DNA from: Nitrososphaeraceae archaeon
Lineage (GTDB): Archaea > Thermoproteota > Nitrososphaeria > Nitrososphaerales > Nitrososphaeraceae
DNA length: 64,000 bases
Assembly: GCA_035297365.1 (NCBI GenBank)
Contig: DATGZA010000091.1
Location: forward strand, 1 to 64,000
Direction of reading: 5' to 3'
In this document: positions 1 to 64,000 of the stretch, piece by piece
Layout of the letters: the number at the start of each line of letters is the position of its first letter
How positions within the stretch are numbered: position 1 is the first letter of the stretch
Made by a program: the position numbers and the translations under genes
Notes under the pieces: model-generated
Database searches by the model: none
Seen by the model: only the letters and a program-made list of their open reading frames with translations
What the model was told of the DNA's origin: nothing

Positions 1-378
1 TGGTTACCCTTGTTTTGGTTGTTAAAATAATTCAAAAGTTCTTAATTGATGTTAAAATTCTATTGGTTTTTGAATCCACTAATAATCTATAGGATATTAG
101 GGAAAATGCAGAGCACAATGATCATGAACGTAAAGTTGTGACTTATTTTTTAACAGTAGACAAATAGTATATACAAGAATGCTAATATAACTCAAACAAG
201 TAAAATAACTTGTATATTATAAAATTAAGAAAAAATAATCCTAATTGCTTATCAAAACAAGCAGATGAGTTGTTACAGAAGTGTTATGATTTGTCGTAAA
301 TCAAGGGATGCATACCAAACAAAAAAATATTTTTTATCAATCATATTTAATAATGATTAGTCACAGATCAAGATTTAA

Positions 379-813
379 TTGAAGGAGATAAAAGCTGAAA
401 TAAAAATTCTAGCTTCTGCAGAAAAAGTGTGGAATATAATCTCAGATTTTCAAAATTATTCTCAATGGAATCCAATTATTAAAAAGATTACAGGCGAACC
501 AAAGGTTGGAACAAAGATAGGTGTGCACTTGACTACAGTTGGAGGGAAAAATAGAGTATACCATCCTAAAATAATAAAAGTAGAGGCTCCCCATGAAATA
601 AGATGGTATGGCAAATTTTTTTCATCGGCAATTTTCAGTGGGGAACGGGTATTAACTATAGATAAAATTTCAGAAACTGAGGTAAATTTTACTAACAAAG
701 AGATCTTTTCTGGCCTTGGAGTTAAATTTTCACCCAAAAAAATGGAGGAAGATATCCTTGCCAGCTTTGAAGCTATGAATAATTCTCTCAAGAAAAAGAT
801 CGAATTAACATAA
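379..813 (+). CDS. SRPBCC/polyketide cyclase (START-like) domain protein
   Basis: 144 aa; 'I.ASAEKVWNIISDFQNYSQWNP' N-terminal motif and C-terminal helix 'FEAMNNSLKKKIE' typical of SRPBCC (DUF2867-like) proteins. Confidence 0.8.
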   Translation: MKEIKAEIKILASAEKVWNIISDFQNYSQWNPIIKKITGEPKVGTKIGVHLTTVGGKNRVYHPKIIKVEAPHEIRWYGKFFSSAIFSGERVLTIDKISETEVNFTNKEIFSGLGVKFSPKKMEEDILASFEAMNNSLKKKIELT

Positions 814-1434
814 ATAAGTGAGATTGCAGTTTCAGGTTAGATTTTTATACTGATCCATTGTATCTTCTATTATCAAGAAAATCTTTTATTATCGAAAAAA
901 ATTAATGACATTTTTATTTTATAACTAATTTTTGTTTGACCAAAATGATATTTCATCATAATAAATATGCTATCTTATCCAACTCGTTTATACAATCTTT
1001 CTTATTCATCAAATTTACAACAATATTACCCTCTTTACCAGCGAACCGTTGTATTGCAAGTTTAACTTACAATATATCTATAATAGATTGGCTAAATGTG
1101 TTAGGAATGATGATTAACACAACTAGACACATAAATTGCCTATTTAGAAATATCTCAAAATTGACTGTGGTCATCAATCTTATCCTTTGCTGAAATGATC
1201 TTCATATTAGGTTGAAATATTATTGTTATATCCACTTATTTTTATTTATTGTATAATAAACCCATAGAAAATTCTTTAACATTAAAAGTTCTACTATCCT
1301 AACACACTAGAAGAAGCTAAAAACATAAAGGGTCATGTCGCTTTTTGCAAAGTGATTGAAGAAACAAAAATAATCTTCGAATTTTTACGATTCATATTCA
1401 TGTATGTGAATAAATTAGTTCTCTTTATCTGGAT

Positions 1435-2535
1435 TTATTTGTCTGGATTTATTATCATCGTTTTCAATGTATCTTTTTTCCGAAATATCCATTCGATGGC
1501 TTCTTTTGATTGTTTTATTAAAAATTTATGAGTCACTATTTTTTTCACATTTATTATTTTCTTATCAATCATTTCAATTGCCTCTATTATCTCTTTATTG
1601 GATGCTGCATATGTAGTAATGATACTAATTTCTTTGGAATAAATTTCATCAATGTTTAGATCCATTTTCATTTCCTTTTGAGGTTCACCAAATATAAGAA
1701 TAATACCACCCTTTCTTATTATTTTGATCGAATCATTTAGGACACTCAAATCTGAAGTTGCGATTATTACCATATCTACAAACTCTTCACTGCTGGTAGG
1801 AAGGTTGTTTGCTATTTTTACTTTCCTTGAATTGAAAGATTTTCCCAGATTCAATCTATCATTATATGTGAGTCTATAGTCGTTTATATCAACACAGAAT
1901 ATTTTTCCAGCTCCCTTGATCTTAGCTAACATTGCATTTATCATTCCTATCGGACCGATACCAAAAATTAGAATTGTATCGCCTTCTACTAATTTTACCT
2001 TTTTCCATCCTCTAATACAACAGGCTAATGGTTCTATCATTATACCTTCTTCGGAACTTAAAGATTCTGGTAGCCTAAATATGGAGTCACTTTTCACTAT
2101 CCATTCTGGAATGACTATTTTTTCAGATATTCCACAAGGATACAGAGAATCAATAAATTTCTCGCACATTGTCTCATTCCCTTTAGTGCAAAAATAACAT
2201 TCATTGCATGGAGCATGATGGTGAACAAATACTCTTTCTCCTATACTTAAACCCCCAGGATTGGCATTACTGTCAAATTTTTCTAGAATTCCAACGACCT
2301 CATGTCCCAATTTAGAGGTAGGTTTACAGGAATTTCCGAAAACATTTCCTATATCTGACCCACAAATACCACAACCCTCTATTCTCACTAGCATTTCTCC
2401 TTTTTTTGGTACAGGTTCCTCAATATCCTCTAGAAAGATAGTAGATTCGGAGTAGTTTAGGAATTTCAATCTTTTTATGTAAAGTACAAAAAATTTAATA
2501 AAAACTATTCTAATTCTTTTATTGATAAAGATCAA
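1435..2535 (-). CDS. Zn-dependent medium-chain dehydrogenase (threonine/sorbitol dehydrogenase-like)
   Basis: GICGSD, LGHE, CxxCxxC...C structural Zn cluster, EPLAC, GIGPIG Rossmann motif; true start probably about 20 codons downstream of the track start. Confidence 0.85.
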   Translation of the reverse strand: MIFINKRIRIVFIKFFVLYIKRLKFLNYSESTIFLEDIEEPVPKKGEMLVRIEGCGICGSDIGNVFGNSCKPTSKLGHEVVGILEKFDSNANPGGLSIGERVFVHHHAPCNECYFCTKGNETMCEKFIDSLYPCGISEKIVIPEWIVKSDSIFRLPESLSSEEGIMIEPLACCIRGWKKVKLVEGDTILIFGIGPIGMINAMLAKIKGAGKIFCVDINDYRLTYNDRLNLGKSFNSRKVKIANNLPTSSEEFVDMVIIATSDLSVLNDSIKIIRKGGIILIFGEPQKEMKMDLNIDEIYSKEISIITTYAASNKEIIEAIEMIDKKIINVKKIVTHKFLIKQSKEAIEWIFRKKDTLKTMIINPDK

Positions 2536-2602
2536 TTCTTTCTAATACTCTTTTAGTAACAATAATCAATTTTAAATTAAACTGTGGTATTATGTGAGTA
2601 AA

Positions 2603-4108
2603 TTATCTTTTCAAATAAGACCTACATGCATTAACTATTCTTTCTGCATATCTGCTGTTCGAAAAATGTAAATGCATATAAGAAGCCAACGTATTGTACG
2701 TTAAAAGTCCATCCATGTTTGCATAAATCCCATTACCCTTTGATAACTTGTATATAAACACAGAATCATTTGGTATGTCTTGAATTTTGGAAAAGTGAAA
2801 TTCATGTCCTTTAAAAAGTCCCCCTTTTCCATAAATTGATTCTGTTATTATCTCTGCCTTTGTATAATTTAACACAAGCTTTCTTGTCATCTCTGTTGTT
2901 GCGTCTATGAGTCCAACCATCTCATATTTTTTGGGTTTTCTTGGATTGTCAGAGACTTTATCCAGATTTTTTTTGTGCTCTTTTTTATGGATTTTATTTT
3001 TATTGCTATTATCTTCTTTTTGTTCCAAAGAATTTAATTTTTCTGTTATGGTTTTTGTTAAATACATAAGTCCTCCACATTCTGCATATATAGGAATTTC
3101 TTTCTTTTCTCCTGCCTTCTTGATCTCCTTTAAAATTGAACGGTTTTCTGATAATTGTTTTGCCAATATTTCAGGAAATCCTCCTCCTATGATGATCCCT
3201 CCGATATTTTCAGGCAGTTTTTTATCCTTAATTGGGCTAAAAAAAACAATTTCTACATTATTTTCCCTTAATCTGTCCAAATTCTCTCTGTAATAAAAAT
3301 TAAAAGAACTATCTAAAGCAACTGCTACTTTCAGATCTGGTTTTATATTATAAATTGGATCTTTAATATCTATTTGCTGATTATTTTTGGTAATGTTTAG
3401 TAAGTCGATAACTTCCTCAATCTTAATACAATCGGCAATAATCTTTGCAGCATCCAATACCTTATTTCTCTGTTCACCTTCCAATTCTGGAACAGGAATT
3501 AAACCTAAATGTCTTTCGGACAAAACGAAATCATTATTTCTGTAAATTACTCCAATTATTGGTGCCTTTATTTTGTTGGCAAATGAATCTTTAATGAAGG
3601 TATAATGTCTTTTACTTGCTACATTATTTAGGATGATCCCTGCGATTTTTATTTTCATATCAAATAGAATATATCCATAAGCCATTGCTGCAATAGATCT
3701 TGCGGCTTTACTGGAATCGATAACCAAAATTACTTGGGATTGCAGTATCTTGACCATTTCTGAAGTACTTGCAATATCATTTTTTCCTCCTGCTCCATCA
3801 TACAATCCCATAACACCTTCAATTACAGCAATGTCCGCATTTTTTGTTACTCTCTCAAATGTATCTAAGACTCCTTTCTTTCCCATCAACCAGGTGTCAA
3901 GGTTATAGGAATAAGTATCTGTAATTACAGAATGATAAGATGGATCGATAAAATCAGGACCTACCTTGAATGATTGAATTCTATAACCCATTTTCTTCAA
4001 TTTATATAAAATTCCCAATGTGACAAATGTCTTACCTACTCCACTTGTAGTTCCTGCTACCGTAATGCTAGGAATCATCAATAATATTTGCAATATTTGA
4101 TATTTCAA
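2603..4108 (-). CDS. cbiA: cobyrinate a,c-diamide synthase
   Basis: SGVGKT P-loop, FKVGPDFIDP, EGVMGLYDG, ERHLGL, AECGGLMYL glutaminase Cys, GHEFH, SYMHLHF. Confidence 0.93.
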   Translation of the reverse strand: MKYQILQILLMIPSITVAGTTSGVGKTFVTLGILYKLKKMGYRIQSFKVGPDFIDPSYHSVITDTYSYNLDTWLMGKKGVLDTFERVTKNADIAVIEGVMGLYDGAGGKNDIASTSEMVKILQSQVILVIDSSKAARSIAAMAYGYILFDMKIKIAGIILNNVASKRHYTFIKDSFANKIKAPIIGVIYRNNDFVLSERHLGLIPVPELEGEQRNKVLDAAKIIADCIKIEEVIDLLNITKNNQQIDIKDPIYNIKPDLKVAVALDSSFNFYYRENLDRLRENNVEIVFFSPIKDKKLPENIGGIIIGGGFPEILAKQLSENRSILKEIKKAGEKKEIPIYAECGGLMYLTKTITEKLNSLEQKEDNSNKNKIHKKEHKKNLDKVSDNPRKPKKYEMVGLIDATTEMTRKLVLNYTKAEIITESIYGKGGLFKGHEFHFSKIQDIPNDSVFIYKLSKGNGIYANMDGLLTYNTLASYMHLHFSNSRYAERIVNACRSYLKR

Positions 4109-4135
4109 TTTTGTTTTTGCAGTTCTAGGCTAAAA

Positions 4136-5932
4136 CTATTTTAATCGAGTTTTTCTGAGCATTCTGTTGTATGATAATCCAAATCTATGTGCCTCATCTC
4201 TTATAGATTGAATTAGATGCATCACAGGTTCTTTTTTTGATATTTTAAGTGATTCTCTCTCCCAAGGAAGGAATATTTCCTCATTTTGTTTTGCCAGAGC
4301 AATTGTATGTATACATAAATTTTTTTCAGTTAAAGCCTTGATAGCAGAATTCAGTTGAGCTCTACCCCCATCTATTATAATGAGGTTGGGAAGAGAATCG
4401 ATTAATCTCTTGTTATTTGTATATTGAATTGGAAACAATTCATCACTATTGGGTTCCTGAATGATAACATTTTTGTTATTGCCTTCTTCAACGTCATTAA
4501 TTTTATATTGTTTTTCAGAGGGTTTTTCCCGGTGTTTTTCATACCTTCTTCCTACTATCTCATTTATCATTCTAACGTCATCTTGTGTGTCTTTTAGTGT
4601 TTGTATCTTAAAGCGTCTATAACCACTTTTAAAACTGGTTCCGTTAACAAATCTAACACAGGATCCTACAGCAAAAGATGTTCCAAAATTAGATATATCA
4701 AAGCAATCTATTATTAATGGAGTTTCTTTTAAATTAATGAGATCCCTTAGATTGCCCAAAACAGGATTGTATTTTTTCTCGATCCGGATAGAGAGATTTT
4801 TCAGGATTAACTTCATTAAATCGAATCGACCATTATCTTGCTTTGATCTTTTTATTTTGTTAATATTAACAATATGTCCTGAAAGTTTTTTAAATGTTAC
4901 TTCTAGTAGATTTCTAGATTCTGGAATCTCGTTCACGTAGATAGTTTCTGGTATGTTGGATACGGAAGAATAATACTGTAGTAAAAACGATGAAAAATTA
5001 TTATCCCCTAAAATGTCAAATTCAAATTGTTTTGTGTCACTTATGACACCACAAGATCTTGTCAATATCATTACATAACCTGTCTGATTTAATTTATCCA
5101 CTTTGAATCCTACATATTCCTCATCCTTCTTCTCAATTAGGTCGATTTTTTGTTTTATTTTTAAATTTTCTACTGTTCTTATTGTATCCCTTATTTCTTT
5201 AGCATGTTCATAATCTTGTCTATTCGAAGCTTCAATCATGTCTTTATTCATTCTTGTCAAGAAATCTTGTATGCCATCTCTTTTTTTTAATATCTGTTTT
5301 AGCGAATTGATATTCTCATGATATTTTTCCATCGTTATCTTTTGGATACAGGGGGCATCACAATTATTTATGAAATATTCTAAACACGGTTTTTTAGGTA
5401 AACGATTGCATATTCTTACCTTGAATATTTTTCTTAGCGTTCCAATGGAGATGAATCTAGAACTTCCATACACAAATGGCCCGAAAATCTCTCCTTCTGG
5501 CCCTGTGAAATCACCCTTCCTGTTCCTTCTCGCTACCAATAATCTGGGAAATGTTTCATCCGTGATCTTTAGATATGTATATCTTTCTTGGTCTTTTAAT
5601 TCGATATTGAAAATCGGTCTGTATTGTTTAATCAGATTGGCTTCAAGCAAAAAAGCTTCGACTTCATTATCGGTTATTATAAATTCAATTTCTGAAATTT
5701 TTTGCAACAATTTTTTATTTTTCCATATAATTTTGTCATTATCAATGTTTTTATGTTTCCATCTAAATCCATCTGTATTTATAAGATCAAAATAGTTGCA
5801 AATTCTTTTTTTGAGGCTTTTTGCCTTTCCTATGTATATTATTTTATCCTTGTCGTCTTTCATCAAATAGATTCCTGGGTCGGATGGAAAAGCCTTACAC
5901 GCCTTCTTTAATTCAGAATAAGGGGATATCAT
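4136..5932 (-). CDS. uvrC: excinuclease ABC subunit C
   Basis: GIY-YIG (PGIYLM...IYIGKAK), Cys cluster, UVR domain, RNase H-like CFDISN / IIDGG / IRDEAHRF; follows uvrA. Confidence 0.95.
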   Translation of the reverse strand: MISPYSELKKACKAFPSDPGIYLMKDDKDKIIYIGKAKSLKKRICNYFDLINTDGFRWKHKNIDNDKIIWKNKKLLQKISEIEFIITDNEVEAFLLEANLIKQYRPIFNIELKDQERYTYLKITDETFPRLLVARRNRKGDFTGPEGEIFGPFVYGSSRFISIGTLRKIFKVRICNRLPKKPCLEYFINNCDAPCIQKITMEKYHENINSLKQILKKRDGIQDFLTRMNKDMIEASNRQDYEHAKEIRDTIRTVENLKIKQKIDLIEKKDEEYVGFKVDKLNQTGYVMILTRSCGVISDTKQFEFDILGDNNFSSFLLQYYSSVSNIPETIYVNEIPESRNLLEVTFKKLSGHIVNINKIKRSKQDNGRFDLMKLILKNLSIRIEKKYNPVLGNLRDLINLKETPLIIDCFDISNFGTSFAVGSCVRFVNGTSFKSGYRRFKIQTLKDTQDDVRMINEIVGRRYEKHREKPSEKQYKINDVEEGNNKNVIIQEPNSDELFPIQYTNNKRLIDSLPNLIIIDGGRAQLNSAIKALTEKNLCIHTIALAKQNEEIFLPWERESLKISKKEPVMHLIQSIRDEAHRFGLSYNRMLRKTRLK

Positions 5933-5955
5933 TTTTTCATCTTTTTTTGCTGATT

Positions 5956-8889
5956 TTATTTTGATATTTGTTTCGAGAGATTTAATATTCTATTCATTTT
6001 AGTTTTCAAATATTTCACTGTGTAGCTTTCGGTGACGTCTTCTAATAATTCTTCTGGCGTTCCTGAGGTAACAAGGGTTCCACCTTCGGTTCCACCTTCT
6101 GGCCCTAAATCATTTATCCAATCTCCACTTACAATAACATCTAGATTATGTTCAATTACTATAACTGTATTTCCTAACTCTGTCAATCTTTTTAACACTT
6201 TTAACAATTTTTTAACGTCAGAAAAATGAAGACCTGTAGTTGGTTCGTCTAATATGTATAGTGTCTTTCCGGTATATCTGCGTGAAAGTTCTGATGCAAG
6301 TTTTATTCTTTGCGCTTCTCCACCAGAAAAAGTAGTAGCAGATTGACCTAATTTGATGTATCCTAATCCAACATCATATAACGTCCTCAGTTTCTTGTAG
6401 ACTATGGGAATATTTCTGAAAAATTCCATTGCCTCTTCGACAGTAAAATTCAAAATATCGTATATCGTTTTCTCTTTATATTTTACTAATAGTGTCTCTG
6501 AATTGTACCTTTTTCCAACACATTCATCACATTTAACGTACACGTCAGGTAAAAATTGCATTTCTATTTTTTTTACTCCACATCCTTCACATGCTTCACA
6601 TCTGCCTCCACTAACATTAAAAGAAAATCTTCCTTGGGAATATCCCATTTCTCTTGACCTTATAGTTTTCGAAAACAATTCTCTTATAGGAGTAAATGCG
6701 TTGACATATGTAGCTGCATTAGACCTGGGTGTTCTTCCGATTGGAGATTGGTCAATTCCTATTACTTTATCTATATATTCTATTCCTGTGATCTCATCAT
6801 ATTTTCCTGGTTCTTCTTTCCCGCCAAAATGATTCATAATTGCTTTAAACAAGATGTCATTTACTAATGTTGATTTTCCAGAACCTGACACTCCAGTTAC
6901 AACTGTGAGAAAACCAATTGGGAATTTTACATTAATACGTTTCAAGTTATTTGAATTAGCTCCATATACTACCAGCCATTTGTCCATTTTTCCTTTAGCT
7001 TTTGAAAATATTGCAGCATTTTTTTCACCTCTAAGATATTTACCAGTTACAGAATTAACACTGTTCATAATATCTGAAATCGTTCCCTCCGCTACTATTT
7101 TTCCACCATGGATCCCTGCTCCAGGACCAATATCAATAATCCAATCTGAATTTCGAATAACGTCTTCGTCATGTTCCACAATTATTAAAGTATTATCTAA
7201 ATTACGTAGTCTTTTTAGGGTCTTTAATAATCTGTCATTGTCTCTTTGATGTAACCCTATAGTGGGTTCATCTAATACATAAAGAACCCCAGTAAGATTA
7301 GATCCTATTTGAGTTGCAAGTCTTATTCTTTGAGATTCTCCGCCAGATAAAGAACCAGTTGTTCTATTCAAGGTTAAATAGTTCAATCCTACATTTTTCA
7401 AGAATTCTAACCGAGAAAGGGTTTCCTTCAATACGTTTTTTGCGATCTCTCTTTCAATAGGTTTGAGATCCAATCCTATAAAAAATTGATAACAATCATC
7501 TATTGAAAGGTCACATATTTCCATAATAGACTTATTTCTTATCTTTACTGATAATGATTCTTCATTTAATCTTCTTCCGTTGCATTTTTCACAGAGCCTT
7601 TCTTTCATAAATTTAGTTAATGTATCTCTTTTGATATCTGATTCTGTAGTTTTGTATATCCTCTCTAAATTTGGAATAACTCCCTCAAAATTAGAATTAT
7701 ATTCCCATTTACTCTGGGAATATTTTGATTCGTATTTGAAATGAATATTTTCATTCGTACCGTATAAAATAACCCTGATTTGTTCAGAATTCAATTTGCA
7801 TACCGGTATATTTAAATTAAATCCGTATTTTCTGCCAACATCTTTAAGCATAGATGCTCTAAAAGAAGCGAACTTTCCTGTCCAAGGAACAATAGCTCCC
7901 TCTAAGATACTCTTACTTTTGTCAGGTATAATTAATTCAGGGTCGAATTCTATCTTTATTCCGAGACCATTACAACTGTGACATGCACCAAATGGGGAAT
8001 TAAAAGAGAAAGATCTAGGTTCGAGATTTCCTACACTGATACTACAATAAGGACAAGAGTTGTGTTGTGAAAATAGATAATTTTGATTGTCTACAAAGCA
8101 AATTATAATACCATCTCCTAAATTAGCAGCCGACTGTAGATCTTCAAATAACCGGCTTCTCTCTTCCCGAATAGGCTTTAATCTATCAATAACTATCTCA
8201 ATATCATGTTTTTTTTGCTTTTCTAAATTTAATGTAGGATAATTCAAAGAGTCATTACTACTAGAATTTTGATCATCTGAATAATTATTGTTATACATAC
8301 TTTGCTCCATTTCATTATCAAGATTTACAACTTTACCATCCACTCTTAGTCTGGAATATCCTTTTTTTCTCATATCATCAAACAGCCTGTCAAAAGTGCC
8401 TTTTTTTCCTCTTATTATTGGTGATAAAATCATAATCGCCTCTTTATCTTGTGATAATCTCATAATCGATTCAGTGATAGAATCAATTGTCTGACTAGTT
8501 ATTTTTCTATGACATCTTGGACAAAATGGTATTCCAATTTTCGCAAACAATAGCCTCAAATAGTCATAAATTTCCGTCACAGTTCCAACAGTAGATCTAG
8601 GATTTTTGTTAGTAGTTTTCTGTTGTATGGAAATAGCTGGTGACAACCCTTCAATTGAATCCACATCTGGTTTTTCCATTAATTCAAGAAACTGTCTTGC
8701 ATATGCTGATAATGATTCGACGTACCTTCTTTGTCCTTCAGCATAAATAGTATCAAACGCAAGAGTCGATTTTCCTGATCCAGAAAGACCAGTTAATACT
8801 ATTATTTTCTTTTTGGGTATTTCGAGATCAATATTTTTTAAATTATGTTGTTTTGCACCTTTTATTACGAGCTTATCTATCATAATCAA
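5956..8889 (-). CDS. uvrA: excinuclease ABC subunit A
   Basis: two ABC ATPase modules (GLSGSGKS, GVSGSGKS; LSGGESQR, FSGGEAQR) and Zn-finger Cys clusters. Confidence 0.97.
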   Translation of the reverse strand: MIMIDKLVIKGAKQHNLKNIDLEIPKKKIIVLTGLSGSGKSTLAFDTIYAEGQRRYVESLSAYARQFLELMEKPDVDSIEGLSPAISIQQKTTNKNPRSTVGTVTEIYDYLRLLFAKIGIPFCPRCHRKITSQTIDSITESIMRLSQDKEAIMILSPIIRGKKGTFDRLFDDMRKKGYSRLRVDGKVVNLDNEMEQSMYNNNYSDDQNSSSNDSLNYPTLNLEKQKKHDIEIVIDRLKPIREERSRLFEDLQSAANLGDGIIICFVDNQNYLFSQHNSCPYCSISVGNLEPRSFSFNSPFGACHSCNGLGIKIEFDPELIIPDKSKSILEGAIVPWTGKFASFRASMLKDVGRKYGFNLNIPVCKLNSEQIRVILYGTNENIHFKYESKYSQSKWEYNSNFEGVIPNLERIYKTTESDIKRDTLTKFMKERLCEKCNGRRLNEESLSVKIRNKSIMEICDLSIDDCYQFFIGLDLKPIEREIAKNVLKETLSRLEFLKNVGLNYLTLNRTTGSLSGGESQRIRLATQIGSNLTGVLYVLDEPTIGLHQRDNDRLLKTLKRLRNLDNTLIIVEHDEDVIRNSDWIIDIGPGAGIHGGKIVAEGTISDIMNSVNSVTGKYLRGEKNAAIFSKAKGKMDKWLVVYGANSNNLKRINVKFPIGFLTVVTGVSGSGKSTLVNDILFKAIMNHFGGKEEPGKYDEITGIEYIDKVIGIDQSPIGRTPRSNAATYVNAFTPIRELFSKTIRSREMGYSQGRFSFNVSGGRCEACEGCGVKKIEMQFLPDVYVKCDECVGKRYNSETLLVKYKEKTIYDILNFTVEEAMEFFRNIPIVYKKLRTLYDVGLGYIKLGQSATTFSGGEAQRIKLASELSRRYTGKTLYILDEPTTGLHFSDVKKLLKVLKRLTELGNTVIVIEHNLDVIVSGDWINDLGPEGGTEGGTLVTSGTPEELLEDVTESYTVKYLKTKMNRILNLSKQISK

Positions 8890-10856
8890 ATGATCTCTAT
8901 AATTCCAAGTTCATTGTTAATTTTTTTCAACTTATCTCTATATTCAATAGCCTTTTCAAATTCCAACTCCTCTGCAAATTTTTTCATGATAGTTTCAGTT
9001 TCTATAGATAATTTCAACAAATCTTTTCTGCTCATTGCTTTTAAAATCTCGTAATCTTTTCTTGGATTATCTTGGTTTAAAATAGGCTTGAGTATGGATT
9101 TAGGGGTGATTTTGTTTTGTATATTATATTCCATCTGTTTTTTCCTTCTTCTATCTGTTTCATTTATGGCAGTTTTCATTGATTTCGTAATTTTTTCACA
9201 ATACATGATTACTTTGCCTTCAATATTTCTGGCTGCTCTTCCGAAGGTTTGAATTAAACTGATTTCATTACGTAAAAACCCCTCTTTATCTGCATCCAAT
9301 ATTACAACTAACGCAACTTCTGGAATATCTAATCCTTCCCTAAGCAAATTAATACCAACGAGAACGTCAAAATCTCCGAGTCTCAGCTGACGAATCAAAT
9401 CAGTTCTTTCCAAACCTTGGATTTCAGAATGCAAATATCTTACTTTGATATCTTTTTTTGAAAGAAATTCCGCAAGGTCTTCTGCCATCCTCTTTGTTAT
9501 GGTTGTTATCAGAATTCGTTGATTTTTCTCAACGCTTTTTCTTATTTCTGAAATTAAATCAACAATCTGGTCACTAGTAGATCTAACTTCAATTTCAGGA
9601 TCTAATAAACCGGTTGGTCTCACAAGTTGTTCGACCACATTACGGCTAGAATCTAATTCATAAGATGACGGTGTAGCTGAAACATAAATAACTTTGTTCA
9701 AATATTTTTCAAATTCCTTGAAGTTTAGCGGTCTATTGTCAAAAGCGCTTGGTAATCTAAAACCATATTCTACAAGTGTCTTTTTTCTTGTATGATCTCC
9801 ATTATACATTGCTCTAAGTTGAGGAATAGTTACGTGCGACTCATCTATTACAACCAAAAAATCATCACCAAAAAAATCTAATAGACAATATGGCGGTTCT
9901 CCTTTTTTTCTGTTATCAAAATGACGAGAGTAATTTTCAATTCCAGAACAATATCCTAATTCCTTTAACATTTCCAAATCATATTTAGTTCTAGAACGTA
10001 ATCTTTCCTTTTCTAGCTCGCCTTTCAATTTTGGGATCCATTCTTTTAATTCTGTATCTATGGAACTTATGGCTTTTTCCCTGATCTTTTCGTCTATAAC
10101 ATAGTGTTTAGCAGGAAATATCTTTATTCCGGTAACATTCCTTATTTTCCTTAATGTAATAGGATCATGTATGCTTAGATTTTCAATCTCATCTCCAAGT
10201 AACCCAATTCTAACTATATCATTTGAATAGCCGGGAAATATGTCAATTACATCTCCTTTTGCTCTAAAATTTCCTTGAATTAATGCGGTGTCATTTCTTT
10301 CATATCTTGATTCTATCAGCTTACGAATTATTTCTTTGCGATTTGTAATACTTCCTTTGCAGAGAGAAATAGAATTCTTCGCCCATTCTATCGGGGACCC
10401 TAAAGAGTAAATACATGAAACTGTAGCAACAATAATAGTTGGTTCGCCTGACATCAACATTGCAGTAGCTTCTAGTCTCATTTTCTCAATTATTTCGTTT
10501 ACCTCTGTATCTTTTTCAATATATGTATCAGTTTGGGGAATATAACTTTCAGGTTGGTAATAATCGTAAAAACTAACAAAATATCCAACATTATTTTCAG
10601 GAAAAAAATCTTTAAATTCTGAATAAAGTTGGCTAGCCAATGTCTTGTTTGGAGAAATAACAAGTGTATTCTTATTAATCCCTGCAATCACGTTAGCTAT
10701 TGTAAAAGTTTTTCCACTTCCAGTCACGCCCAACAATGTTTGAACTGATCTTTTTTTTGTTTCTAGTCCTTTCTTTAACTCATCTATAGCTTTTTGTTGA
10801 TCTCCTCCGGTAGAAAAAGATGTATTCAGCTCGAAAATTAAAGAAATTCTTTCCAA
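8886..10856 (-). CDS. uvrB: excinuclease ABC subunit B
   Basis: LLGVTGSGKT, FYDYYQPESY beta-hairpin, DESH, GFRLPSAFDNRPL, C-terminal UVR domain. Confidence 0.97.
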   Translation of the reverse strand: MERISLIFELNTSFSTGGDQQKAIDELKKGLETKKRSVQTLLGVTGSGKTFTIANVIAGINKNTLVISPNKTLASQLYSEFKDFFPENNVGYFVSFYDYYQPESYIPQTDTYIEKDTEVNEIIEKMRLEATAMLMSGEPTIIVATVSCIYSLGSPIEWAKNSISLCKGSITNRKEIIRKLIESRYERNDTALIQGNFRAKGDVIDIFPGYSNDIVRIGLLGDEIENLSIHDPITLRKIRNVTGIKIFPAKHYVIDEKIREKAISSIDTELKEWIPKLKGELEKERLRSRTKYDLEMLKELGYCSGIENYSRHFDNRKKGEPPYCLLDFFGDDFLVVIDESHVTIPQLRAMYNGDHTRKKTLVEYGFRLPSAFDNRPLNFKEFEKYLNKVIYVSATPSSYELDSSRNVVEQLVRPTGLLDPEIEVRSTSDQIVDLISEIRKSVEKNQRILITTITKRMAEDLAEFLSKKDIKVRYLHSEIQGLERTDLIRQLRLGDFDVLVGINLLREGLDIPEVALVVILDADKEGFLRNEISLIQTFGRAARNIEGKVIMYCEKITKSMKTAINETDRRRKKQMEYNIQNKITPKSILKPILNQDNPRKDYEILKAMSRKDLLKLSIETETIMKKFAEELEFEKAIEYRDKLKKINNELGIIEII

Positions 10857-10888
10857 TTTAAGAAAAAATTTAAATTTTTATAAAAAAG

Positions 10889-11437
10889 TTACTCCTTCCA
10901 CTTGATAGAACATCCTATAGAAGGATCGAAATCCTTTTCTATTCTTTCTGCATTTATTATTTTTTTTATATTTTGCTGCATTATGTGTTTCTGTGGCTTC
11001 GATCCTGGCTCGATCGCATCGTTTATTCTCCCATGAAAAACCAAAGTTTTATTAGAGTCGAACAAAAATGGATCTGGAGTACATACAGCACCATATAACT
11101 TTGCAATTTCTTGTGTTTCATCTATAAGATAGGGGAAATTCAAGTTATTTTGTTTTGCAAATTCCTTCATGTTATCAAAACCTTCATCTTGATAAGAAGG
11201 ATCATTACTATTGATTGCGATTATTTGAAGGTCATCAGTATTAAATCCGGACTGCAAATCAACAATGTCATTTATTCTTGCTTTAACAAACGGACAGTGG
11301 TTACAAATAAAAATAACCAAGAGCGTTCTACTGTTAAAATCATTTAATGAATAATTTTTTTCATCTATACCTTTCAGGGTAAAATCAGGAGCTTTCTGCC
11401 CTGTTAATAATTTCTTATTTGAGATAGTTCTGACCAT
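10889..11437 (-). CDS. thioredoxin-like/AhpC-TSA family protein
   Basis: FICNHCPFV, INSND, YGAVCTPD, SIGCSIKW motifs. Confidence 0.9.
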   Translation of the reverse strand: MVRTISNKKLLTGQKAPDFTLKGIDEKNYSLNDFNSRTLLVIFICNHCPFVKARINDIVDLQSGFNTDDLQIIAINSNDPSYQDEGFDNMKEFAKQNNLNFPYLIDETQEIAKLYGAVCTPDPFLFDSNKTLVFHGRINDAIEPGSKPQKHIMQQNIKKIINAERIEKDFDPSIGCSIKWKE

Positions 11438-11518
11438 AAATCAAGAAATATCATTCCGGTACATATATTTTCGTTTTCGATTTTAAGTTCGGTTATTAAA
11501 AAAAGTGGATATGAAAAG

Positions 11519-11740
11519 CTAATTAATCGTATTTTTTTTTGTAAATATAAATACAGATTCGCCATTAGTGTCATCATAACAATATTTGAACCTATATCCT
11601 CCACGTCTAATCAAACTTCCGACAGAATACGATAATATTGACTTATTTCTTAATACCAACAATGATCCATATGGCTTACTCTGAATTTCAGCATTGTATC
11701 CATTAGATAATATCTTTCCTAATAGGTCTATTGGTCTCAA
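11519..11740 (-). CDS. hypothetical protein
   Basis: 73 aa ORF co-oriented with its neighbours, filling the gap; no motif recognised. Confidence 0.35.
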   Translation of the reverse strand: MRPIDLLGKILSNGYNAEIQSKPYGSLLVLRNKSILSYSVGSLIRRGGYRFKYCYDDTNGESVFIFTKKNTIN

Positions 11741-11889
11741 TTATATACTCGGTACAAATAAAATAGAGAAAATGATAAAATGTTCTGTCTATTTATACAA
11801 GCTAATAGGTATAAACGATTTTAATGAATATTTTTGTTCTAATTATTGCAAACTTTCTAAAATTTTTTTAAAGAAAATACGAGATATTG

Positions 11890-12552
11890 TTATTCTGAAT
11901 TTAATATTACAACTTCGCAAACTTTGACGAGTTCCTTAAATTTATTTGCATCTTCCTCTGTTCCTACGATGGTCCCATAATGCATAGGAATAGCGACCTT
12001 CGAAGGTTTTATCTTGTTATTTATCGCCGTAGCTGCTTCTTCTGCTGTCATTACATATACTCCTGAGACTGGAACTAATGCAATATCAGGTTTAATCTCA
12101 TTCATCTCGGGAATTGCATCTGTATCTCCAGAGTGATATATCCTTGTGCCGTTAGTTGTGATTATAAAACCTACCTTTTTATCTTCTTTTGGATGATAAT
12201 TTTTATCTATGTTATATGCAGGCACAACCTCAATATCTATACCATCTTGCAGTATTTTTTGACCTGGTTCTACTTCTTTTATATTTTTGAATCCCTCTTG
12301 TTTTAATTTTTCTACACATTCTGATGCTGCAATAATTGATGTTTTTTCGTTAATGATTATACGTAGATCTTCTGGACTTAAATGATCGAAATGATTATGT
12401 GAAATTAAAATTAGATCTGCATCGTGTTCGTTATGTTTTTCCTTGAGTTTGTATGGATCAATATATACTATTTTGTCTTCATTATTTACTATTTTGTATC
12501 CGTCATGACCAAGCCAATATATATTAATATTATTAAATTCCATATTTTTCAA
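11890..12552 (-). CDS. MBL-fold metallo-hydrolase (UPF0173-like)
   Basis: WLGHDG, SHNHFDH, YHSGDT, IPMHYG. Confidence 0.9.
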   Translation of the reverse strand: MKNMEFNNINIYWLGHDGYKIVNNEDKIVYIDPYKLKEKHNEHDADLILISHNHFDHLSPEDLRIIINEKTSIIAASECVEKLKQEGFKNIKEVEPGQKILQDGIDIEVVPAYNIDKNYHPKEDKKVGFIITTNGTRIYHSGDTDAIPEMNEIKPDIALVPVSGVYVMTAEEAATAINNKIKPSKVAIPMHYGTIVGTEEDANKFKELVKVCEVVILNSE

Positions 12553-12584
12553 TATTTTATTTCAAATTTAAATTTGTCTATTGC

Positions 12585-12959
12585 TTAATTGTTCACTACT
12601 ATTATCTTGTTTTTTCTCAATGATATTACTAATGTGTTTTGAGAAATTAATCGTCTAATTAGATCCCTGTCGATAGTTGCGACAGCACATTTATTAAAAT
12701 AGGCATACTCTACTAAATTATCATCAATATGTTTGGTTCTTGATGTTTTTATCTTCTTAAATCTTTTAGAAATTTCTAATGCTAGTTTAGCGTCTCTTGA
12801 CCTTCGAGGATTAGAATTAACTAATTTCATTAATTCTTCAATTACTACATCAGGTATCAAGAAATTAATCTTACCAAAAATATTCTCAATATTTTCCAAT
12901 AATTTGGTTGGTTTTGTCACTAAGACTATAAAAAAACTTGTATCGCATATGACATCCAT
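12585..12959 (-). CDS. PIN-domain protein (archaeal Fcf1/Utp24-like)
   Basis: VICDTSF, IPDVVIEEL, IDD, VATIDRDL acidic PIN residues. Confidence 0.8.
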   Translation of the reverse strand: MDVICDTSFFIVLVTKPTKLLENIENIFGKINFLIPDVVIEELMKLVNSNPRRSRDAKLALEISKRFKKIKTSRTKHIDDNLVEYAYFNKCAVATIDRDLIRRLISQNTLVISLRKNKIIVVNN

Positions 12960-13026
12960 TATAATGGCTTATTTCTTGAAAAAAAATAAAAATTTTGGAA
13001 AATTATAATTTTTATTTTGTCGATAA

Positions 13027-13416
13027 TTATTTTTCGTATCCTATTCTATCTGCAAGTTTGACTACTTCTCTTCCCTTATTTGTTAAGGCGTTGTATATTC
13101 TTGGTTTGCCTCTGCCCCTTGATTTTTCTTTTTTGATTTTCCTATCAATTAATGCTAGATTTGTCGCCCTTTTCATAAGAGATTGTCCATACCCCCAGCT
13201 TCCCATTGTTATTAATAACTCTCTTGTGTGTAATTCTTTATTTGTCTTTAATACGCGAAGGAGTGGTATTAGCGGCCTTTCGTTAATCAGTATTTTTAGG
13301 ATGTCCAATTCTACTGTAATTGGTACCGATTTTACTGGTTTTACTTCCTTTGGTTTTACTTCCTTTGTTTCTTTCACAATTTCCTTTTTAGGTTTTGAAC
13401 CTTTTTTAGCTATCAT
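13027..13416 (-). CDS. putative winged-helix DNA-binding protein with Lys-rich N-terminus
   Basis: wing-like 'GRGKPRIYNALTNKGREV' after a helical segment. Confidence 0.55.
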   Translation of the reverse strand: MIAKKGSKPKKEIVKETKEVKPKEVKPVKSVPITVELDILKILINERPLIPLLRVLKTNKELHTRELLITMGSWGYGQSLMKRATNLALIDRKIKKEKSRGRGKPRIYNALTNKGREVVKLADRIGYEK

Positions 13417-14093
13417 TTTTCTACCGATGTGACGTTACAAAAGATAAATATTTAATCTTTTGTTTCTGTTATGATTTTTAATAGGAATATATTTAGAAAA
13501 AAGTTACAAAATGAAATATTAGAAACTTAAAATTTATATATGTCTCATTAGACGTAGTAAGGCTAATCAAATCCTGATTAGGCATTATATGATGACTTGA
13601 TTTAATAATGAATTTATTCAGTTTGGACGTTTTTTCATGCCTTTTTCAAAATATTCAGTAATTAAACATTTGTCTTTCAAAAATATCAAAATTAGTGACT
13701 CCATACACAACTGATTTGAATTAAATGATTTTTTGAGGAATTATATAACAATATTAGATGTTAAATCGGTTGTAAAAGTACAAAATGAATAAAAGAAGGG
13801 TTATTCAAATAAAAAATCTTTGTGAAGAAAACACTGTTATTGTTTTTAGAAAGTTTTTTAATATATCCTTTAGGGCAGGAAATATAGAATAGATATCAGG
13901 ATTTTTCTAATGCTGATAAAATAAAAATCATTAACCAGTTTGATTGTTGGTGTGTACATAAAAGGTTATAAAATTAGTTACATTGAATAAATAAGGACTA
14001 GGATCTCGTATACAAGTATAAATTATATTAATTACTTGTTTATATATATTTTTTATATTCCTGTAATGATATTGTTTTTATTGTTATTATAGG

Positions 14094-14231
14094 TCACCAA
14101 AAATTTCCTTTATCAGAGCAGGTCAATTCTGTACCACATTTGCTACATCTTAGATGGCAAGTTTGTAAATGGATCATTATATTCTCACATCTAGGACAAT
14201 ACACAGCCTCTTGAGGATATTTTTCTTCCAT
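14094..14231 (-). CDS. 45-aa zinc-finger microprotein (not in ORF track)
   Basis: hand translation: MEEKYPQEAVYCPRCENIMIHLQTCHLRCSKCGTELTCSDKGNFW*; CPxC and CxxCG plus two extra Cys; resembles HVO_2523-type small Zn fingers. Confidence 0.75.
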   Translation of the reverse strand: MEEKYPQEAVYCPRCENIMIHLQTCHLRCSKCGTELTCSDKGNFW

Positions 14232-14281
14232 AATAATCATCTATATTTTTTTGAATTTTAACCTTTTGCAAAGATTAATTA

Positions 14282-14707
14282 ATGATTATATTGGTTGACT
14301 TTTTATTGGTTAATTTCAAAGTAGTAGTATCTGATAAAAAGGGTAAGAGTGTATCCCATGAACTTAAAGATAAAGAGGCGCAACCATTTCTTGGTGGAAA
14401 AATAGGCGACTCATTTGATTCTACCACTATCGGCGTCTCTGGTGGAAAATTGAAAGTCACTGGAGGTAGTGACAAATCTGGGACTCCAATGCGCTCAGAT
14501 GTTCATGGAGGAGTAAAGAAATATGTATTGTTAACCAAGGGAGTAGGGATGAACGATTCTAGTGAGGGTAAAAGGATAAGAAAGCTTGTTCGGGGGAATA
14601 TGATCACTGAAGAAATATACCAATTAAACTGTATGTTAGAGGGTGTTAATCTAACACGACATGAGAATTCAGAGCAAAGTAATGAATCAAATAAACCGGA
14701 CACCTAG
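14282..14707 (+). CDS. rps6e: 30S ribosomal protein S6e
   Basis: FKVVVSD, LKVTGGSDKSGTPMRSDVHG, GKRIRKLVRGN; real start probably about 8 codons in. Confidence 0.95.
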   Translation: MIILVDFLLVNFKVVVSDKKGKSVSHELKDKEAQPFLGGKIGDSFDSTTIGVSGGKLKVTGGSDKSGTPMRSDVHGGVKKYVLLTKGVGMNDSSEGKRIRKLVRGNMITEEIYQLNCMLEGVNLTRHENSEQSNESNKPDT

Positions 14708-14779
14708 TATCTTTGTTTTTTAGATATCACTTTTGAAGAACATCAATTACCTTAATATCCCTCAATAAAATAAAAGACG

Positions 14780-16042
14780 ATGTTGCACTGGAAAGAAACT
14801 CTGCCTGACTGGTACATAAAAGATTATGGTTATCAACCTAATATTAACATAGGAACTTCAGGACATGTGGACCATGGAAAAACAACACTTATCGAAGCTA
14901 TAACTGGAGTTTGGACTAGTGCTCATAGTGAGGAATTGAGGCGAGGAATTACAATAAAAGTCGGATATGCCGATGCAGCTTTTTATAAATGTACAGACTG
15001 CCCAGCTCCAGAATGTTATTCTACACAACCAAAATGTAATAATTGTGGTAAAGAAAGCAATTTATTACGGGTGGTAAGTTTTGTGGATTCTCCAGGACAT
15101 GAAAGTTTGATGGCGAATATGTTATCCGGAGCGGGTTTGATGGACGGAGCTATCCTTGTAATCGCTGCCAATGAGTCTGTACCTAAACCTCAGACGAGAG
15201 AACATATGCTTGCTCTTCAAGTACTAGGAATTAAACAGATTGTAATTGTCCAGAATAAGGTCGATTTAACCGAAAAAGATAGCGCTTTGGAGAATTATGA
15301 CCAGATTAAAGATTTTGTTAGTAGTTCCGTTGCCAAAGATGCCCCTATAATTCCCATTTCTGCTCAACATAATGTCAATATCGATCTATTAATAGAATCA
15401 GTTGAAAATTACATCAAAACTCCAGAAAGAAATAAAGGTACTTTCCCAATAATGCATGTTTTAAGGTCATTTGACATAAATAAACCAGGACTTCGGATAG
15501 ATGAAATAAATGGTGGAGCAATTGGTGGTGCTTTGATCCAAGGAGAATTTAATATTGGAGACGATATAGAAATAAGGCCAGGATTATTAAATAGTAAAGG
15601 AAAATACCAGGTAATTTACTCTAAAATTTCTGGTCTAGGAACAGGTGCAGGATTGGTAGAAAATGTCAAACCTGGTGGGTTGGTATCAATTGGCACTACA
15701 TTAGATCCCTCTTTTGTAAAGAGTGATTCTCTGATAGGATCTGTTGTTGGCAAACCGGGAACACTTCCTGAAGATGTATATGATATATTTGTGGAAACAA
15801 ATCTTTTTGATACTGCTGTAGGGACTCAAGAATTGGTTAAAGTTGATCCAATAAAGAAGGGTGAACCTCTTAGAGTAAATATAGGTACATCTGCTACTAC
15901 CGCAATGGTGACTAATTCTAGAGATAAAAAAATAGAAATAAAATTAAAAAAACCAATTTGCCTTATACAGAACAGTCGTATAGCACTAAGCAGAAAGATT
16001 GGAGAAAGGTGGAGATTAATTGGAGCGGGTATTATAAAATAA
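14780..16042 (+). CDS. eif2g: translation initiation factor aIF2 subunit gamma
   Basis: GHVDHGKT, HSEELRRGITIKVGY, Zn ribbon, DSPGHE, NKVD, WRLIG. Confidence 0.97.
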   Translation: MLHWKETLPDWYIKDYGYQPNINIGTSGHVDHGKTTLIEAITGVWTSAHSEELRRGITIKVGYADAAFYKCTDCPAPECYSTQPKCNNCGKESNLLRVVSFVDSPGHESLMANMLSGAGLMDGAILVIAANESVPKPQTREHMLALQVLGIKQIVIVQNKVDLTEKDSALENYDQIKDFVSSSVAKDAPIIPISAQHNVNIDLLIESVENYIKTPERNKGTFPIMHVLRSFDINKPGLRIDEINGGAIGGALIQGEFNIGDDIEIRPGLLNSKGKYQVIYSKISGLGTGAGLVENVKPGGLVSIGTTLDPSFVKSDSLIGSVVGKPGTLPEDVYDIFVETNLFDTAVGTQELVKVDPIKKGEPLRVNIGTSATTAMVTNSRDKKIEIKLKKPICLIQNSRIALSRKIGERWRLIGAGIIK

Positions 16043-16057
16043 TTTATAAATTAATAA

Positions 16058-16333
16058 TCAACTAAATTTTTTCTTGTTAAAATTACCTTGGTAATCAAAC
16101 CCCATATTTAGTGCTCTGTTTTTCATTATTTCTAAGTATTCTTCGTAAGATATTTCTGACAAGCAGTTGGGACAGCTTACCATTGTCATATCGTCATTAA
16201 CTTGTGCACTCTTATTACATTTATGGCATTTTGCTTCCAACATTCGATAGGATAATAGATCACATCTCATCATAAAAAGTTTATTTAATGCTAAAAATGG
16301 CGAGTACATTCGCTTTCGTAATATTTCTTCCAA
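16058..16333 (-). CDS. small zinc-ribbon protein
   Basis: CHKC...CPNC; real start probably MLEAKC (about 16243). Confidence 0.65.
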   Translation of the reverse strand: MEEILRKRMYSPFLALNKLFMMRCDLLSYRMLEAKCHKCNKSAQVNDDMTMVSCPNCLSEISYEEYLEIMKNRALNMGFDYQGNFNKKKFS

Positions 16334-17079
16334 TCACCAATAAATCCCGAAAAAACTGACAAATGCACTTCTAATAGAAAGAACAAATAATACGATTATG
16401 GGAATATTTTTGGTATTTTAATAACATACAAATAGTGAACAGATACGATAAATAAGACTGAAAAAAATATGATTTTAGGAAATTGAGGAAATATTCAAAA
16501 TTTCATTTTAAATTGAAATTGTTCTTTTGTTTTAATAATATATAGTAAGCTGAAATATTTATTTTCCGCAATAATCTTTTTATTAATTTAATTTTAACCT
16601 GTTTTACTGATTTTTGATTCTAATTATTTAGTCGTATGTCATTAGGATTGTTAATCCATTACATTAAAAACTTAAATATTTTTAAAAGTAAACCAGAAGT
16701 ATTTTTGGTTTTACAATTTGTATATTCCAAGTTGACAAATTGCAGGATTGAAAATCTAAAACCCACATTAGATAAAATAAAGATTACCATAGCATAGCAT
16801 ATTATCGAAAATACAATCTGTTATATGATTATGTAACATATTTGAATTACAATAATACGACTCTCTCAGGAAAGCACCATCTTTATCTTTCTATTTTGAA
16901 GGATCCCTTCAAGCAGAGTATGACCATTATATTGTTAACGGTGGGTTAATTTGGGATAGGTTCTAAGTAATATTTGTTACCATTGGACTAAAATTGACCG
17001 AATTTGAGAAATCACAATATTTTAATACTAACAATTCCACGTCTAGAGTTTGGTGGTGCTATTGATCCTAAAATACTTG

Positions 17080-18195
17080 CTATATTACTCCTGCTTCCTG
17101 TAATTTTCTCGGTAAATAAACTTCTGCCAAGTATTTAAAACCGTGCTTAAAAAATGCGTCTAATTCGCATTTTTCCTTTCTCTTCAAAAAAATATTTAGT
17201 TGATTTTGCCACTGTTTTTCTTGTAACCATGGTTTTTTCTTCATATCATTAGCCCGATTGATGTCCTCTTGAGAAGCAGTTAATCTTGCTACCTCTGGAA
17301 TGTTATAGTCATATATATCAGAAAACATCATTCCAAGTACTTTAGCATTTGGAGTCACCAATCTATCACTATCATAACTTAAAGATTCGCTTCCTATCTT
17401 GTATCTCAAAGCTATGCCTAGGCCCCATGGATCTGCATCGGCAAAAACTACCACAGGTTTCTTCCATTTTTCACTAAGCATCCTGACCATCATCCTTGTT
17501 GCCCTATCTGGCTCCCCTGAACCTGTCATAAGAATGGCGTTATATTTCTGAATAAAACCCGATTTTCTTATGTTATTTAGTACAGTATCTTTTTCTACAA
17601 CCATTACAAAGTCTGCTTTAACATTAATTATTTCAACGTCAAGTATATTGGTTGGTATCAGCTGTGAGGTAGCCCTACTTCCTAAATTGCAATCTATAAT
17701 ATCTCCACCTACTCTCAAAGTTATTGGACCAGAGATCATTCCTTTTGGCTTGGAAGTCACAGAAAATTCTTCTCTAGGTATGCCTGTTATTAATTCAACT
17801 GCTTTGATGGCATTGTCTGAATCCTCCTGACCTTTCCAAAATTTTTCTTTATTTTTCTCATCACCAACCGTGCTCAAAGTTGCATAATACATTCCTCTAA
17901 TCGTACTTTCCATTTCTTCGTCGAGTAATCTTCTAACTGCATTTGCCATGACAAGATATTGTGCAAAAGTTGGGATCTTTTTAATACTGTTTGGACTCAC
18001 TACAACCTTCTTCTCTCCGATCGTAAGCATTCTCTTTTTTTCAGACCAAAAAGTATTATCATAACCTACCTTTGAAACTTCTAGTGATGGCATTTTGTTT
18101 TCGACCAGAACATCGTCTGAAACACTTTTCATTATTTGTTGTATTTTTTTTATTATCTCCTTGTGTCTTCTATTTCCTACTGGCAAAATTCTCAC
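17080..18195 (-). CDS. top6A: DNA topoisomerase VI subunit A
   Basis: TIRGMYY (catalytic Tyr), TOPRIM VEKD, DADPWG, GEPDRATR, KCELDA. Confidence 0.92.
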   Translation of the reverse strand: MRILPVGNRRHKEIIKKIQQIMKSVSDDVLVENKMPSLEVSKVGYDNTFWSEKKRMLTIGEKKVVVSPNSIKKIPTFAQYLVMANAVRRLLDEEMESTIRGMYYATLSTVGDEKNKEKFWKGQEDSDNAIKAVELITGIPREEFSVTSKPKGMISGPITLRVGGDIIDCNLGSRATSQLIPTNILDVEIINVKADFVMVVEKDTVLNNIRKSGFIQKYNAILMTGSGEPDRATRMMVRMLSEKWKKPVVVFADADPWGLGIALRYKIGSESLSYDSDRLVTPNAKVLGMMFSDIYDYNIPEVARLTASQEDINRANDMKKKPWLQEKQWQNQLNIFLKRKEKCELDAFFKHGFKYLAEVYLPRKLQEAGVI

Positions 18196-20159
18196 CTTAA
18201 ATTAAAATCGTGAAGTGTCATTTTTTGAGAATTTTTTTGTTTATTCATTTTAGTTTCAAAGGCTATTTTTTTACCTCCCTTTTCTTTTCTTACATCATTC
18301 TTCTTGTTCTCTATTTTAGATCTTTTGAACTTTTCTTTAGAACTTATATTTTTATTAGCATTCTTATGTTTATCTTTCAATTCATCATTTTTGTTTTTTT
18401 TGTTTTCTTTCGAGATTATTTCTCCATTCACGTGGCTTTCTGCAATATAATTAAACGCCTGGGTTAATTTCTCAATATCAATAGCTATCGAATCAGATAT
18501 CGCTTCAATTATCAGTGGAATATAAAATTTGTAGAGCTTTAATCTGTTTTCTGCATCCTTTATTTTCAGATCCCTACGGATTTGAGCACTAACTTTTCTA
18601 TAAAGATCGGAAAGGCAAAATTTCATGTATCTTTTCATATCGCCTTCTGATGCAATACTTTCTTTTCCTGCGCTTTTATAGGGAATTTTTGTAGAACAAA
18701 TATGGAAAAAAATATGAATTGGTAGGAATTCTACTGCTCTTTCTGACTTTGTATTATTTTGTTCGCTTCCAAAATGTTCTTTTGCTTCTTTTTTTGTTAT
18801 TCCCATTTTGTTAATTCCAACTTCTGATACTACCTCCCTAGCAACGTCTGATCCCTCATCATATAACAACGGTATCTTATTAGCAAATCTGTACAATTTG
18901 AAAGAACCTATATCGCCTCCATAAGCTATTCCACATTCGATAATAGTTGGTCTGTTGTTTATTACGGTAGAACGAGAAGAATATGAAGTGAGTGCAGGTT
19001 TTAGAATTGTTACTTTGAGGTTCTGCTGATTCATATGTCCATTTTGACCAGAATTTTGTTCCTTATTGTTAATTATAGAGTACTCAGATGTCATACCTGC
19101 TGTTAATATTTGTTCCCCGATGGGACTTAAATGCTCTGTGTTAGGAGATTGAAATTTTGTCTGTTTACATACATTGACTATTTTAATTAATTCTTGTTCT
19201 GAATATTGGTTTGATGGTTTATTATGTATCTCAGCAATATTTATTATTTCTTTTGCCTTCTCGTTAGATAGTTTTTGAAATGAGGTTGATAATACCCCTT
19301 GTATTGATGTTTTTTGATTCATAAAGTTAAAAATTGCTTTTTTTAAAGTCTGCAAATCCATATCCGCTGGATGAGGAAGAACCTCCTTAGCTGGCTCGGG
19401 CATTTTCTCGGTCCTTCTTTTAAATACTATTTTTCCTTCATGATTTTCAAATGTAATGTTCGCGTATGGATTTACTACGCTAGTTTGAGTAACGTAATCG
19501 TAGATCTTGTTCTTTGTAACCGGAGATAATCTAGCCCTTAGAGTTGCAAAAATATGAAATCCATGTTCTTTATTTATTATTGACTCCGAATCAGATACAA
19601 TCCTTTTGGCTAACACAACTGGTTTATTTGTAGATATATCAGTTCTAAGTTCATGATAGTATTCTATCCCCTCTTCAAACGCTTTTGACCATACCTGAAG
19701 TGGTCTGTCCGTATCTTTTGTAGAAAATGCAGCTATCATTTTCAGACCTACGCCAAATAATCCTCTCTGTTGTTTTTCCACATACTTTCCAGAAGTTAGG
19801 AAAGAACAAACAGCGACGGGAACTTTTTCTGCAGGTATCCCAATTCCATTATCGCTGCATGAAATGGACCACAAATCATTTATAGGGTCAATTTGTTTTA
19901 ATGATATCATTATCTCTGGTAGTATATGATTTGCTTCGCAAGAGTCTAGTGAATTTTCTATCAGTTCTCTTATTGCCATATAAAGAATACGTTCTCCAGT
20001 AAATCCAGCTAAAGCAGAATTATCCACGAAAAATTCAGATTCTGCTTTCCTGTGATATTTTACTTTAATTTTTTTAATATCATGATTATTATTAGATATT
20101 TTGCGAATTTTCTTGTCGTTATTTTGATATTCTAATTCTAATTTAGCAAGAGATTTCAA
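18192..20159 (-). CDS. top6B: DNA topoisomerase VI subunit B
   Basis: GHKL motifs RELIENSLD, DNGIGI, RGLFGVG; RFANKIPLLYD; KIPYKSAGKES transducer. Confidence 0.93.
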   Translation of the reverse strand: MKSLAKLELEYQNNDKKIRKISNNNHDIKKIKVKYHRKAESEFFVDNSALAGFTGERILYMAIRELIENSLDSCEANHILPEIMISLKQIDPINDLWSISCSDNGIGIPAEKVPVAVCSFLTSGKYVEKQQRGLFGVGLKMIAAFSTKDTDRPLQVWSKAFEEGIEYYHELRTDISTNKPVVLAKRIVSDSESIINKEHGFHIFATLRARLSPVTKNKIYDYVTQTSVVNPYANITFENHEGKIVFKRRTEKMPEPAKEVLPHPADMDLQTLKKAIFNFMNQKTSIQGVLSTSFQKLSNEKAKEIINIAEIHNKPSNQYSEQELIKIVNVCKQTKFQSPNTEHLSPIGEQILTAGMTSEYSIINNKEQNSGQNGHMNQQNLKVTILKPALTSYSSRSTVINNRPTIIECGIAYGGDIGSFKLYRFANKIPLLYDEGSDVAREVVSEVGINKMGITKKEAKEHFGSEQNNTKSERAVEFLPIHIFFHICSTKIPYKSAGKESIASEGDMKRYMKFCLSDLYRKVSAQIRRDLKIKDAENRLKLYKFYIPLIIEAISDSIAIDIEKLTQAFNYIAESHVNGEIISKENKKNKNDELKDKHKNANKNISSKEKFKRSKIENKKNDVRKEKGGKKIAFETKMNKQKNSQKMTLHDFNLR

Positions 20160-20229
20160 TAGATAAGGGTTTTATTTATTTGTTCAATTTATCTTTTAGG
20201 TTTTTAATAGTATTTCCGAAATTATGAAG

Positions 20230-20391
20230 CTAAACCTGTGATCCATATGGCGTCGTGGAATTCTTTAACTCTTTTAAAGTTTTGAAATTAACTTCAATTA
20301 AATATCTTGTTTTTCCCTTTTCGATAACAATGAAATCCGATCCCGTTCCCACTATTTCCGCACCTATGAGTTCTTTATTTTTAACTACCAA
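20230..20391 (-). CDS. 53-aa hypothetical microprotein (not in ORF track)
   Basis: TTG start preceded by GAGGT; MVVKNKELIGAEIVGTGSDFIVIEKGKTRYLIEVNFKTLKELKNSTTPYGSQV*; fills the gap between co-oriented genes. Confidence 0.5.
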   Translation of the reverse strand: MVVKNKELIGAEIVGTGSDFIVIEKGKTRYLIEVNFKTLKELKNSTTPYGSQV

Positions 20392-20403
20392 TCATGTAAC
20401 CTC

Positions 20404-20811
20404 TTATATTTGGTCTATATTATCCAAGTTCTTGACAGTGGCGATTATTTTCCAATAATCCTGTACTAAAAATGGATCTACGATTCCTTGAACAACAAAT
20501 TGCTTTCTATCTGACAGCGTGATATCCATTGCCACAGCACTATAAGGAATTTCAAATTTTTCAATTATTTCCTCTTCGCTTGTATCAAAAACCTTATTTA
20601 TACTCCTGTCATTGTTGTATTCAAATCCAATTACTTTTGTTATTTTTCTGTGACCAGAGCCTCCTCCTCTCCCTCCTGCAGAGCCTTTAGATTCATCGAC
20701 TATGAGAAGAAATAGTTTATTTTCGAAGTTTTCTGCCAAATTAATATCTCTATTTGATACCACTAGCTTCCTCTGTGGTCTGAATAAAATCTCTTCAAAT
20801 TCATTTATCAT
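20404..20811 (-). CDS. conserved hypothetical protein
   Basis: 135 aa with a Gly-rich loop (GSAGGRGGGSG) and FEIPYSAVAMDI; normal composition. Confidence 0.65.
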   Translation of the reverse strand: MINEFEEILFRPQRKLVVSNRDINLAENFENKLFLLIVDESKGSAGGRGGGSGHRKITKVIGFEYNNDRSINKVFDTSEEEIIEKFEIPYSAVAMDITLSDRKQFVVQGIVDPFLVQDYWKIIATVKNLDNIDQI

Positions 20812-20902
20812 TTCCTTTTAATGAGTTAACTTATTATTAATATTCTTGGCATCAATCAGAAATAAATTGAGAAGATAGTTTACATTTTTGGTTATTATCT
20901 CC

Positions 20903-23689
20903 TCATCTATTTTCAATTATTACTCGTTTTATTCTTGCATCTTCTGGATTGATTGGTTGGTTGTTTTGATTAGTTTTTTGGGATGCTATCTTTTCAACCG
21001 TATCTATTCCTTCAATTACTCTTCCAAAAACTGTATATTGGTTGTCTAGAAATTGAGAATCTCTTGTGACTATGAAGAATTGAGAACCCGCGCTATTGGG
21101 ATCAGAAGTTCTTGCCATTGATAATATCCCTTTCTTATGGGGTATGTCATTAAATTCGGCGTTTATCGTAAAGTTGGGTCCTCCTGTTCCCCACTTCTCT
21201 CTTCCTGTTTCATTATTCTTTGTGCTAGGATCTCCAGCTTGAATTACAAAATCATTAACTATCCTATGGAAAACAACACCGTCGTAGAAGCCACTCTTTG
21301 AGAGCTTGATGAAATTTTCCACATGTTTTGGTGCTGCCTTAGGGAAAAATTCTAGTGTGATATTCCCCTGTGTTGTTTCAAGAATTGCAATATTTGGTGA
21401 CGGTGTCATATCTGCCTTTATCATGACCTCAGAGTTTCCTTTTGTATTATTTGATTCTTTGTCTACGTTGTTTTTACCAATGTTAGACTGTTCGATTGAA
21501 ACCGGCTTTGGTATATAATCTTTATTTACCTGATACAATAATACTCCAAAAACAATGTCGTCTTTGTTATTTTCAAAACTTGGCGATGAATAAACAAGTC
21601 TTAATGGTTGATCATTTGCGCCATTAATTGGATACTTAACATCCTTCACATTGATAGCAATAGTTCCTGACGAATAATCTGGCTGTAAATTGGCTAACAT
21701 ACCGTTATTAACAGACGCATATGATACAGGTGTGAATGGAGTCATTTTTCCTAGTAAGGTATTATTCCAAAAGTTTGAATTTGGGGTGAAACCATCGTCT
21801 TGAACATAATCTTTTTCATTAAATCCACCTATTCTCATGAACCATTGTTTTTTGCTTTCGTCTCCACCGCTTCCAAGGGTATAGAAGGCGTTACCGTCAG
21901 GCCCTTGATGTCTGTCTGCAACGATATATACTAATATATAATCCGCCTCGAGATCTTTAGCGATGGCTATTCCAGTTTCTGGGTCACTCATAAGCATTTT
22001 TGCGATGGTTTGTATCCTTGTCTGATTAATAGTGGCATTATCTGCCAATGTCGTTCTATTTCCGAGAGTCGTAATCCAATAACCGTAATCCCACCACGAA
22101 GCAATGACTGAATCCTTAGGTGTGTTATTAGATATCCAATCCAACGCATCCGTCCAGTCATCAACTTGAATCCTAAATCCTGTTGCGCCATTAGCAATAG
22201 AAGGCGGAATATCTGCTGAACTTATCCAGTTGAAATTTCTTGGATAAATGATACCACCAGTATCTAGTAATGGAATGGAAACCAAAAAAATGAGTACTAC
22301 TACATAGGATACCTTTACTAACGATTTTACTTGAGGTGAAATCTTTCCTTGCCTAACACTCTTTTTGAATTCCTTTTCGCTTAACTTTCCTTGGCTGGCT
22401 ACTTTGTATTGAAGAATACTTCTTGTTATCTCATAAATTCCAATTGACGCGAGCATGACTATTGAAATTGAAGAATAAACCATTAACCTTGCAAAAGTAG
22501 CACTTACATACAGTCCTGTAATACCTATTATTAGTGCAAATATTGTCATGTCATTTCTCTTGGAGAACGCAACCAACACTCCAAACCCAGCAAAAAATAA
22601 CAGAATAGAATAATCAGTAAAATAATCTACTACAGTGGGCGTGGAGTGTTCTGCAACGGATTCTACAAGCGGAATTTGAGATGATAAAAATGGATTTATT
22701 GCATTTAGATATCTAAATGACGATGGCTGATAAGCTCCAGCAGCAACAATTACTACGGCTAGAGATATGAATATTGCCAAGCTTACAACAAGATTCCGAG
22801 TAATTTTTGATTGTTTACTTTTTAACCTGATTATAGATCCGATCACACAAAATACAGCACCCACAATTAATGCTATACCAGGGAGTCCTATAACAAAAGA
22901 TAATCCTGGTCGAGGAAACACTCCCGCTGCGATTAAGGTAGCAATAGTAAATAATACCACCGCAGATACAATTGTTTTTGAATCTTTTCTAATAAACGGT
23001 AACGCAAAGAAAAAGATAGCTAATGGTATGCTAAAATATTGTATCCCTCCCCATGAAGCATTAGCCAATCCCAAAATCATTCCAGCTCCTACTACTTTTC
23101 CTATTGTTATTCGAAGATTCTTTTCCTTTATTGCAGAGAGAAAAAGATAAATTGATAAGATTCCGAGGAATAATCCCAAAGGTTCTGATTTGAACCAACC
23201 TAAATTCCCTCTCTGAATTATTGCTGGCATAAACGCAAATAACAAACTTGCAAACATTCCAGCTGTAGTACTACTGATAATTCTTACAAATGCAAAAATA
23301 ACTATTGTAGTAAGAGAACCAATCACTACTGGGAACATTATTACAAAATCAAGCAATGATGCCCCAAAACCAAATACCTTGTATAGTACTGCTGCTGTGA
23401 GGTGAAGCCCAACTTGTGAAGATTTTGGAACATCTCTGCCTTCTGGATACCAGGACATGTTATCGTGCCAGTGAAGATATTCAGCAAATCCGTTGTCCAC
23501 TATGTATTTTGTAGCTCTATAATCAAAATAAGGGTCAAATTCATTTAGTACGAAACCGTACTTGATTGGATATGATCTTATTATAAAAGCACTTGAAAAA
23601 GCAATTATCAAAACTGCGATTACAAGTAGATGTTTCGCCCTAAAATTAAAGGAGTTTACATTGAATAAAACTTTATTTCCTTCTAACAC
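20903..23689 (-). CDS. aglB: oligosaccharyltransferase AglB (STT3) with C-terminal cyclophilin PPIase domain
   Basis: EFDPYFDYR, many TM segments, SVAEH, SWWDYG (22082-22096), DNAT; C-terminal FHRIVNDFVIQAGDP...SMART...SAGSQFFI...YTVFGRV. Confidence 0.92.
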   Translation of the reverse strand: MLEGNKVLFNVNSFNFRAKHLLVIAVLIIAFSSAFIIRSYPIKYGFVLNEFDPYFDYRATKYIVDNGFAEYLHWHDNMSWYPEGRDVPKSSQVGLHLTAAVLYKVFGFGASLLDFVIMFPVVIGSLTTIVIFAFVRIISSTTAGMFASLLFAFMPAIIQRGNLGWFKSEPLGLFLGILSIYLFLSAIKEKNLRITIGKVVGAGMILGLANASWGGIQYFSIPLAIFFFALPFIRKDSKTIVSAVVLFTIATLIAAGVFPRPGLSFVIGLPGIALIVGAVFCVIGSIIRLKSKQSKITRNLVVSLAIFISLAVVIVAAGAYQPSSFRYLNAINPFLSSQIPLVESVAEHSTPTVVDYFTDYSILLFFAGFGVLVAFSKRNDMTIFALIIGITGLYVSATFARLMVYSSISIVMLASIGIYEITRSILQYKVASQGKLSEKEFKKSVRQGKISPQVKSLVKVSYVVVLIFLVSIPLLDTGGIIYPRNFNWISSADIPPSIANGATGFRIQVDDWTDALDWISNNTPKDSVIASWWDYGYWITTLGNRTTLADNATINQTRIQTIAKMLMSDPETGIAIAKDLEADYILVYIVADRHQGPDGNAFYTLGSGGDESKKQWFMRIGGFNEKDYVQDDGFTPNSNFWNNTLLGKMTPFTPVSYASVNNGMLANLQPDYSSGTIAINVKDVKYPINGANDQPLRLVYSSPSFENNKDDIVFGVLLYQVNKDYIPKPVSIEQSNIGKNNVDKESNNTKGNSEVMIKADMTPSPNIAILETTQGNITLEFFPKAAPKHVENFIKLSKSGFYDGVVFHRIVNDFVIQAGDPSTKNNETGREKWGTGGPNFTINAEFNDIPHKKGILSMARTSDPNSAGSQFFIVTRDSQFLDNQYTVFGRVIEGIDTVEKIASQKTNQNNQPINPEDARIKRVIIENR

Positions 23690-23789
23690 TGTATTGAAAT
23701 ACTGTTTTTAACTTCCTTTTTAAGTTAATGCCTATTGCAAGTAATATGAGCATTTTCAATTCAATCTACCTTGTTAGTCATTCAGATTA

Positions 23790-24164
23790 TTACCCAGGAA
23801 TACACGGTATGATGTATTTAAGTCTCATCTCTTTTCCTCCTTTGTCCAGATTATAATCATTATTTTTATCATCTATAAAACGTAGTGTATATTCATCAGG
23901 ATGTAAATCGTCAAAAATAGTATAATCATTAAATCCACCTTTGCTATTAGTTTTAAAATTATCAAATGTGTCTAATACGTGTTTAGAGTTGATAAATTCC
24001 CAATACATCTTTGTATATGCGCTGAAACCAACAACTATGATATTTAACCTATGATCTGCTGATTTTCCGCAGCTTGGAGATATTTTAATTATTGGATGTA
24101 GAGCGTAGACAAAGGAAAAATATTTGTTACACAATGTAAAAAGAATTGTGATAATAAAAAGCAT
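23790..24164 (-). CDS. hypothetical secreted protein
   Basis: hydrophobic N-terminus, Ig-like beta pattern, two Cys. Confidence 0.5.
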   Translation of the reverse strand: MLFIITILFTLCNKYFSFVYALHPIIKISPSCGKSADHRLNIIVVGFSAYTKMYWEFINSKHVLDTFDNFKTNSKGGFNDYTIFDDLHPDEYTLRFIDDKNNDYNLDKGGKEMRLKYIIPCIPG

Positions 24165-24252
24165 AAAATTTTCGATTATTTATATTTTAAACATTGGTAT
24201 TTAAATTATTATTCAATTTTAGCATTGGATAAGAGAATCAAATGGCTTTATA

Positions 24253-25197
24253 TTATCTATACAATGATGCATAAAAGAAAGGTAATAAAGTTGTAATTTC
24301 TCCATGAACTGTTACTTGTTTTGCATTTACGTTTACCTTGTTCCATGATATTGCTTCCCTCACTTCAGCTCCACTTAGACTTCCGTCCCACTCATTGGCG
24401 GTAGTAACATATACAGCGTAATCAAGACCATCCCTAAATTGGTTCCACCACAATGTGTGATGTTTTGTTATTCCTCCTCCTAGCATCAAAGCACCTGTCT
24501 TCTTTGCATCGAATACAAGATCCGAAATTCTCGATTGGTCTTTCAATAAATTTAGTACAAGATCCTTGTGTTGTTGGTAAAATAGCCATATTTGGCTTCC
24601 AACAGCGCCGTCAACCAAACCAGGGACAATCACAGGAATCTTATTTTTATGTGCCCAATATAAAATAGAATTATCGTCTAATTTGCTACCAATATAATCT
24701 ACAATTTCATGACCCGAAAATTCTTTATGTTTAGCATAATATTCAGAAAGAAAATGTTGAACTTTATTTTCTATTAATGGTCCATAATTTTTATTTGGAA
24801 TAAATACGTTTCCCAATCTATGTATATTTCGTTTCTTCAAATAACTGTCATCAATATTAAATTCTCCTGCATAATATTTTCCAAAGGTTTTAGCAATATC
24901 ATGATCTAAAGCACCGCATGTAGTTATTATACAATCAAACATCTTTCTTTTTATCATATCTTTTATTATGCCTCTTGTTCCGGTGGAAATAATAGCGCCA
25001 ACAAAGGATAAAAAACGTGTACATTGATTGTCATCTATCATTTTCCGTGTAATATTTATCGCCTTAGTTAGATTGGTTGATTCAAATCCACCGGATTGTG
25101 ACATTTGACTAATTATTTCCTTCAAATCATTTTTTTTAATTTCATAATCTATTATGTCGTAATTTTTAATGCTTTTACCCTTTTCATTATCTATCAT
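24253..25197 (-). CDS. dys: deoxyhypusine synthase
   Basis: GGF, ITTCGALDHD, IHRLGN, DGAVG, GGGITKHH, DGSLSGA, EAISWNK (active-site Lys). Confidence 0.92.
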   Translation of the reverse strand: MIDNEKGKSIKNYDIIDYEIKKNDLKEIISQMSQSGGFESTNLTKAINITRKMIDDNQCTRFLSFVGAIISTGTRGIIKDMIKRKMFDCIITTCGALDHDIAKTFGKYYAGEFNIDDSYLKKRNIHRLGNVFIPNKNYGPLIENKVQHFLSEYYAKHKEFSGHEIVDYIGSKLDDNSILYWAHKNKIPVIVPGLVDGAVGSQIWLFYQQHKDLVLNLLKDQSRISDLVFDAKKTGALMLGGGITKHHTLWWNQFRDGLDYAVYVTTANEWDGSLSGAEVREAISWNKVNVNAKQVTVHGEITTLLPFFYASLYR

Positions 25198-25294
25198 ATC
25201 AAGAGTCTTATAAGCATCAATATAAAATATCTTCTATCTGATTCTTGATCTTGATATGGATTTTTATAAATGACTGTACTCTTAAAGAATTAAC

Positions 25295-26374
25295 TTGTAT
25301 AATAAACATTCGTTTAAGGGTAAAAAAATAGATCCTCCAAAAATTTCTCCAAACATGTCTATATCAGATCTTATTTCTTTCTACAGCTCTACTGGCTTTA
25401 ATGCTAGAAGATTAGCTGAAGCAGCGGAAATGTTCGAGAAAATGATAGATTCTGATGCTACTGTCTGTCTGACAATTTCTGGAGCAATGTCACCAATTGG
25501 TTTAGGAGGTTGTATTTCTACTCTTATAGAAAAGGGTTATGTAGATTGGATTATTACTACCGGAGCAAATGCATATCATGATCTCCACTTCGCATATGGT
25601 CTCCCTGTTCGCCAGGGTCACTTTGATGTTGACGATGATATCTTGTATTCCAAGCAGATTGTTAGAATATATGATGTATACATAAAAGAAATAGAAACAC
25701 TCCAAAAGCAAGATGATATCATTCAAAATGAAATCGCAAAAATTAATGTAGAAGACTCTACTTCATCGTTGTCTTCATCTGATATTTCTTTTTATTTAGG
25801 AAAAGGAGCCTCTAACAATTCTCATTTTCCAGAAAAGTCGTTTATGGTCTCAGCTTATAATAATAATGTTCCAGTGTATATTCCCGCAATAACTGATTCA
25901 TCTATAGGAATGAACATGCTTCCATTACTATTTGAGTCAAAATTACCTAACTATAATCTTGTTTCGGATATTGCAGAATCAGCAGCAATTTTGTGGAAAT
26001 CCAAATTATCTGGAGGTATTGAATTAGGCGGAGGTGTTCCAAAAAATTTCTTTCAACAAACTGGTCCAACACTGTATCAAATTTTAAAGATTCAAGAAGG
26101 TGGACACGATTATGTCATACAATTGACAGACGCGAGACCTGATACTGGGGGTCTTTCCGGAGCAACTATCCAAGAAGGAAAAAGCTGGGGAAAAATAAAA
26201 TCATCTCACACGGGTAACGTAATAGTATATGGTGATTCTTCTGTATATTTTCCAATACTCTGTTCATACGTTCTATCCGAATGCCAACAAAGAAAACCAA
26301 AACAGCTGTACAATTTAAAAAATCAGTATGTAAGAGAAATGAAATCTGAATATCTTAAAAGAAAGTCTGTATAA
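25295..26374 (+). CDS. deoxyhypusine synthase-like protein (SpeY/homospermidine biosynthesis type)
   Basis: ITTGANAYHDLHFA, RIYDV, DSSIG, GGGVPKNF, DARPDTGGLSGAT, EGKSWGK. Confidence 0.85.
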   Translation: MYNKHSFKGKKIDPPKISPNMSISDLISFYSSTGFNARRLAEAAEMFEKMIDSDATVCLTISGAMSPIGLGGCISTLIEKGYVDWIITTGANAYHDLHFAYGLPVRQGHFDVDDDILYSKQIVRIYDVYIKEIETLQKQDDIIQNEIAKINVEDSTSSLSSSDISFYLGKGASNNSHFPEKSFMVSAYNNNVPVYIPAITDSSIGMNMLPLLFESKLPNYNLVSDIAESAAILWKSKLSGGIELGGGVPKNFFQQTGPTLYQILKIQEGGHDYVIQLTDARPDTGGLSGATIQEGKSWGKIKSSHTGNVIVYGDSSVYFPILCSYVLSECQQRKPKQLYNLKNQYVREMKSEYLKRKSV

Positions 26375-26401
26375 TATATTGATGTGATATTAAAGATTGA
26401 T

Positions 26402-26983
26402 TTAAATGGTAAATCTCAAAATTTGTTTATTTTCTATTATATTTTTGATTTTTTCTTTTATTATGTCTACATTGATTGCATAATAAGTTCCACTACTGGA
26501 GGACAGTTTTGTCAAAGATCTTTGAAGAATCGAAAGAGATATCTCCTTCTCATTTTTTTGGTCATGAACGAATGCTGCTGCGACTAAAATCAACCCATTC
26601 AATAACTCCTTTTCAGACCCTGAAGCAATTTTCCAAATACCCTCCAATACTTCATGTGACCACCAATATTTTTCCTCGTTAAATAGCTGAATTGCTCTTT
26701 CCATCGCCTCTTTTTTTTTAAATACTCTTTCCTTCACTTCTACGAATTCCTTTAATGATGAAATTTCTTTCAACAAGTCAATTATATTCTCAATTTTTTC
26801 TTCTCTACAGATGCTAATATCTAATTCAATAAAAAATTTAGAAACCCTGCAGTCTCTAACTATTACATCATGTCTTCGTACTGATTTACGAGCCTTTTTT
26901 AGGATAAAATTTGCATCCAGTGAAGAAAATTGTTGATTATTCAGGTAAACCATAAATCTAATCATGTTTGATTTAGTTATCAT
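26402..26983 (-). CDS. DUF309 domain protein
   Basis: LFNEEKYWWSHEVLEGIW...GLILVAAAFVH. Confidence 0.85.
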   Translation of the reverse strand: MITKSNMIRFMVYLNNQQFSSLDANFILKKARKSVRRHDVIVRDCRVSKFFIELDISICREEKIENIIDLLKEISSLKEFVEVKERVFKKKEAMERAIQLFNEEKYWWSHEVLEGIWKIASGSEKELLNGLILVAAAFVHDQKNEKEISLSILQRSLTKLSSSSGTYYAINVDIIKEKIKNIIENKQILRFTI

Positions 26984-27078
26984 ATTTTGTTGGGATCAGA
27001 AATCTTGTATAATCTTATTTATTTTATAGGCATTTTTATAATCATCTTAAAATAAACGATCTAATTTACAAGATTGTC

Positions 27079-27363
27079 TTGGGTTTAAGCCTTTCAGATA
27101 AAAAAGAGTTAGAGTCAATTTTAAAGATTGACTCCCGTGATTTCGATAAAATGATTGCTTTTTCAAGAAAACTAGTTCCTTCCCAGGGATCTCTTTATGA
27201 TTTCATATATGGTTTGGTATTGGGAATGATTCTAGGTAACTTTCTTGAAAAATTCTTTCTAAAGTATAAACGTGATCCTGATAACGATGAGTTAATTGAT
27301 ATCTACTTCACTCTATCTCTACGTTCTGCTAAAATCAGAAAGCTAATTTTAAGTAATTTATGA
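27079..27363 (+). CDS. hypothetical protein
   Basis: 94 aa helical ORF; 'DFIYG...KRDP..DEL' pattern seen in small thaumarchaeal proteins (recollection, not searched). Confidence 0.55.
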   Translation: MGLSLSDKKELESILKIDSRDFDKMIAFSRKLVPSQGSLYDFIYGLVLGMILGNFLEKFFLKYKRDPDNDELIDIYFTLSLRSAKIRKLILSNL

Positions 27364-27630
27364 GAATTTTTTTATTTATTTATGCTTAGTTGCATTATAG
27401 TGAATCTGCTAATTTCAAGCCAAATTTCGATTAGAACAAATTTTTTTTATGTTAAAATATTTTTGAATTATTTTAAAATTATCTGAAAAATGAAGTTATA
27501 CAAATGATCACGCAACGAATCATTGATCTATTCTTTTGATATATTTATTTCAAAATGCCCTAAATGTTAAGATATGTTGTTCTCGATATTTTTCAATTAC
27601 ATTTTTAACCAAGATCCACAATTTTTTTTT

Positions 27631-27855
27631 ATGGTCAATGATCCAGAATTTGGATTAGCTGTTATGAGCAGACTAATTAAGAAGGCAGGTGCTGATAGAG
27701 TTAGTGATGAAGCAGCAAATGAATTAAGGCTTATCTTAGAAGAAATTGCAATAGAAATTTCAAAGACCGCAATACTTTTGTCTAATCATGCGAGAAGAAA
27801 AACTATAAAATCAGAAGATATTTTACTTGCCTACAAAAACACAATTAAAAGATGA
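27631..27855 (+). CDS. archaeal histone
   Basis: MVNDPEFGLAVMSRLIKKAGADRVSDEA...HARRKTIKSEDILLA histone fold; ATG at 27631 preferred to the track start. Confidence 0.92.
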   Translation: MVNDPEFGLAVMSRLIKKAGADRVSDEAANELRLILEEIAIEISKTAILLSNHARRKTIKSEDILLAYKNTIKR

Positions 27856-27978
27856 TTCTTACCTCCAATCCTTATACTTAGTTAATTTAGTATTGAAAAA
27901 TAATATTTTGAAATTTTGAATCTCTTTATCCTTAATCTCGCTCAAATTTATATGACACCATTTTATGGCTATTGTTAT

Positions 27979-28063
27979 GGTGGGGTGGCAGAGCGGCTAT
28001 GCGTTCGCCTGCAGAAAAATGATAGAAAGCGAATTTATAAGGGTTCGAATCCCTTCCCCACCT
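27979..28063 (+). tRNA. tRNA-Cys(GCA) with a 13-nt intron at 37/38 (28015-28027)
   Basis: acceptor GGTGGGG/CCCCACC + T73, anticodon stem TTCGC/GCGAA, loop CT-GCA-G, T-arm AAGGG-TTCGAAT-CCCTT; no encoded CCA. Confidence 0.92.
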
Positions 28064-28117
28064 TTAATAAATATTATTTGGTGATAATCATTTTCTTTAG
28101 ATATGGCATTATGTTAT

Positions 28118-28459
28118 TTACTTTGTATAAGTTTCTTTTAGTGCTTGCCCATAAGTTAGAATTGCTCTCTTTCTTAGATACGGGATAAGTCGATAATGTA
28201 GAGAATACGTATTTTCTTCCTTTATAAGAATCCCTTTAACCACCAATGAAATGAGCCCTCCAGAAAGCTTAGAAGGTGGTATGGGATTATCTCTTGAAAA
28301 ATTTATTCTCTTTGATTGATATTCATCTTTTGAGAAATATGGTTTATTTTTTTCTAGTATTAATGGCCATACAATCATTTCCCAAATTAATCGTCTATAT
28401 TCCGTTGAATGAGCATGTTTGCCTTTGGGATTCAAATTGTTATTTTTACTGGAAGTCAT
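28118..28459 (-). CDS. hypothetical protein, possible wHTH
   Basis: 113 aa; 'LSGGLISLVVKGILIKEENTYSL' resembles a recognition helix plus wing; start probably ATG at about 28465. Confidence 0.6.
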   Translation of the reverse strand: MTSSKNNNLNPKGKHAHSTEYRRLIWEMIVWPLILEKNKPYFSKDEYQSKRINFSRDNPIPPSKLSGGLISLVVKGILIKEENTYSLHYRLIPYLRKRAILTYGQALKETYTK

Positions 28460-28665
28460 TTTCCATTAATGATAGTTTTTCATTATCCAACTTGGTTTTA
28501 TAATCTAATACTTTAACTTGTGATTTTGGCTTTCTAGAGTATTATAATCTTTTTAATTTAACAAATAATTGTTATTTTATAATCGAATTAATATTGTAAT
28601 TAAAAATTTTAAACTATTATAAAACATAAAAAACATTATAAAAACCTGGTAAAATATATCTAATC

Positions 28666-28830
28666 ATGATAATTATGCTAGTGTTATCTATTTATGCAAT
28701 TCTTCCAGAAGGAATAGTTGTAAATGAAACTTTATTTTTTTCGTTTCTTGTTATCATGCTAATATTACTAGTTATCGCATTTATACTAAGAAGGAGGAGA
28801 ATGGGTCCAGATGAACCTCACATGAATTAA
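28666..28830 (+). CDS. 54-aa membrane microprotein (not in ORF track)
   Basis: MIIMLVLSIYAILPEGIVVNETLFFSFLVIMLILLVIAFILRRRRMGPDEPHMN*; hydrophobic helix followed by RRRR. Confidence 0.55.
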   Translation: MIIMLVLSIYAILPEGIVVNETLFFSFLVIMLILLVIAFILRRRRMGPDEPHMN

Positions 28831-28876
28831 TATTAGGGAATTTTAAAAATTTTTACGTAACCGTTGAAATAATATT

Positions 28877-29590
28877 TCATTTATTATACTCATGTAATGT
28901 TTTGGTTATCATTAGGATATCCTCTTTAGTTTTGGCTAATTTTGCTATTTTTACGCTATCTCTTATGTCTCTGGATTTAAGTTTATTCCAAACACTCTCT
29001 GAAATTGTATTGGCTATATCATGGTTTGTTCCTTTATTTACTAATATTTTATTTGAAATTTCAATGAATTTACTTCGATTATATGGTTTCAGATGAAAAA
29101 TCATGAATCTGGATAAAATAGGAGTTAATAATCTTTCTTTATTGTTACATGTGGCAAAAACCCATGTTTTTAGTTGGGTATTTCTAGTTTTTTGTGACTT
29201 GGTTTCAGATAATATACCAGTTTCCATCAGGCTCAAAAGAATTGTTTGATCCTTATAAGGCATGTGCTCAATCTCATCAATTAACAAATATCTTGGTCGA
29301 TTTTCGAATAAATAATCGATCATTCCAGCCTTTGTACTGTGACTACCCAGGGTAAAGAAAGATCTTTCAAGTTTCATACATTCTAACATGAATAATGTTT
29401 TAGCAGATGCAGGAGGTCCCACCAAAAGTATATGGACAGGTTTATCTGATTCTAAAGACATTTTAAAAATCTGTTTAATATCGTTATAACCTACTATATC
29501 TTCAAAAAGGATCTCATTAATACAAGATAGATCGCAATTAGAAAAAACTTTTTTAGAATTTACAATCAGCGGTTTGCTATTGTTCATCAA
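28877..29590 (-). CDS. stand-alone AAA+ ATPase (MCM/RuvB-like clade)
   Basis: Walker A HILLVGPPASAKT, Walker B LLIDEIE, sensor ATCN, Arg finger ILSRF. Confidence 0.85.
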   Translation of the reverse strand: MMNNSKPLIVNSKKVFSNCDLSCINEILFEDIVGYNDIKQIFKMSLESDKPVHILLVGPPASAKTLFMLECMKLERSFFTLGSHSTKAGMIDYLFENRPRYLLIDEIEHMPYKDQTILLSLMETGILSETKSQKTRNTQLKTWVFATCNNKERLLTPILSRFMIFHLKPYNRSKFIEISNKILVNKGTNHDIANTISESVWNKLKSRDIRDSVKIAKLAKTKEDILMITKTLHEYNK

Positions 29591-29788
29591 AGTTAATAAT
29601 ATATTTTACCTTATAGATTTATTGATTTCTAAACATATTTTTCTCTGTTAACTCAATTTCTCTTATTTTATCACACTTATATTTTGATTAAATATGTCCA
29701 TAATTAATATAAATTTTTTATTGTGAACCTATCTCGTTTTCAAAAAAAAGAAACAATTGAAATTAGCTCATTTTTATAAGCTCATTTT

Positions 29789-30439
29789 TTATAACTCTTC
29801 CCATTCACATGAATATTCTGGACTAATTTCCCATAATTTCAAGAACGATTTGTAGTAAGTATCAAAAATTTCATGGTTTTTCCTCTTGAGCAATTGAATA
29901 ATCTTTCTATTCTGAGATTTTATTCCAAATAAGAAATGCTCGACTAATATGGTACCATTAGATTCTATGTCCTGATCAATTGTGATAATGTTATGAGTTA
30001 ATATCGTCTTGTAACACCTTATCTCAAAGTTAGCTAATTCATTTGTTGAAAGAGATATTATTTTCATATTACAAAGTCTTGATAGACACGATGTTAAATT
30101 TTCTTCAATTTTGGGATAGACTGTTAAATATTTGACATGATCTAATAAATCTGATTTTGGATCGCAGATCAAGATTTTTATTTTTATATTATTTTTTAAA
30201 ATATTTTTGAAAACCTCGATGTAATTAAATGAGAACATCTGATCCAAAGTAACACAGGCAATGCATATTTCTTTCTTGGCGCTTACCAATATATCAAATA
30301 TCTTGACATTTTCCTTTGAAAATATCTCGATGGTATCCTCCTTACTTTCTTTTTTCAAAATATCTTTAATCCTTGATGTCACAAAGGGTGAAAATGAAGA
30401 GATATTGGTTCCTTTTTCGATAATGTTTCTTACGGTCAA
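29789..30439 (-). CDS. PLD-like/DUF5919-type domain protein
   Basis: IKILICDP, EIRCY, ILVEHF, IFDTYYKSFLKLW pattern; no HKD motif. Confidence 0.5.
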   Translation of the reverse strand: MTVRNIIEKGTNISSFSPFVTSRIKDILKKESKEDTIEIFSKENVKIFDILVSAKKEICIACVTLDQMFSFNYIEVFKNILKNNIKIKILICDPKSDLLDHVKYLTVYPKIEENLTSCLSRLCNMKIISLSTNELANFEIRCYKTILTHNIITIDQDIESNGTILVEHFLFGIKSQNRKIIQLLKRKNHEIFDTYYKSFLKLWEISPEYSCEWEEL

Positions 30440-30594
30440 TTATACATTAAATGATAGAATTCAAATAAAAATACTTTTTTTTGTTTATACAATTTCAATT
30501 TTTATTTTTTAAACAATCAATACTTATTAACAATATATGTTTCTCTATCTAAAAACTGCAAACGAAATAATATTATCATAAATATAGTGTTCGC

Positions 30595-30626
30595 TATAAA
30601 TACGATATTATATAAATACGATATTA
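30595..30626. repeat. perfect 16-bp tandem duplication TATAAATACGATATTA x2 in a divergent intergenic region
   Basis: copies at 30595-30610 and 30611-30626; each contains a TATA-like TATAAA. Confidence 0.8.
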
Positions 30627-30700
30627 ATTTTTTTTTAGCTAAAGTCAGAGAAAACTAGCTTATATTCTTTTTAATATTATTTTGTTATAATATACAGGAT

Positions 30701-30910
30701 TTGACTACAACTCCCTCAAAATTAAAATTTAGACTAAACTACAAACCCATAAATTACGATCTTAAAACCGGAATGTTCGAGGTGAATTCTGAAAAATATT
30801 CTAGATATGAAGAAGCACGGGCTAATCATTGGCGCTGTGATAAATGCGGAAACAGATTTTCAACTTTTAAGAAACTACGCCAACATAAAAAAGAAATTCA
30901 TGCCTATTGA
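30701..30910 (+). CDS. small C2H2 zinc-finger protein
   Basis: CDKCGNRFSTFKKLRQHKKEIHAY = C-x2-C-x12-H-x4-H. Confidence 0.8.
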   Translation: MTTTPSKLKFRLNYKPINYDLKTGMFEVNSEKYSRYEEARANHWRCDKCGNRFSTFKKLRQHKKEIHAY

Positions 30911-31011
30911 CTGTTCTTTATATTTATTTTGACGACTCTTTTGCCTTTTTCCTGCTTAATTTGTGAAATTTTATATCAATATTTTTATTGTGGTCCATTT
31001 ACTCAATAAGC

Positions 31012-31149
31012 ATGGAAGGATATTGCGTTAAATGTAAATCAAAGAGAGAAATGCTGAATGAAAAGAAAGTAACCATGAAAAATGGTAGACCAGCAACACA
31101 GGGAACTTGTAGCGTTTGTGGAACAAAGATGTTCAAGATTGGTAAATAA
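31012..31149 (+). CDS. 45-aa basic zinc-ribbon microprotein, DUF5679-like (not in ORF track)
   Basis: MEGYCVKCKSKREMLNEKKVTMKNGRPATQGTCSVCGTKMFKIGK*. Confidence 0.85.
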   Translation: MEGYCVKCKSKREMLNEKKVTMKNGRPATQGTCSVCGTKMFKIGK

Positions 31150-31361
31150 ATTTAAAAATAAAACATTATAGCAAAATAATGTTTTATATTTACTTTTTTT
31201 AGATTATAATTTAAATTATCTTTATGATGAAAAATTATTTGAACATTCAATTTTAAAAATTATAAATAATTTTTTTTACTTATCTATTTCCTAAAATAAT
31301 AGTAGAAAGTTATAAGAGAATTATTATTAATTTAAATATAGTTCTGTGAGGATGATATTGT

Positions 31362-32897
31362 ATGAATTTTTTAGTCGTCTTCTTTTTTTTGACAATCTTT
31401 GTGGGATTGTATATCGGTGCTCCTATAGATGAAATACAATTTGTTTATTCACAACAAATCAATGAAGATAATCCTGGAGATTCCTTTGATAGACCAGTAT
31501 CAGTTAAAATTACATCTCACTCGGACGGGGAGAAAGTACCTGTTGGAAAGTTGACTATTTCAGGGATATCAAGTGACGACTCGGACAGAAATTGTTTAGT
31601 ATATGTAGATTGGAATAACAAGAAACCCTTTCAGCAAGTTCGAGCCTCTGGTCCTGGCGGAGTAGATGATTTTTCTGAATGGTTTTTTACTTATGATTCA
31701 AATTATCACCAAATAATGGAAGGAAACAATGATCTTACCTCCAAGATAATGTGTGTAGATGATAATGCTCAGTCCGGAACAAAATGGTACTCAATAAATT
31801 TGATAGGAATTCCGAACCCTTCTATGGTTGAATCCCTCCCAAGGAATAACACTGTGAAAATGCCAGATCAACCCTTTCAAAATATTATTCCGGGTTTTAA
31901 CCCTAATCCTGAAAACATAACAGGACAAAACAATTTACCAAATCCAAATCTTCCATCAGTCAAAGCAGGTTTACAACCCTATCAGAATTCAGATGGAAAT
32001 GATTCTATATATAAAGAAAATAGTGAAATCGAATCAATATCTCAAAACAATACTTCTATTCTAGAAACAAATATGACGAATTTCCAGAATATTCAAAACA
32101 ACTTCAAAAATGTAAATAATGATTCTGGGATTACTATGATTGATCCCACTAATGACCAAATAACTGTTGAGGAAAATTTAAATAATTCCTCCATAAATAC
32201 AACTAATCTCAATACTCCATCTATTGTAAAAAACACAAAGAGGGATAATAATTTGAATTTAACTTCTGAAAAAAGAACAAATGAAGTGTTATCTGACAAA
32301 TTCAACGTAATCCTTTCTTTACCTGATAACATTGTTTTAGGTAATGCATATACCTTAGAAATTTCAGTAATTAATGATGGTTCCTTGCCGATACACGATG
32401 CTATAATATCTGGTGAGATATCTAACATTGATAGCGTAACATATGACAAAATAAAATTTTTTGGGAAGACAGATATCGACGGTTCCTACAAATTTCCATT
32501 AGAGATTAACGAACTTTTTCCAATAGGAGAATATAGTATTAAAGTTTTAGCTACAAAACTTGGATCTCCAGACAGTATTGTTTCTAAATCGTTTACAGTA
32601 TCCGATAATATTATATCATCTAATAGTCAAGACATACCTATAGGAGGTAACGCTACAAATAAAGTTAAAAGTAATACTTCTATCGATTCTTTGCAACAAT
32701 CATATGAAATTCTTAATGATCAGGATAAAATCGATTCATTAAATAATTCTAGTGCAACTCTACCGTTTAAGTCGGGGAATTCTCCATCGATGGACAATTT
32801 CAAACATCCACCAACTTTTGAACAGCCACAAGAAGCCCAGAATCCCTCTTCATCTGTTGAAACACCTTCGTTTAGTTTACCATCACTTTTTCCTTGA
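31362..32897 (+). CDS. secreted/surface protein with Ig-like domains and Asn-rich linkers
   Basis: signal peptide; N-terminal 'VKITSHSDG...ISGISSD...W' Ig-like domain; many N-x-S/T sequons; Pro/Ser tail. Confidence 0.7.
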   Translation: MNFLVVFFFLTIFVGLYIGAPIDEIQFVYSQQINEDNPGDSFDRPVSVKITSHSDGEKVPVGKLTISGISSDDSDRNCLVYVDWNNKKPFQQVRASGPGGVDDFSEWFFTYDSNYHQIMEGNNDLTSKIMCVDDNAQSGTKWYSINLIGIPNPSMVESLPRNNTVKMPDQPFQNIIPGFNPNPENITGQNNLPNPNLPSVKAGLQPYQNSDGNDSIYKENSEIESISQNNTSILETNMTNFQNIQNNFKNVNNDSGITMIDPTNDQITVEENLNNSSINTTNLNTPSIVKNTKRDNNLNLTSEKRTNEVLSDKFNVILSLPDNIVLGNAYTLEISVINDGSLPIHDAIISGEISNIDSVTYDKIKFFGKTDIDGSYKFPLEINELFPIGEYSIKVLATKLGSPDSIVSKSFTVSDNIISSNSQDIPIGGNATNKVKSNTSIDSLQQSYEILNDQDKIDSLNNSSATLPFKSGNSPSMDNFKHPPTFEQPQEAQNPSSSVETPSFSLPSLFP

Positions 32898-33193
32898 GTC
32901 TTTAATATAATAACAAATATTTTTAATATTTTAAATGAAATTCTACAATCATGACTATTAAATGACCTTGTCTTGATTTAGAATTGTTACATCTTATCGG
33001 CAGTAAAATTTCACAATTCTACGATAGAACCGTTTCTAAAGGCTTGATCAAATCCAATAAAACGTATGTAAAATCTGAAGAGGTATCGTTCATACAAAAA
33101 ATAAATAAATGATACAAAAAAATATCTTTTATAAACGAGGTTTCTAAAAAAGAAAAAAAGTAATAATAATTATGCATTTATGGCAGGTTCATT

Positions 33194-33673
33194 TTATTCT
33201 CTCGTAAATTTTTCAATTATTTTTTTATGTTCTGGAAATAAAGAAAATAGTTTATCCCTCTCTCCTAACTCATAGTAATCAAATTCAAATCCTGGAATGA
33301 CTGTACATCCTACAAGTGAATATGACAATTTGTTATTTACTTGTGCTGCTAGCCAATTATGGCTCTCTATCACAATCTCAAAATTCTCTTTTTTCTTATA
33401 ATTATTTCCTAAGACTTTTCTAGTTAACCTAGAATTTCTTTCATTAATGATAAATAAGGTTAAAGTACTACCATAATAAAAATGCCATATCTCATCAGCA
33501 TCTATCTTATGAAAAGAAGAAAAATCATTACCATCTAGTAGGTAATATATGGATGTTACAAGTGCCCTGTTATTTCTATTTCTTGGGGATCTATAGATTT
33601 CTCTGAAGTATCCTCCTTCGGGATGTTTTGAAAGGCCTAATTCATTAATCCAATATGAAGATTTCAATATCAT
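33194..33673 (-). CDS. cupin domain protein (DUF985/Cupin_5)
   Basis: HPEGGYFRE, TSIYYLL, SSFH, DEIWHFY.G, LVGCTVIPGFEF. Confidence 0.92.
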   Translation of the reverse strand: MILKSSYWINELGLSKHPEGGYFREIYRSPRNRNNRALVTSIYYLLDGNDFSSFHKIDADEIWHFYYGSTLTLFIINERNSRLTRKVLGNNYKKKENFEIVIESHNWLAAQVNNKLSYSLVGCTVIPGFEFDYYELGERDKLFSLFPEHKKIIEKFTRE

Positions 33674-33959
33674 CTTGGTTAATGAAATTTCCTGGTCGAG
33701 ATATTAATATTGTCACTGAATTTTTTTTCAAATATAGCAAATATTAATTTCAGTTCATTTGTTATTTAAAATTAGATTCAGATCCATTAATATTAAAATT
33801 CCTTCAGATTAGAGGTTTGGAATTTTGGTTATTTAGGAATACGATAGAAAAAAATCATATATTTTTTTTTATTTAAATCTTATATCCAAATCGACTCGTC
33901 AAGTTTATTATTGGAATATTAGATGATAGGCATATTGAACTTTTAATCCATCACATTAT

Positions 33960-35108
33960 ATGCATATTTCTGAAATTTTTTACATGACGTATTATTGGTC
34001 GTATTCCTTATTGTTGGTTGCTATTATGGTTTCGATAATAGGATTAGGCAATATTGGCTCGGCTATACCACCAGTCGGAGCACAAAATAATGAGGAAGGA
34101 AATCCCGTTTATCCTCACCCTGTTCTTCACAAGATTGAGATGTCTGTGCAGAAAATTGAGAAACCGGGTGATGATTTGTTTGGTTATCAGCTTGATAAAC
34201 ATGAAATGTTCGATCCAAAAACTGGTGTATTTTTGAATGATATTACAGATCGATATACAAAAGGACCCACCATCCCTGGACCAACATTAATTTTTGAAGA
34301 AGGTGATTCTGTTGAATTAACTTTAACTAATCCTGGTAAGTCAATGAACGGAATATGTAACACTAATCCATCACCAGAGAATACAGGTGCACTTGGTAGG
34401 GTAAGTATTCACGTGCATGGAATTCATTATTCTATAGCAAGTGATGGCACTTTAGGAATTCTTAATGGCTTAAGAGACGAAGGTGTTTGCCCCGGAGAAT
34501 CAATAACATATCATTACACCGCTGGTCCCGGAACAGCTGGTACATGGCCTTATCATGATCATGCACTTGGTCTAAATCCTGCAGGAATTTATATTGATGG
34601 TTCTGAAACATTAGGATTGTTTGGTAATCTTGTAATTGAGAGCCATACTGGAAAAACTGTGGCCTTGGTTAACGGAGTACCAACTAAGGTGAACATAGCC
34701 GATATTGCTAAAGATGTCTTCTGCTATGTTACCGATGATGCTTTTTGGTGTGACGAAATAGATTACAAGAATAACGCCATTCGAACAGCATTATGGGAAA
34801 ATCCAACTATCGGTGCTAAAGATGGTGACTTGATAAGATTCCATTTATATGGAATGGGTACTGATTTTCATATCTTTTCATTAACAGGGTATGAATGGCT
34901 TGAGCCTGGAACAGCGCAGATAATCAAAGATAAAAAATTCGGACCTCTCGAAAACCATGTTTTCACTATTCAGGCCAAAAATGGTATTGCTGAATATAGG
35001 GACACTATAACATCCCATCTTCTATCGGGAATGAAAGGATCGTTTAAGGTAGATAGTGTTGGAAAAAGTGTTGCTGGAAAATCACCATTGCAAGGAGTTG
35101 TAAATTAA
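33960..35108 (+). CDS. secreted two-domain multicopper-oxidase-like protein; domain-1 His ligands intact, domain-2 ligands degenerate
   Basis: signal/TM, TIPGPTL, SIHVHG (34410), GTWPYHDH (34554), GLFG; domain 2 reads FHIFSLTG and YRDTITSH...GM. Confidence 0.8.
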   Translation: MHISEIFYMTYYWSYSLLLVAIMVSIIGLGNIGSAIPPVGAQNNEEGNPVYPHPVLHKIEMSVQKIEKPGDDLFGYQLDKHEMFDPKTGVFLNDITDRYTKGPTIPGPTLIFEEGDSVELTLTNPGKSMNGICNTNPSPENTGALGRVSIHVHGIHYSIASDGTLGILNGLRDEGVCPGESITYHYTAGPGTAGTWPYHDHALGLNPAGIYIDGSETLGLFGNLVIESHTGKTVALVNGVPTKVNIADIAKDVFCYVTDDAFWCDEIDYKNNAIRTALWENPTIGAKDGDLIRFHLYGMGTDFHIFSLTGYEWLEPGTAQIIKDKKFGPLENHVFTIQAKNGIAEYRDTITSHLLSGMKGSFKVDSVGKSVAGKSPLQGVVN

Positions 35109-35110
35109 AG

Positions 35111-38100
35111 ATGAACAAATTAAAAAATAATATCATCATGATTTTATTTGCAGTGATACTGCTGTCCTCTACATTAACAATTGGGACACAAAATAATGTA
35201 AACAAACTTGACATAATGGATGGAAAAGGAAATACGGGTCAAATAAAAATTGGTGGGACACATCCTATAATACAGATTGCTGAAGCAACTAGCGAAGAAA
35301 AGATGAAAGACGAGATGGGATACCATGTTCCTTTCAAGAACACAAACCAAGATTCTGAAATAAAATACTATGATGATAAAAAATCATTTCAGGATAATAT
35401 TGAATCTAATTCTGAAAATGTCATAATTCATGAGGTAACTATCGAATCAAAGGAACTGCCAAACGGACAATATGGTTACATTATGAAAAAACATTTAGTC
35501 AGGGACGAAGACTCAGTGACTGATTTAACATCTAGGTATCCTGATTTTCCTACCATCCCTGGTCCTACATTAGAAATTCACGAAGGGGATTTGCTGATCC
35601 TCACTTCGATAGATCAGAACGGGTCCCAAAAAGTACAGCAAATAAAAGCAAAATCACCTGGAACTTTCGAGTATTATGGTGAGAATTTTAGAACTTTAGG
35701 ATTATTTGGTGCTATAATTGTTGATCCATATGATAAAGTTCCAGCACAGTTAAACGGCAAAATTGTATCAGTTGATCTAAGAGATCTAGAGAAACAATAT
35801 GTTCTGTTCATGGTGGGTTCTACTTTTTGGGGTCAAGAGATTGATTCCAAGCACAATCAAAAACCGTTATGGACAAATCCTACATTAGGAGCAGATTTGA
35901 ATCAGTTGGTCCGGTTCCATGTGTTAGGGGCCTCACATCAACATACCTTCCACCTTCATGCTCACAGATGGCTGGATCCGGGAACAGCAAACATTATTGA
36001 TACAAAATTGATTTCTCCATATCAGAGTCACTCCTTCATAGTTGAAGCAGGCGACAAAGTAGGAATTGGCAATTGGCAATATCACTGTCATGTATTTGCT
36101 CACATGGAAGCTGGAATGATGGGTACATTTAAGGTAGGGCCTGTTGGGAGTTTCACCAAAAGTATACCTGGTGCGTCTCCACTTGATCCAGGACCAACCG
36201 AACAAGGCAACTTCATAACATTTTCTATAACAGATGATCCAGGAAGATACTTCAAGAACATAGGCGGAGAAATAAAAATAAAAGACGAAAAAGGAGAACT
36301 TGTAGCATTAAAAGATACAACAGAATCATTTGGAGTAGTAGAGAAAGGGGGAACTGTACACTTTATAATGGACGATACTAATGCTGTACATACTATTACC
36401 AGTCTTTTATGGCCGTCAGAAGCAAACAATATGCCTATGCAAACTATAAGCAGTCATATCGGGAAAGTAAGTTCTAACCAGAAGATCAACCAGATATCAT
36501 TACCTCCACACATGCCATTCGATCAAATTACTGCATATTCTGGAGGTGGCATAGTAAAACTTGAAACGCCTGGATTGTATGTTTTTACTTGCAAAATACA
36601 TCCGTATATGTTTGCAGGAGTAATAGCAGATGACCCTGAAACGACTGGTTTTGATTTAGGAGATGAGCTTGAATTAAGCACGGGAGATAAACTAGCCTCT
36701 AGTAATGACCTCTCTTTAGCATTATTAAGGACATTCTTCATTGCGAATAATCCCTCTAACTGGAAGGATTATAGTACAAATAGTGCTTCAGACTTGAAGG
36801 ATTCTAGTGTTGCCAATTCAGAATGGACACCTAAATTTCCTCATATTCCAGTAAAAACGGACCAAAAGGAAGTATTCTATCTTGATGAAGGGCTTATTAC
36901 TTCGATGAAAGAAACAACTACTCTCGGAAATATACAAGAACAAATTACCCCACTAGAGACAATTCAAAATCCGTCTATCCCAGGAGTTGGTGAAGTATGG
37001 ATAGATACAGAATTTGAAGAAACAGCTAACAAGACAAAACCAGGAACAGCAACCAAGGTGAATGTCGAGAATTGGAAGGTAGAAAGAAAGGTTTCATTGC
37101 CTCAAATCAATATGAATCATCCACATAATATGTGGAGTGACTCCAATCAACAAGTGATGTATCAAACTCAATGGTTTGATAATCGATTGACTGCATTTGA
37201 CAGGAATACTGGGACACTACTTGATGATATCAAGGTTGGGGATGCACCGTCACATGTTATGACAAATCCGACAAATGACCGACTCTATGTTGTGTTAAGC
37301 GGTGAACAGGGAGTCGCAGAAGTTGATTTTGACAAGCAAAATAATAAATTCAATATATTGAGAATAATACCCATGCAAGATTCTGGTCAACTCCCAACAC
37401 ATCCTCACGGACATTGGATTACTCCAAATGGAGAGAAGATGATTACTCCAAATCATTTCACGAATGATGCAACTATCTTTGATTTCACCGAAAATCAAGG
37501 AAAAGGGGGAATTCAATCCAGAGTAAACACAGGCATGATGCCAATTGCAACTGGCATGATGCCAGACGGAAAGCAAGCTTACGTGTCTAATTTGCTTTCT
37601 AGTACAGTTGATCTTGTAGATATAGAATCTGGTGAGGTAATCAAGACTATAAATCTTGCAGAATCAGGTGATTTCTGGCCAATTCAAACCCCAGTTAGTC
37701 CAAACGGTCAATACGTAGTTACAGCAAATACATTGTCAGGAACTATAGCAGTAATAGATACAGATGCAGATGGCAATGGTATTTACGATGATCCCGAGTT
37801 AGTAACCAGCCTGCCATGTGATCCAGGATGTCACGGGGTTAACTTTGGTGCAAAGAATGGAGTCGACACTAACAGAACGAGCGAAGATGACGGATACTAT
37901 GCATATGTTTCTAGCAAATTCTCGAATAGAATGATAGTCGTAGACGCAGATCCTAACAATGATGGTAATGTAACAGACGCAAAAATCGCTGGTTCCGTAT
38001 TATTAACTGGAAATTATTCAAGTACTGGAACGCCAGAATTTGAAGCCGATGACGAAATCGTAAAATTTGATGGTATGGGTGGACAAGGGGTATATGCAGT

Positions 38101-38632
38101 TCCAAATGTATACCCAGGATGGGTAGAAAAATTAGATTCAACATTTGATAACCAATTAGCAGATTTGCAGAGAGATCCGATAGGAACATTCAAAGATTTT
38201 CATACCCTACCTATTTCGACCTTAACCAATAGCTCAAAAGATGTAGTAAGCCAAGAATCATTGCAGTCTCAATACAACGAGGATAGAGAAATCATGTTGA
38301 AACAACAAGAAATAGAGAAACAACTACAACAACAACAAGAACAACAAAAAGATACTAGAATATTGAATTCTGGTAATGCAATAATGCAACAAAAACAAGG
38401 ACATCCTGTACAACAACAACTACAACAACAACTACAACAACAACTACAACAACAACTACAACAACAACTACAACAACAACAACTACAACAACAACTACAA
38501 CAACAACAACAACTACAACAACAAGAATCAAAATCTCCGGCCATAATTAAATCTCATTCTAAGATAGACTCTAGCCTAAACATCCTTCAACCTAACAACA
38601 TCTTGGGAATGATACCAATTCCTTATCCATAA
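35111..38632 (+). CDS. secreted multidomain copper protein: MCO-like domains + cupredoxin + YVTN-like beta-propeller + polyQ tail
   Basis: HTFHLHAH (35942), WQYHCHVFAHMEAGM (36083), HTITS...CKIHPYM (36389-36610), propeller blades with HPHN/PSH/HPHGH/CHG, QQQL repeats. Confidence 0.8.
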   Translation: MNKLKNNIIMILFAVILLSSTLTIGTQNNVNKLDIMDGKGNTGQIKIGGTHPIIQIAEATSEEKMKDEMGYHVPFKNTNQDSEIKYYDDKKSFQDNIESNSENVIIHEVTIESKELPNGQYGYIMKKHLVRDEDSVTDLTSRYPDFPTIPGPTLEIHEGDLLILTSIDQNGSQKVQQIKAKSPGTFEYYGENFRTLGLFGAIIVDPYDKVPAQLNGKIVSVDLRDLEKQYVLFMVGSTFWGQEIDSKHNQKPLWTNPTLGADLNQLVRFHVLGASHQHTFHLHAHRWLDPGTANIIDTKLISPYQSHSFIVEAGDKVGIGNWQYHCHVFAHMEAGMMGTFKVGPVGSFTKSIPGASPLDPGPTEQGNFITFSITDDPGRYFKNIGGEIKIKDEKGELVALKDTTESFGVVEKGGTVHFIMDDTNAVHTITSLLWPSEANNMPMQTISSHIGKVSSNQKINQISLPPHMPFDQITAYSGGGIVKLETPGLYVFTCKIHPYMFAGVIADDPETTGFDLGDELELSTGDKLASSNDLSLALLRTFFIANNPSNWKDYSTNSASDLKDSSVANSEWTPKFPHIPVKTDQKEVFYLDEGLITSMKETTTLGNIQEQITPLETIQNPSIPGVGEVWIDTEFEETANKTKPGTATKVNVENWKVERKVSLPQINMNHPHNMWSDSNQQVMYQTQWFDNRLTAFDRNTGTLLDDIKVGDAPSHVMTNPTNDRLYVVLSGEQGVAEVDFDKQNNKFNILRIIPMQDSGQLPTHPHGHWITPNGEKMITPNHFTNDATIFDFTENQGKGGIQSRVNTGMMPIATGMMPDGKQAYVSNLLSSTVDLVDIESGEVIKTINLAESGDFWPIQTPVSPNGQYVVTANTLSGTIAVIDTDADGNGIYDDPELVTSLPCDPGCHGVNFGAKNGVDTNRTSEDDGYYAYVSSKFSNRMIVVDADPNNDGNVTDAKIAGSVLLTGNYSSTGTPEFEADDEIVKFDGMGGQGVYAVPNVYPGWVEKLDSTFDNQLADLQRDPIGTFKDFHTLPISTLTNSSKDVVSQESLQSQYNEDREIMLKQQEIEKQLQQQQEQQKDTRILNSGNAIMQQKQGHPVQQQLQQQLQQQLQQQLQQQLQQQQLQQQLQQQQQLQQQESKSPAIIKSHSKIDSSLNILQPNNILGMIPIPYP
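38411..38524 (+). repeat. coding CAA/CTA microsatellite (CAACAACAACTA)n encoding (QQQL)n
   Basis: about 114 bp made only of CAA and CTA codons. Confidence 0.95.
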
Positions 38633-39359
38633 TTTTCTTATTTTTCATTTAATTTTATAAAATTAAGCGTAAAATATATTTTCAAATATAAGTAAAGAAT
38701 TCTTTTATTTGTATTTGTTTAATGTTGTTATCCATAATATTGAGTATAACATAATCTAGAATAAATTTCATTTTAGGAACATCATCGATTTCGTCAATTA
38801 CTATCTCTTTAAAATTGGCTTTTAATTTCTTATTTGGTGGATCATTTAGAAAAGCATTCATATTAACTTTGTTTAAAAACTGTGCATATTATTTCTCATG
38901 TTTGAAATTTACTTGAGCATCGGATTGGAAAAGATGAATATACATTTTTTTAATTCTATTTTTTTCCACAGAATTTAACTATTCATTTTTGTACTAAAAT
39001 TGCAAGGATCTTGCCACCTGGAATAAGGCATTTTTTTTGATTTTAAAAATTTTATCGTATACCTTATGTGGTAAAGTTCCGTACTGATCAGATGCTAATA
39101 GATTGTTTAAATCGTTAATTAATTTGTATTCATCATTTATCCAATCAAATTCAAAAAATGAACGAATATATTTTACTTTCATTTCTGAAAACGGTACAAT
39201 ACTTCTTCTCTTTGTAAATAAACTTTGGAGATTATTGTCTTTTCTTAAACTGTTTCTATCCTTAAAATTGTTGTATGATTTCGACTTGGTTTGTTAATAT
39301 AACTTATTCTTCTTCTTTTAATTTCAATATAGTGGCGAGACTTTTTATATTACAAATAT

Positions 39360-40337
39360 TTACTCTTTGATACCAAATATCTGGACTCTCGAATTGCCAG
39401 TATCTGAAACAAAAATTTTTCCGGATGGATTTAACGCCAAATCTTCCGGTCGGCTGAACTGACCGTCTCCAGTACCTTTAGAACCAAATTCTGTCAGGAA
39501 ATTACCTTGATTATCAAAGACTTGAACTCTTGTAAATAACTTGTCGACGACGAAAACTAGATCGTCTTTTTCGAAGTAGTCAATGCCAGGGAAAGTAAGA
39601 GAAAACTGTCCTGTTCCATTTCCATATGATCCCCATTGTTTAATTAAATTAAGATCCTTGTCTAATATTTGGACACGAGAATTTCTCATATCTGTAATAT
39701 ACATATTATCTTCGGAATCAAAAACTATTCCATGAGGTCTAACAAATTCCCCATCACCTGAACCTTCCCTTCCTATTATTTTGATAAATTTTCCATTTTC
39801 ATCAAATTTAAGAATTTGGTGACCATTTTTATCAGTTAGATAGACAAAACCTTGTGAATCCACTGACACTTGATGTGGAGTTCTTTCGGCCCCCTTACCT
39901 CCAGTATTTTCGAATCCCCATTTGAGAACAAATTTTCCATCAGATGTGAACTTTTGCACTCTATGATTTTTTAGTTCGACTGTGTAAACATACTTACCGG
40001 ATGGATCCACTGCCAAGTCATGTAATTTTAGAAATTGACCATCCCCCGTACCCATATCTCCCCATTTGAGAACAAATTTTCCATCAGATGTGAACTTTTG
40101 AACCCTGTTATTGCCAGTATCTGTGACATAAACATTCCCAAATTTATCAATATCAATACTATGTGGTGCGTTAAATTGACCATCTCCTGATCCTTTTCCT
40201 CCGAATTGATCTAAATAATAATAATTGATAAGAGAATCCTTACCTTCTTCACTAAAAGCTTCACTAACCAAAATGATAATACCTAAGGAAAAGACTGAAA
40301 TCCCAAATAATATCTTTAAATAGTATTCATTTTTCAT
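39360..40337 (-). CDS. secreted NHL-repeat 6-bladed beta-propeller protein
   Basis: signal/TM; repeated 'G.G.GQF..P..I..D..G.VYV.D..N.RVQ.F' units. Confidence 0.92.
   Translation of the reverse strand: MKNEYYLKILFGISVFSLGIIILVSEAFSEEGKDSLINYYYLDQFGGKGSGDGQFNAPHSIDIDKFGNVYVTDTGNNRVQKFTSDGKFVLKWGDMGTGDGQFLKLHDLAVDPSGKYVYTVELKNHRVQKFTSDGKFVLKWGFENTGGKGAERTPHQVSVDSQGFVYLTDKNGHQILKFDENGKFIKIIGREGSGDGEFVRPHGIVFDSEDNMYITDMRNSRVQILDKDLNLIKQWGSYGNGTGQFSLTFPGIDYFEKDDLVFVVDKLFTRVQVFDNQGNFLTEFGSKGTGDGQFSRPEDLALNPSGKIFVSDTGNSRVQIFGIKE
39915..40100. repeat. 42-bp identical direct repeat inside the NHL gene
   Basis: TCCCCATTTGAGAACAAATTTTCCATCAGATGTGAACTTTTG at 39915-39956 and 40059-40100, period 144 nt. 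Confidence 0.9.
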
Positions 40338-40572
40338 TAAGACAATAAATTTATTTCCAATAATTCTTTATAAATTCATCTCTTATTTTCTATACAGCTA
40401 ATTAACAGATCCGGTCAATGACGAAATCTCAAATACTAAAAATACTACATCTGGCAATAACTTTCTTACCTACTTTTTTTTTTAGCAAGTTTATATAACA
40501 TAATATAGTAATTAACTTTAGCAACAATCAATACAAATCTTAAAAAGAGTCGCTTGCAAATTTTTCAGTAAT

Positions 40573-41781
40573 ATGACGTATAGTTATAATATATTGTTAA
40601 TTACGTATTTCTCTTTCTTACTGTTCCCTTCTACGATCTTCTTAAATTCTTTATTGGCGCAAGATGATGGATATTTTGGCATATTCCCAGATGATTATTA
40701 CGATCCTGAAGATTATGGTATTGACCCTTCTCTTACCAAAGAATCGGATAAAGATACCTTCAAACAATCAACGACTCCAATAGATACTCAAGGTATAAAT
40801 TTTATTGCTGCTGGAGATTGGATATGTAACAAGGAAACTGAAAAAACCATAACAAACATCCTCAAATTTAAGCCTGAACTAGTAATAGGATTGGGTGATT
40901 ACCTATTTAAAAATCCTTCTGCACAATGTTGGTTTGACTTGTCCAAACCGATAAATGATTTAATGAGAATAGCAATAGGAAATCATGATCTTGATTTTGC
41001 GGCTTCCTACAAACAGTTAATCGATCATTACGGTCTTAAAAAACCATATTATTCTTTTAATTTTGGAAATATCCATTTTATAGCAATTTCTACAGAACAT
41101 CCATTTCAAAAAGGTAGTATGCAATACAATTTTATAAAAAATGATCTAGAGAAGACATCAGCAGATCCTAATATTTTATGGAAGATAGTATTCCTTCACA
41201 AACCATTTTATTCCGCATCTCACTTTGATGAAAACGCCAGTGAAGATTTAAGAAAGGCTTTTCAACGAATGTTTGAAGAAAATGGTGTGGATATAGTGCT
41301 AAATGGTCATACACAATATTACCAAAGATCCCTCCCATTATCTTATAACAAAGAAAATCCTCTTTATCCAATTGTTACGAATCAACAAAATTATGAATAT
41401 AAAAACAATAATGGAATAATATTCATTACTGCAGGTACTGCAGGTGATAACCTTCAAAATATTGACTACTACTTGCCCTATACTGTGATACAAAAACGCT
41501 CTCATGGTTTCCTTAATTTTGATATAAAAGATAATGGCAATACACTAGTTGGAACATTTTATGATAATAAGAAATTGATCATTTTAGACAAATTCACTTT
41601 ATCTAAAAATGAAAATGGCAAAGATCATTCATTGGATAATTTCAATTCAATAAGTCGAGAATATTATTCAACTGCTGAAATCAACGGTGAAAATAAAAAT
41701 CAGCAACCTTCATCGTATTCCAGTATTCACCAGCAAAATTATCCTTTAGATAATTATGATAAAATGTCATTCCGGAATTAG
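40573..41781 (+). CDS. secreted metallophosphoesterase (purple acid phosphatase-like)
   Basis: AAGDW, GLGDY, IGNHD, FLHKP, LNGHTQYYQR. Confidence 0.88.
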   Translation: MTYSYNILLITYFSFLLFPSTIFLNSLLAQDDGYFGIFPDDYYDPEDYGIDPSLTKESDKDTFKQSTTPIDTQGINFIAAGDWICNKETEKTITNILKFKPELVIGLGDYLFKNPSAQCWFDLSKPINDLMRIAIGNHDLDFAASYKQLIDHYGLKKPYYSFNFGNIHFIAISTEHPFQKGSMQYNFIKNDLEKTSADPNILWKIVFLHKPFYSASHFDENASEDLRKAFQRMFEENGVDIVLNGHTQYYQRSLPLSYNKENPLYPIVTNQQNYEYKNNNGIIFITAGTAGDNLQNIDYYLPYTVIQKRSHGFLNFDIKDNGNTLVGTFYDNKKLIILDKFTLSKNENGKDHSLDNFNSISREYYSTAEINGENKNQQPSSYSSIHQQNYPLDNYDKMSFRN

Positions 41782-42381
41782 TTCAATTTCAAGAAATTTT
41801 TCATTATAAAATGGGATTTTTTAGTAGATGAACCATAAATATAGATTTGATATCGATAATCATTTTTTTTCGAATTAACATAGGAAGTGCCTCGTATAAA
41901 GGTTATATATGTCTCAAAATACAAGAATACTGTAGCTGGAAAATTTCATGTACTATAAGATATGCTAGATGGTTACTTGATTACGTTGAAATGATGAATC
42001 CCAATGAGTATATAATTATGTTATTAACACAGTTTTTATCATGTATTAATTTTCTATAAACCAAGTCAAATTTAGGATCCAGGATTGAAAGTTAACCCTA
42101 TTACTAACTGGTAAGAATACAGGACATCGCGCTTTCAGTTACTCATAAAATTTCAAAATAATTCAAATAGTAAAACCAAAACGATCATTATTGACAGAAT
42201 GCGTTTATATTTGTACTATGGCTAATTGATAGATAAAAAATTTTGGAAAACTAGCAACAGTGGAAGTAATTTTACTCGTATTATTACAAAAGCTAATGAA
42301 ATTTTAAATATACATGTTTATTTCTAGATAATACAACTTAAATTCAATTTATTTATCAGGAAAGTTTTATTTACTTATGGT

Positions 42382-42612
42382 ATGATTAATAATTCAATGA
42401 ATTCTAACGATCCTTCTCATCAATGGGTTCAGGTAATCACGGAAATTCTTGACAGGTTGACTGGGAAAGGAGCTGTAATAGAGTATAGTTTCGAAAATCT
42501 AACAATAGACCTTCCTAGAGCAACACGCCCGAATGGAAAAGAGCTGAGTGCTAAATGGACAATAAATGGCAAAATTACGATTAAAGCTGAAACTCATTCA
42601 ACTGATAATTAA
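42382..42612 (+). CDS. hypothetical protein
   Basis: 76 aa beta-rich ORF 'LTGKGAVIEYSFENLTIDLP...AKWTINGKITI'. Confidence 0.65.
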   Translation: MINNSMNSNDPSHQWVQVITEILDRLTGKGAVIEYSFENLTIDLPRATRPNGKELSAKWTINGKITIKAETHSTDN

Positions 42613-42630
42613 TTTTCTAAAGAACATGAT

Positions 42631-42909
42631 ATGGCTTTTCAAAACAATCCAATAAATGTGTTATTGTATTGTGGTCACATCATCAAAAATGGACGGTTGA
42701 ATATAAAAAGAGATGATGAACAATATTTGGACATAGAATTTATTGATGGTAACATATCGATTAATTTACATTCATTAAGCCTTGCGTCTTCTGATGAGAT
42801 TATGGATAATATTTTTCTAAAATTAAATTTACTAAAAAATGTATTTACATTGTCCCAAGACAACAAAATTAATTTCAAGTATAAAGGAAGAGTAATATTC
42901 AAGAAATAA
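42631..42909 (+). CDS. hypothetical protein
   Basis: 92 aa, 18 nt downstream of the previous ORF on the same strand. Confidence 0.5.
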   Translation: MAFQNNPINVLLYCGHIIKNGRLNIKRDDEQYLDIEFIDGNISINLHSLSLASSDEIMDNIFLKLNLLKNVFTLSQDNKINFKYKGRVIFKK

Positions 42910-43487
42910 AATATTAACCATTAATATCAAGGAAACTTTACAAAGAGAAAAATATAGATATTTCCCATTGTAATGTTTCAAATAATTCTTACGCTTTGCC
43001 CAAACTTATATTTATTTTATTAAAAGGAAATATTTAGTCTAATGCTTTTTTCTCGTTAGGACCCAGAAAATGTTATCTTATCATAACTTCGATCTCTTCC
43101 ATAAGACCTCGTATTATTATTTCGATGGATTGTCAATATATTCATATTTATCGATTTATGCTATATCAATGACTTCCTCTGCTCTTGAATAATTACCTAC
43201 ATTATATTATACAATTGATTGATTGATTTATTAACATTCGAATATCTGAGATATAATTTTCAGTTTCTTATTATGTCTTAGCATATCTGTAGTAGGGATT
43301 TAGACATAAGGCAACTCAGAACTCCCATATTAGTCAAAAGAAAATATTTTAGAGATAATGTTCTTTGTGATCCCTTTGATATAATGTACTAATATTCATT
43401 TGCATTCGAATTTTTGAGAAAACAATTTTCTTTGTAATAAAGTATTTTAACATTAAACAATTTATTAAATTTCTTTAATAATATTGA

Positions 43488-44519
43488 TTGATGAGAACTA
43501 TTATTTTTGAAAAACCAGGTCTCGAAAATCTTAAACATATCGAATTACCGATTCCAAAGATTAATGAAAATGAAGTGTTGATAAAAGTAAAAAGAGTGGG
43601 TATTAATCCGATAGATTATTTTACGATCACCGGATTTTATGGTCTATTTTCTGAAAAGAGGCTAATCCCATCTCCTATGCCGCATATTCCGGGAATGGAG
43701 TTCTCCGGAAAAGTAGAAAAAGTAGGTAGCCAAGTAAATGAAATAAATGTAAATGATCATGTAATCGTCTATAATAGAACCTTTGATTCGGAATGTGATC
43801 AATGCATCTCCGGAAGAGAAATGTTATGCAGAAAAGGATCTCTGATAGGAGTTACTACCAATGGCGGATTATCGGAATATGTATCGTTACGAAAAGAAAA
43901 TGTCATCAAGATTCCAAAAAATTTAGATTGGAATCTTGCTTCAAGTCTATCAGTTTCTGCTCTAACCGCATATCATGCTCTTAACCTTTCGTCAATAACC
44001 GAAAATGATACTCTTCTTGTATATGGTGCATCGGGTAGTACTGGTATGTTTGCTATACAATTCGGTAAATTAAAAAATGCTAAAGTAATTGCTGTGAGTA
44101 AAAAATCATGGCTGAACGAACTTGGTGCGGATTTTTGTATATGTGATTATGATAAAGTTCCGGAAATTACATCCGAGTTGACAAGTGGTAAAATGGCTGA
44201 TGTAGTGATTAACTCCATTGGAAAACAAACTTGGGAATCAAGTCTAAATTCTTTGAATTATAATGGAAGACTGGTTATCTTTGGAATATTGACTGGTAAT
44301 ATAGTTCAATTTGATCTTCAACCTATTTATCTAAAACAAATTCAAATCATTGGTTCAAATGGCGGAACTATGCTAGAACTAAAAAATGTTATAAAATCTT
44401 CTCATAGGCTTCAGGTTAGGGTATGGAAGGTTTTTTCTTTAGAAGAGACTGGTGATGCGTTGAAAAGTCTATTTGATACTTCTAGAGAAGGAAGGATAAT
44501 GATAGACCTTGAGAGATAG
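43488..44519 (+). CDS. MDR-family oxidoreductase lacking catalytic Zn ligands
   Basis: GINPID and PGME replace GxCxxD and GHE; DxxCxxC...C lobe retained; GASGSTG NAD(P)-binding motif. Confidence 0.85.
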   Translation: MMRTIIFEKPGLENLKHIELPIPKINENEVLIKVKRVGINPIDYFTITGFYGLFSEKRLIPSPMPHIPGMEFSGKVEKVGSQVNEINVNDHVIVYNRTFDSECDQCISGREMLCRKGSLIGVTTNGGLSEYVSLRKENVIKIPKNLDWNLASSLSVSALTAYHALNLSSITENDTLLVYGASGSTGMFAIQFGKLKNAKVIAVSKKSWLNELGADFCICDYDKVPEITSELTSGKMADVVINSIGKQTWESSLNSLNYNGRLVIFGILTGNIVQFDLQPIYLKQIQIIGSNGGTMLELKNVIKSSHRLQVRVWKVFSLEETGDALKSLFDTSREGRIMIDLER

Positions 44520-44602
44520 TCAGAAATCCAGATAAATTCTAATTTTCACCTACATTGCTATTTTTATAAAAGTAGGAAATTATATTTTATTAAGGATATG
44601 GT

Positions 44603-45148
44603 CTATTCTAATAATTTGAAATTTATTTTCTTTCCTATTTTAAGGTCATGACTATCTGCAAATCCTGAAACTGTTTCTAGAACAAATAGGGCATTAGATG
44701 ACGGTCTATATGAAGGACAAGATATAAATGACTCACAGGGATGTAAACTTTTCTCAATATGCACTATAGATAGATTGGCATCCAACCATATGATATCGAT
44801 TGGAAATTTCATACCTTTCATCCAAAAACTTTGTTGTTCCGGTTCTTTGAAAACAAATATCATTCCTTCGTTTTCTTGCATATTATTCCTTATTGATAGT
44901 CCATCTTGTTTCTGCTTATCTGTCAATGCAATATCTGTATTAATTATGAATCCTCCTATCTCTGCTATTCCCTTCAAATATTGGGTGTCCGAAACATTTT
45001 TACTCATTATATCATTGTGAATTTCTTCCGCGGTTTCTGAGAGAACATAAACAAATATTGTTTCATTCACATTATATGCTATAAAACCTAAAAGTACTGT
45101 TACTATGATTGTCAGTGTTAACCTACTGTTAAAATTTTTTATTTTCAA
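44603..45148 (-). CDS. DUF192 domain protein, membrane-anchored
   Basis: GMIFVF, FWMKGMKFPIDIIW, CPSY, FVLET. Confidence 0.9.
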   Translation of the reverse strand: MKIKNFNSRLTLTIIVTVLLGFIAYNVNETIFVYVLSETAEEIHNDIMSKNVSDTQYLKGIAEIGGFIINTDIALTDKQKQDGLSIRNNMQENEGMIFVFKEPEQQSFWMKGMKFPIDIIWLDANLSIVHIEKSLHPCESFISCPSYRPSSNALFVLETVSGFADSHDLKIGKKINFKLLE

Positions 45149-45208
45149 TATCCAGTCCTCAGTTTATTTAAGATCGTTTTTAGGATTTATCTATTTTGTA
45201 TACTGACT

Positions 45209-45673
45209 TCATTTATTACTTTGGATTTTTGTTTCATTAATTAGCGATCCACAGTTTCTGCAAAATCTAGGTATGGCTTCATCCTTTTCTAGGTCGGAAT
45301 GGGGAATGTGTTTTGTAACAGTGATACCACAATTAGGACAAAATCTGGTCGTATTAAACTTTGGCGAACTACTATAATAATAGTTATTTTGAACTGTAGG
45401 TTGGACCTCTTCTTTGTGTTTTTTTGAAATTGGTACCACTTTGATGTTCTCCCATTTACATCCTATCTCATCGTATACTTTTATTATTACAAAAACGAAG
45501 ATAAATTCCGTTATGATTGATATTACAAATTTAGGCATCTGTATGTCGTTTTTTATGAAGGAGTACACTGTCTGCACTATGATTAAGGTTAAAATACTCA
45601 TCGCCGCAAAGAATAAAATGGAATAAAGTTGATTTGAAAATTTAACCATCTGATATTTAGAATATTTATACAA
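45209..45673 (-). CDS. two-TM protein with C-terminal zinc ribbon
   Basis: two hydrophobic helices; FCPNCG...FCRNCG. Confidence 0.7.
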   Translation of the reverse strand: MYKYSKYQMVKFSNQLYSILFFAAMSILTLIIVQTVYSFIKNDIQMPKFVISIITEFIFVFVIIKVYDEIGCKWENIKVVPISKKHKEEVQPTVQNNYYYSSSPKFNTTRFCPNCGITVTKHIPHSDLEKDEAIPRFCRNCGSLINETKIQSNK

Positions 45674-45775
45674 ATTAAAATAGTCTAATACTCAATTTTT
45701 TCAAATTAATAGATAAAATTTTTTCATAATTTTTAAATATTAGCATTTGACTGCATTCACGAGTTTAGTCCTCTT

Positions 45776-45973
45776 TTACTGTTTGTAGTCTTTCTGATCC
45801 CTTCCAAATGATCTGAAGAAAAAGCCACTAAATACCATAATTCCTGCCAAGACTGTAGCAGCTATCACTCGTTCAATAGGTAGATTAAGTAAGAAAGTGA
45901 TGACAAAAGATACTCCAGCAACAATTGCTGCAATCGGAAACCATTTTCTAATAGCTTCTTCTTTCCTTAACAT
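45776..45973 (-). CDS. small two-TM membrane protein
   Basis: 65 aa, two hydrophobic segments flanked by charged ends. Confidence 0.65.
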   Translation of the reverse strand: MLRKEEAIRKWFPIAAIVAGVSFVITFLLNLPIERVIAATVLAGIMVFSGFFFRSFGRDQKDYKQ

Positions 45974-46062
45974 GATATTGTTTTAAATTAATGATTGTTA
46001 AATATTTCTATAGAATTCCTGCAAATATTTTAAAGAAAAAATAAGATTATTTTAAGAAATTC

Positions 46063-46230
46063 TTATCGCTCACTTTCTGGGCTACAGTGTGGACATGAGC
46101 TCCATGAAACTGGATCATTATAAAATTCATATATCCAGCCATTTCCATCGCAGCTCGAACATTCCTTGTGATCGTTTCTTTCATCTCTAAAAGATTGAAC
46201 GTATCGATTCTGATGGGTAACTTTTATCAC
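46063..46230 (-). CDS. 55-aa CxxC...CxxC microprotein (not in ORF track)
   Basis: GTG start; MIKVTHQNRYVQSFRDERNDHKECSSCDGNGWIYEFYNDPVSWSSCPHCSPESER*. Confidence 0.55.
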   Translation of the reverse strand: MIKVTHQNRYVQSFRDERNDHKECSSCDGNGWIYEFYNDPVSWSSCPHCSPESER

Positions 46231-46447
46231 ACATTATTATAGAAACTTGTTCTAATTAAACATTGTGAAAATTATTCTAATACTTAATATTAGAAATTTT
46301 ATAAGGAATATACTTACTATAATTTCCTGCAATACAATATAACTTATTTGTTCGACTTTCTAAATTTGTGACTTCTATATAAATTAGTTCCTTGACTTGC
46401 AGATTACATTTTTAACACCTTTGTTCTCATCAAAAATTATTATCTTC

Positions 46448-47623
46448 ATGACCGATCTTTTGAATGAATTATCAGTAAGTAATCCACCTGCTATCGGGAT
46501 TATAGGAGGTGGACAATTAGGTAAAATGATTGCCCAAGAAGCTAAAAGGATGTCACTCAAAGTTATTATTCTTGACCCAAGTAATAATTGTCCTGCCTCT
46601 TCTATTTGCGATAAACTTATTATAGCTGATTTTAAGGATGAGGAGAAAATCATTGAACTGGCTAATAATTCTGACCTTATAACATATGAAATTGAATTGG
46701 CAAATTCAAGCGCACTAAAAAACCTTGAATCTAACAATTATCCAATATTTCCATCTCCGCATACATTAAAAATTATTCAAAATAAATTTAGGCAAAAAAC
46801 TTTTCTAAGGAAAAATAACCTTCCCACAACAGATTTTTCCAAAATTAATTCTAATGATGATTTGTTGTTATGTTTAGAGAAATTTGGATTACCCATAATG
46901 TTAAAAGCCTCCGAAGATTCTTACGATGGTCATGGCAACCTGCTAATTTCTTCTGCAAATGAAATTCAAAATGGATTGTCGTATTTTCTAGGTAAAGACA
47001 TATTTTCAGAAAAATTTGTTGATTTTAAAAATGAGATCTCTATAATTGTCGCTAGAAATAAATCTGGTCAAACTACATCATTTCCTGTAGCAGAAAATAT
47101 ACACAGAGATAATATTTTAGATACGACAATTGTTCCTGCAAGAATTTCATCTACATCTGAAGAGAATGCCAGAAAGATTGCAGAAAGAGTTGTAAACTGT
47201 TTAAATGATGTAGGTCTGTTCGGAATAGAAATGTTTGTTTCAAAGAATGATGAAATTTTGATCAATGAGATTGCTCCAAGACCTCATAATTCCGGTCATT
47301 ATACAGTTGAAGGATGTTCCGTATCTCAATTCGAACAACACATACGCTCCATATTGAACATGCCTTTAACAAGACCGGAGTTACTTAGACCTGTAGTTAT
47401 GAAGAATATTTTAGGACCTAGCGGTTTAACTGGCAATTATAAAGTAACAGGATTGACAAAACTACTTTCCGTTCCTGGCGTCAAGATCCATCTATATGGG
47501 AAAAAAACTACCAAACCCAAGAGGAAGTTAGGTCACATTATTGCATTAGCTAATTCCGTTGATGAGGCATTAAAAAGGGCAAATGAAGCAAAAAATTCAA
47601 TAAATATCATAACAGATTCATAA
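46448..47623 (+). CDS. purK: N5-carboxyaminoimidazole ribonucleotide synthase
   Basis: [37 protein letters not shown]...RKLGH; ATG at 46448 preferred. Confidence 0.95.
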
Positions 47624-47633
47624 TTATATACAG

Positions 47634-48158
47634 TTGACTAAATCGCAAGTTGCCATAATTATGGGTAGTGATTCTGATTTGAAAGTAATGAAGGAGGCTG
47701 CAGAAATTCTAGAGTATTTTGATATTCCTTATGAAGTGACAATAGTTTCAGCTCATAGAACACCTGTTAGATTGATGAAATATTCACTTAATGCAAAGAA
47801 AAGGGGAATAAAAGTGATCATTGCTGGGGCTGGGGGTGCTGCTCATCTGCCAGGAATGGTAGCTTCTTTTTCCATCATTCCAGTTATAGGAGTTCCCATT
47901 AATAGCTCGAGTTTAAATGGTTTAGATTCTCTATTGTCAATTGTTCAGATGCCATCTGGAATTCCTGTTGCTACCGTAGCTATTAATGGTGCGAAAAATG
48001 CAGCTATTTTAGCATGTCAAATTCTAGCTATCGAATCACCAACTATATCCACCAAGATCGAGAAGTACAAACTTCACCTGAACAAGGAAGTACATTACAA
48101 ACTAGAAAAATTAGAAAGAATTGGATGGAAAGGATATCTTGATCATATTCAAAAATAA
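47634..48158 (+). CDS. purE: N5-CAIR mutase
   Basis: [39 protein letters not shown]. Confidence 0.97.
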
Positions 48159-48180
48159 AACAAATTTTGTAATGATTAAT

Positions 48181-48561
48181 CTAAGATCCCATCATTCCTG
48201 GCATTTTTATGGGCGTTCTGTATTCCTGAGTGATGTTGATACCCTCATTAGTAGTCACTCTTAACTTTTCAAGGTCGCTGCCTGGAGGAGGACTTAATGG
48301 ATAACTTTGTCCTGGTTCTAATATAGATATCACATCACTTTTATTTCCATAATTTATTGTTATATTTGTAAGAGGCTGGATTCCTGTATTAGTTATCTTT
48401 ACACGAGTATGCGTAAATAGTGACTGTTCTTCCTTCAGTGCGTCGATCGCTAGATCGAATTTTTTCTTATTAATTAAACTTGTATTATTAATCATGAAAA
48501 TTAATATTATAATTGCAATTACAGTAGGTATTGCCAATAGGTAAATTTTTTTAAAACTCAT
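48181..48561 (-). CDS. membrane-anchored hypothetical protein with Ig-like domain
   Basis: N-terminal TM; VKITNTG...LEPGQS; C-terminal KMPGMMGS. Confidence 0.7.
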   Translation of the reverse strand: MSFKKIYLLAIPTVIAIIILIFMINNTSLINKKKFDLAIDALKEEQSLFTHTRVKITNTGIQPLTNITINYGNKSDVISILEPGQSYPLSPPPGSDLEKLRVTTNEGINITQEYRTPIKMPGMMGS

Positions 48562-48605
48562 TGCTTTTTTTAATCTCTTGGAAGAATATTATCATTTCTA
48601 TACTT

Positions 48606-49346
48606 CTATTTTTCATTTACCTTATTTCTCTTTTCTTGGGAAATCAAGTCATTTCCCCATTTTTCTAAGAAAATAAGATCCTTTAGATTCATCCTTTGTA
48701 GCCATCTTGATCTTTCTAGATCTGGCTTATTCACAAATTCTGAAACATATCCAAGACACAAATAAGCAATTGGTTTTATATGTCTTGGAATCGATAGTAT
48801 TTTTTTCAAATCCTTGTTAGATAAAATGCTTACCCATCCTACCCCTACTTCTTCTGCTCTTGCAGCCAACCAGAGATTCTGAATTGCGCAACAGACACTG
48901 TATATCCCAGTTTCAGGTATAGCAGTTGTTCCTATTATAAATGGTCCAAACCTTGTAGAATCATATGTGATACAGATGTTTATATTAGATTCCAAAATTC
49001 CCTCTAGCTTCAGAGATTGATAAATCTTCTTCCTTTTTTTATCTGTCTCTAACAATTCTACTGATTTTTTATACTCCTTAAAAAACGAATTCCTTATCTT
49101 TTCCCTCGTTTGGATATCTTTTATTACGATGAAATTCCATGGTTGAGAGAAACCAACTGATGGTGCATGATGGGCTGCATTTAATATCTTGATTAGTGTT
49201 GAAAGGGTAATATCTTTTTTATCTGTAAAATGTGATCTAACATCTCTTCGTGAAAATAATATTTTGTAAAATCCTTCTCTTTCTGATTTAGATATTTTAA
49301 TAAATTTTTTTGAATATTTTTCCCTTACATAATTTGAAGCAAGCAA
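48606..49346 (-). CDS. bluB: 5,6-dimethylbenzimidazole synthase
   Basis: RRDVR, APSVGFSQPW, LKLEGILES, YSVCCAIQNLWLAARAE, GVGWVS. Confidence 0.93.
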   Translation of the reverse strand: MLASNYVREKYSKKFIKISKSEREGFYKILFSRRDVRSHFTDKKDITLSTLIKILNAAHHAPSVGFSQPWNFIVIKDIQTREKIRNSFFKEYKKSVELLETDKKRKKIYQSLKLEGILESNINICITYDSTRFGPFIIGTTAIPETGIYSVCCAIQNLWLAARAEEVGVGWVSILSNKDLKKILSIPRHIKPIAYLCLGYVSEFVNKPDLERSRWLQRMNLKDLIFLEKWGNDLISQEKRNKVNEK

Positions 49347-49498
49347 TATGTTTTCTTTGAAATATTTGTATATTTATATTTAATATTAAAAATATTTAAA
49401 TTTCTTCATATAATGTCAAATTGTCCCTGTAACAGTAACTATTTATAGTAAGATGGCGCACCAGTCCAAAATAACTTAACTATAACAATGCATTTTCC

Positions 49499-50089
49499 CT
49501 ATCTAAAATTTATACAAACTAGATAAAGTTCACTGCTTTCTTGTCTACTTGCAATCGGTTTGGTAATTATTACTCTTTCGAAGCTTTCTTTCAATCTGAT
49601 GATTAGGTCATTTAACATATCTCCTTGAAATACCTTGAAAACTGCAGTACCATTTCTTTTTAAAATCTTTTTTGCCAAATCAAATACACTTTCTGTCAAT
49701 GAAATCTGTCTTGCATGATCTAATTCCCAATTTCCGCTTACATTGGGGGCAATATCTGATAGAATTACATCAACCTTCTTATCCAGCAATTGATTAAGTT
49801 CGGTGATGACTTTTTCATCCTCTATACTGCCATGAATAAGGATTGTACCATATATCGATTCCATCTTTTTCAGATCTATGCCTATGACCTTCCCTTTTTC
49901 TCCCACCTCTTCATATGCAACCTGAATCCATCCCCCTGGAGCACATCCAACATCTACTACTATATTTCCTTTTTTTAGGATGTGATGTGTTTGGTTAATC
50001 TGCTTTAGTTTGAATGCTGATCTGCTTCTATATCCTTGATATTTGGCCAGTTTTCTAAACTGATCTCTTCTTGAATCGTCTAACTTCAT
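49499..50089 (-). CDS. rlmE: 23S rRNA Um2552 2'-O-methyltransferase
   Basis: YRSRSAFKL, DVGCAPGGW, SDIAPN, KVFQG, KP.ASR.ES.E.Y. Confidence 0.93.
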   Translation of the reverse strand: MKLDDSRRDQFRKLAKYQGYRSRSAFKLKQINQTHHILKKGNIVVDVGCAPGGWIQVAYEEVGEKGKVIGIDLKKMESIYGTILIHGSIEDEKVITELNQLLDKKVDVILSDIAPNVSGNWELDHARQISLTESVFDLAKKILKRNGTAVFKVFQGDMLNDLIIRLKESFERVIITKPIASRQESSELYLVCINFR

Positions 50090-50245
50090 TTAGTTACCAC
50101 ACCATAAGATGCAGAAAATCAATATATATTTAATATTTCCATAATCTTTGATATTTATTTAAATTTCCTAGTATATTAGGTAAAAAAAGGAGCTAGTACA
50201 CCCTCTACTAATAATATATAAATAACATTCAGACGTTAATAGAAT

Positions 50246-51766
50246 ATGCCTATTAGAAACGGAGCCGAGTATATAGAAAGTTTGAGAAATCGAAATCTAA
50301 AGGTCTATCTTTTTGGGGAATTAGTCAAAGAACCAGTGGACCATCCTATGATTCGGCCTTCGATCAATGCCGTAGCAGAAACTTTTGATTTGGCTAACGA
50401 GGATCCAGAATTAGCTTCTGCTGAATCTTCACTTTCTGGTTTAAAAGTGAATAGATTTTTACACATAGCTGAAAATGCTCAAGATCTTGTAAATCAAAAT
50501 AAGATGCAACGGAAACTTGGACAATTAACAGGCACTTGTTTTCAAAGATGTGTAGGCATGGATGCATTAAATTCTCTTTATTCTACTACTTTCGAAATTG
50601 ATGGAAAGAATAATACACAATATCATCAAAGGTTAAAAGAATTCATAAAGAAAGTTCAGCAAGAAAATTATGTTATTGGAGGAGCTATGACTGATGTAAA
50701 GGGAGATAGAAGCCTCTCTCCATCACAACAAGAAGATCCAGATTTATTCGTGCATATTACAAAACGGGATGAAAAAGGTGTTTATATTACAGGTGCTAAG
50801 GCTCATCAGACAGGATGCATTAATTCTCATTGGATCTTGGTGATGCCTACGATGAGGCTTAGAAGAGAAGATAAAGATTATGCCATTGTTGGTGCTGTAC
50901 CAGCAGATGCTCCGGGTATTATCTATATCTACGGACGGCAATCATGTGATACTAGAAGCATGGAAGGTGGAGATATCGATTCTGGAAATGCCAAATTTTC
51001 AGGACAGGAAGCTATGATGATTTTTGACAATGTCTTTATTCCAAACGATCTTATTTTTATGGATGGTGAATATGAGTTTGCTTCAATGTTGGTTGAAAGG
51101 TTTACTTGTTACCACAGAAGGAGCTATGTTTGTAAGACTGGTCTGGGTGACGTGCTTATAGGTGCAGCAGCATCAATCGCTGATTATAATGGCGTTTCAA
51201 ATGTATCTCATATTAAAGACAAATTAGTTGAAATGACGCATCTTAACGAAACAATATTTGCTGCAGGAGTAGCATCGTCTTATCAGTCATACAAAACAAA
51301 GTCTGGCAATTTTCAGAATGATGATATGCTTGCAAACGTATGCAAACACAACGTTACACGTTTCCCCTATGAGATTGGCAGACTGGCTCAGGATATTGCA
51401 GGAGGATTAGTTGTAACAATGCCTTCTGAAAAAGAGTTTAGAAATCCAGAAACTGGACCTCTCTTAGAAAAATATCTGAAGGGAAGAAAGGGTATCCCTA
51501 CTGAAAATCGGGTTAGGGCACTAAGATTAATAGAGAATATGACACTAGGAAGAAATGCAGTTGGTTACCTTACAGAATCTATGCATGGTGCGGGTTCACC
51601 ACAAGCACAACGTATTCAAATCGCTAGACAAATGCAATTAGGTTACAAGAAAAAACTAGCAAGACGTCTAGCAAATATTCCTGAAACAGAAGCAGAAGAT
51701 CTAACTCAGGAACAATCGGACTATTTTGATAGAATATTCAGAATTAACAAGAACCAAACAAAATAA
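50246..51766 (+). CDS. abfD: 4-hydroxybutyryl-CoA dehydratase (HP/HB carbon fixation cycle)
   Basis: TCFQRCVGMD and YHRRSYVCK [4Fe-4S] ligands, TDVKGDRS, GAKAHQT, ESMHGAGSPQAQ. Confidence 0.95.
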   Translation: MPIRNGAEYIESLRNRNLKVYLFGELVKEPVDHPMIRPSINAVAETFDLANEDPELASAESSLSGLKVNRFLHIAENAQDLVNQNKMQRKLGQLTGTCFQRCVGMDALNSLYSTTFEIDGKNNTQYHQRLKEFIKKVQQENYVIGGAMTDVKGDRSLSPSQQEDPDLFVHITKRDEKGVYITGAKAHQTGCINSHWILVMPTMRLRREDKDYAIVGAVPADAPGIIYIYGRQSCDTRSMEGGDIDSGNAKFSGQEAMMIFDNVFIPNDLIFMDGEYEFASMLVERFTCYHRRSYVCKTGLGDVLIGAAASIADYNGVSNVSHIKDKLVEMTHLNETIFAAGVASSYQSYKTKSGNFQNDDMLANVCKHNVTRFPYEIGRLAQDIAGGLVVTMPSEKEFRNPETGPLLEKYLKGRKGIPTENRVRALRLIENMTLGRNAVGYLTESMHGAGSPQAQRIQIARQMQLGYKKKLARRLANIPETEAEDLTQEQSDYFDRIFRINKNQTK

Positions 51767-51839
51767 TAATTCTTTCTATTCCATTTTATCTGCAATTTTT
51801 TTATTTAAAACAAAAAAGAACCAAATTTTGTGATTCGCG

Positions 51840-52826
51840 TTGAAAAATCATCTGCTAAATGTTGTTAATCTAAACAAGTCATTTCCTAGCAGCCAACATT
51901 TGATAAGATCGTTTGGTTTCAGAAAAAAAAATGTTGTCAAAGTTATAGATAACGTCAATTTTCAACTTGATATTGGTGAAATACTTGTAATTGCAGGTGA
52001 ATCAGGTTCAGGCAAGACCACTTTAGCTCGATTGATAATGAAATCTATAGATCAAGATTCAGGAAAAATCATTTTTGATAATGAAGATATCTCAAATTTA
52101 AAAGGTAAAGAATTACTAAGGTTGAGAAGAAAGATGCAAATGATACTACAAGATCCCTATTCCTCTCTTGATCCTAGAATGAAGGTATTTGATATTATTA
52201 AGGAACCATTACAAATACACAAAAAATCAGTAAAGAAACATGAAACTCGAGAAATAATATTTTCAGCACTAAAAAAAGTTAATCTCGAACCTTTAGAGGA
52301 AATCTCTAACAAATATCCACATATGCTTTCTGGAGGACAAAGACAGCGAGTAAGTTTTGCGAGATCTTTGGTATTGCAACCAAAACTTATAATTGCAGAT
52401 GAACCTGTTTCAATGTTAGATGTTTCAATAAGATTCCAGATTCTAGAATTAATGGGAAGGTTGAAGGAGGAAGAGAAAATATCATTTCTGTATATAACTC
52501 ACGATCTTTCCACTTCGAGAATAGTAGGTGACAACATTATGGTCTTATACAAAGGACAAATAATTGAATATGGCGACATTGAGAAAGTGATTACAAATCC
52601 TCTTCATCCATATACCAAAGCCTTAATATCTGCTATCCCCAAATTAAGTGATATTGAAGATAAAGAGATCATGATCAAGAATGAATATGATCAATCTCAC
52701 ATTTCGAAAGGATGCAAATTTCTTAATAAATGTATCTGTTCTATAGATAAATGCAACTATGTTGAGCCGGATCTAACAATGGAAGAAAAAGATCATCACG
52801 TTCGTTGTTTCAATTACAAGCCTTAA
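51840..52826 (+). CDS. oligopeptide/dipeptide ABC transporter ATP-binding subunit (OppF/DppF-like)
   Basis: GESGSGKT, LSGGQRQR, ADEPVSMLD, HPYT, C-terminal Cys cluster. Confidence 0.92.
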   Translation: MKNHLLNVVNLNKSFPSSQHLIRSFGFRKKNVVKVIDNVNFQLDIGEILVIAGESGSGKTTLARLIMKSIDQDSGKIIFDNEDISNLKGKELLRLRRKMQMILQDPYSSLDPRMKVFDIIKEPLQIHKKSVKKHETREIIFSALKKVNLEPLEEISNKYPHMLSGGQRQRVSFARSLVLQPKLIIADEPVSMLDVSIRFQILELMGRLKEEEKISFLYITHDLSTSRIVGDNIMVLYKGQIIEYGDIEKVITNPLHPYTKALISAIPKLSDIEDKEIMIKNEYDQSHISKGCKFLNKCICSIDKCNYVEPDLTMEEKDHHVRCFNYKP

Positions 52827-52888
52827 ATTCTATAAATTTCTGTTCTGTTATATTTTTTACACCTTTTTGTTATTTTATTCTTTAATTT

Positions 52889-55800
52889 TTAAGCTATAAT
52901 TTCAGTTGATCCGGAGGATTTTCCAGGATATTTGTATTTTAATATCTGAGATACGCCGTTTTTAGGATAAACTCCATAAATTTGGTCGACTTTTGAAATT
53001 GTTGAATCTTTCAATGTTACCATTATTATTTGATTTTTTCTAGCTCGTTCAAATAAGATCGTTGACAACCGCTCCGTATTCTGTGCATCCAAGTGTGCAT
53101 CAATTTCATCCATGAGATAGAATGGTGATGGTTTTATAGATTGTAATGCCAAAAGAAATACTGTCGCTGCCATTGTTTTTTCACCCCCTGACAATGCCGT
53201 AGAATCTCTCCTAGGTTTTCCGGGGAACTGAACAACCAACCTCACACCCCCTGAAAAAACATCTTCTTGATTTTCAATTTCTAACCAAGAGTTTCCACCT
53301 ATGACTGTTGAAAATGTGTGATTGATATCTTGATTGATTTTAAGAAATGCATCCATAAACATACTCTCTTTCTCTTTATTTATTTCTTCAATAAATAATA
53401 TGATAGAATTACGTTCCTTTTCCAAGTCATTTTTCCTTTCAGACATTCCTCTGTAACCTTCAATGACTTGAATATAACTTTCATTCGCTCTGAGATTTAT
53501 TCTATTCTTTAATGAATCGTATTCCTCAGATAGTTTAGTTACTAGTTCATCTACGTCATAATCTTCCTCAATAATCTGTTTATATCCTAGCCAGATTAGA
53601 TCATTATTTAATTTTCTTTGTTGATCTCTTAGGTTGGAATTTTCTTTATCTAATAATGCTATTTCTCTCTCAAACGCGTTGTATACCCTTGAAACTCTTC
53701 TTTCATTTTCCAATAAAGATTTGATTTTTTCTTCATAAGTTTGCAAAATTGAATAAGAATTTCCTGAAGCATTTATTATTACCTGTTCTTGATCTCTTAG
53801 TGTCTTCAAATCAGTCTCTTTGTTTTCGATTATTTCATTATCTGTATTGATTCTTGATTCTTTATCTTCTAATTCTTTTTCCAGATTTATCTTCTCTTCT
53901 TCCAATATAGATTTACGGTCAGAATGTAGTTCTCTGTCATTTCGTTGGGAGGTCGTTTTTATTGTCAGATCCTGTATTTCGTAGTTTTTCGAATCAATAA
54001 TGGTTTGAAGATTGGTTCTCTTTATATTTAGACTATCTAATTCATAGCCATTATATTTTACATCGATTTCTGATAATATATTTTGTATTTTGTTTTTAGT
54101 GTTGGATACAATTACAAGCCTAATTTCATTCTTGTAAATTTTTTCTGCAATTGAATTTGTCTCCGTTTCGACTAACTTTTGTGAGTTTATTTGTTGATCT
54201 AAATCATTTTCTAGTTCATAAAGATGAATTTCATGGAATTTGAGCATTTCTTTGTGATGATTTATGGAATTGTCCAGTTTAATCTTCATAGTTTCCATTT
54301 CGCTCGCATGCTTGATCGACTTCCTTAATTTTAGGATTTTATTGTCTAACAAATTTTTAAGGTTAAGAATTAAAATTCTAAGGGTCTTTATATCGTTTTC
54401 CAGATTTATCTCTTTTACCACATCGATTATTTTAGAATTATAGTCAATCAATAAAGATCTTGATCTAGCTCCAAATAATTCGCCATCTATGGATACAGTA
54501 TTGTATCCATTTATAGATAAAGTATATGCGTCTTTTGCTGTTCGAACAACAATTGTGTTTCCAAATAAAAATTCTACCAATGCTTTGAAATCTGACGTAA
54601 CAAAATTGGAAAGATGACCTATTATTCCTATATCGTCTTCCTTTACTATCACCTTATCAGAAGACTTTATTAGATCTAGCGGAATGATTTTGGCTCGAGG
54701 CAATTGCCTAGATTTTGCAAATTCTGCTATTTTTATCATGCTTCTCACATCTCTTACAACTATGGCTTTCATCCACTCAGATGCTGTGGCTAATACACTT
54801 CTATGATATTTTTTATCCCATTTTATAAGGTCGTGTACAACTCCTATTGTATCTATCTTCTTATTCTTTAATATTTCTGAGATGGTGAAATCTTCTTCCA
54901 TCGAATTGACTAAAATAGCATTCTTTTCCTGAAATTTTAAAGAGTCTTGATCGGATTCATCTAATGTTGTTCTTGAATTTTTAAGTTCGGTTGCATATTT
55001 TTCTATCTTATCCTGCAAATCCGATATTGACCTATCTATGGTGTCTCTGTCTTTTAGTTGCGTGTTAAGTGTATTTTTGTGATATGAAATTTGGAACATG
55101 GAATTAGAGATGTTGGAATTGAGTGTATTTATTTTATTATGAATTTCATTACTCTGGTCGGTTTTTATTTGTAATTTCTCTTGATTAGTAACAATATGTC
55201 TTTCAAGATTATTATATAAATTTATTAATTTGGAATTCCTATTTTCTAATTTTGATTTTAACGAATTTATCTCTGCGTTTTTATTGTTTTCAATTACGAT
55301 GTTTTGATCAATATTTTTTAGTAGATTAATATTTTGGTTCTTTTCATCATATAGTTTCTCCATATTAATTTCAGCTAAATTAACTATCTCCTCAATATGG
55401 TTTATTTTTTTATCAATATCTTCATATGTTCCATCTATAGATTTTAATCTGTTTTTGATTTCTGCTATTCTTGATACTGTCTGTTTATAAATGGCCTTCA
55501 ATTTTTCTACTTCATAGACAATTAAAGAGATTTTATTGCTAACTTCTGCTTTTTGTTTATTCATTGTATCTACTTCTTTTATGAACTGCATTTTTTCAAC
55601 ATCTAGTTTTTCAATTTCTTCTCTTAATTCCTTGAGGTTCAAAGATGATTCCATTGACTTGCTATTTTTTTTATCTAATTCTAAATCATTTCTTGAAACT
55701 GTGTCTTCTAGTCTTTTTATATCATTTGATATTTTTATTGCCTTGTATTTTTTAATATCTGTTTCCAGGTGCTCAAATCGTAATTGTTCATTCCTTTCTA

Positions 55801-56422
55801 TCTCTAAATCATCAATTCTCTTTCTAATCTCACCTATGCGTGCCAATGCAATGTCTAGTCTTCTGTCGGATTCTTCAAGTTGTGTTAAAGATTCTTCTTT
55901 TTTTTCGTCAAAGTAGGACAATCCTACAATATCTTCAATAATTTTCCTTCTCTCATCTGAATTTAATTCTGATATTCTGGTAATCATTCCCTGCTGTACA
56001 ATGTTTAACTTATTTGGAACCGCTACAACTATCTGGAGTAATTCGGTGATCGTGGATTTAGTAACCTTTTTTCCGTTCAAAAAATATTGACTATCTCCAA
56101 CAGAACCTTCCATCTCTCTTGTTAGTGTTACATGATCCGAATTAATTGGAATACCTCTATCTTTGTTATCAAATGTAACACTTACTCTAATAAGCCTGTG
56201 ACCTTTATTTTGAGTATCATGGAACAGAGACTGAAACTTGTCAACGCGCAAGGATTTAGGACTATTTTCACCCAGTGAAAACATTATGGCATCCAAAACA
56301 TTACTTTTTCCAGAGCCATTCGGTCCCGTAACCGCTACTAGACCATTATTAAAATTGATGATAGTATTCTTAAATCCAAATGATTTAAATCCATAAATTT
56401 CAATTTTTTTTATAAAAACCAT
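52889..56422 (-). CDS. smc: chromosome segregation protein SMC
   Basis: GFKSF, GPNGSGKSN, coiled coils, hinge (FLFGNTIVV), LSGGEK, MDEIDAHLD. Confidence 0.96.
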   Translation of the reverse strand: MVFIKKIEIYGFKSFGFKNTIINFNNGLVAVTGPNGSGKSNVLDAIMFSLGENSPKSLRVDKFQSLFHDTQNKGHRLIRVSVTFDNKDRGIPINSDHVTLTREMEGSVGDSQYFLNGKKVTKSTITELLQIVVAVPNKLNIVQQGMITRISELNSDERRKIIEDIVGLSYFDEKKEESLTQLEESDRRLDIALARIGEIRKRIDDLEIERNEQLRFEHLETDIKKYKAIKISNDIKRLEDTVSRNDLELDKKNSKSMESSLNLKELREEIEKLDVEKMQFIKEVDTMNKQKAEVSNKISLIVYEVEKLKAIYKQTVSRIAEIKNRLKSIDGTYEDIDKKINHIEEIVNLAEINMEKLYDEKNQNINLLKNIDQNIVIENNKNAEINSLKSKLENRNSKLINLYNNLERHIVTNQEKLQIKTDQSNEIHNKINTLNSNISNSMFQISYHKNTLNTQLKDRDTIDRSISDLQDKIEKYATELKNSRTTLDESDQDSLKFQEKNAILVNSMEEDFTISEILKNKKIDTIGVVHDLIKWDKKYHRSVLATASEWMKAIVVRDVRSMIKIAEFAKSRQLPRAKIIPLDLIKSSDKVIVKEDDIGIIGHLSNFVTSDFKALVEFLFGNTIVVRTAKDAYTLSINGYNTVSIDGELFGARSRSLLIDYNSKIIDVVKEINLENDIKTLRILILNLKNLLDNKILKLRKSIKHASEMETMKIKLDNSINHHKEMLKFHEIHLYELENDLDQQINSQKLVETETNSIAEKIYKNEIRLVIVSNTKNKIQNILSEIDVKYNGYELDSLNIKRTNLQTIIDSKNYEIQDLTIKTTSQRNDRELHSDRKSILEEEKINLEKELEDKESRINTDNEIIENKETDLKTLRDQEQVIINASGNSYSILQTYEEKIKSLLENERRVSRVYNAFEREIALLDKENSNLRDQQRKLNNDLIWLGYKQIIEEDYDVDELVTKLSEEYDSLKNRINLRANESYIQVIEGYRGMSERKNDLEKERNSIILFIEEINKEKESMFMDAFLKINQDINHTFSTVIGGNSWLEIENQEDVFSGGVRLVVQFPGKPRRDSTALSGGEKTMAATVFLLALQSIKPSPFYLMDEIDAHLDAQNTERLSTILFERARKNQIIMVTLKDSTISKVDQIYGVYPKNGVSQILKYKYPGKSSGSTEIIA

Positions 56423-56518
56423 TTGATTGTAATTTAAAGCATTTTAATTATCTATTATATTTTTTGTTTTCTTACAGCATAACCTAGATTTAATCTATTA
56501 CGAAATTCAACTTTATTT

Positions 56519-57253
56519 TTACCCAAATCTAAATATAGTACTTTTATCCACAATTTTGAAATTCAATTTATTATAGAAATTCATATATCCATCGTTCAGG
56601 AATGTATGCAGGAAGACATTTCTGAAACCTTTGAGATTAGCTGTTTCCATGGATTTTTTAATCACAGTTGTAGCAATTCCTTTATTTCTATATTCTGGAA
56701 TAGTTCCTAGACAATATAAGCCCATAGATCCATAATTTTCGAAAAGTAAACAACATCCTACAGGTATTTTTCTATTATTTTTTTCACTAACTTCTGCGAG
56801 CAAAAAAATAAAACGTTCTCTATTTTGATGTAGTAAGTGTTTTACTTTGGTAATTCGCCTTGTTATCATGAATGACTTGCAAAATATATCATTCCAATCT
56901 TTAATATTATTCGTCTCTTTGACATTTACGCTAGGTTCTTTTCCATATAGCTTAATTTTACTAGGAGATACCATGGTATAAATTATGTCCAAATAATGAA
57001 AATGATTTTTTTCTAAATGTTTTATTACTTGCTTGTTCAAGTTTTCCAAATGAAAAAATCCTCCCAAAGCGTTTTCTGTTAAAAATAAATTTGAATTTGA
57101 AATACCCTCATTTATAACCTTAGATTTTGAAGCTTTGCTTATTATCCTATTAAAAAAATAATCTTCAGGAAAATCTGAATAAACAAAAATATTTGTTGCC
57201 GAATCAATCTGATAATTTTTGACCCAGTATGAACAAAATTCTAATTCGTTCAT
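56519..57253 (-). CDS. GNAT-family acetyltransferase
   Basis: LGTIPEYRNKGIA acetyl-CoA motif, FYNKLNF; ATG at 57253 preceded by GAGGT. Confidence 0.85.
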   Translation of the reverse strand: MNELEFCSYWVKNYQIDSATNIFVYSDFPEDYFFNRIISKASKSKVINEGISNSNLFLTENALGGFFHLENLNKQVIKHLEKNHFHYLDIIYTMVSPSKIKLYGKEPSVNVKETNNIKDWNDIFCKSFMITRRITKVKHLLHQNRERFIFLLAEVSEKNNRKIPVGCCLLFENYGSMGLYCLGTIPEYRNKGIATTVIKKSMETANLKGFRNVFLHTFLNDGYMNFYNKLNFKIVDKSTIFRFG

Positions 57254-57266
57254 TTTATACCTCGTT

Positions 57267-58397
57267 CTAATATCTGAGTCCAAAAATTTCCACCATCTTC
57301 TTGATTTCACAATATCTTTTTTCTTCTACAGCTTCTTTTAAAACAGTAAGAGCATCTACTGTGTTAAAATCATCCGTTAAATAATCTATGAACTTTTTTA
57401 TTTTACTGCTATTTTTTTCAGGAACTTTGTATTCTGAAGTGAAGATTTCTCTTATTCTATTCTCTAATTTTCTGTATTCGTTTATGCCTTTATAGGAAAA
57501 AAATAATGGATCATGGTAATTTTCAGAATATGAATAAAGTCTTATGGTGTTAGCATTGTATTTATTTAATAAATCATTAATCGAAAGATAATGACCTGTA
57601 GATTTAGACATTTTTGTATTTTTCAGGTATACGAGTCCTACATGCATCCAAATATTTGGGTATTTCTTACTATTTTTTATACTGTATAGAATAGAACTTA
57701 TATATTCGTGATGGGGAAGAATGAGATCCGTTGCTCCACTGTGGATATCATACTTTCCTGAAAATATTCCACATATAACGGAAACATCTTGAATATGCCA
57801 CCATGGGACGCCATCTCCTAATTCCGAATCATTAAATAGATTTTCAAATACATCCGAGCAGTTCCATAGCAGAATATCTGTAGGAGATTTTTTTCCAGGA
57901 TTAATATCAAATCTCATATCCTTCATTTCTTCCTTCGATAATCCTGATAAATTAGATTTAGTTCCAAATTCTGCTTTCAGATAGATATTTCCTAAACTGT
58001 AGTATGCTTTTTTGTCTGTAATCAGTTTTTCTATGATCCTTTTTGTGTAGTCTATGTAGTCAGACACCTTCACATAAATAAAAGAGTTAAGACCGAGTTT
58101 GTCAAATGTCTTTAAAAACTCTTGAATATTTTCTTCTACTAATAATGGATATTCAACTCCACTCTCTTTAGATCTTGCTAGAATTTTTGGATCAATATCT
58201 GTAATATTAATTACTATTGTTGGTTCAATGTTTCTTAATTTAAATAATCTATAGACTAGGTCAAAAAAAAGAAAAAATCTGGCATGCCCAAAATGAATAG
58301 TATCATATACCGTTGGACCACATAAAAAAACCTTTATATTATTTGTTTTTGAATTTATTATTTTTTTTTTATTATTCAATTTATCAAATATTCTCAA
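57267..58397 (-). CDS. cysteinyl-tRNA synthetase-like protein (short, divergent)
   Basis: CGPTVYD, HFGH (HIGH), NITDID, DIHSGATDLILPHHE, KMSKS, DDFNT; only 376 aa. Confidence 0.85.
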   Translation of the reverse strand: MRIFDKLNNKKKIINSKTNNIKVFLCGPTVYDTIHFGHARFFLFFDLVYRLFKLRNIEPTIVINITDIDPKILARSKESGVEYPLLVEENIQEFLKTFDKLGLNSFIYVKVSDYIDYTKRIIEKLITDKKAYYSLGNIYLKAEFGTKSNLSGLSKEEMKDMRFDINPGKKSPTDILLWNCSDVFENLFNDSELGDGVPWWHIQDVSVICGIFSGKYDIHSGATDLILPHHEYISSILYSIKNSKKYPNIWMHVGLVYLKNTKMSKSTGHYLSINDLLNKYNANTIRLYSYSENYHDPLFFSYKGINEYRKLENRIREIFTSEYKVPEKNSSKIKKFIDYLTDDFNTVDALTVLKEAVEEKRYCEIKKMVEIFGLRY

Positions 58398-59485
58398 TAT
58401 CGGTGTACAAAAAGCTGGATAAATTATAAATTTTTGCGTTTTTAGAGCTCTTACAATATGAAAATCTTTTTTTGGATAATATACAAGTTTCCTTTGTATT
58501 TTAAGCTAGGTTCAAAATTAGCACAGAGTATGAAACTGAAGGTCTTATTGAACCCGTATCCGAGCGACTAGAAGATGTATGGATGTTTCCGTTAGCAAGC
58601 AGAAAAAATAAAAAGAATGAAAAGTAATATAGCTAGAGTATATTGTCATAGATAATTGCCAATAGATAATTTTTAATATTATGATTTATAAAAGATTATA
58701 CATATGACAGGAACATAAAAATAGGATTATACAGATGTAGATTTTCATGGATGTTAAGTAAAAGCTATAGTAAACAACCTTCTTTTTACATGTGATATAA
58801 AAATTACATTTGAAAGCAATAGAACATCTACGTCTATTTTAAGGCACTTGAGTTATGGTTATGTAATCAGTCTAAAAATATGTCTAAGATATTGGTGGTA
58901 TTTAAGGATGAGAATAGGAATTATGATGTTGAATAAAAATGGCTGTAAATATATGTTCTTATCATATCTTGATAAAAGAGGCAGCAGAAGATTTGATTCC
59001 ATAATGGATGAAACCCAGATTCAAATAAAAGACAAACACTAGACATGTATATATTAAATTACTAAAGGCTTGTCAGATATCCATATTTGAGAGGTGAGAA
59101 ATATGCTCGTATTATATCATTTTATTCGTTCTCTATTTGATAATTATGGAAATAATACAGTTTACATCAATGGTTATTCATAATATCCGAGCCTATACTT
59201 TTGAGTAATGAAAACACAGGTTGAAATCACCTCTAGAAATAGTGTGATAAAAAAAGAAATACAGAATTTCAAGAACCAACAGAAGGTTCTGATCATTGGT
59301 ACCGATGATTTGATAATAAAAATATTAAATGAGATTATCACCTGTGTGAATTTGCATTCGATTATTTGTCGATTAATATGTTTCCAAATTAAAAATAGTA
59401 TTTCTGAAAAAAATCGAATGGGTGCTAATTAGAATAGTTGTTGCTGTTTTTTGGTTTATCCATTACTATTCTTAATTTAAAATTG

Positions 59486-59734
59486 TCAATATTCTATAAA
59501 ATGAAAATTATTGTGATATATTTTCTTCACATCATCTATCACCTCATTCAAATTATCATAATATTTTATTTCATTAGATTCTGTTCCTGTAAATTCAACG
59601 ACATACTGGTCTAGAATATTTTTATTTATAAAAATTTTTTCATTAGTTGAATCTACACTAATTTTGATTCCTTCATCATAATCTAAATCTCTTAAGCTTA
59701 ATTTTAAATCATGTAATTTCTTTTTTTGAATCAT
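59486..59734 (-). CDS. hypothetical protein
   Basis: 82 aa ORF with plausible globular composition. Confidence 0.5.
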   Translation of the reverse strand: MIQKKKLHDLKLSLRDLDYDEGIKISVDSTNEKIFINKNILDQYVVEFTGTESNEIKYYDNLNEVIDDVKKIYHNNFHFIEY

Positions 59735-60313
59735 ATACTTATTAAATGTTTATTTTATTTATATATAGCATTAATTTATCCGATATGAATTCAAATAATA
59801 CTGCAATAGGATGTTAAATTTCAAGAACTTTTCACAATAATCTATATTTTCTTTAGACTGTAGCAAGAAATTCTTAAAGATCTGGATAATCATAAAAATT
59901 CAGAATATTTTTATTTTTCATTTTGATTAAGAATAATAATCTCAAAATATAATTCGGTTACAAAATAAGTCTTTGAATAACTCTTTTACTTTGCTTATAA
60001 TGATAAAGTTAAATGAACATTTAATATTACTTTATAAGAAAATAAATGTGTTAATGCCTGCCTCAAAGTAATTCCTCACAAAATATATTTTAAATTTTTT
60101 GTATAATTATTAGAGGTAAAGCATATTCAAAATAAATATAAACTTGTATATAAGAATCCATAAAAATTATCTAAAAGTAATGAAGTTTTATATTATTACG
60201 AATATAGCACTTGAAAAACAATAATAATAGATTAAACAAAATATAAGGATTGGGTATGAATAAATTATAAAAACTAGAGAATTAAATACAAAAACAAAAA
60301 AGCTTTTAAGGAT

Positions 60314-60619
60314 CTAATTTCTAGAAACAGCTACTTCGATGGTTGAAACATTTCTGATTCTTCCGTCCTCGGATTTTACTGATTCGGACCCTATTTTCAC
60401 AGAATCTACCTTATATCCCAGTGTATCCATTCGTTTCACAATGATCTGAGATACATCTACAGCTCTTGGGATGCTTTTGCCTCTTGCTTTAATGACTACA
60501 AGCGGTTCGTTGGCCAGCTGTACTAATGTTGCTGTGACATAGGTCATCAACGGCTTCTTGCCTATAAAAATCTCATTACTTCTCTTTACATTTCCAGTAT
60601 TTTCAATATTTGCGGTCAT
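60314..60619 (-). CDS. albA: DNA/RNA-binding protein Alba
   Basis: IFIGKKPLMTYV, IKARGKSIPRAVDV, IGSE, RNVSTIEV. Confidence 0.95.
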   Translation of the reverse strand: MTANIENTGNVKRSNEIFIGKKPLMTYVTATLVQLANEPLVVIKARGKSIPRAVDVSQIIVKRMDTLGYKVDSVKIGSESVKSEDGRIRNVSTIEVAVSRN

Positions 60620-60656
60620 GCTTATAATAACTCATCTAATGTGGAATATAATGTTT

Positions 60657-60905
60657 TCAACTCTTGATATTTTTGTCAGATTCTTTGACTATTTCATTGA
60701 ATATATCGCTGATGCTATTAGGGTTCTCCCTAATTTTGGTAATGATATTGGGATCACCCACCTCATAACAATGAATGATCTCGTCGTTATCTTTGTAAAA
60801 AAGGAATACTCTATTTTGAAAAATACAATGATACAATTCTTCTTTTATCATTATTTCAGGTTTTAATTTGATGCCATCTTGGTTAATAGTAATGGGATCA
60901 TCCAA
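60657..60905 (-). CDS. conserved hypothetical protein
   Basis: 82 aa; 'LYHCIF...FLFYKD..EIIHCYEV'. Confidence 0.65.
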   Translation of the reverse strand: MDDPITINQDGIKLKPEIMIKEELYHCIFQNRVFLFYKDNDEIIHCYEVGDPNIITKIRENPNSISDIFNEIVKESDKNIKS

Positions 60906-61022
60906 TGATAGATCAATTGGTTTGGTTCTAGAAAAGTATATCTAAACCCTGATACATGCGTAATTATCACAACAAATATTATAACAGTGACTTTTATTTA
61001 CATTAATGAATGAATTGATTTC

Positions 61023-62159
61023 ATGACATTCCGATATTTTGACGCATTATCTGAAAATAGTGATCTCAGAATTATATTTCACATTGATTTTGATTATTTT
61101 TTTGCTCAATGTGAGGAAATCAGAAATCCAGCCATTAAAAATTTTCCAATAATAGTGTGCGTGTATTCTGGAAGAACAAGTGATAGCGGAGTAGTTAGCA
61201 CGTCTAATTATGTAGCAAGAAAATATGGTGTAAAGTCTGGAATCTCAATTAGGGAAGCCAAGTTAAAATTAAGTTCTGTGGATAATCCGGTTTTTCTTTC
61301 AATCGATCAAAAATATTATTCTGAACTTTCTAACAAAGCCATGGACATTATTAAATCCGTAGTTGATAAATGCGAAGTCGTTGGCGTTGATGAATGTTAC
61401 GTAGAACTTACTGAATTTTTAAATGGAGATTTTGATAAGGCTGTAGAAATTGCTCAAATGTTAAAGACAAAACTATATAAAAAAATTAATATCTCTTGTT
61501 CAATAGGCATATCTTATAATAAACTCTTAGCAAAAATAGGTTCAAAATATAAAAAGCCAAGTGGTTTATTTCTTATCGAACCAAAAAAATCTATAAATTT
61601 GATTTCAGATCTTGACATTAGTTTGATTCCTGGAATAGGGCCAAAAAATAAAAAAAAACTTTATCAAATGGGGATAAAGACTTTCAAAGATATTTCTGTT
61701 GCTAACATGGACTTGCTTAAAAAAGAATTTGGATCAGCTTGTTCTAATTATTTATGTAATTCCGCACGTGGCATAAATTACGATCCCGTTAAAAGCGATA
61801 ATGACATAAAACAAATTGTTAGAATAAAAACTTTAAAAGAAAATTCTCATGATATCGAATATTTTAAATTTGAACTACAGCAGTTATGTAACTCGATTTT
61901 AGAAAAATTAATTCAAAGAAATTTATTTTTTAAAACGTTGGCTTTAATTTTTATAAGTGAGACACTTGAAATTAAAACAAAATCTAGAACATTAAGGATT
62001 CCTAGCCAAGATCCCCATGAGTTATTTATTAATGCTGATATTATTTTAAATGATTTTATTTCAGTTAATCAAGATATTCACATAAGGAGATTGGGTATTA
62101 AAGTGTTGGATCTTAAACATAATTCTGGACAGAGTACGCTTTTAAATTTTATAGAATGA
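61023..62159 (+). CDS. dinB: Y-family DNA polymerase IV (Dpo4/DinB)
   Basis: HIDFDYFFAQ, SNYVARKYGV, VDECY, SCSIG...KLLAK...KKPSG, IPGIG, little finger RRLGI. Confidence 0.95.
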   Translation: MTFRYFDALSENSDLRIIFHIDFDYFFAQCEEIRNPAIKNFPIIVCVYSGRTSDSGVVSTSNYVARKYGVKSGISIREAKLKLSSVDNPVFLSIDQKYYSELSNKAMDIIKSVVDKCEVVGVDECYVELTEFLNGDFDKAVEIAQMLKTKLYKKINISCSIGISYNKLLAKIGSKYKKPSGLFLIEPKKSINLISDLDISLIPGIGPKNKKKLYQMGIKTFKDISVANMDLLKKEFGSACSNYLCNSARGINYDPVKSDNDIKQIVRIKTLKENSHDIEYFKFELQQLCNSILEKLIQRNLFFKTLALIFISETLEIKTKSRTLRIPSQDPHELFINADIILNDFISVNQDIHIRRLGIKVLDLKHNSGQSTLLNFIE

Positions 62160-62196
62160 CCTTTCAGTATGCAAATCTTATATGCTTTTTTATCTT

Positions 62197-63906
62197 TTAT
62201 CTTTGGATAATTGCTTCGGTGAACCATTGAGGAAACATTTCTTTCGCATTTTTTAAAAGATAACTTATGTTACTATCTAAAATATATGTACTGGCATGAT
62301 CTTCTTTACTCCTAACGCTTCTTCCATACGCTTGTACTACTTTAATAACAGTATTCCAAAGGTACCAATTCATGTCTTTTTTTCTCATTGTTGATACTTT
62401 CCTGTCACTTAGATCTGGATATGGAACTTTAGTGATTATTTGGAATCTAGATAAATCGTCTTTAAGATCAAGTCCATAGTATAGGGAGGGGGAAATCAGG
62501 ACAGTGGGATTCGTATTTTTAAAGTGTTTTTGTAATATTTCAATTCTATCCATATTTGGTCCTGTTTCTATCAATCTCATCTTATTCTGTGTACTCAGGT
62601 TATTCTTGATATAGTTTAATTGAAAGTAGGATGTGGTATGAATAATTCCCTTATCTTTTTTGTGAACACTCATTATATTATCAATAGCTTTTGCGATAGG
62701 GGGAAGACTTGATGCTATTGTTTTGCTATTTAGCCAAGCTACATTCATTAGATGTATAGGTCTATTTTCTTTTGGGAAGTCAGATTCTTTTATTCTGATA
62801 AAGGCAATTTTATCTTCAGGAAGACCAGAAATTTTACACAAATAATCTTTGTTTAGAATAGTCGCGCTCATGAACAATCCATAAGAACTGTTTTCAAGAA
62901 TTTCTTTAAAATAGTTTGCAATATCCAAAGGCGTAATTGTTATTTTTCGTATAGAATTATCTACAGCTCTATCGATATTTGTTACCAACCAATTGGACTT
63001 GTTCCTTTTCATGTCATTTAGAACTTGGGAAATATTTTTTTCTCTGTTGATGGAATCTATTAGATTTTTCTCTGTATGAGGTTCTCTTAAATCATTTCTT
63101 TCTATAGCCATCTGGGTATCTTCTATAAAATCAAGAATATGATCTCTATAATCTTCACAAAAACCTATCCATGTTTCTATATCTTCTTCTTTTTTATGAG
63201 GCAATTTTAGAGTTGGAAAAATTTTTGAAATAAGATCCCCATTTATTGTGAAACTCTTGAAATCAGAAATTTCTGATTCTATATTATGGACCTCGTCAAA
63301 AACTATCAAATCTCTTTTCACGATATTGTTAGAGAAATATAGATCTGATAAGAAATATTTATAGTTGTAAATGGTATGGGATGATTTTATTGCTATCCAT
63401 TTCTGATGAAAATAATAACATGGTTCCCATTCAATTTTCTCAAATCGAAGTTGAGAATCATGTTTTCTCACATATTTCATCTTTTCCATTTGACCTATTC
63501 CTGCATTTTCAAATTTTGTTCCAAGACCACTTACCTTGTAATCCAGTAGTCTAGTCTTATAATTGCAGTCAAATTCTTCTTCTTTCTGACAAGGTCCATA
63601 TTCACAAGTTTCCTTTATTCCTTCATTTTGTTTTAATAGACACATAAAATTTCTCTTTCCCTTTGCTTCCTTTACAAAGTGAAAATCCTTAGAATATTGG
63701 TTTTGTAAGTCCTTTGTTGAAGTACAAATATGAGAACTTCCGAGGTATCTTGCTAATGCAATGGCAATAGGACTCTTTCCAAATCCTGTAGGCGCTTCCA
63801 AAAATATGTATTTGATTCCATTTTCTATCTCTTCTTCTATTCTTTGAATGACATTCTTTTGTCTTTCTCTTATAGTATTAAATGGGAAATAATTTATTAG
63901 ATTCAT
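62197..63906 (-). CDS. XPD/DinG-family SF2 helicase
   Basis: Q motif RERQ, EAPTGFGKS, Cys cluster, DEVH, MSAT, QAYGRSVRS. Confidence 0.9.
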   Translation of the reverse strand: MNLINYFPFNTIRERQKNVIQRIEEEIENGIKYIFLEAPTGFGKSPIAIALARYLGSSHICTSTKDLQNQYSKDFHFVKEAKGKRNFMCLLKQNEGIKETCEYGPCQKEEEFDCNYKTRLLDYKVSGLGTKFENAGIGQMEKMKYVRKHDSQLRFEKIEWEPCYYFHQKWIAIKSSHTIYNYKYFLSDLYFSNNIVKRDLIVFDEVHNIESEISDFKSFTINGDLISKIFPTLKLPHKKEEDIETWIGFCEDYRDHILDFIEDTQMAIERNDLREPHTEKNLIDSINREKNISQVLNDMKRNKSNWLVTNIDRAVDNSIRKITITPLDIANYFKEILENSSYGLFMSATILNKDYLCKISGLPEDKIAFIRIKESDFPKENRPIHLMNVAWLNSKTIASSLPPIAKAIDNIMSVHKKDKGIIHTTSYFQLNYIKNNLSTQNKMRLIETGPNMDRIEILQKHFKNTNPTVLISPSLYYGLDLKDDLSRFQIITKVPYPDLSDRKVSTMRKKDMNWYLWNTVIKVVQAYGRSVRSKEDHASTYILDSNISYLLKNAKEMFPQWFTEAIIQR

Positions 63907-64000
63907 TCTTTTTTTATTTCAGTCTTAAATACCTATTGGATTTCTAATATATCTAATTATGGATCTAGGGTTAACCAGTTCTTTTGATAATCAATAGCTA

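Follow-up and report, generated by a model that had tools for sequence, protein, structure and literature searches.

Reciprocal loss of copper ligands in a conserved gene pair points to a probable heteromeric two-domain multicopper oxidase in ammonia oxidisers

The window analysed here, a 64,000-nucleotide stretch from the genome of an ammonia-oxidising soil archaeon of the Nitrososphaeraceae, contains two neighbouring genes, designated A and B, whose products resemble the small laccases and of which neither encodes a complete set of trinuclear cluster ligands. Can two incomplete multicopper oxidases (MCOs) make up one complete enzyme? In the small laccase SLAC, a type B two-domain MCO, the trinuclear cluster sits at the subunit interface. 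An earlier note on this DNA had proposed that the cluster can be built by neither chain alone, and that domain 1 of A together with domain 2 of B would furnish eight cluster histidines and a T1 copper site. Conserved ligand losses and gene order, mirrored phylogenetic trees, undivided relatives that lack an A partner, and a co-fold of the two chains all speak for this proposal. From sequence comparison and structure modelling, we consider it probable that A and B are subunits of one obligate hetero-oligomeric SLAC-type MCO, with the trinuclear cluster split over two polypeptides.

Both genes, and all features described below, lie on the forward strand. Gene A (33960..35108; 382 aa) matches the small laccase 3t9w (E 1.2e-9) and PF07732 (35.4 bits); orthologues of A begin at the equivalent of M9, which makes a start at 33984 the likelier one. 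Both SLAC domains are matched, with 4uah_A aligned over A residues 140–376. Judged by its sequence, the A product is SLAC-like, with two cupredoxin domains, either secreted or anchored, and retains cluster ligands in domain 1 only. The first domain-1 HxH motif, H151-V-H153 followed by Gly (34410..34418), aligns to HxHG of 3t9w, and the second, H199-D200-H201 within WPYHDH (34554..34562), aligns to WxYHDH; both motifs are invariant, H151 and H153 across 29 sequences. The corresponding motifs of domain 2 are degenerate. HIFSLTGY (34869..34892; FHIFSLTGYEW in context) stands in place of the SLAC motif HTFHLHGH (HTFHLHGHRW), with both cluster histidines gone, and HxxHxH is present in none of 30 aligned A orthologues and none of the 72 A ORFs of our locus census. 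Motif 4, YRDTITSHLLSGM as opposed to YHCHVQSHSDMGM in SLAC (34995..35033), has lost the T1 Cys and both cluster histidines, reading EYRDT where SLAC has YHCH. The T1 Cys position is occupied by Asp in archaeal A proteins and by Asp or Asn in bacterial ones; A thus lacks the T1 site that defines a type B two-domain MCO.

The ATG of gene B (35111..38632; 1173 aa) follows an AAGGAG sequence by 15 nt and the TAA stop codon of A (35106–35108) by a gap of 2 nt, and the two products are paralogous (BLASTP 29% identity, E 1e-33), both as the earlier note had read them. Its description of B as a two-cupredoxin protein ending at 36150 cuts the gene, however; the 1173-residue multidomain protein continues to 38632 and comprises, in sequence, a SLAC-like module, an amicyanin-like T1 cupredoxin, a seven-bladed β-propeller and a Q-rich tail. 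The SLAC-like part spans only residues ~102–345. It is preceded by a hydrophobic N-terminal helix (residues 1–25, modelled as a helix over 2–25) and a low-complexity spacer reaching to residue ~100 (together 35111..35410), with pLDDT below 50 at residues 14–101 of the monomer model. Domain 1 (residues ~102–205; 35414..35725) is a shortened cupredoxin with zero cluster histidines: the HxH strand is deleted, leaving a gap of ~48 aa relative to A at the HxH segment, and FEYYGEN replaces HDH. This shortening is found in archaea. Domain 2 (residues ~206–345; 35726..36145; E 1.3e-17 to Ssl1/SLAC; PF07731) carries the full ligand set in the motifs HTFHLHAHRW and YHCHVFAHMEAGM. H278-T-F-H281-L-H283-A-H285 (35942..35965) holds two cluster histidines and one T1 His, and H325-C326-H327-x3-H331-x4-M336 (36083..36118) holds the Cys-His bridge, T1 ligands and two further cluster histidines; both stretches are invariant, and with them the T1 site (H278, C326, H331, M336) that a type B two-domain MCO possesses. 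The B model aligns to two-domain laccases with TM(target) of 0.51–0.59, with the metal loops 285–296 and 329–334 poorly predicted in the monomer. Homology to both SLAC cupredoxin domains is thus found in A and in B, and eight cluster histidines per chain in neither. Jointly the chains have all eight: H151, H153, H199 and H201 of A, contributed by domain 1 only, and H281, H283, H325 and H327 of B, which also brings the sole T1 site. The earlier claim that A retains the domain-1 motifs and has lost those of domain 2, with B as its reciprocal, is therefore borne out by alignment to small laccases and orthologues.

This reciprocal ligand pattern recurs in 30/30 aligned A and 30/30 aligned B orthologues. 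In a census of 80 public genome loci, both domain-1 motifs are present in 71 of the 72 A ORFs and the domain-2 motif in none, while both domain-2 motifs are present in 81 of the 82 B ORFs and the domain-1 motif in none. Uniform as it is among the orthologues and in the census, the pattern at the sequence level is beyond chance. B-like database proteins (n = 120) behave likewise, with the domain-1 motif in 0, HxFHxH in 119 and HCH in all 120. A full-length A lies directly upstream of B on the same strand for 71/82 B ORFs; ten of the other eleven are explained by a contig edge, by a partial A or by a B broken in two, of which they are the second fragment. B homologues commonly occurring without A, which the earlier note had named as evidence against the pairing, are hence not what we found: the one true orphan is a third B copy in genome G012 (L033/L052), its domain-2 ligands intact, with no A in the 2.5 kb (L033) or 4.6 kb (L052) checked upstream.

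The pair is present in Nitrososphaeraceae and in Nitrosomonas, Nitrosospira and Nitrosovibrio; the carriers sampled, the tractable Nitrosomonas europaea among them, are almost all ammonia oxidisers and come from two domains of life. In phylogenetic trees, A and B (40 rows each) form one clade apiece with SH-aLRT support of 98, and in a second tree each clade has support of 99. Archaea and Bacteria are mixed in each clade, with subclades of A that mirror those of B; the two genes appear to have been inherited together as a unit. Conservation in Nitrososphaerales, a check put forward in the earlier note, thus holds for the reciprocal losses within Nitrososphaeraceae and not for spread across the order, since the pair was not found in most of the families sampled; nor is the pair an archaeal speciality, since β-proteobacterial ammonia oxidisers have it too. 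Shared with bacteria and not found in most sampled families of the order, it cannot be the universal missing enzyme of hydroxylamine or NO oxidation in ammonia-oxidising archaea (AOA), at which the earlier note had hinted.

To see where the histidines fall, as the earlier note had proposed, A residues 45–382 were co-folded with B residues 100–365. The median ipSAE was 0.89 (runs 0.90, 0.89 and 0.89), compared with 0.02 for the best of three controls; in calibration, 58/80 solved complexes and 2/110 mismatched pairs reached this mark, counts that apply approximately here, since custom alignments were used. The runs share at least 94% of their contacts, with partner pLDDT of at least 90. Among the contacts are A:153–B:281 and A:151–B:283, by which A-H153 is placed against B-H281 and A-H151 against B-H283 at the predicted interface between A domain 1 and B domain 2. 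The score may stem from likeness to solved SLAC homotrimers. A closed SLAC-like ring comprises three chains, which fits poorly with the 1:1 ratio suggested by tightly coupled genes; A2B, AB2 and an open AB dimer are all conceivable.

Beyond its SLAC-like module, B continues into a third cupredoxin (residues ~365–510; 36203..36640) with invariant T1 ligands H427, C494, H497 and M500 (CKIHPYM). The amicyanin-like C-x2-H-x2-M spacing occurs in 120/120 B-like database proteins, and B has the His...Cys-x2-His-x2-Met arrangement of an amicyanin-type T1 site on a cupredoxin fold; relatives match the amicyanin model TIGR02657 weakly, below its cut-off. A partly helical, poorly predicted linker in the structure model (residues 511–664; 36641..37102) leads to a seven-bladed β-propeller of the YVTN/lactonase class (PF10282, TIGR02276; residues ~665–980; 37103..38050), which scores 37.7 bits against PF10282 (gathering cut-off 21.7). 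The propeller model has a pLDDT of 92.2, with 1l0q_A (E 2.2e-18) and 6nau_A (TM target 0.80) as best fold matches, and Foldseek matches are to generic propellers only. Four conserved histidines, H672 (37124), H715 (37253), H766 (37406) and H908 (37832), occupy equivalent positions in the blade repeat and, by their conservation, mark a putative metal site; one 94%-identical B orthologue has Tyr at position 672. C903 and C907 are kept in closer relatives. We rejected assignment to the clade III lactonase-type nitrous-oxide reductases (L-NosZ, NCBIfam NF052460), against which B scores 39 bits (curated cut-off 700), while its C-terminal part alone reaches 40.7 bits and relatives devoid of an MCO reach 21–117 bits; NosZ is absent among the propeller fold matches listed (ranks up to 50). 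The Q-rich low-complexity tail (38243..38530), with a CAA/CAG run at 38410..38524, differs in length among orthologues. A conserved C-terminal motif, ...LQPNNILGMIPIPYP (38573..38629), is found in the six aligned type-1 B orthologues whose C-terminus reaches there.

Relatives that have not been divided suggest how the pair arose. All 37 longer relatives of A (900–1339 aa; P0391–P0427; 30–41% identity to A across the MCO part) combine the four MCO motifs, the cupredoxin and the propeller in a single chain. No A-like ORF lies beside the undivided form in ten loci of family f13 (L133–L140, L143 and L144; 9/10 complete). MCO-less cupredoxin-propeller proteins, in which the T1 and propeller histidines are retained, exist as well; the C-terminal module thus needs no MCO in order to work. 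The ancestor may have been one chain with a complete MCO, cupredoxin and propeller, of the kind that survives today; its MCO module would have been duplicated and the ligands lost reciprocally to give A and B, a split that would predate the spread of the pair among β-proteobacterial ammonia oxidisers and Nitrososphaeraceae.

Transcripts of the pair are at hand. Soil metatranscriptome contigs cover 34006..38219, and the A/B junction is bridged by contigs of two runs (X15 and X16), both of one study. The B ORF of locus L030, where a ferredoxin ORF adjoins the pair, has a product 100% identical to P0180, a B-type protein of Ca. Nitrosocosmicus franklandus. According to PMC12448741, where the MCO lineage scheme is credited to Kerou et al. 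2016, NFRAN_2029–2030 ('MCO3') and the ferredoxin NFRAN_2032 are among the most up-regulated genes in biofilm. The adjacent pair and ferredoxin of L030 fit this layout and its B ORF is a Ca. N. franklandus protein, so that the pair is probably the published NFRAN_2029 and NFRAN_2030; the tie to the AOA 'MCO3' lineage of PMC12448741 is a gene-order match only.

Could the reciprocal pattern arise without a shared cluster? The MCO-like part of B might be a cluster-free T1 electron-transfer or oligomerisation module, and A an independent secreted copper binder, such as a store or chaperone acting through its four domain-1 histidines. The MCO-less relatives, which keep the T1 and propeller ligands and need no MCO, would accord with this, as would the lack of a full ligand set in either chain alone. 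We hold it to be unlikely: the four domain-2 cluster histidines of B, which have no T1 role, are invariant across Archaea and Bacteria, as are the four domain-1 histidines of A; A adjoins B at most loci and co-evolves with it; the undivided forms retain all eight histidines and do so without A; and the co-fold sets the histidines of A and B face to face.

Alternatively, the partner that A and B each complement might be another MCO of the cell, of the MCO1, MCO4 or NirK type, in mixed trimers; candidates would be three more MCO-family ORFs in the window's genome (contigs C65, C34 and C62), and the orphan B of G012 would be compatible with this. A search of this genome with A at E <= 0.001 returned just A and two stretches of B, none of those three ORFs, and A and B are passed on together in bacteria and archaea alike, even though the MCO complements of these organisms differ widely; with a confident A-with-B co-fold in addition, mixed trimers are very improbable. 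Hardly credible is a decaying tandem duplicate, two half-dead laccase genes with no joint function. Catalytic residues have indeed been lost from each copy, and broken copies occur (an A of 248 aa in L089; a split B or split complete form in L087, L143 and L144), but the retained ligands are invariant and even the 'dead' domains are well conserved, with mean column identities of 56% for A and 45% for B. Nitrosomonas and Nitrososphaeraceae, distant as they are, show an identical pattern, both genes are covered by RNA contigs, and probable orthologues are described as strongly induced in biofilm (PMC12448741).

Taken together, a model of A and B as subunits of one oxidase emerges. A live O2-reducing cluster would form wherever A domain 1 meets B domain 2, and the other interfaces of the subunit ring would be copper-free, comparable to ceruloplasmin and the three-domain laccases. 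B would also hold a second T1 copper in its amicyanin-like cupredoxin and a propeller with four conserved axial histidines. The likeliest electron path would start from a substrate on or close to the outer T1 site or the putative metal site of the propeller and run via the cupredoxin T1 copper to the MCO T1 copper; from there the Cys-His bridge would carry electrons to the cluster between A and B, and the cluster to O2. A more far-reaching version, which we regard as doubtful, is that A and B are a self-contained copper oxidase of hydroxylamine, nitroxyl or NO, with substrate oxidised at an undescribed His4 metal centre on the propeller axis and electrons passed via two T1 coppers to the two-polypeptide cluster; both genes would have passed jointly, as one module, between β-proteobacterial and Nitrosocosmicus-type ammonia oxidisers, which have high-ammonia soil and wastewater niches in common. 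In this version the pair would be without natural precedent as an obligate heteromer among two-domain MCOs, and a living intermediate from symmetric trimers toward asymmetric enzymes such as ceruloplasmin. To our knowledge, the two-domain MCOs characterised so far are all homotrimers, and we found no paper noting the A/B complementarity. A conserved pair in which either paralogue retains just the half-site that its partner lacks would be a natural example of a metal cluster subfunctionalised between subunits, with the undivided and MCO-less relatives as built-in controls; in B, the SLAC-like part is joined to a cupredoxin-propeller redox module that is itself uncharacterised. Expression of a single 'MCO3' gene, usual in laccase screening, should then yield inactive protein.

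Among known systems, MCO3 of Ca. Nitrosocosmicus franklandianus shares with the pair the adjacent genes beside a ferredoxin-family gene, as in L030. Unlike our reading, PMC12448741 regards these genes as a single MCO type present in two copies, perhaps with a role in modifying the cell surface, and we found in it no mention of missing ligands or a heteromer. MCO4 of AOA, Nmar_1354 (PDB 9CCK), is reported as a two-domain MCO with the cluster at the interface and a C-terminal T1 cupredoxin near the MCO T1 site, converting hydroxylamine to HNO with O2 (PMC11761707); a relay from T1 to T1, as we propose for B, thus has a precedent in this enzyme. Unlike A and B, Nmar_1354 has complete ligands in one chain and no propeller, and its 'heterotrimer' consists of one chain species with and without a dangling domain. 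The 9CCK entry is absent from the best 60 of 78 PDB matches of B, and we rejected placement of B in the AOA MCO4 lineage: it has the extra cupredoxin, but its ligands are incomplete and a propeller lies beyond. SLAC/Ssl1 small laccases (PDB 3cg8, 4m3h, 3t9w) match A as well as B best, in sequence and in fold, and share the two cupredoxin domains, the domain-2 T1 site and the four His motifs. They are homotrimers with eight histidines in every chain and three clusters, whereas A and B divide the eight over two paralogous chains, allowing at most one cluster per A-to-B junction, and B carries ~800 extra residues. The undivided MCO-cupredoxin-propeller proteins, themselves uncharacterised, arrange their domains as B does and share its motifs in the cupredoxin and the propeller, but keep the four MCO motifs in one chain with no A gene adjoining. 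In ceruloplasmin and the three-domain laccases, one trinuclear cluster occupies one interface among pseudo-equivalent cupredoxin domains and the other interfaces are cluster-free; there the asymmetry lies inside one fused chain, whereas A and B would achieve it with two paralogous chains.

The genome that holds the window is 2.52 Mb in size and 97% complete, and the presence of archaeal amoA (392 bits), together with the closest database relatives of both genes, which are source-named Nitrososphaeraceae or Ca. Nitrosocosmicus, identifies the host as an ammonia-oxidising archaeon. Gene A lies at 33960..35108 (+) and encodes 382 residues, with a likelier start at 33984, as orthologues begin at the equivalent of M9. 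The last base of its TAA stop codon is 35108, and gene B (35111..38632, +; 1173 residues) starts at 35111 with AAGGAG positioned 15 nt 5′ of the ATG. The earlier note had ended the pair at 36150, which truncates B at about one third of its length; the true end is 38632. The surrounding genes encode a DUF985 cupin, an NHL-repeat protein, a metallophosphoesterase and housekeeping functions; conserved operon partners were rejected, as none is common to the N. europaea or N. franklandus loci. A sigma-70 promoter and terminator scan returned fewer promoter-like sites than shuffled sequences, an outcome that is uninformative for an archaeon.

Several further features of the stretch were noted. The G+C content of the A/B locus (34001..38000) is 37–39% vs 26–35% in the remaining 2-kb windows. 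Upstream, 31362..32897 (+) encodes a 511-aa secreted Asn/Ser-rich protein without a Pfam family, the DUF985 cupin gene sitting on the opposite strand between it and the pair. Deoxyhypusine synthase is encoded twice, by divergent adjacent paralogues at 24253..25197 (−) and 25295..26374 (+) (PF01916; E 9e-108 and 8e-83), and a 928-aa ORF at 20903..23689 (−) fuses an STT3/AglB oligosaccharyltransferase to a C-terminal cyclophilin-type peptidyl-prolyl isomerase domain.

The N-terminal part of B is paralogous to A (29% identity, E 1e-33), and domain 1 of B is gapped by ~48 residues in this comparison. Aligned to the small laccases (SLAC-type sequences) of the PDB, A domain 1 has SIHVHGIHY at the HPHG motif and WPYHDH at WHYHDH; A domain 2 has FHIFSLTGYEW opposite HTFHLHGHRW and YRD opposite HCH. 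The reverse holds for B, domain 2 of which aligns to small laccases (E 1e-17) with HTFHLHAHRW and YHCHVFAHMEAGM intact, and domain 1 of which is without a significant match among PDB sequences. All that had been read from the two sequences at the outset, namely paralogy and the reciprocal loss of the trinuclear-cluster ligands, is borne out by these alignments. In bacterial B the former HxH strand is retained as VSFTAPG or AGFKVPG, and in archaeal B the strand is deleted. A possible conserved metal site formed by His, Asp, His and Met of A domain 2 was also considered, the Asp being invariant in 29/29 archaeal A; it was rejected because bacterial A carry D or N there and have lost the His.

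Among 61 related genomes, A-like matches came from 23 of 24 further members of the host genus, from a single genome of a second genus and, as a weak match, from a single genome of a third. Two paralogous A–B pairs coexist in many genomes, with an A that is 55–94% or 43–50% identical to that of the window; where the contig allows, a B of ~950–1430 aa and of the same architecture directly follows A. We aligned 30 A and 30 B using MAFFT, together with an ordinary 300-aa two-domain multicopper oxidase (MCO) that bears all four motifs and comes from a genome of another family (L031). HxHG and W-x-x-HDH are present in 30/30 A and HxxHxH or HCH in 0/30; in 30/30 B the two domain-1 motifs are missing and the two domain-2 motifs are retained. 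The reciprocal losses seen in the single pair are thus conserved in archaea.

The pair also extends to ammonia-oxidising bacteria. A database search using B residues 100–520 retrieved 413 proteins; among the 120 listed, names include Nitrosovibrio sp. Nv17 and Nitrosospira sp., and a domain-1 motif is present in 0/120. Scanning one genome per species gave 503 pattern matches, 470 of which encode a relative, and the best 80 of these 470 loci were analysed. Nitrososphaerales account for 35 and Nitrosomonadaceae for 39 (29 Nitrosomonas, 8 Nitrosospira and 2 Nitrosovibrio, including N. europaea ATCC 25978, N. communis, N. marina and N. multiformis); the others are three unclassified Bacteria, a Burkholderiales MAG, a Chitinophagaceae MAG on a contig of 2.8 kb and one locus of unlabelled origin. 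Within these best 80 loci, a full-length A lies directly upstream on the same strand for 71/82 B ORFs. The other 11 comprise eight at a contig edge or with an A fragment only, one with a 248-aa A, one second fragment of a split B, and one true orphan; B therefore does not commonly occur without A, which would have counted against an obligate pair. Both domain-1 motifs are kept in 71/72 A of these loci and a domain-2 motif in 0/72, and both domain-2 motifs are kept in 81/82 B and a domain-1 motif in 0/82.

Individual loci of this census merit description. The orphan (L033, the same as L052; contig C14 of genome G012) is a third B copy of 1048 aa with intact domain-2 ligands (HTFHTHAHEW, HCH) and no A-like sequence upstream, over ~2.5 kb in L033 and over 4.6 kb in L052; the genome also holds two complete A–B pairs elsewhere. 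Two Nitrosomonas MAGs (L113, L121) carry tandem A–B–A–B pairs on one strand, which fall into two different Nitrosomonas subclades in the A tree and the B tree alike. In N. europaea ATCC 25978 (L118) the pair sits between a response-regulator/EAL gene and a PepSY_TM gene, adjoined by thyA and folA, and this locus shares no neighbours with the archaeal loci. Two proposed identities of the bacterial orthologue were not upheld: in the parts of the cited papers covered, Nitrosococcus is the only genus credited with a pan1-type MCO (PMC7285500), and NE1543 lies in a TonB-receptor operon (PMC10781756), the N. europaea pair being elsewhere.

To place these proteins, 81 MCO modules were compared in an IQ-TREE quick search (323 columns, rooted on L031). 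A and B (40 rows each) form one clade each, both with SH-aLRT support of 98 and both containing Archaea and Bacteria, and matching subclades recur on the two sides: archaeal type 1, archaeal type 2, Nitrosospira/Nitrosovibrio and several Nitrosomonas groups. Mirrored clades spanning both domains of life imply that the duplication and reciprocal losses are older than the spread of the pair, and that A and B travelled together. A second tree that included 16 undivided forms likewise recovered A as one clade and B as another (support 99 each). The undivided forms branched basally in two or three groups, one of which was placed as sister to A with weak support (82).

These undivided relatives act as natural controls. 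B, used as query against 401 genomes of the order (E <= 1e-30; one unpublished genome, G280, is included in the tally), had matches in 44/401: 28/111 genomes of family f1, 14/112 of family f13, the single genome of family f17, and 0/176 across the other 17 families. At 9/10 of the f13 loci a single ORF combines all four motifs with the cupredoxin and the propeller described below, the tenth being broken, and no A-like ORF is present in the flanks of the ten. Likewise, 37/37 longer relatives of A (900–1339 aa; P0391–P0427) unite the four MCO motifs, a CxxHxxM cupredoxin and a propeller motif in one chain. Overall, the single-chain form (L133–L140, L143, L144; P0391–P0427) spans 880–1339 aa. Two loci of another f1 genus encode a 642–648-aa protein with cupredoxin and propeller only. 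Together with the A–B pairs, the f13 and f1 loci demonstrate that three forms exist, the complete single chain, the split A+B and the MCO-less form, and the occurrence of A coincides exactly with a fused protein that is without domain-1 His.

Pfam detects Cu-oxidase_2 at B residues 245–344 and a 7-bladed lactonase-type propeller at 666–888. An AlphaFold2 model of whole B (mean pLDDT 61.3, 18-sequence alignment) predicts two cupredoxin domains, the first one short, at ~102–360, a third cupredoxin at 365–510 and the propeller at 672–979, with disorder across 1–101, much of 553–671 and 977–1173. The third cupredoxin has invariant H427, C494, H497 and M500 (CKIHPYM). The H...CxxHxxM ligand spacing is that of amicyanin. 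The Q-rich tail (38243..38632) is highly variable in length between orthologues, a 94%-identical B (L035) reaching 1413 aa through a run of ~240 residues of QQQP-type repeats. It terminates in a conserved motif, ...NNILGMIPIPYP, which may be a sorting or anchoring signal and was seen in the six aligned type-1 archaeal B whose sequence extends to this point.

Folded alone (48-sequence alignment), the propeller part reached a pLDDT of 92.2 and a pTM of 0.92. The archaeal YVTN propeller 1l0q_A (E 2.2e-18) and 6-phosphogluconolactonases (6nau_A, TM target 0.80) are among its best fold matches, as are YncE, cytochrome cd1 nitrite reductase and hydrazine synthase beta. Membership in the nitrous-oxide-reductase-like propellers was rejected, as B and its relatives hit NCBIfam L-NosZ with 21–117 bits vs a cut-off of 700, and Foldseek yields generic propellers only, with no nitrous-oxide reductase among the matches listed (ranks up to 50); ESM Atlas rows labelled nos_propeller score <0.9 and are leads only. 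B residues 560–1020 gave 7784 matches at E <= 0.001 and 70 at E <= 1e-30 among 1.84 billion representatives, many being proteins of 460–700 aa with a signal peptide, an amicyanin-like cupredoxin and the propeller, without the MCO part. This MCO-less module (P0247–P0311; L141, L142; window counterpart 37103..38050) constitutes a widespread secreted uncharacterised family found in bacteria and one Nitrososphaeraceae genus; the Atlas auto-names its clusters 'copper oxidase' and, for the few members that have a record, gives Nitrospirota and Pseudomonadota as the most frequent phyla. H672, H715, H766 and H908 are kept in >=90% of the 48-sequence alignment, as are N669, N673, W675 and W769. The four His occupy the same blade-repeat position (P-x-H-x4-P-[DN]-G) in four blades, with A813 and Q859 there in two others, and from their conservation we infer a candidate metal site on the propeller axis. 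Because a T1 cupredoxin always accompanies it, the propeller would be a redox-active domain, not a scaffold.

The A/B stretch was found in 20/24 public runs listed, six of the 20 being soil metatranscriptomes. RNA contigs of four runs span 34006..38219, and the A/B junction is bridged by one contig each in two runs of one study, X15 (34737–35736, 4 differences) and X16 (34678–36239, 7 differences). These bridging contigs are compatible with co-transcription; a contig does not by itself establish one continuous transcript, and residual DNA in the libraries is possible. Positions 33700–33866 and 38376–38542 are uncovered, the second being a repeat that the search skips, and these gaps are not informative. 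At locus L030 the B ORF is 100% identical over 932 residues to P0180, source-named as a Ca. N. franklandus protein, and B and A are followed by a 4Fe-4S ferredoxin ORF. As far as the accessible part of PMC12448741 states, the MCO3 copies of this archaeon are clustered with the ferredoxin-family gene NFRAN_2032, are among its most up-regulated biofilm genes and were suggested to serve cell-surface modification in biofilms. The gene order at L030 fits this description, and the Ca. N. franklandus A/B genes are therefore probably the published MCO3 copies.

Databases annotate the genes as 'multicopper oxidase domain-containing protein' and 'beta-propeller fold lactonase family protein'. In the portions of the literature covered, which exclude Kerou et al. 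2016 and the supplements of PMC12448741 (Fig. S3 MCO tree, datasets) and PMC7785015 (Fig. S3 alignment), we found no published description of complementary ligand loss or of a heteromeric two-domain MCO in nitrifiers, and no mention of the bacterial–archaeal sharing of the pair or of the three architectural forms. Either set of supplements may bear on an earlier recognition of the missing ligands. The MCO lineages of Kerou et al. 2016 are taken here from the statements of later papers, so far as these were accessible.

Whether the two halves could meet was queried by co-folding A 45–382 with B 100–365, using a separate alignment for each. Three runs gave an ipSAE of 0.90, 0.89 and 0.89 (median 0.89) vs 0.02 for the best of three controls, a mark that 58/80 solved complexes and 2/110 mismatched pairs reach in a calibration that is only rough here, own alignments being used. 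Contacts agree to >=94% between runs with a partner pLDDT of >=90, and the predicted interface sets A domain 1 (151–217) and part of A domain 2 (299–332) against B domain 2 (277–339). Confident pairs include A:153–B:281 and A:151–B:283, the His of the two HxH motifs, so the modelled geometry is that expected for a live cluster. Since SLAC homotrimers are solved structures, the pass may reflect likeness to them. The model indicates that the A–B interface is preserved, and speaks to the interface, not to actual binding.

As to function, the absence of B from most families of ammonia-oxidising archaea (AOA) sampled rules out a core role. A nitrogen-oxide substrate for A+B is attractive, because the best 80 loci are nearly restricted to ammonia oxidisers.

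Taken together, A and B combine complementary ligands, conserved adjacency and co-evolution, with undivided forms as controls, and an A-domain-1 to B-domain-2 interface is supported by a model. One trinuclear cluster would form per A-to-B junction and would reduce O2, receiving electrons from the T1 copper of B through the Cys326–His bridge. A closed SLAC-like ring of three chains, A2B or AB2, would have one live site; alternatively, an open AB dimer, like a three-domain laccase with a vestigial domain, is conceivable. In either arrangement of A and B, the T1 of B may be fed by the pendant cupredoxin, and this in turn by the propeller site or an external donor. The model for such T1-to-T1 feeding is the AOA MCO4 Nmar_1354, in which, according to the part of PMC11761707 available, two T1 coppers lie 13.5 Å apart.
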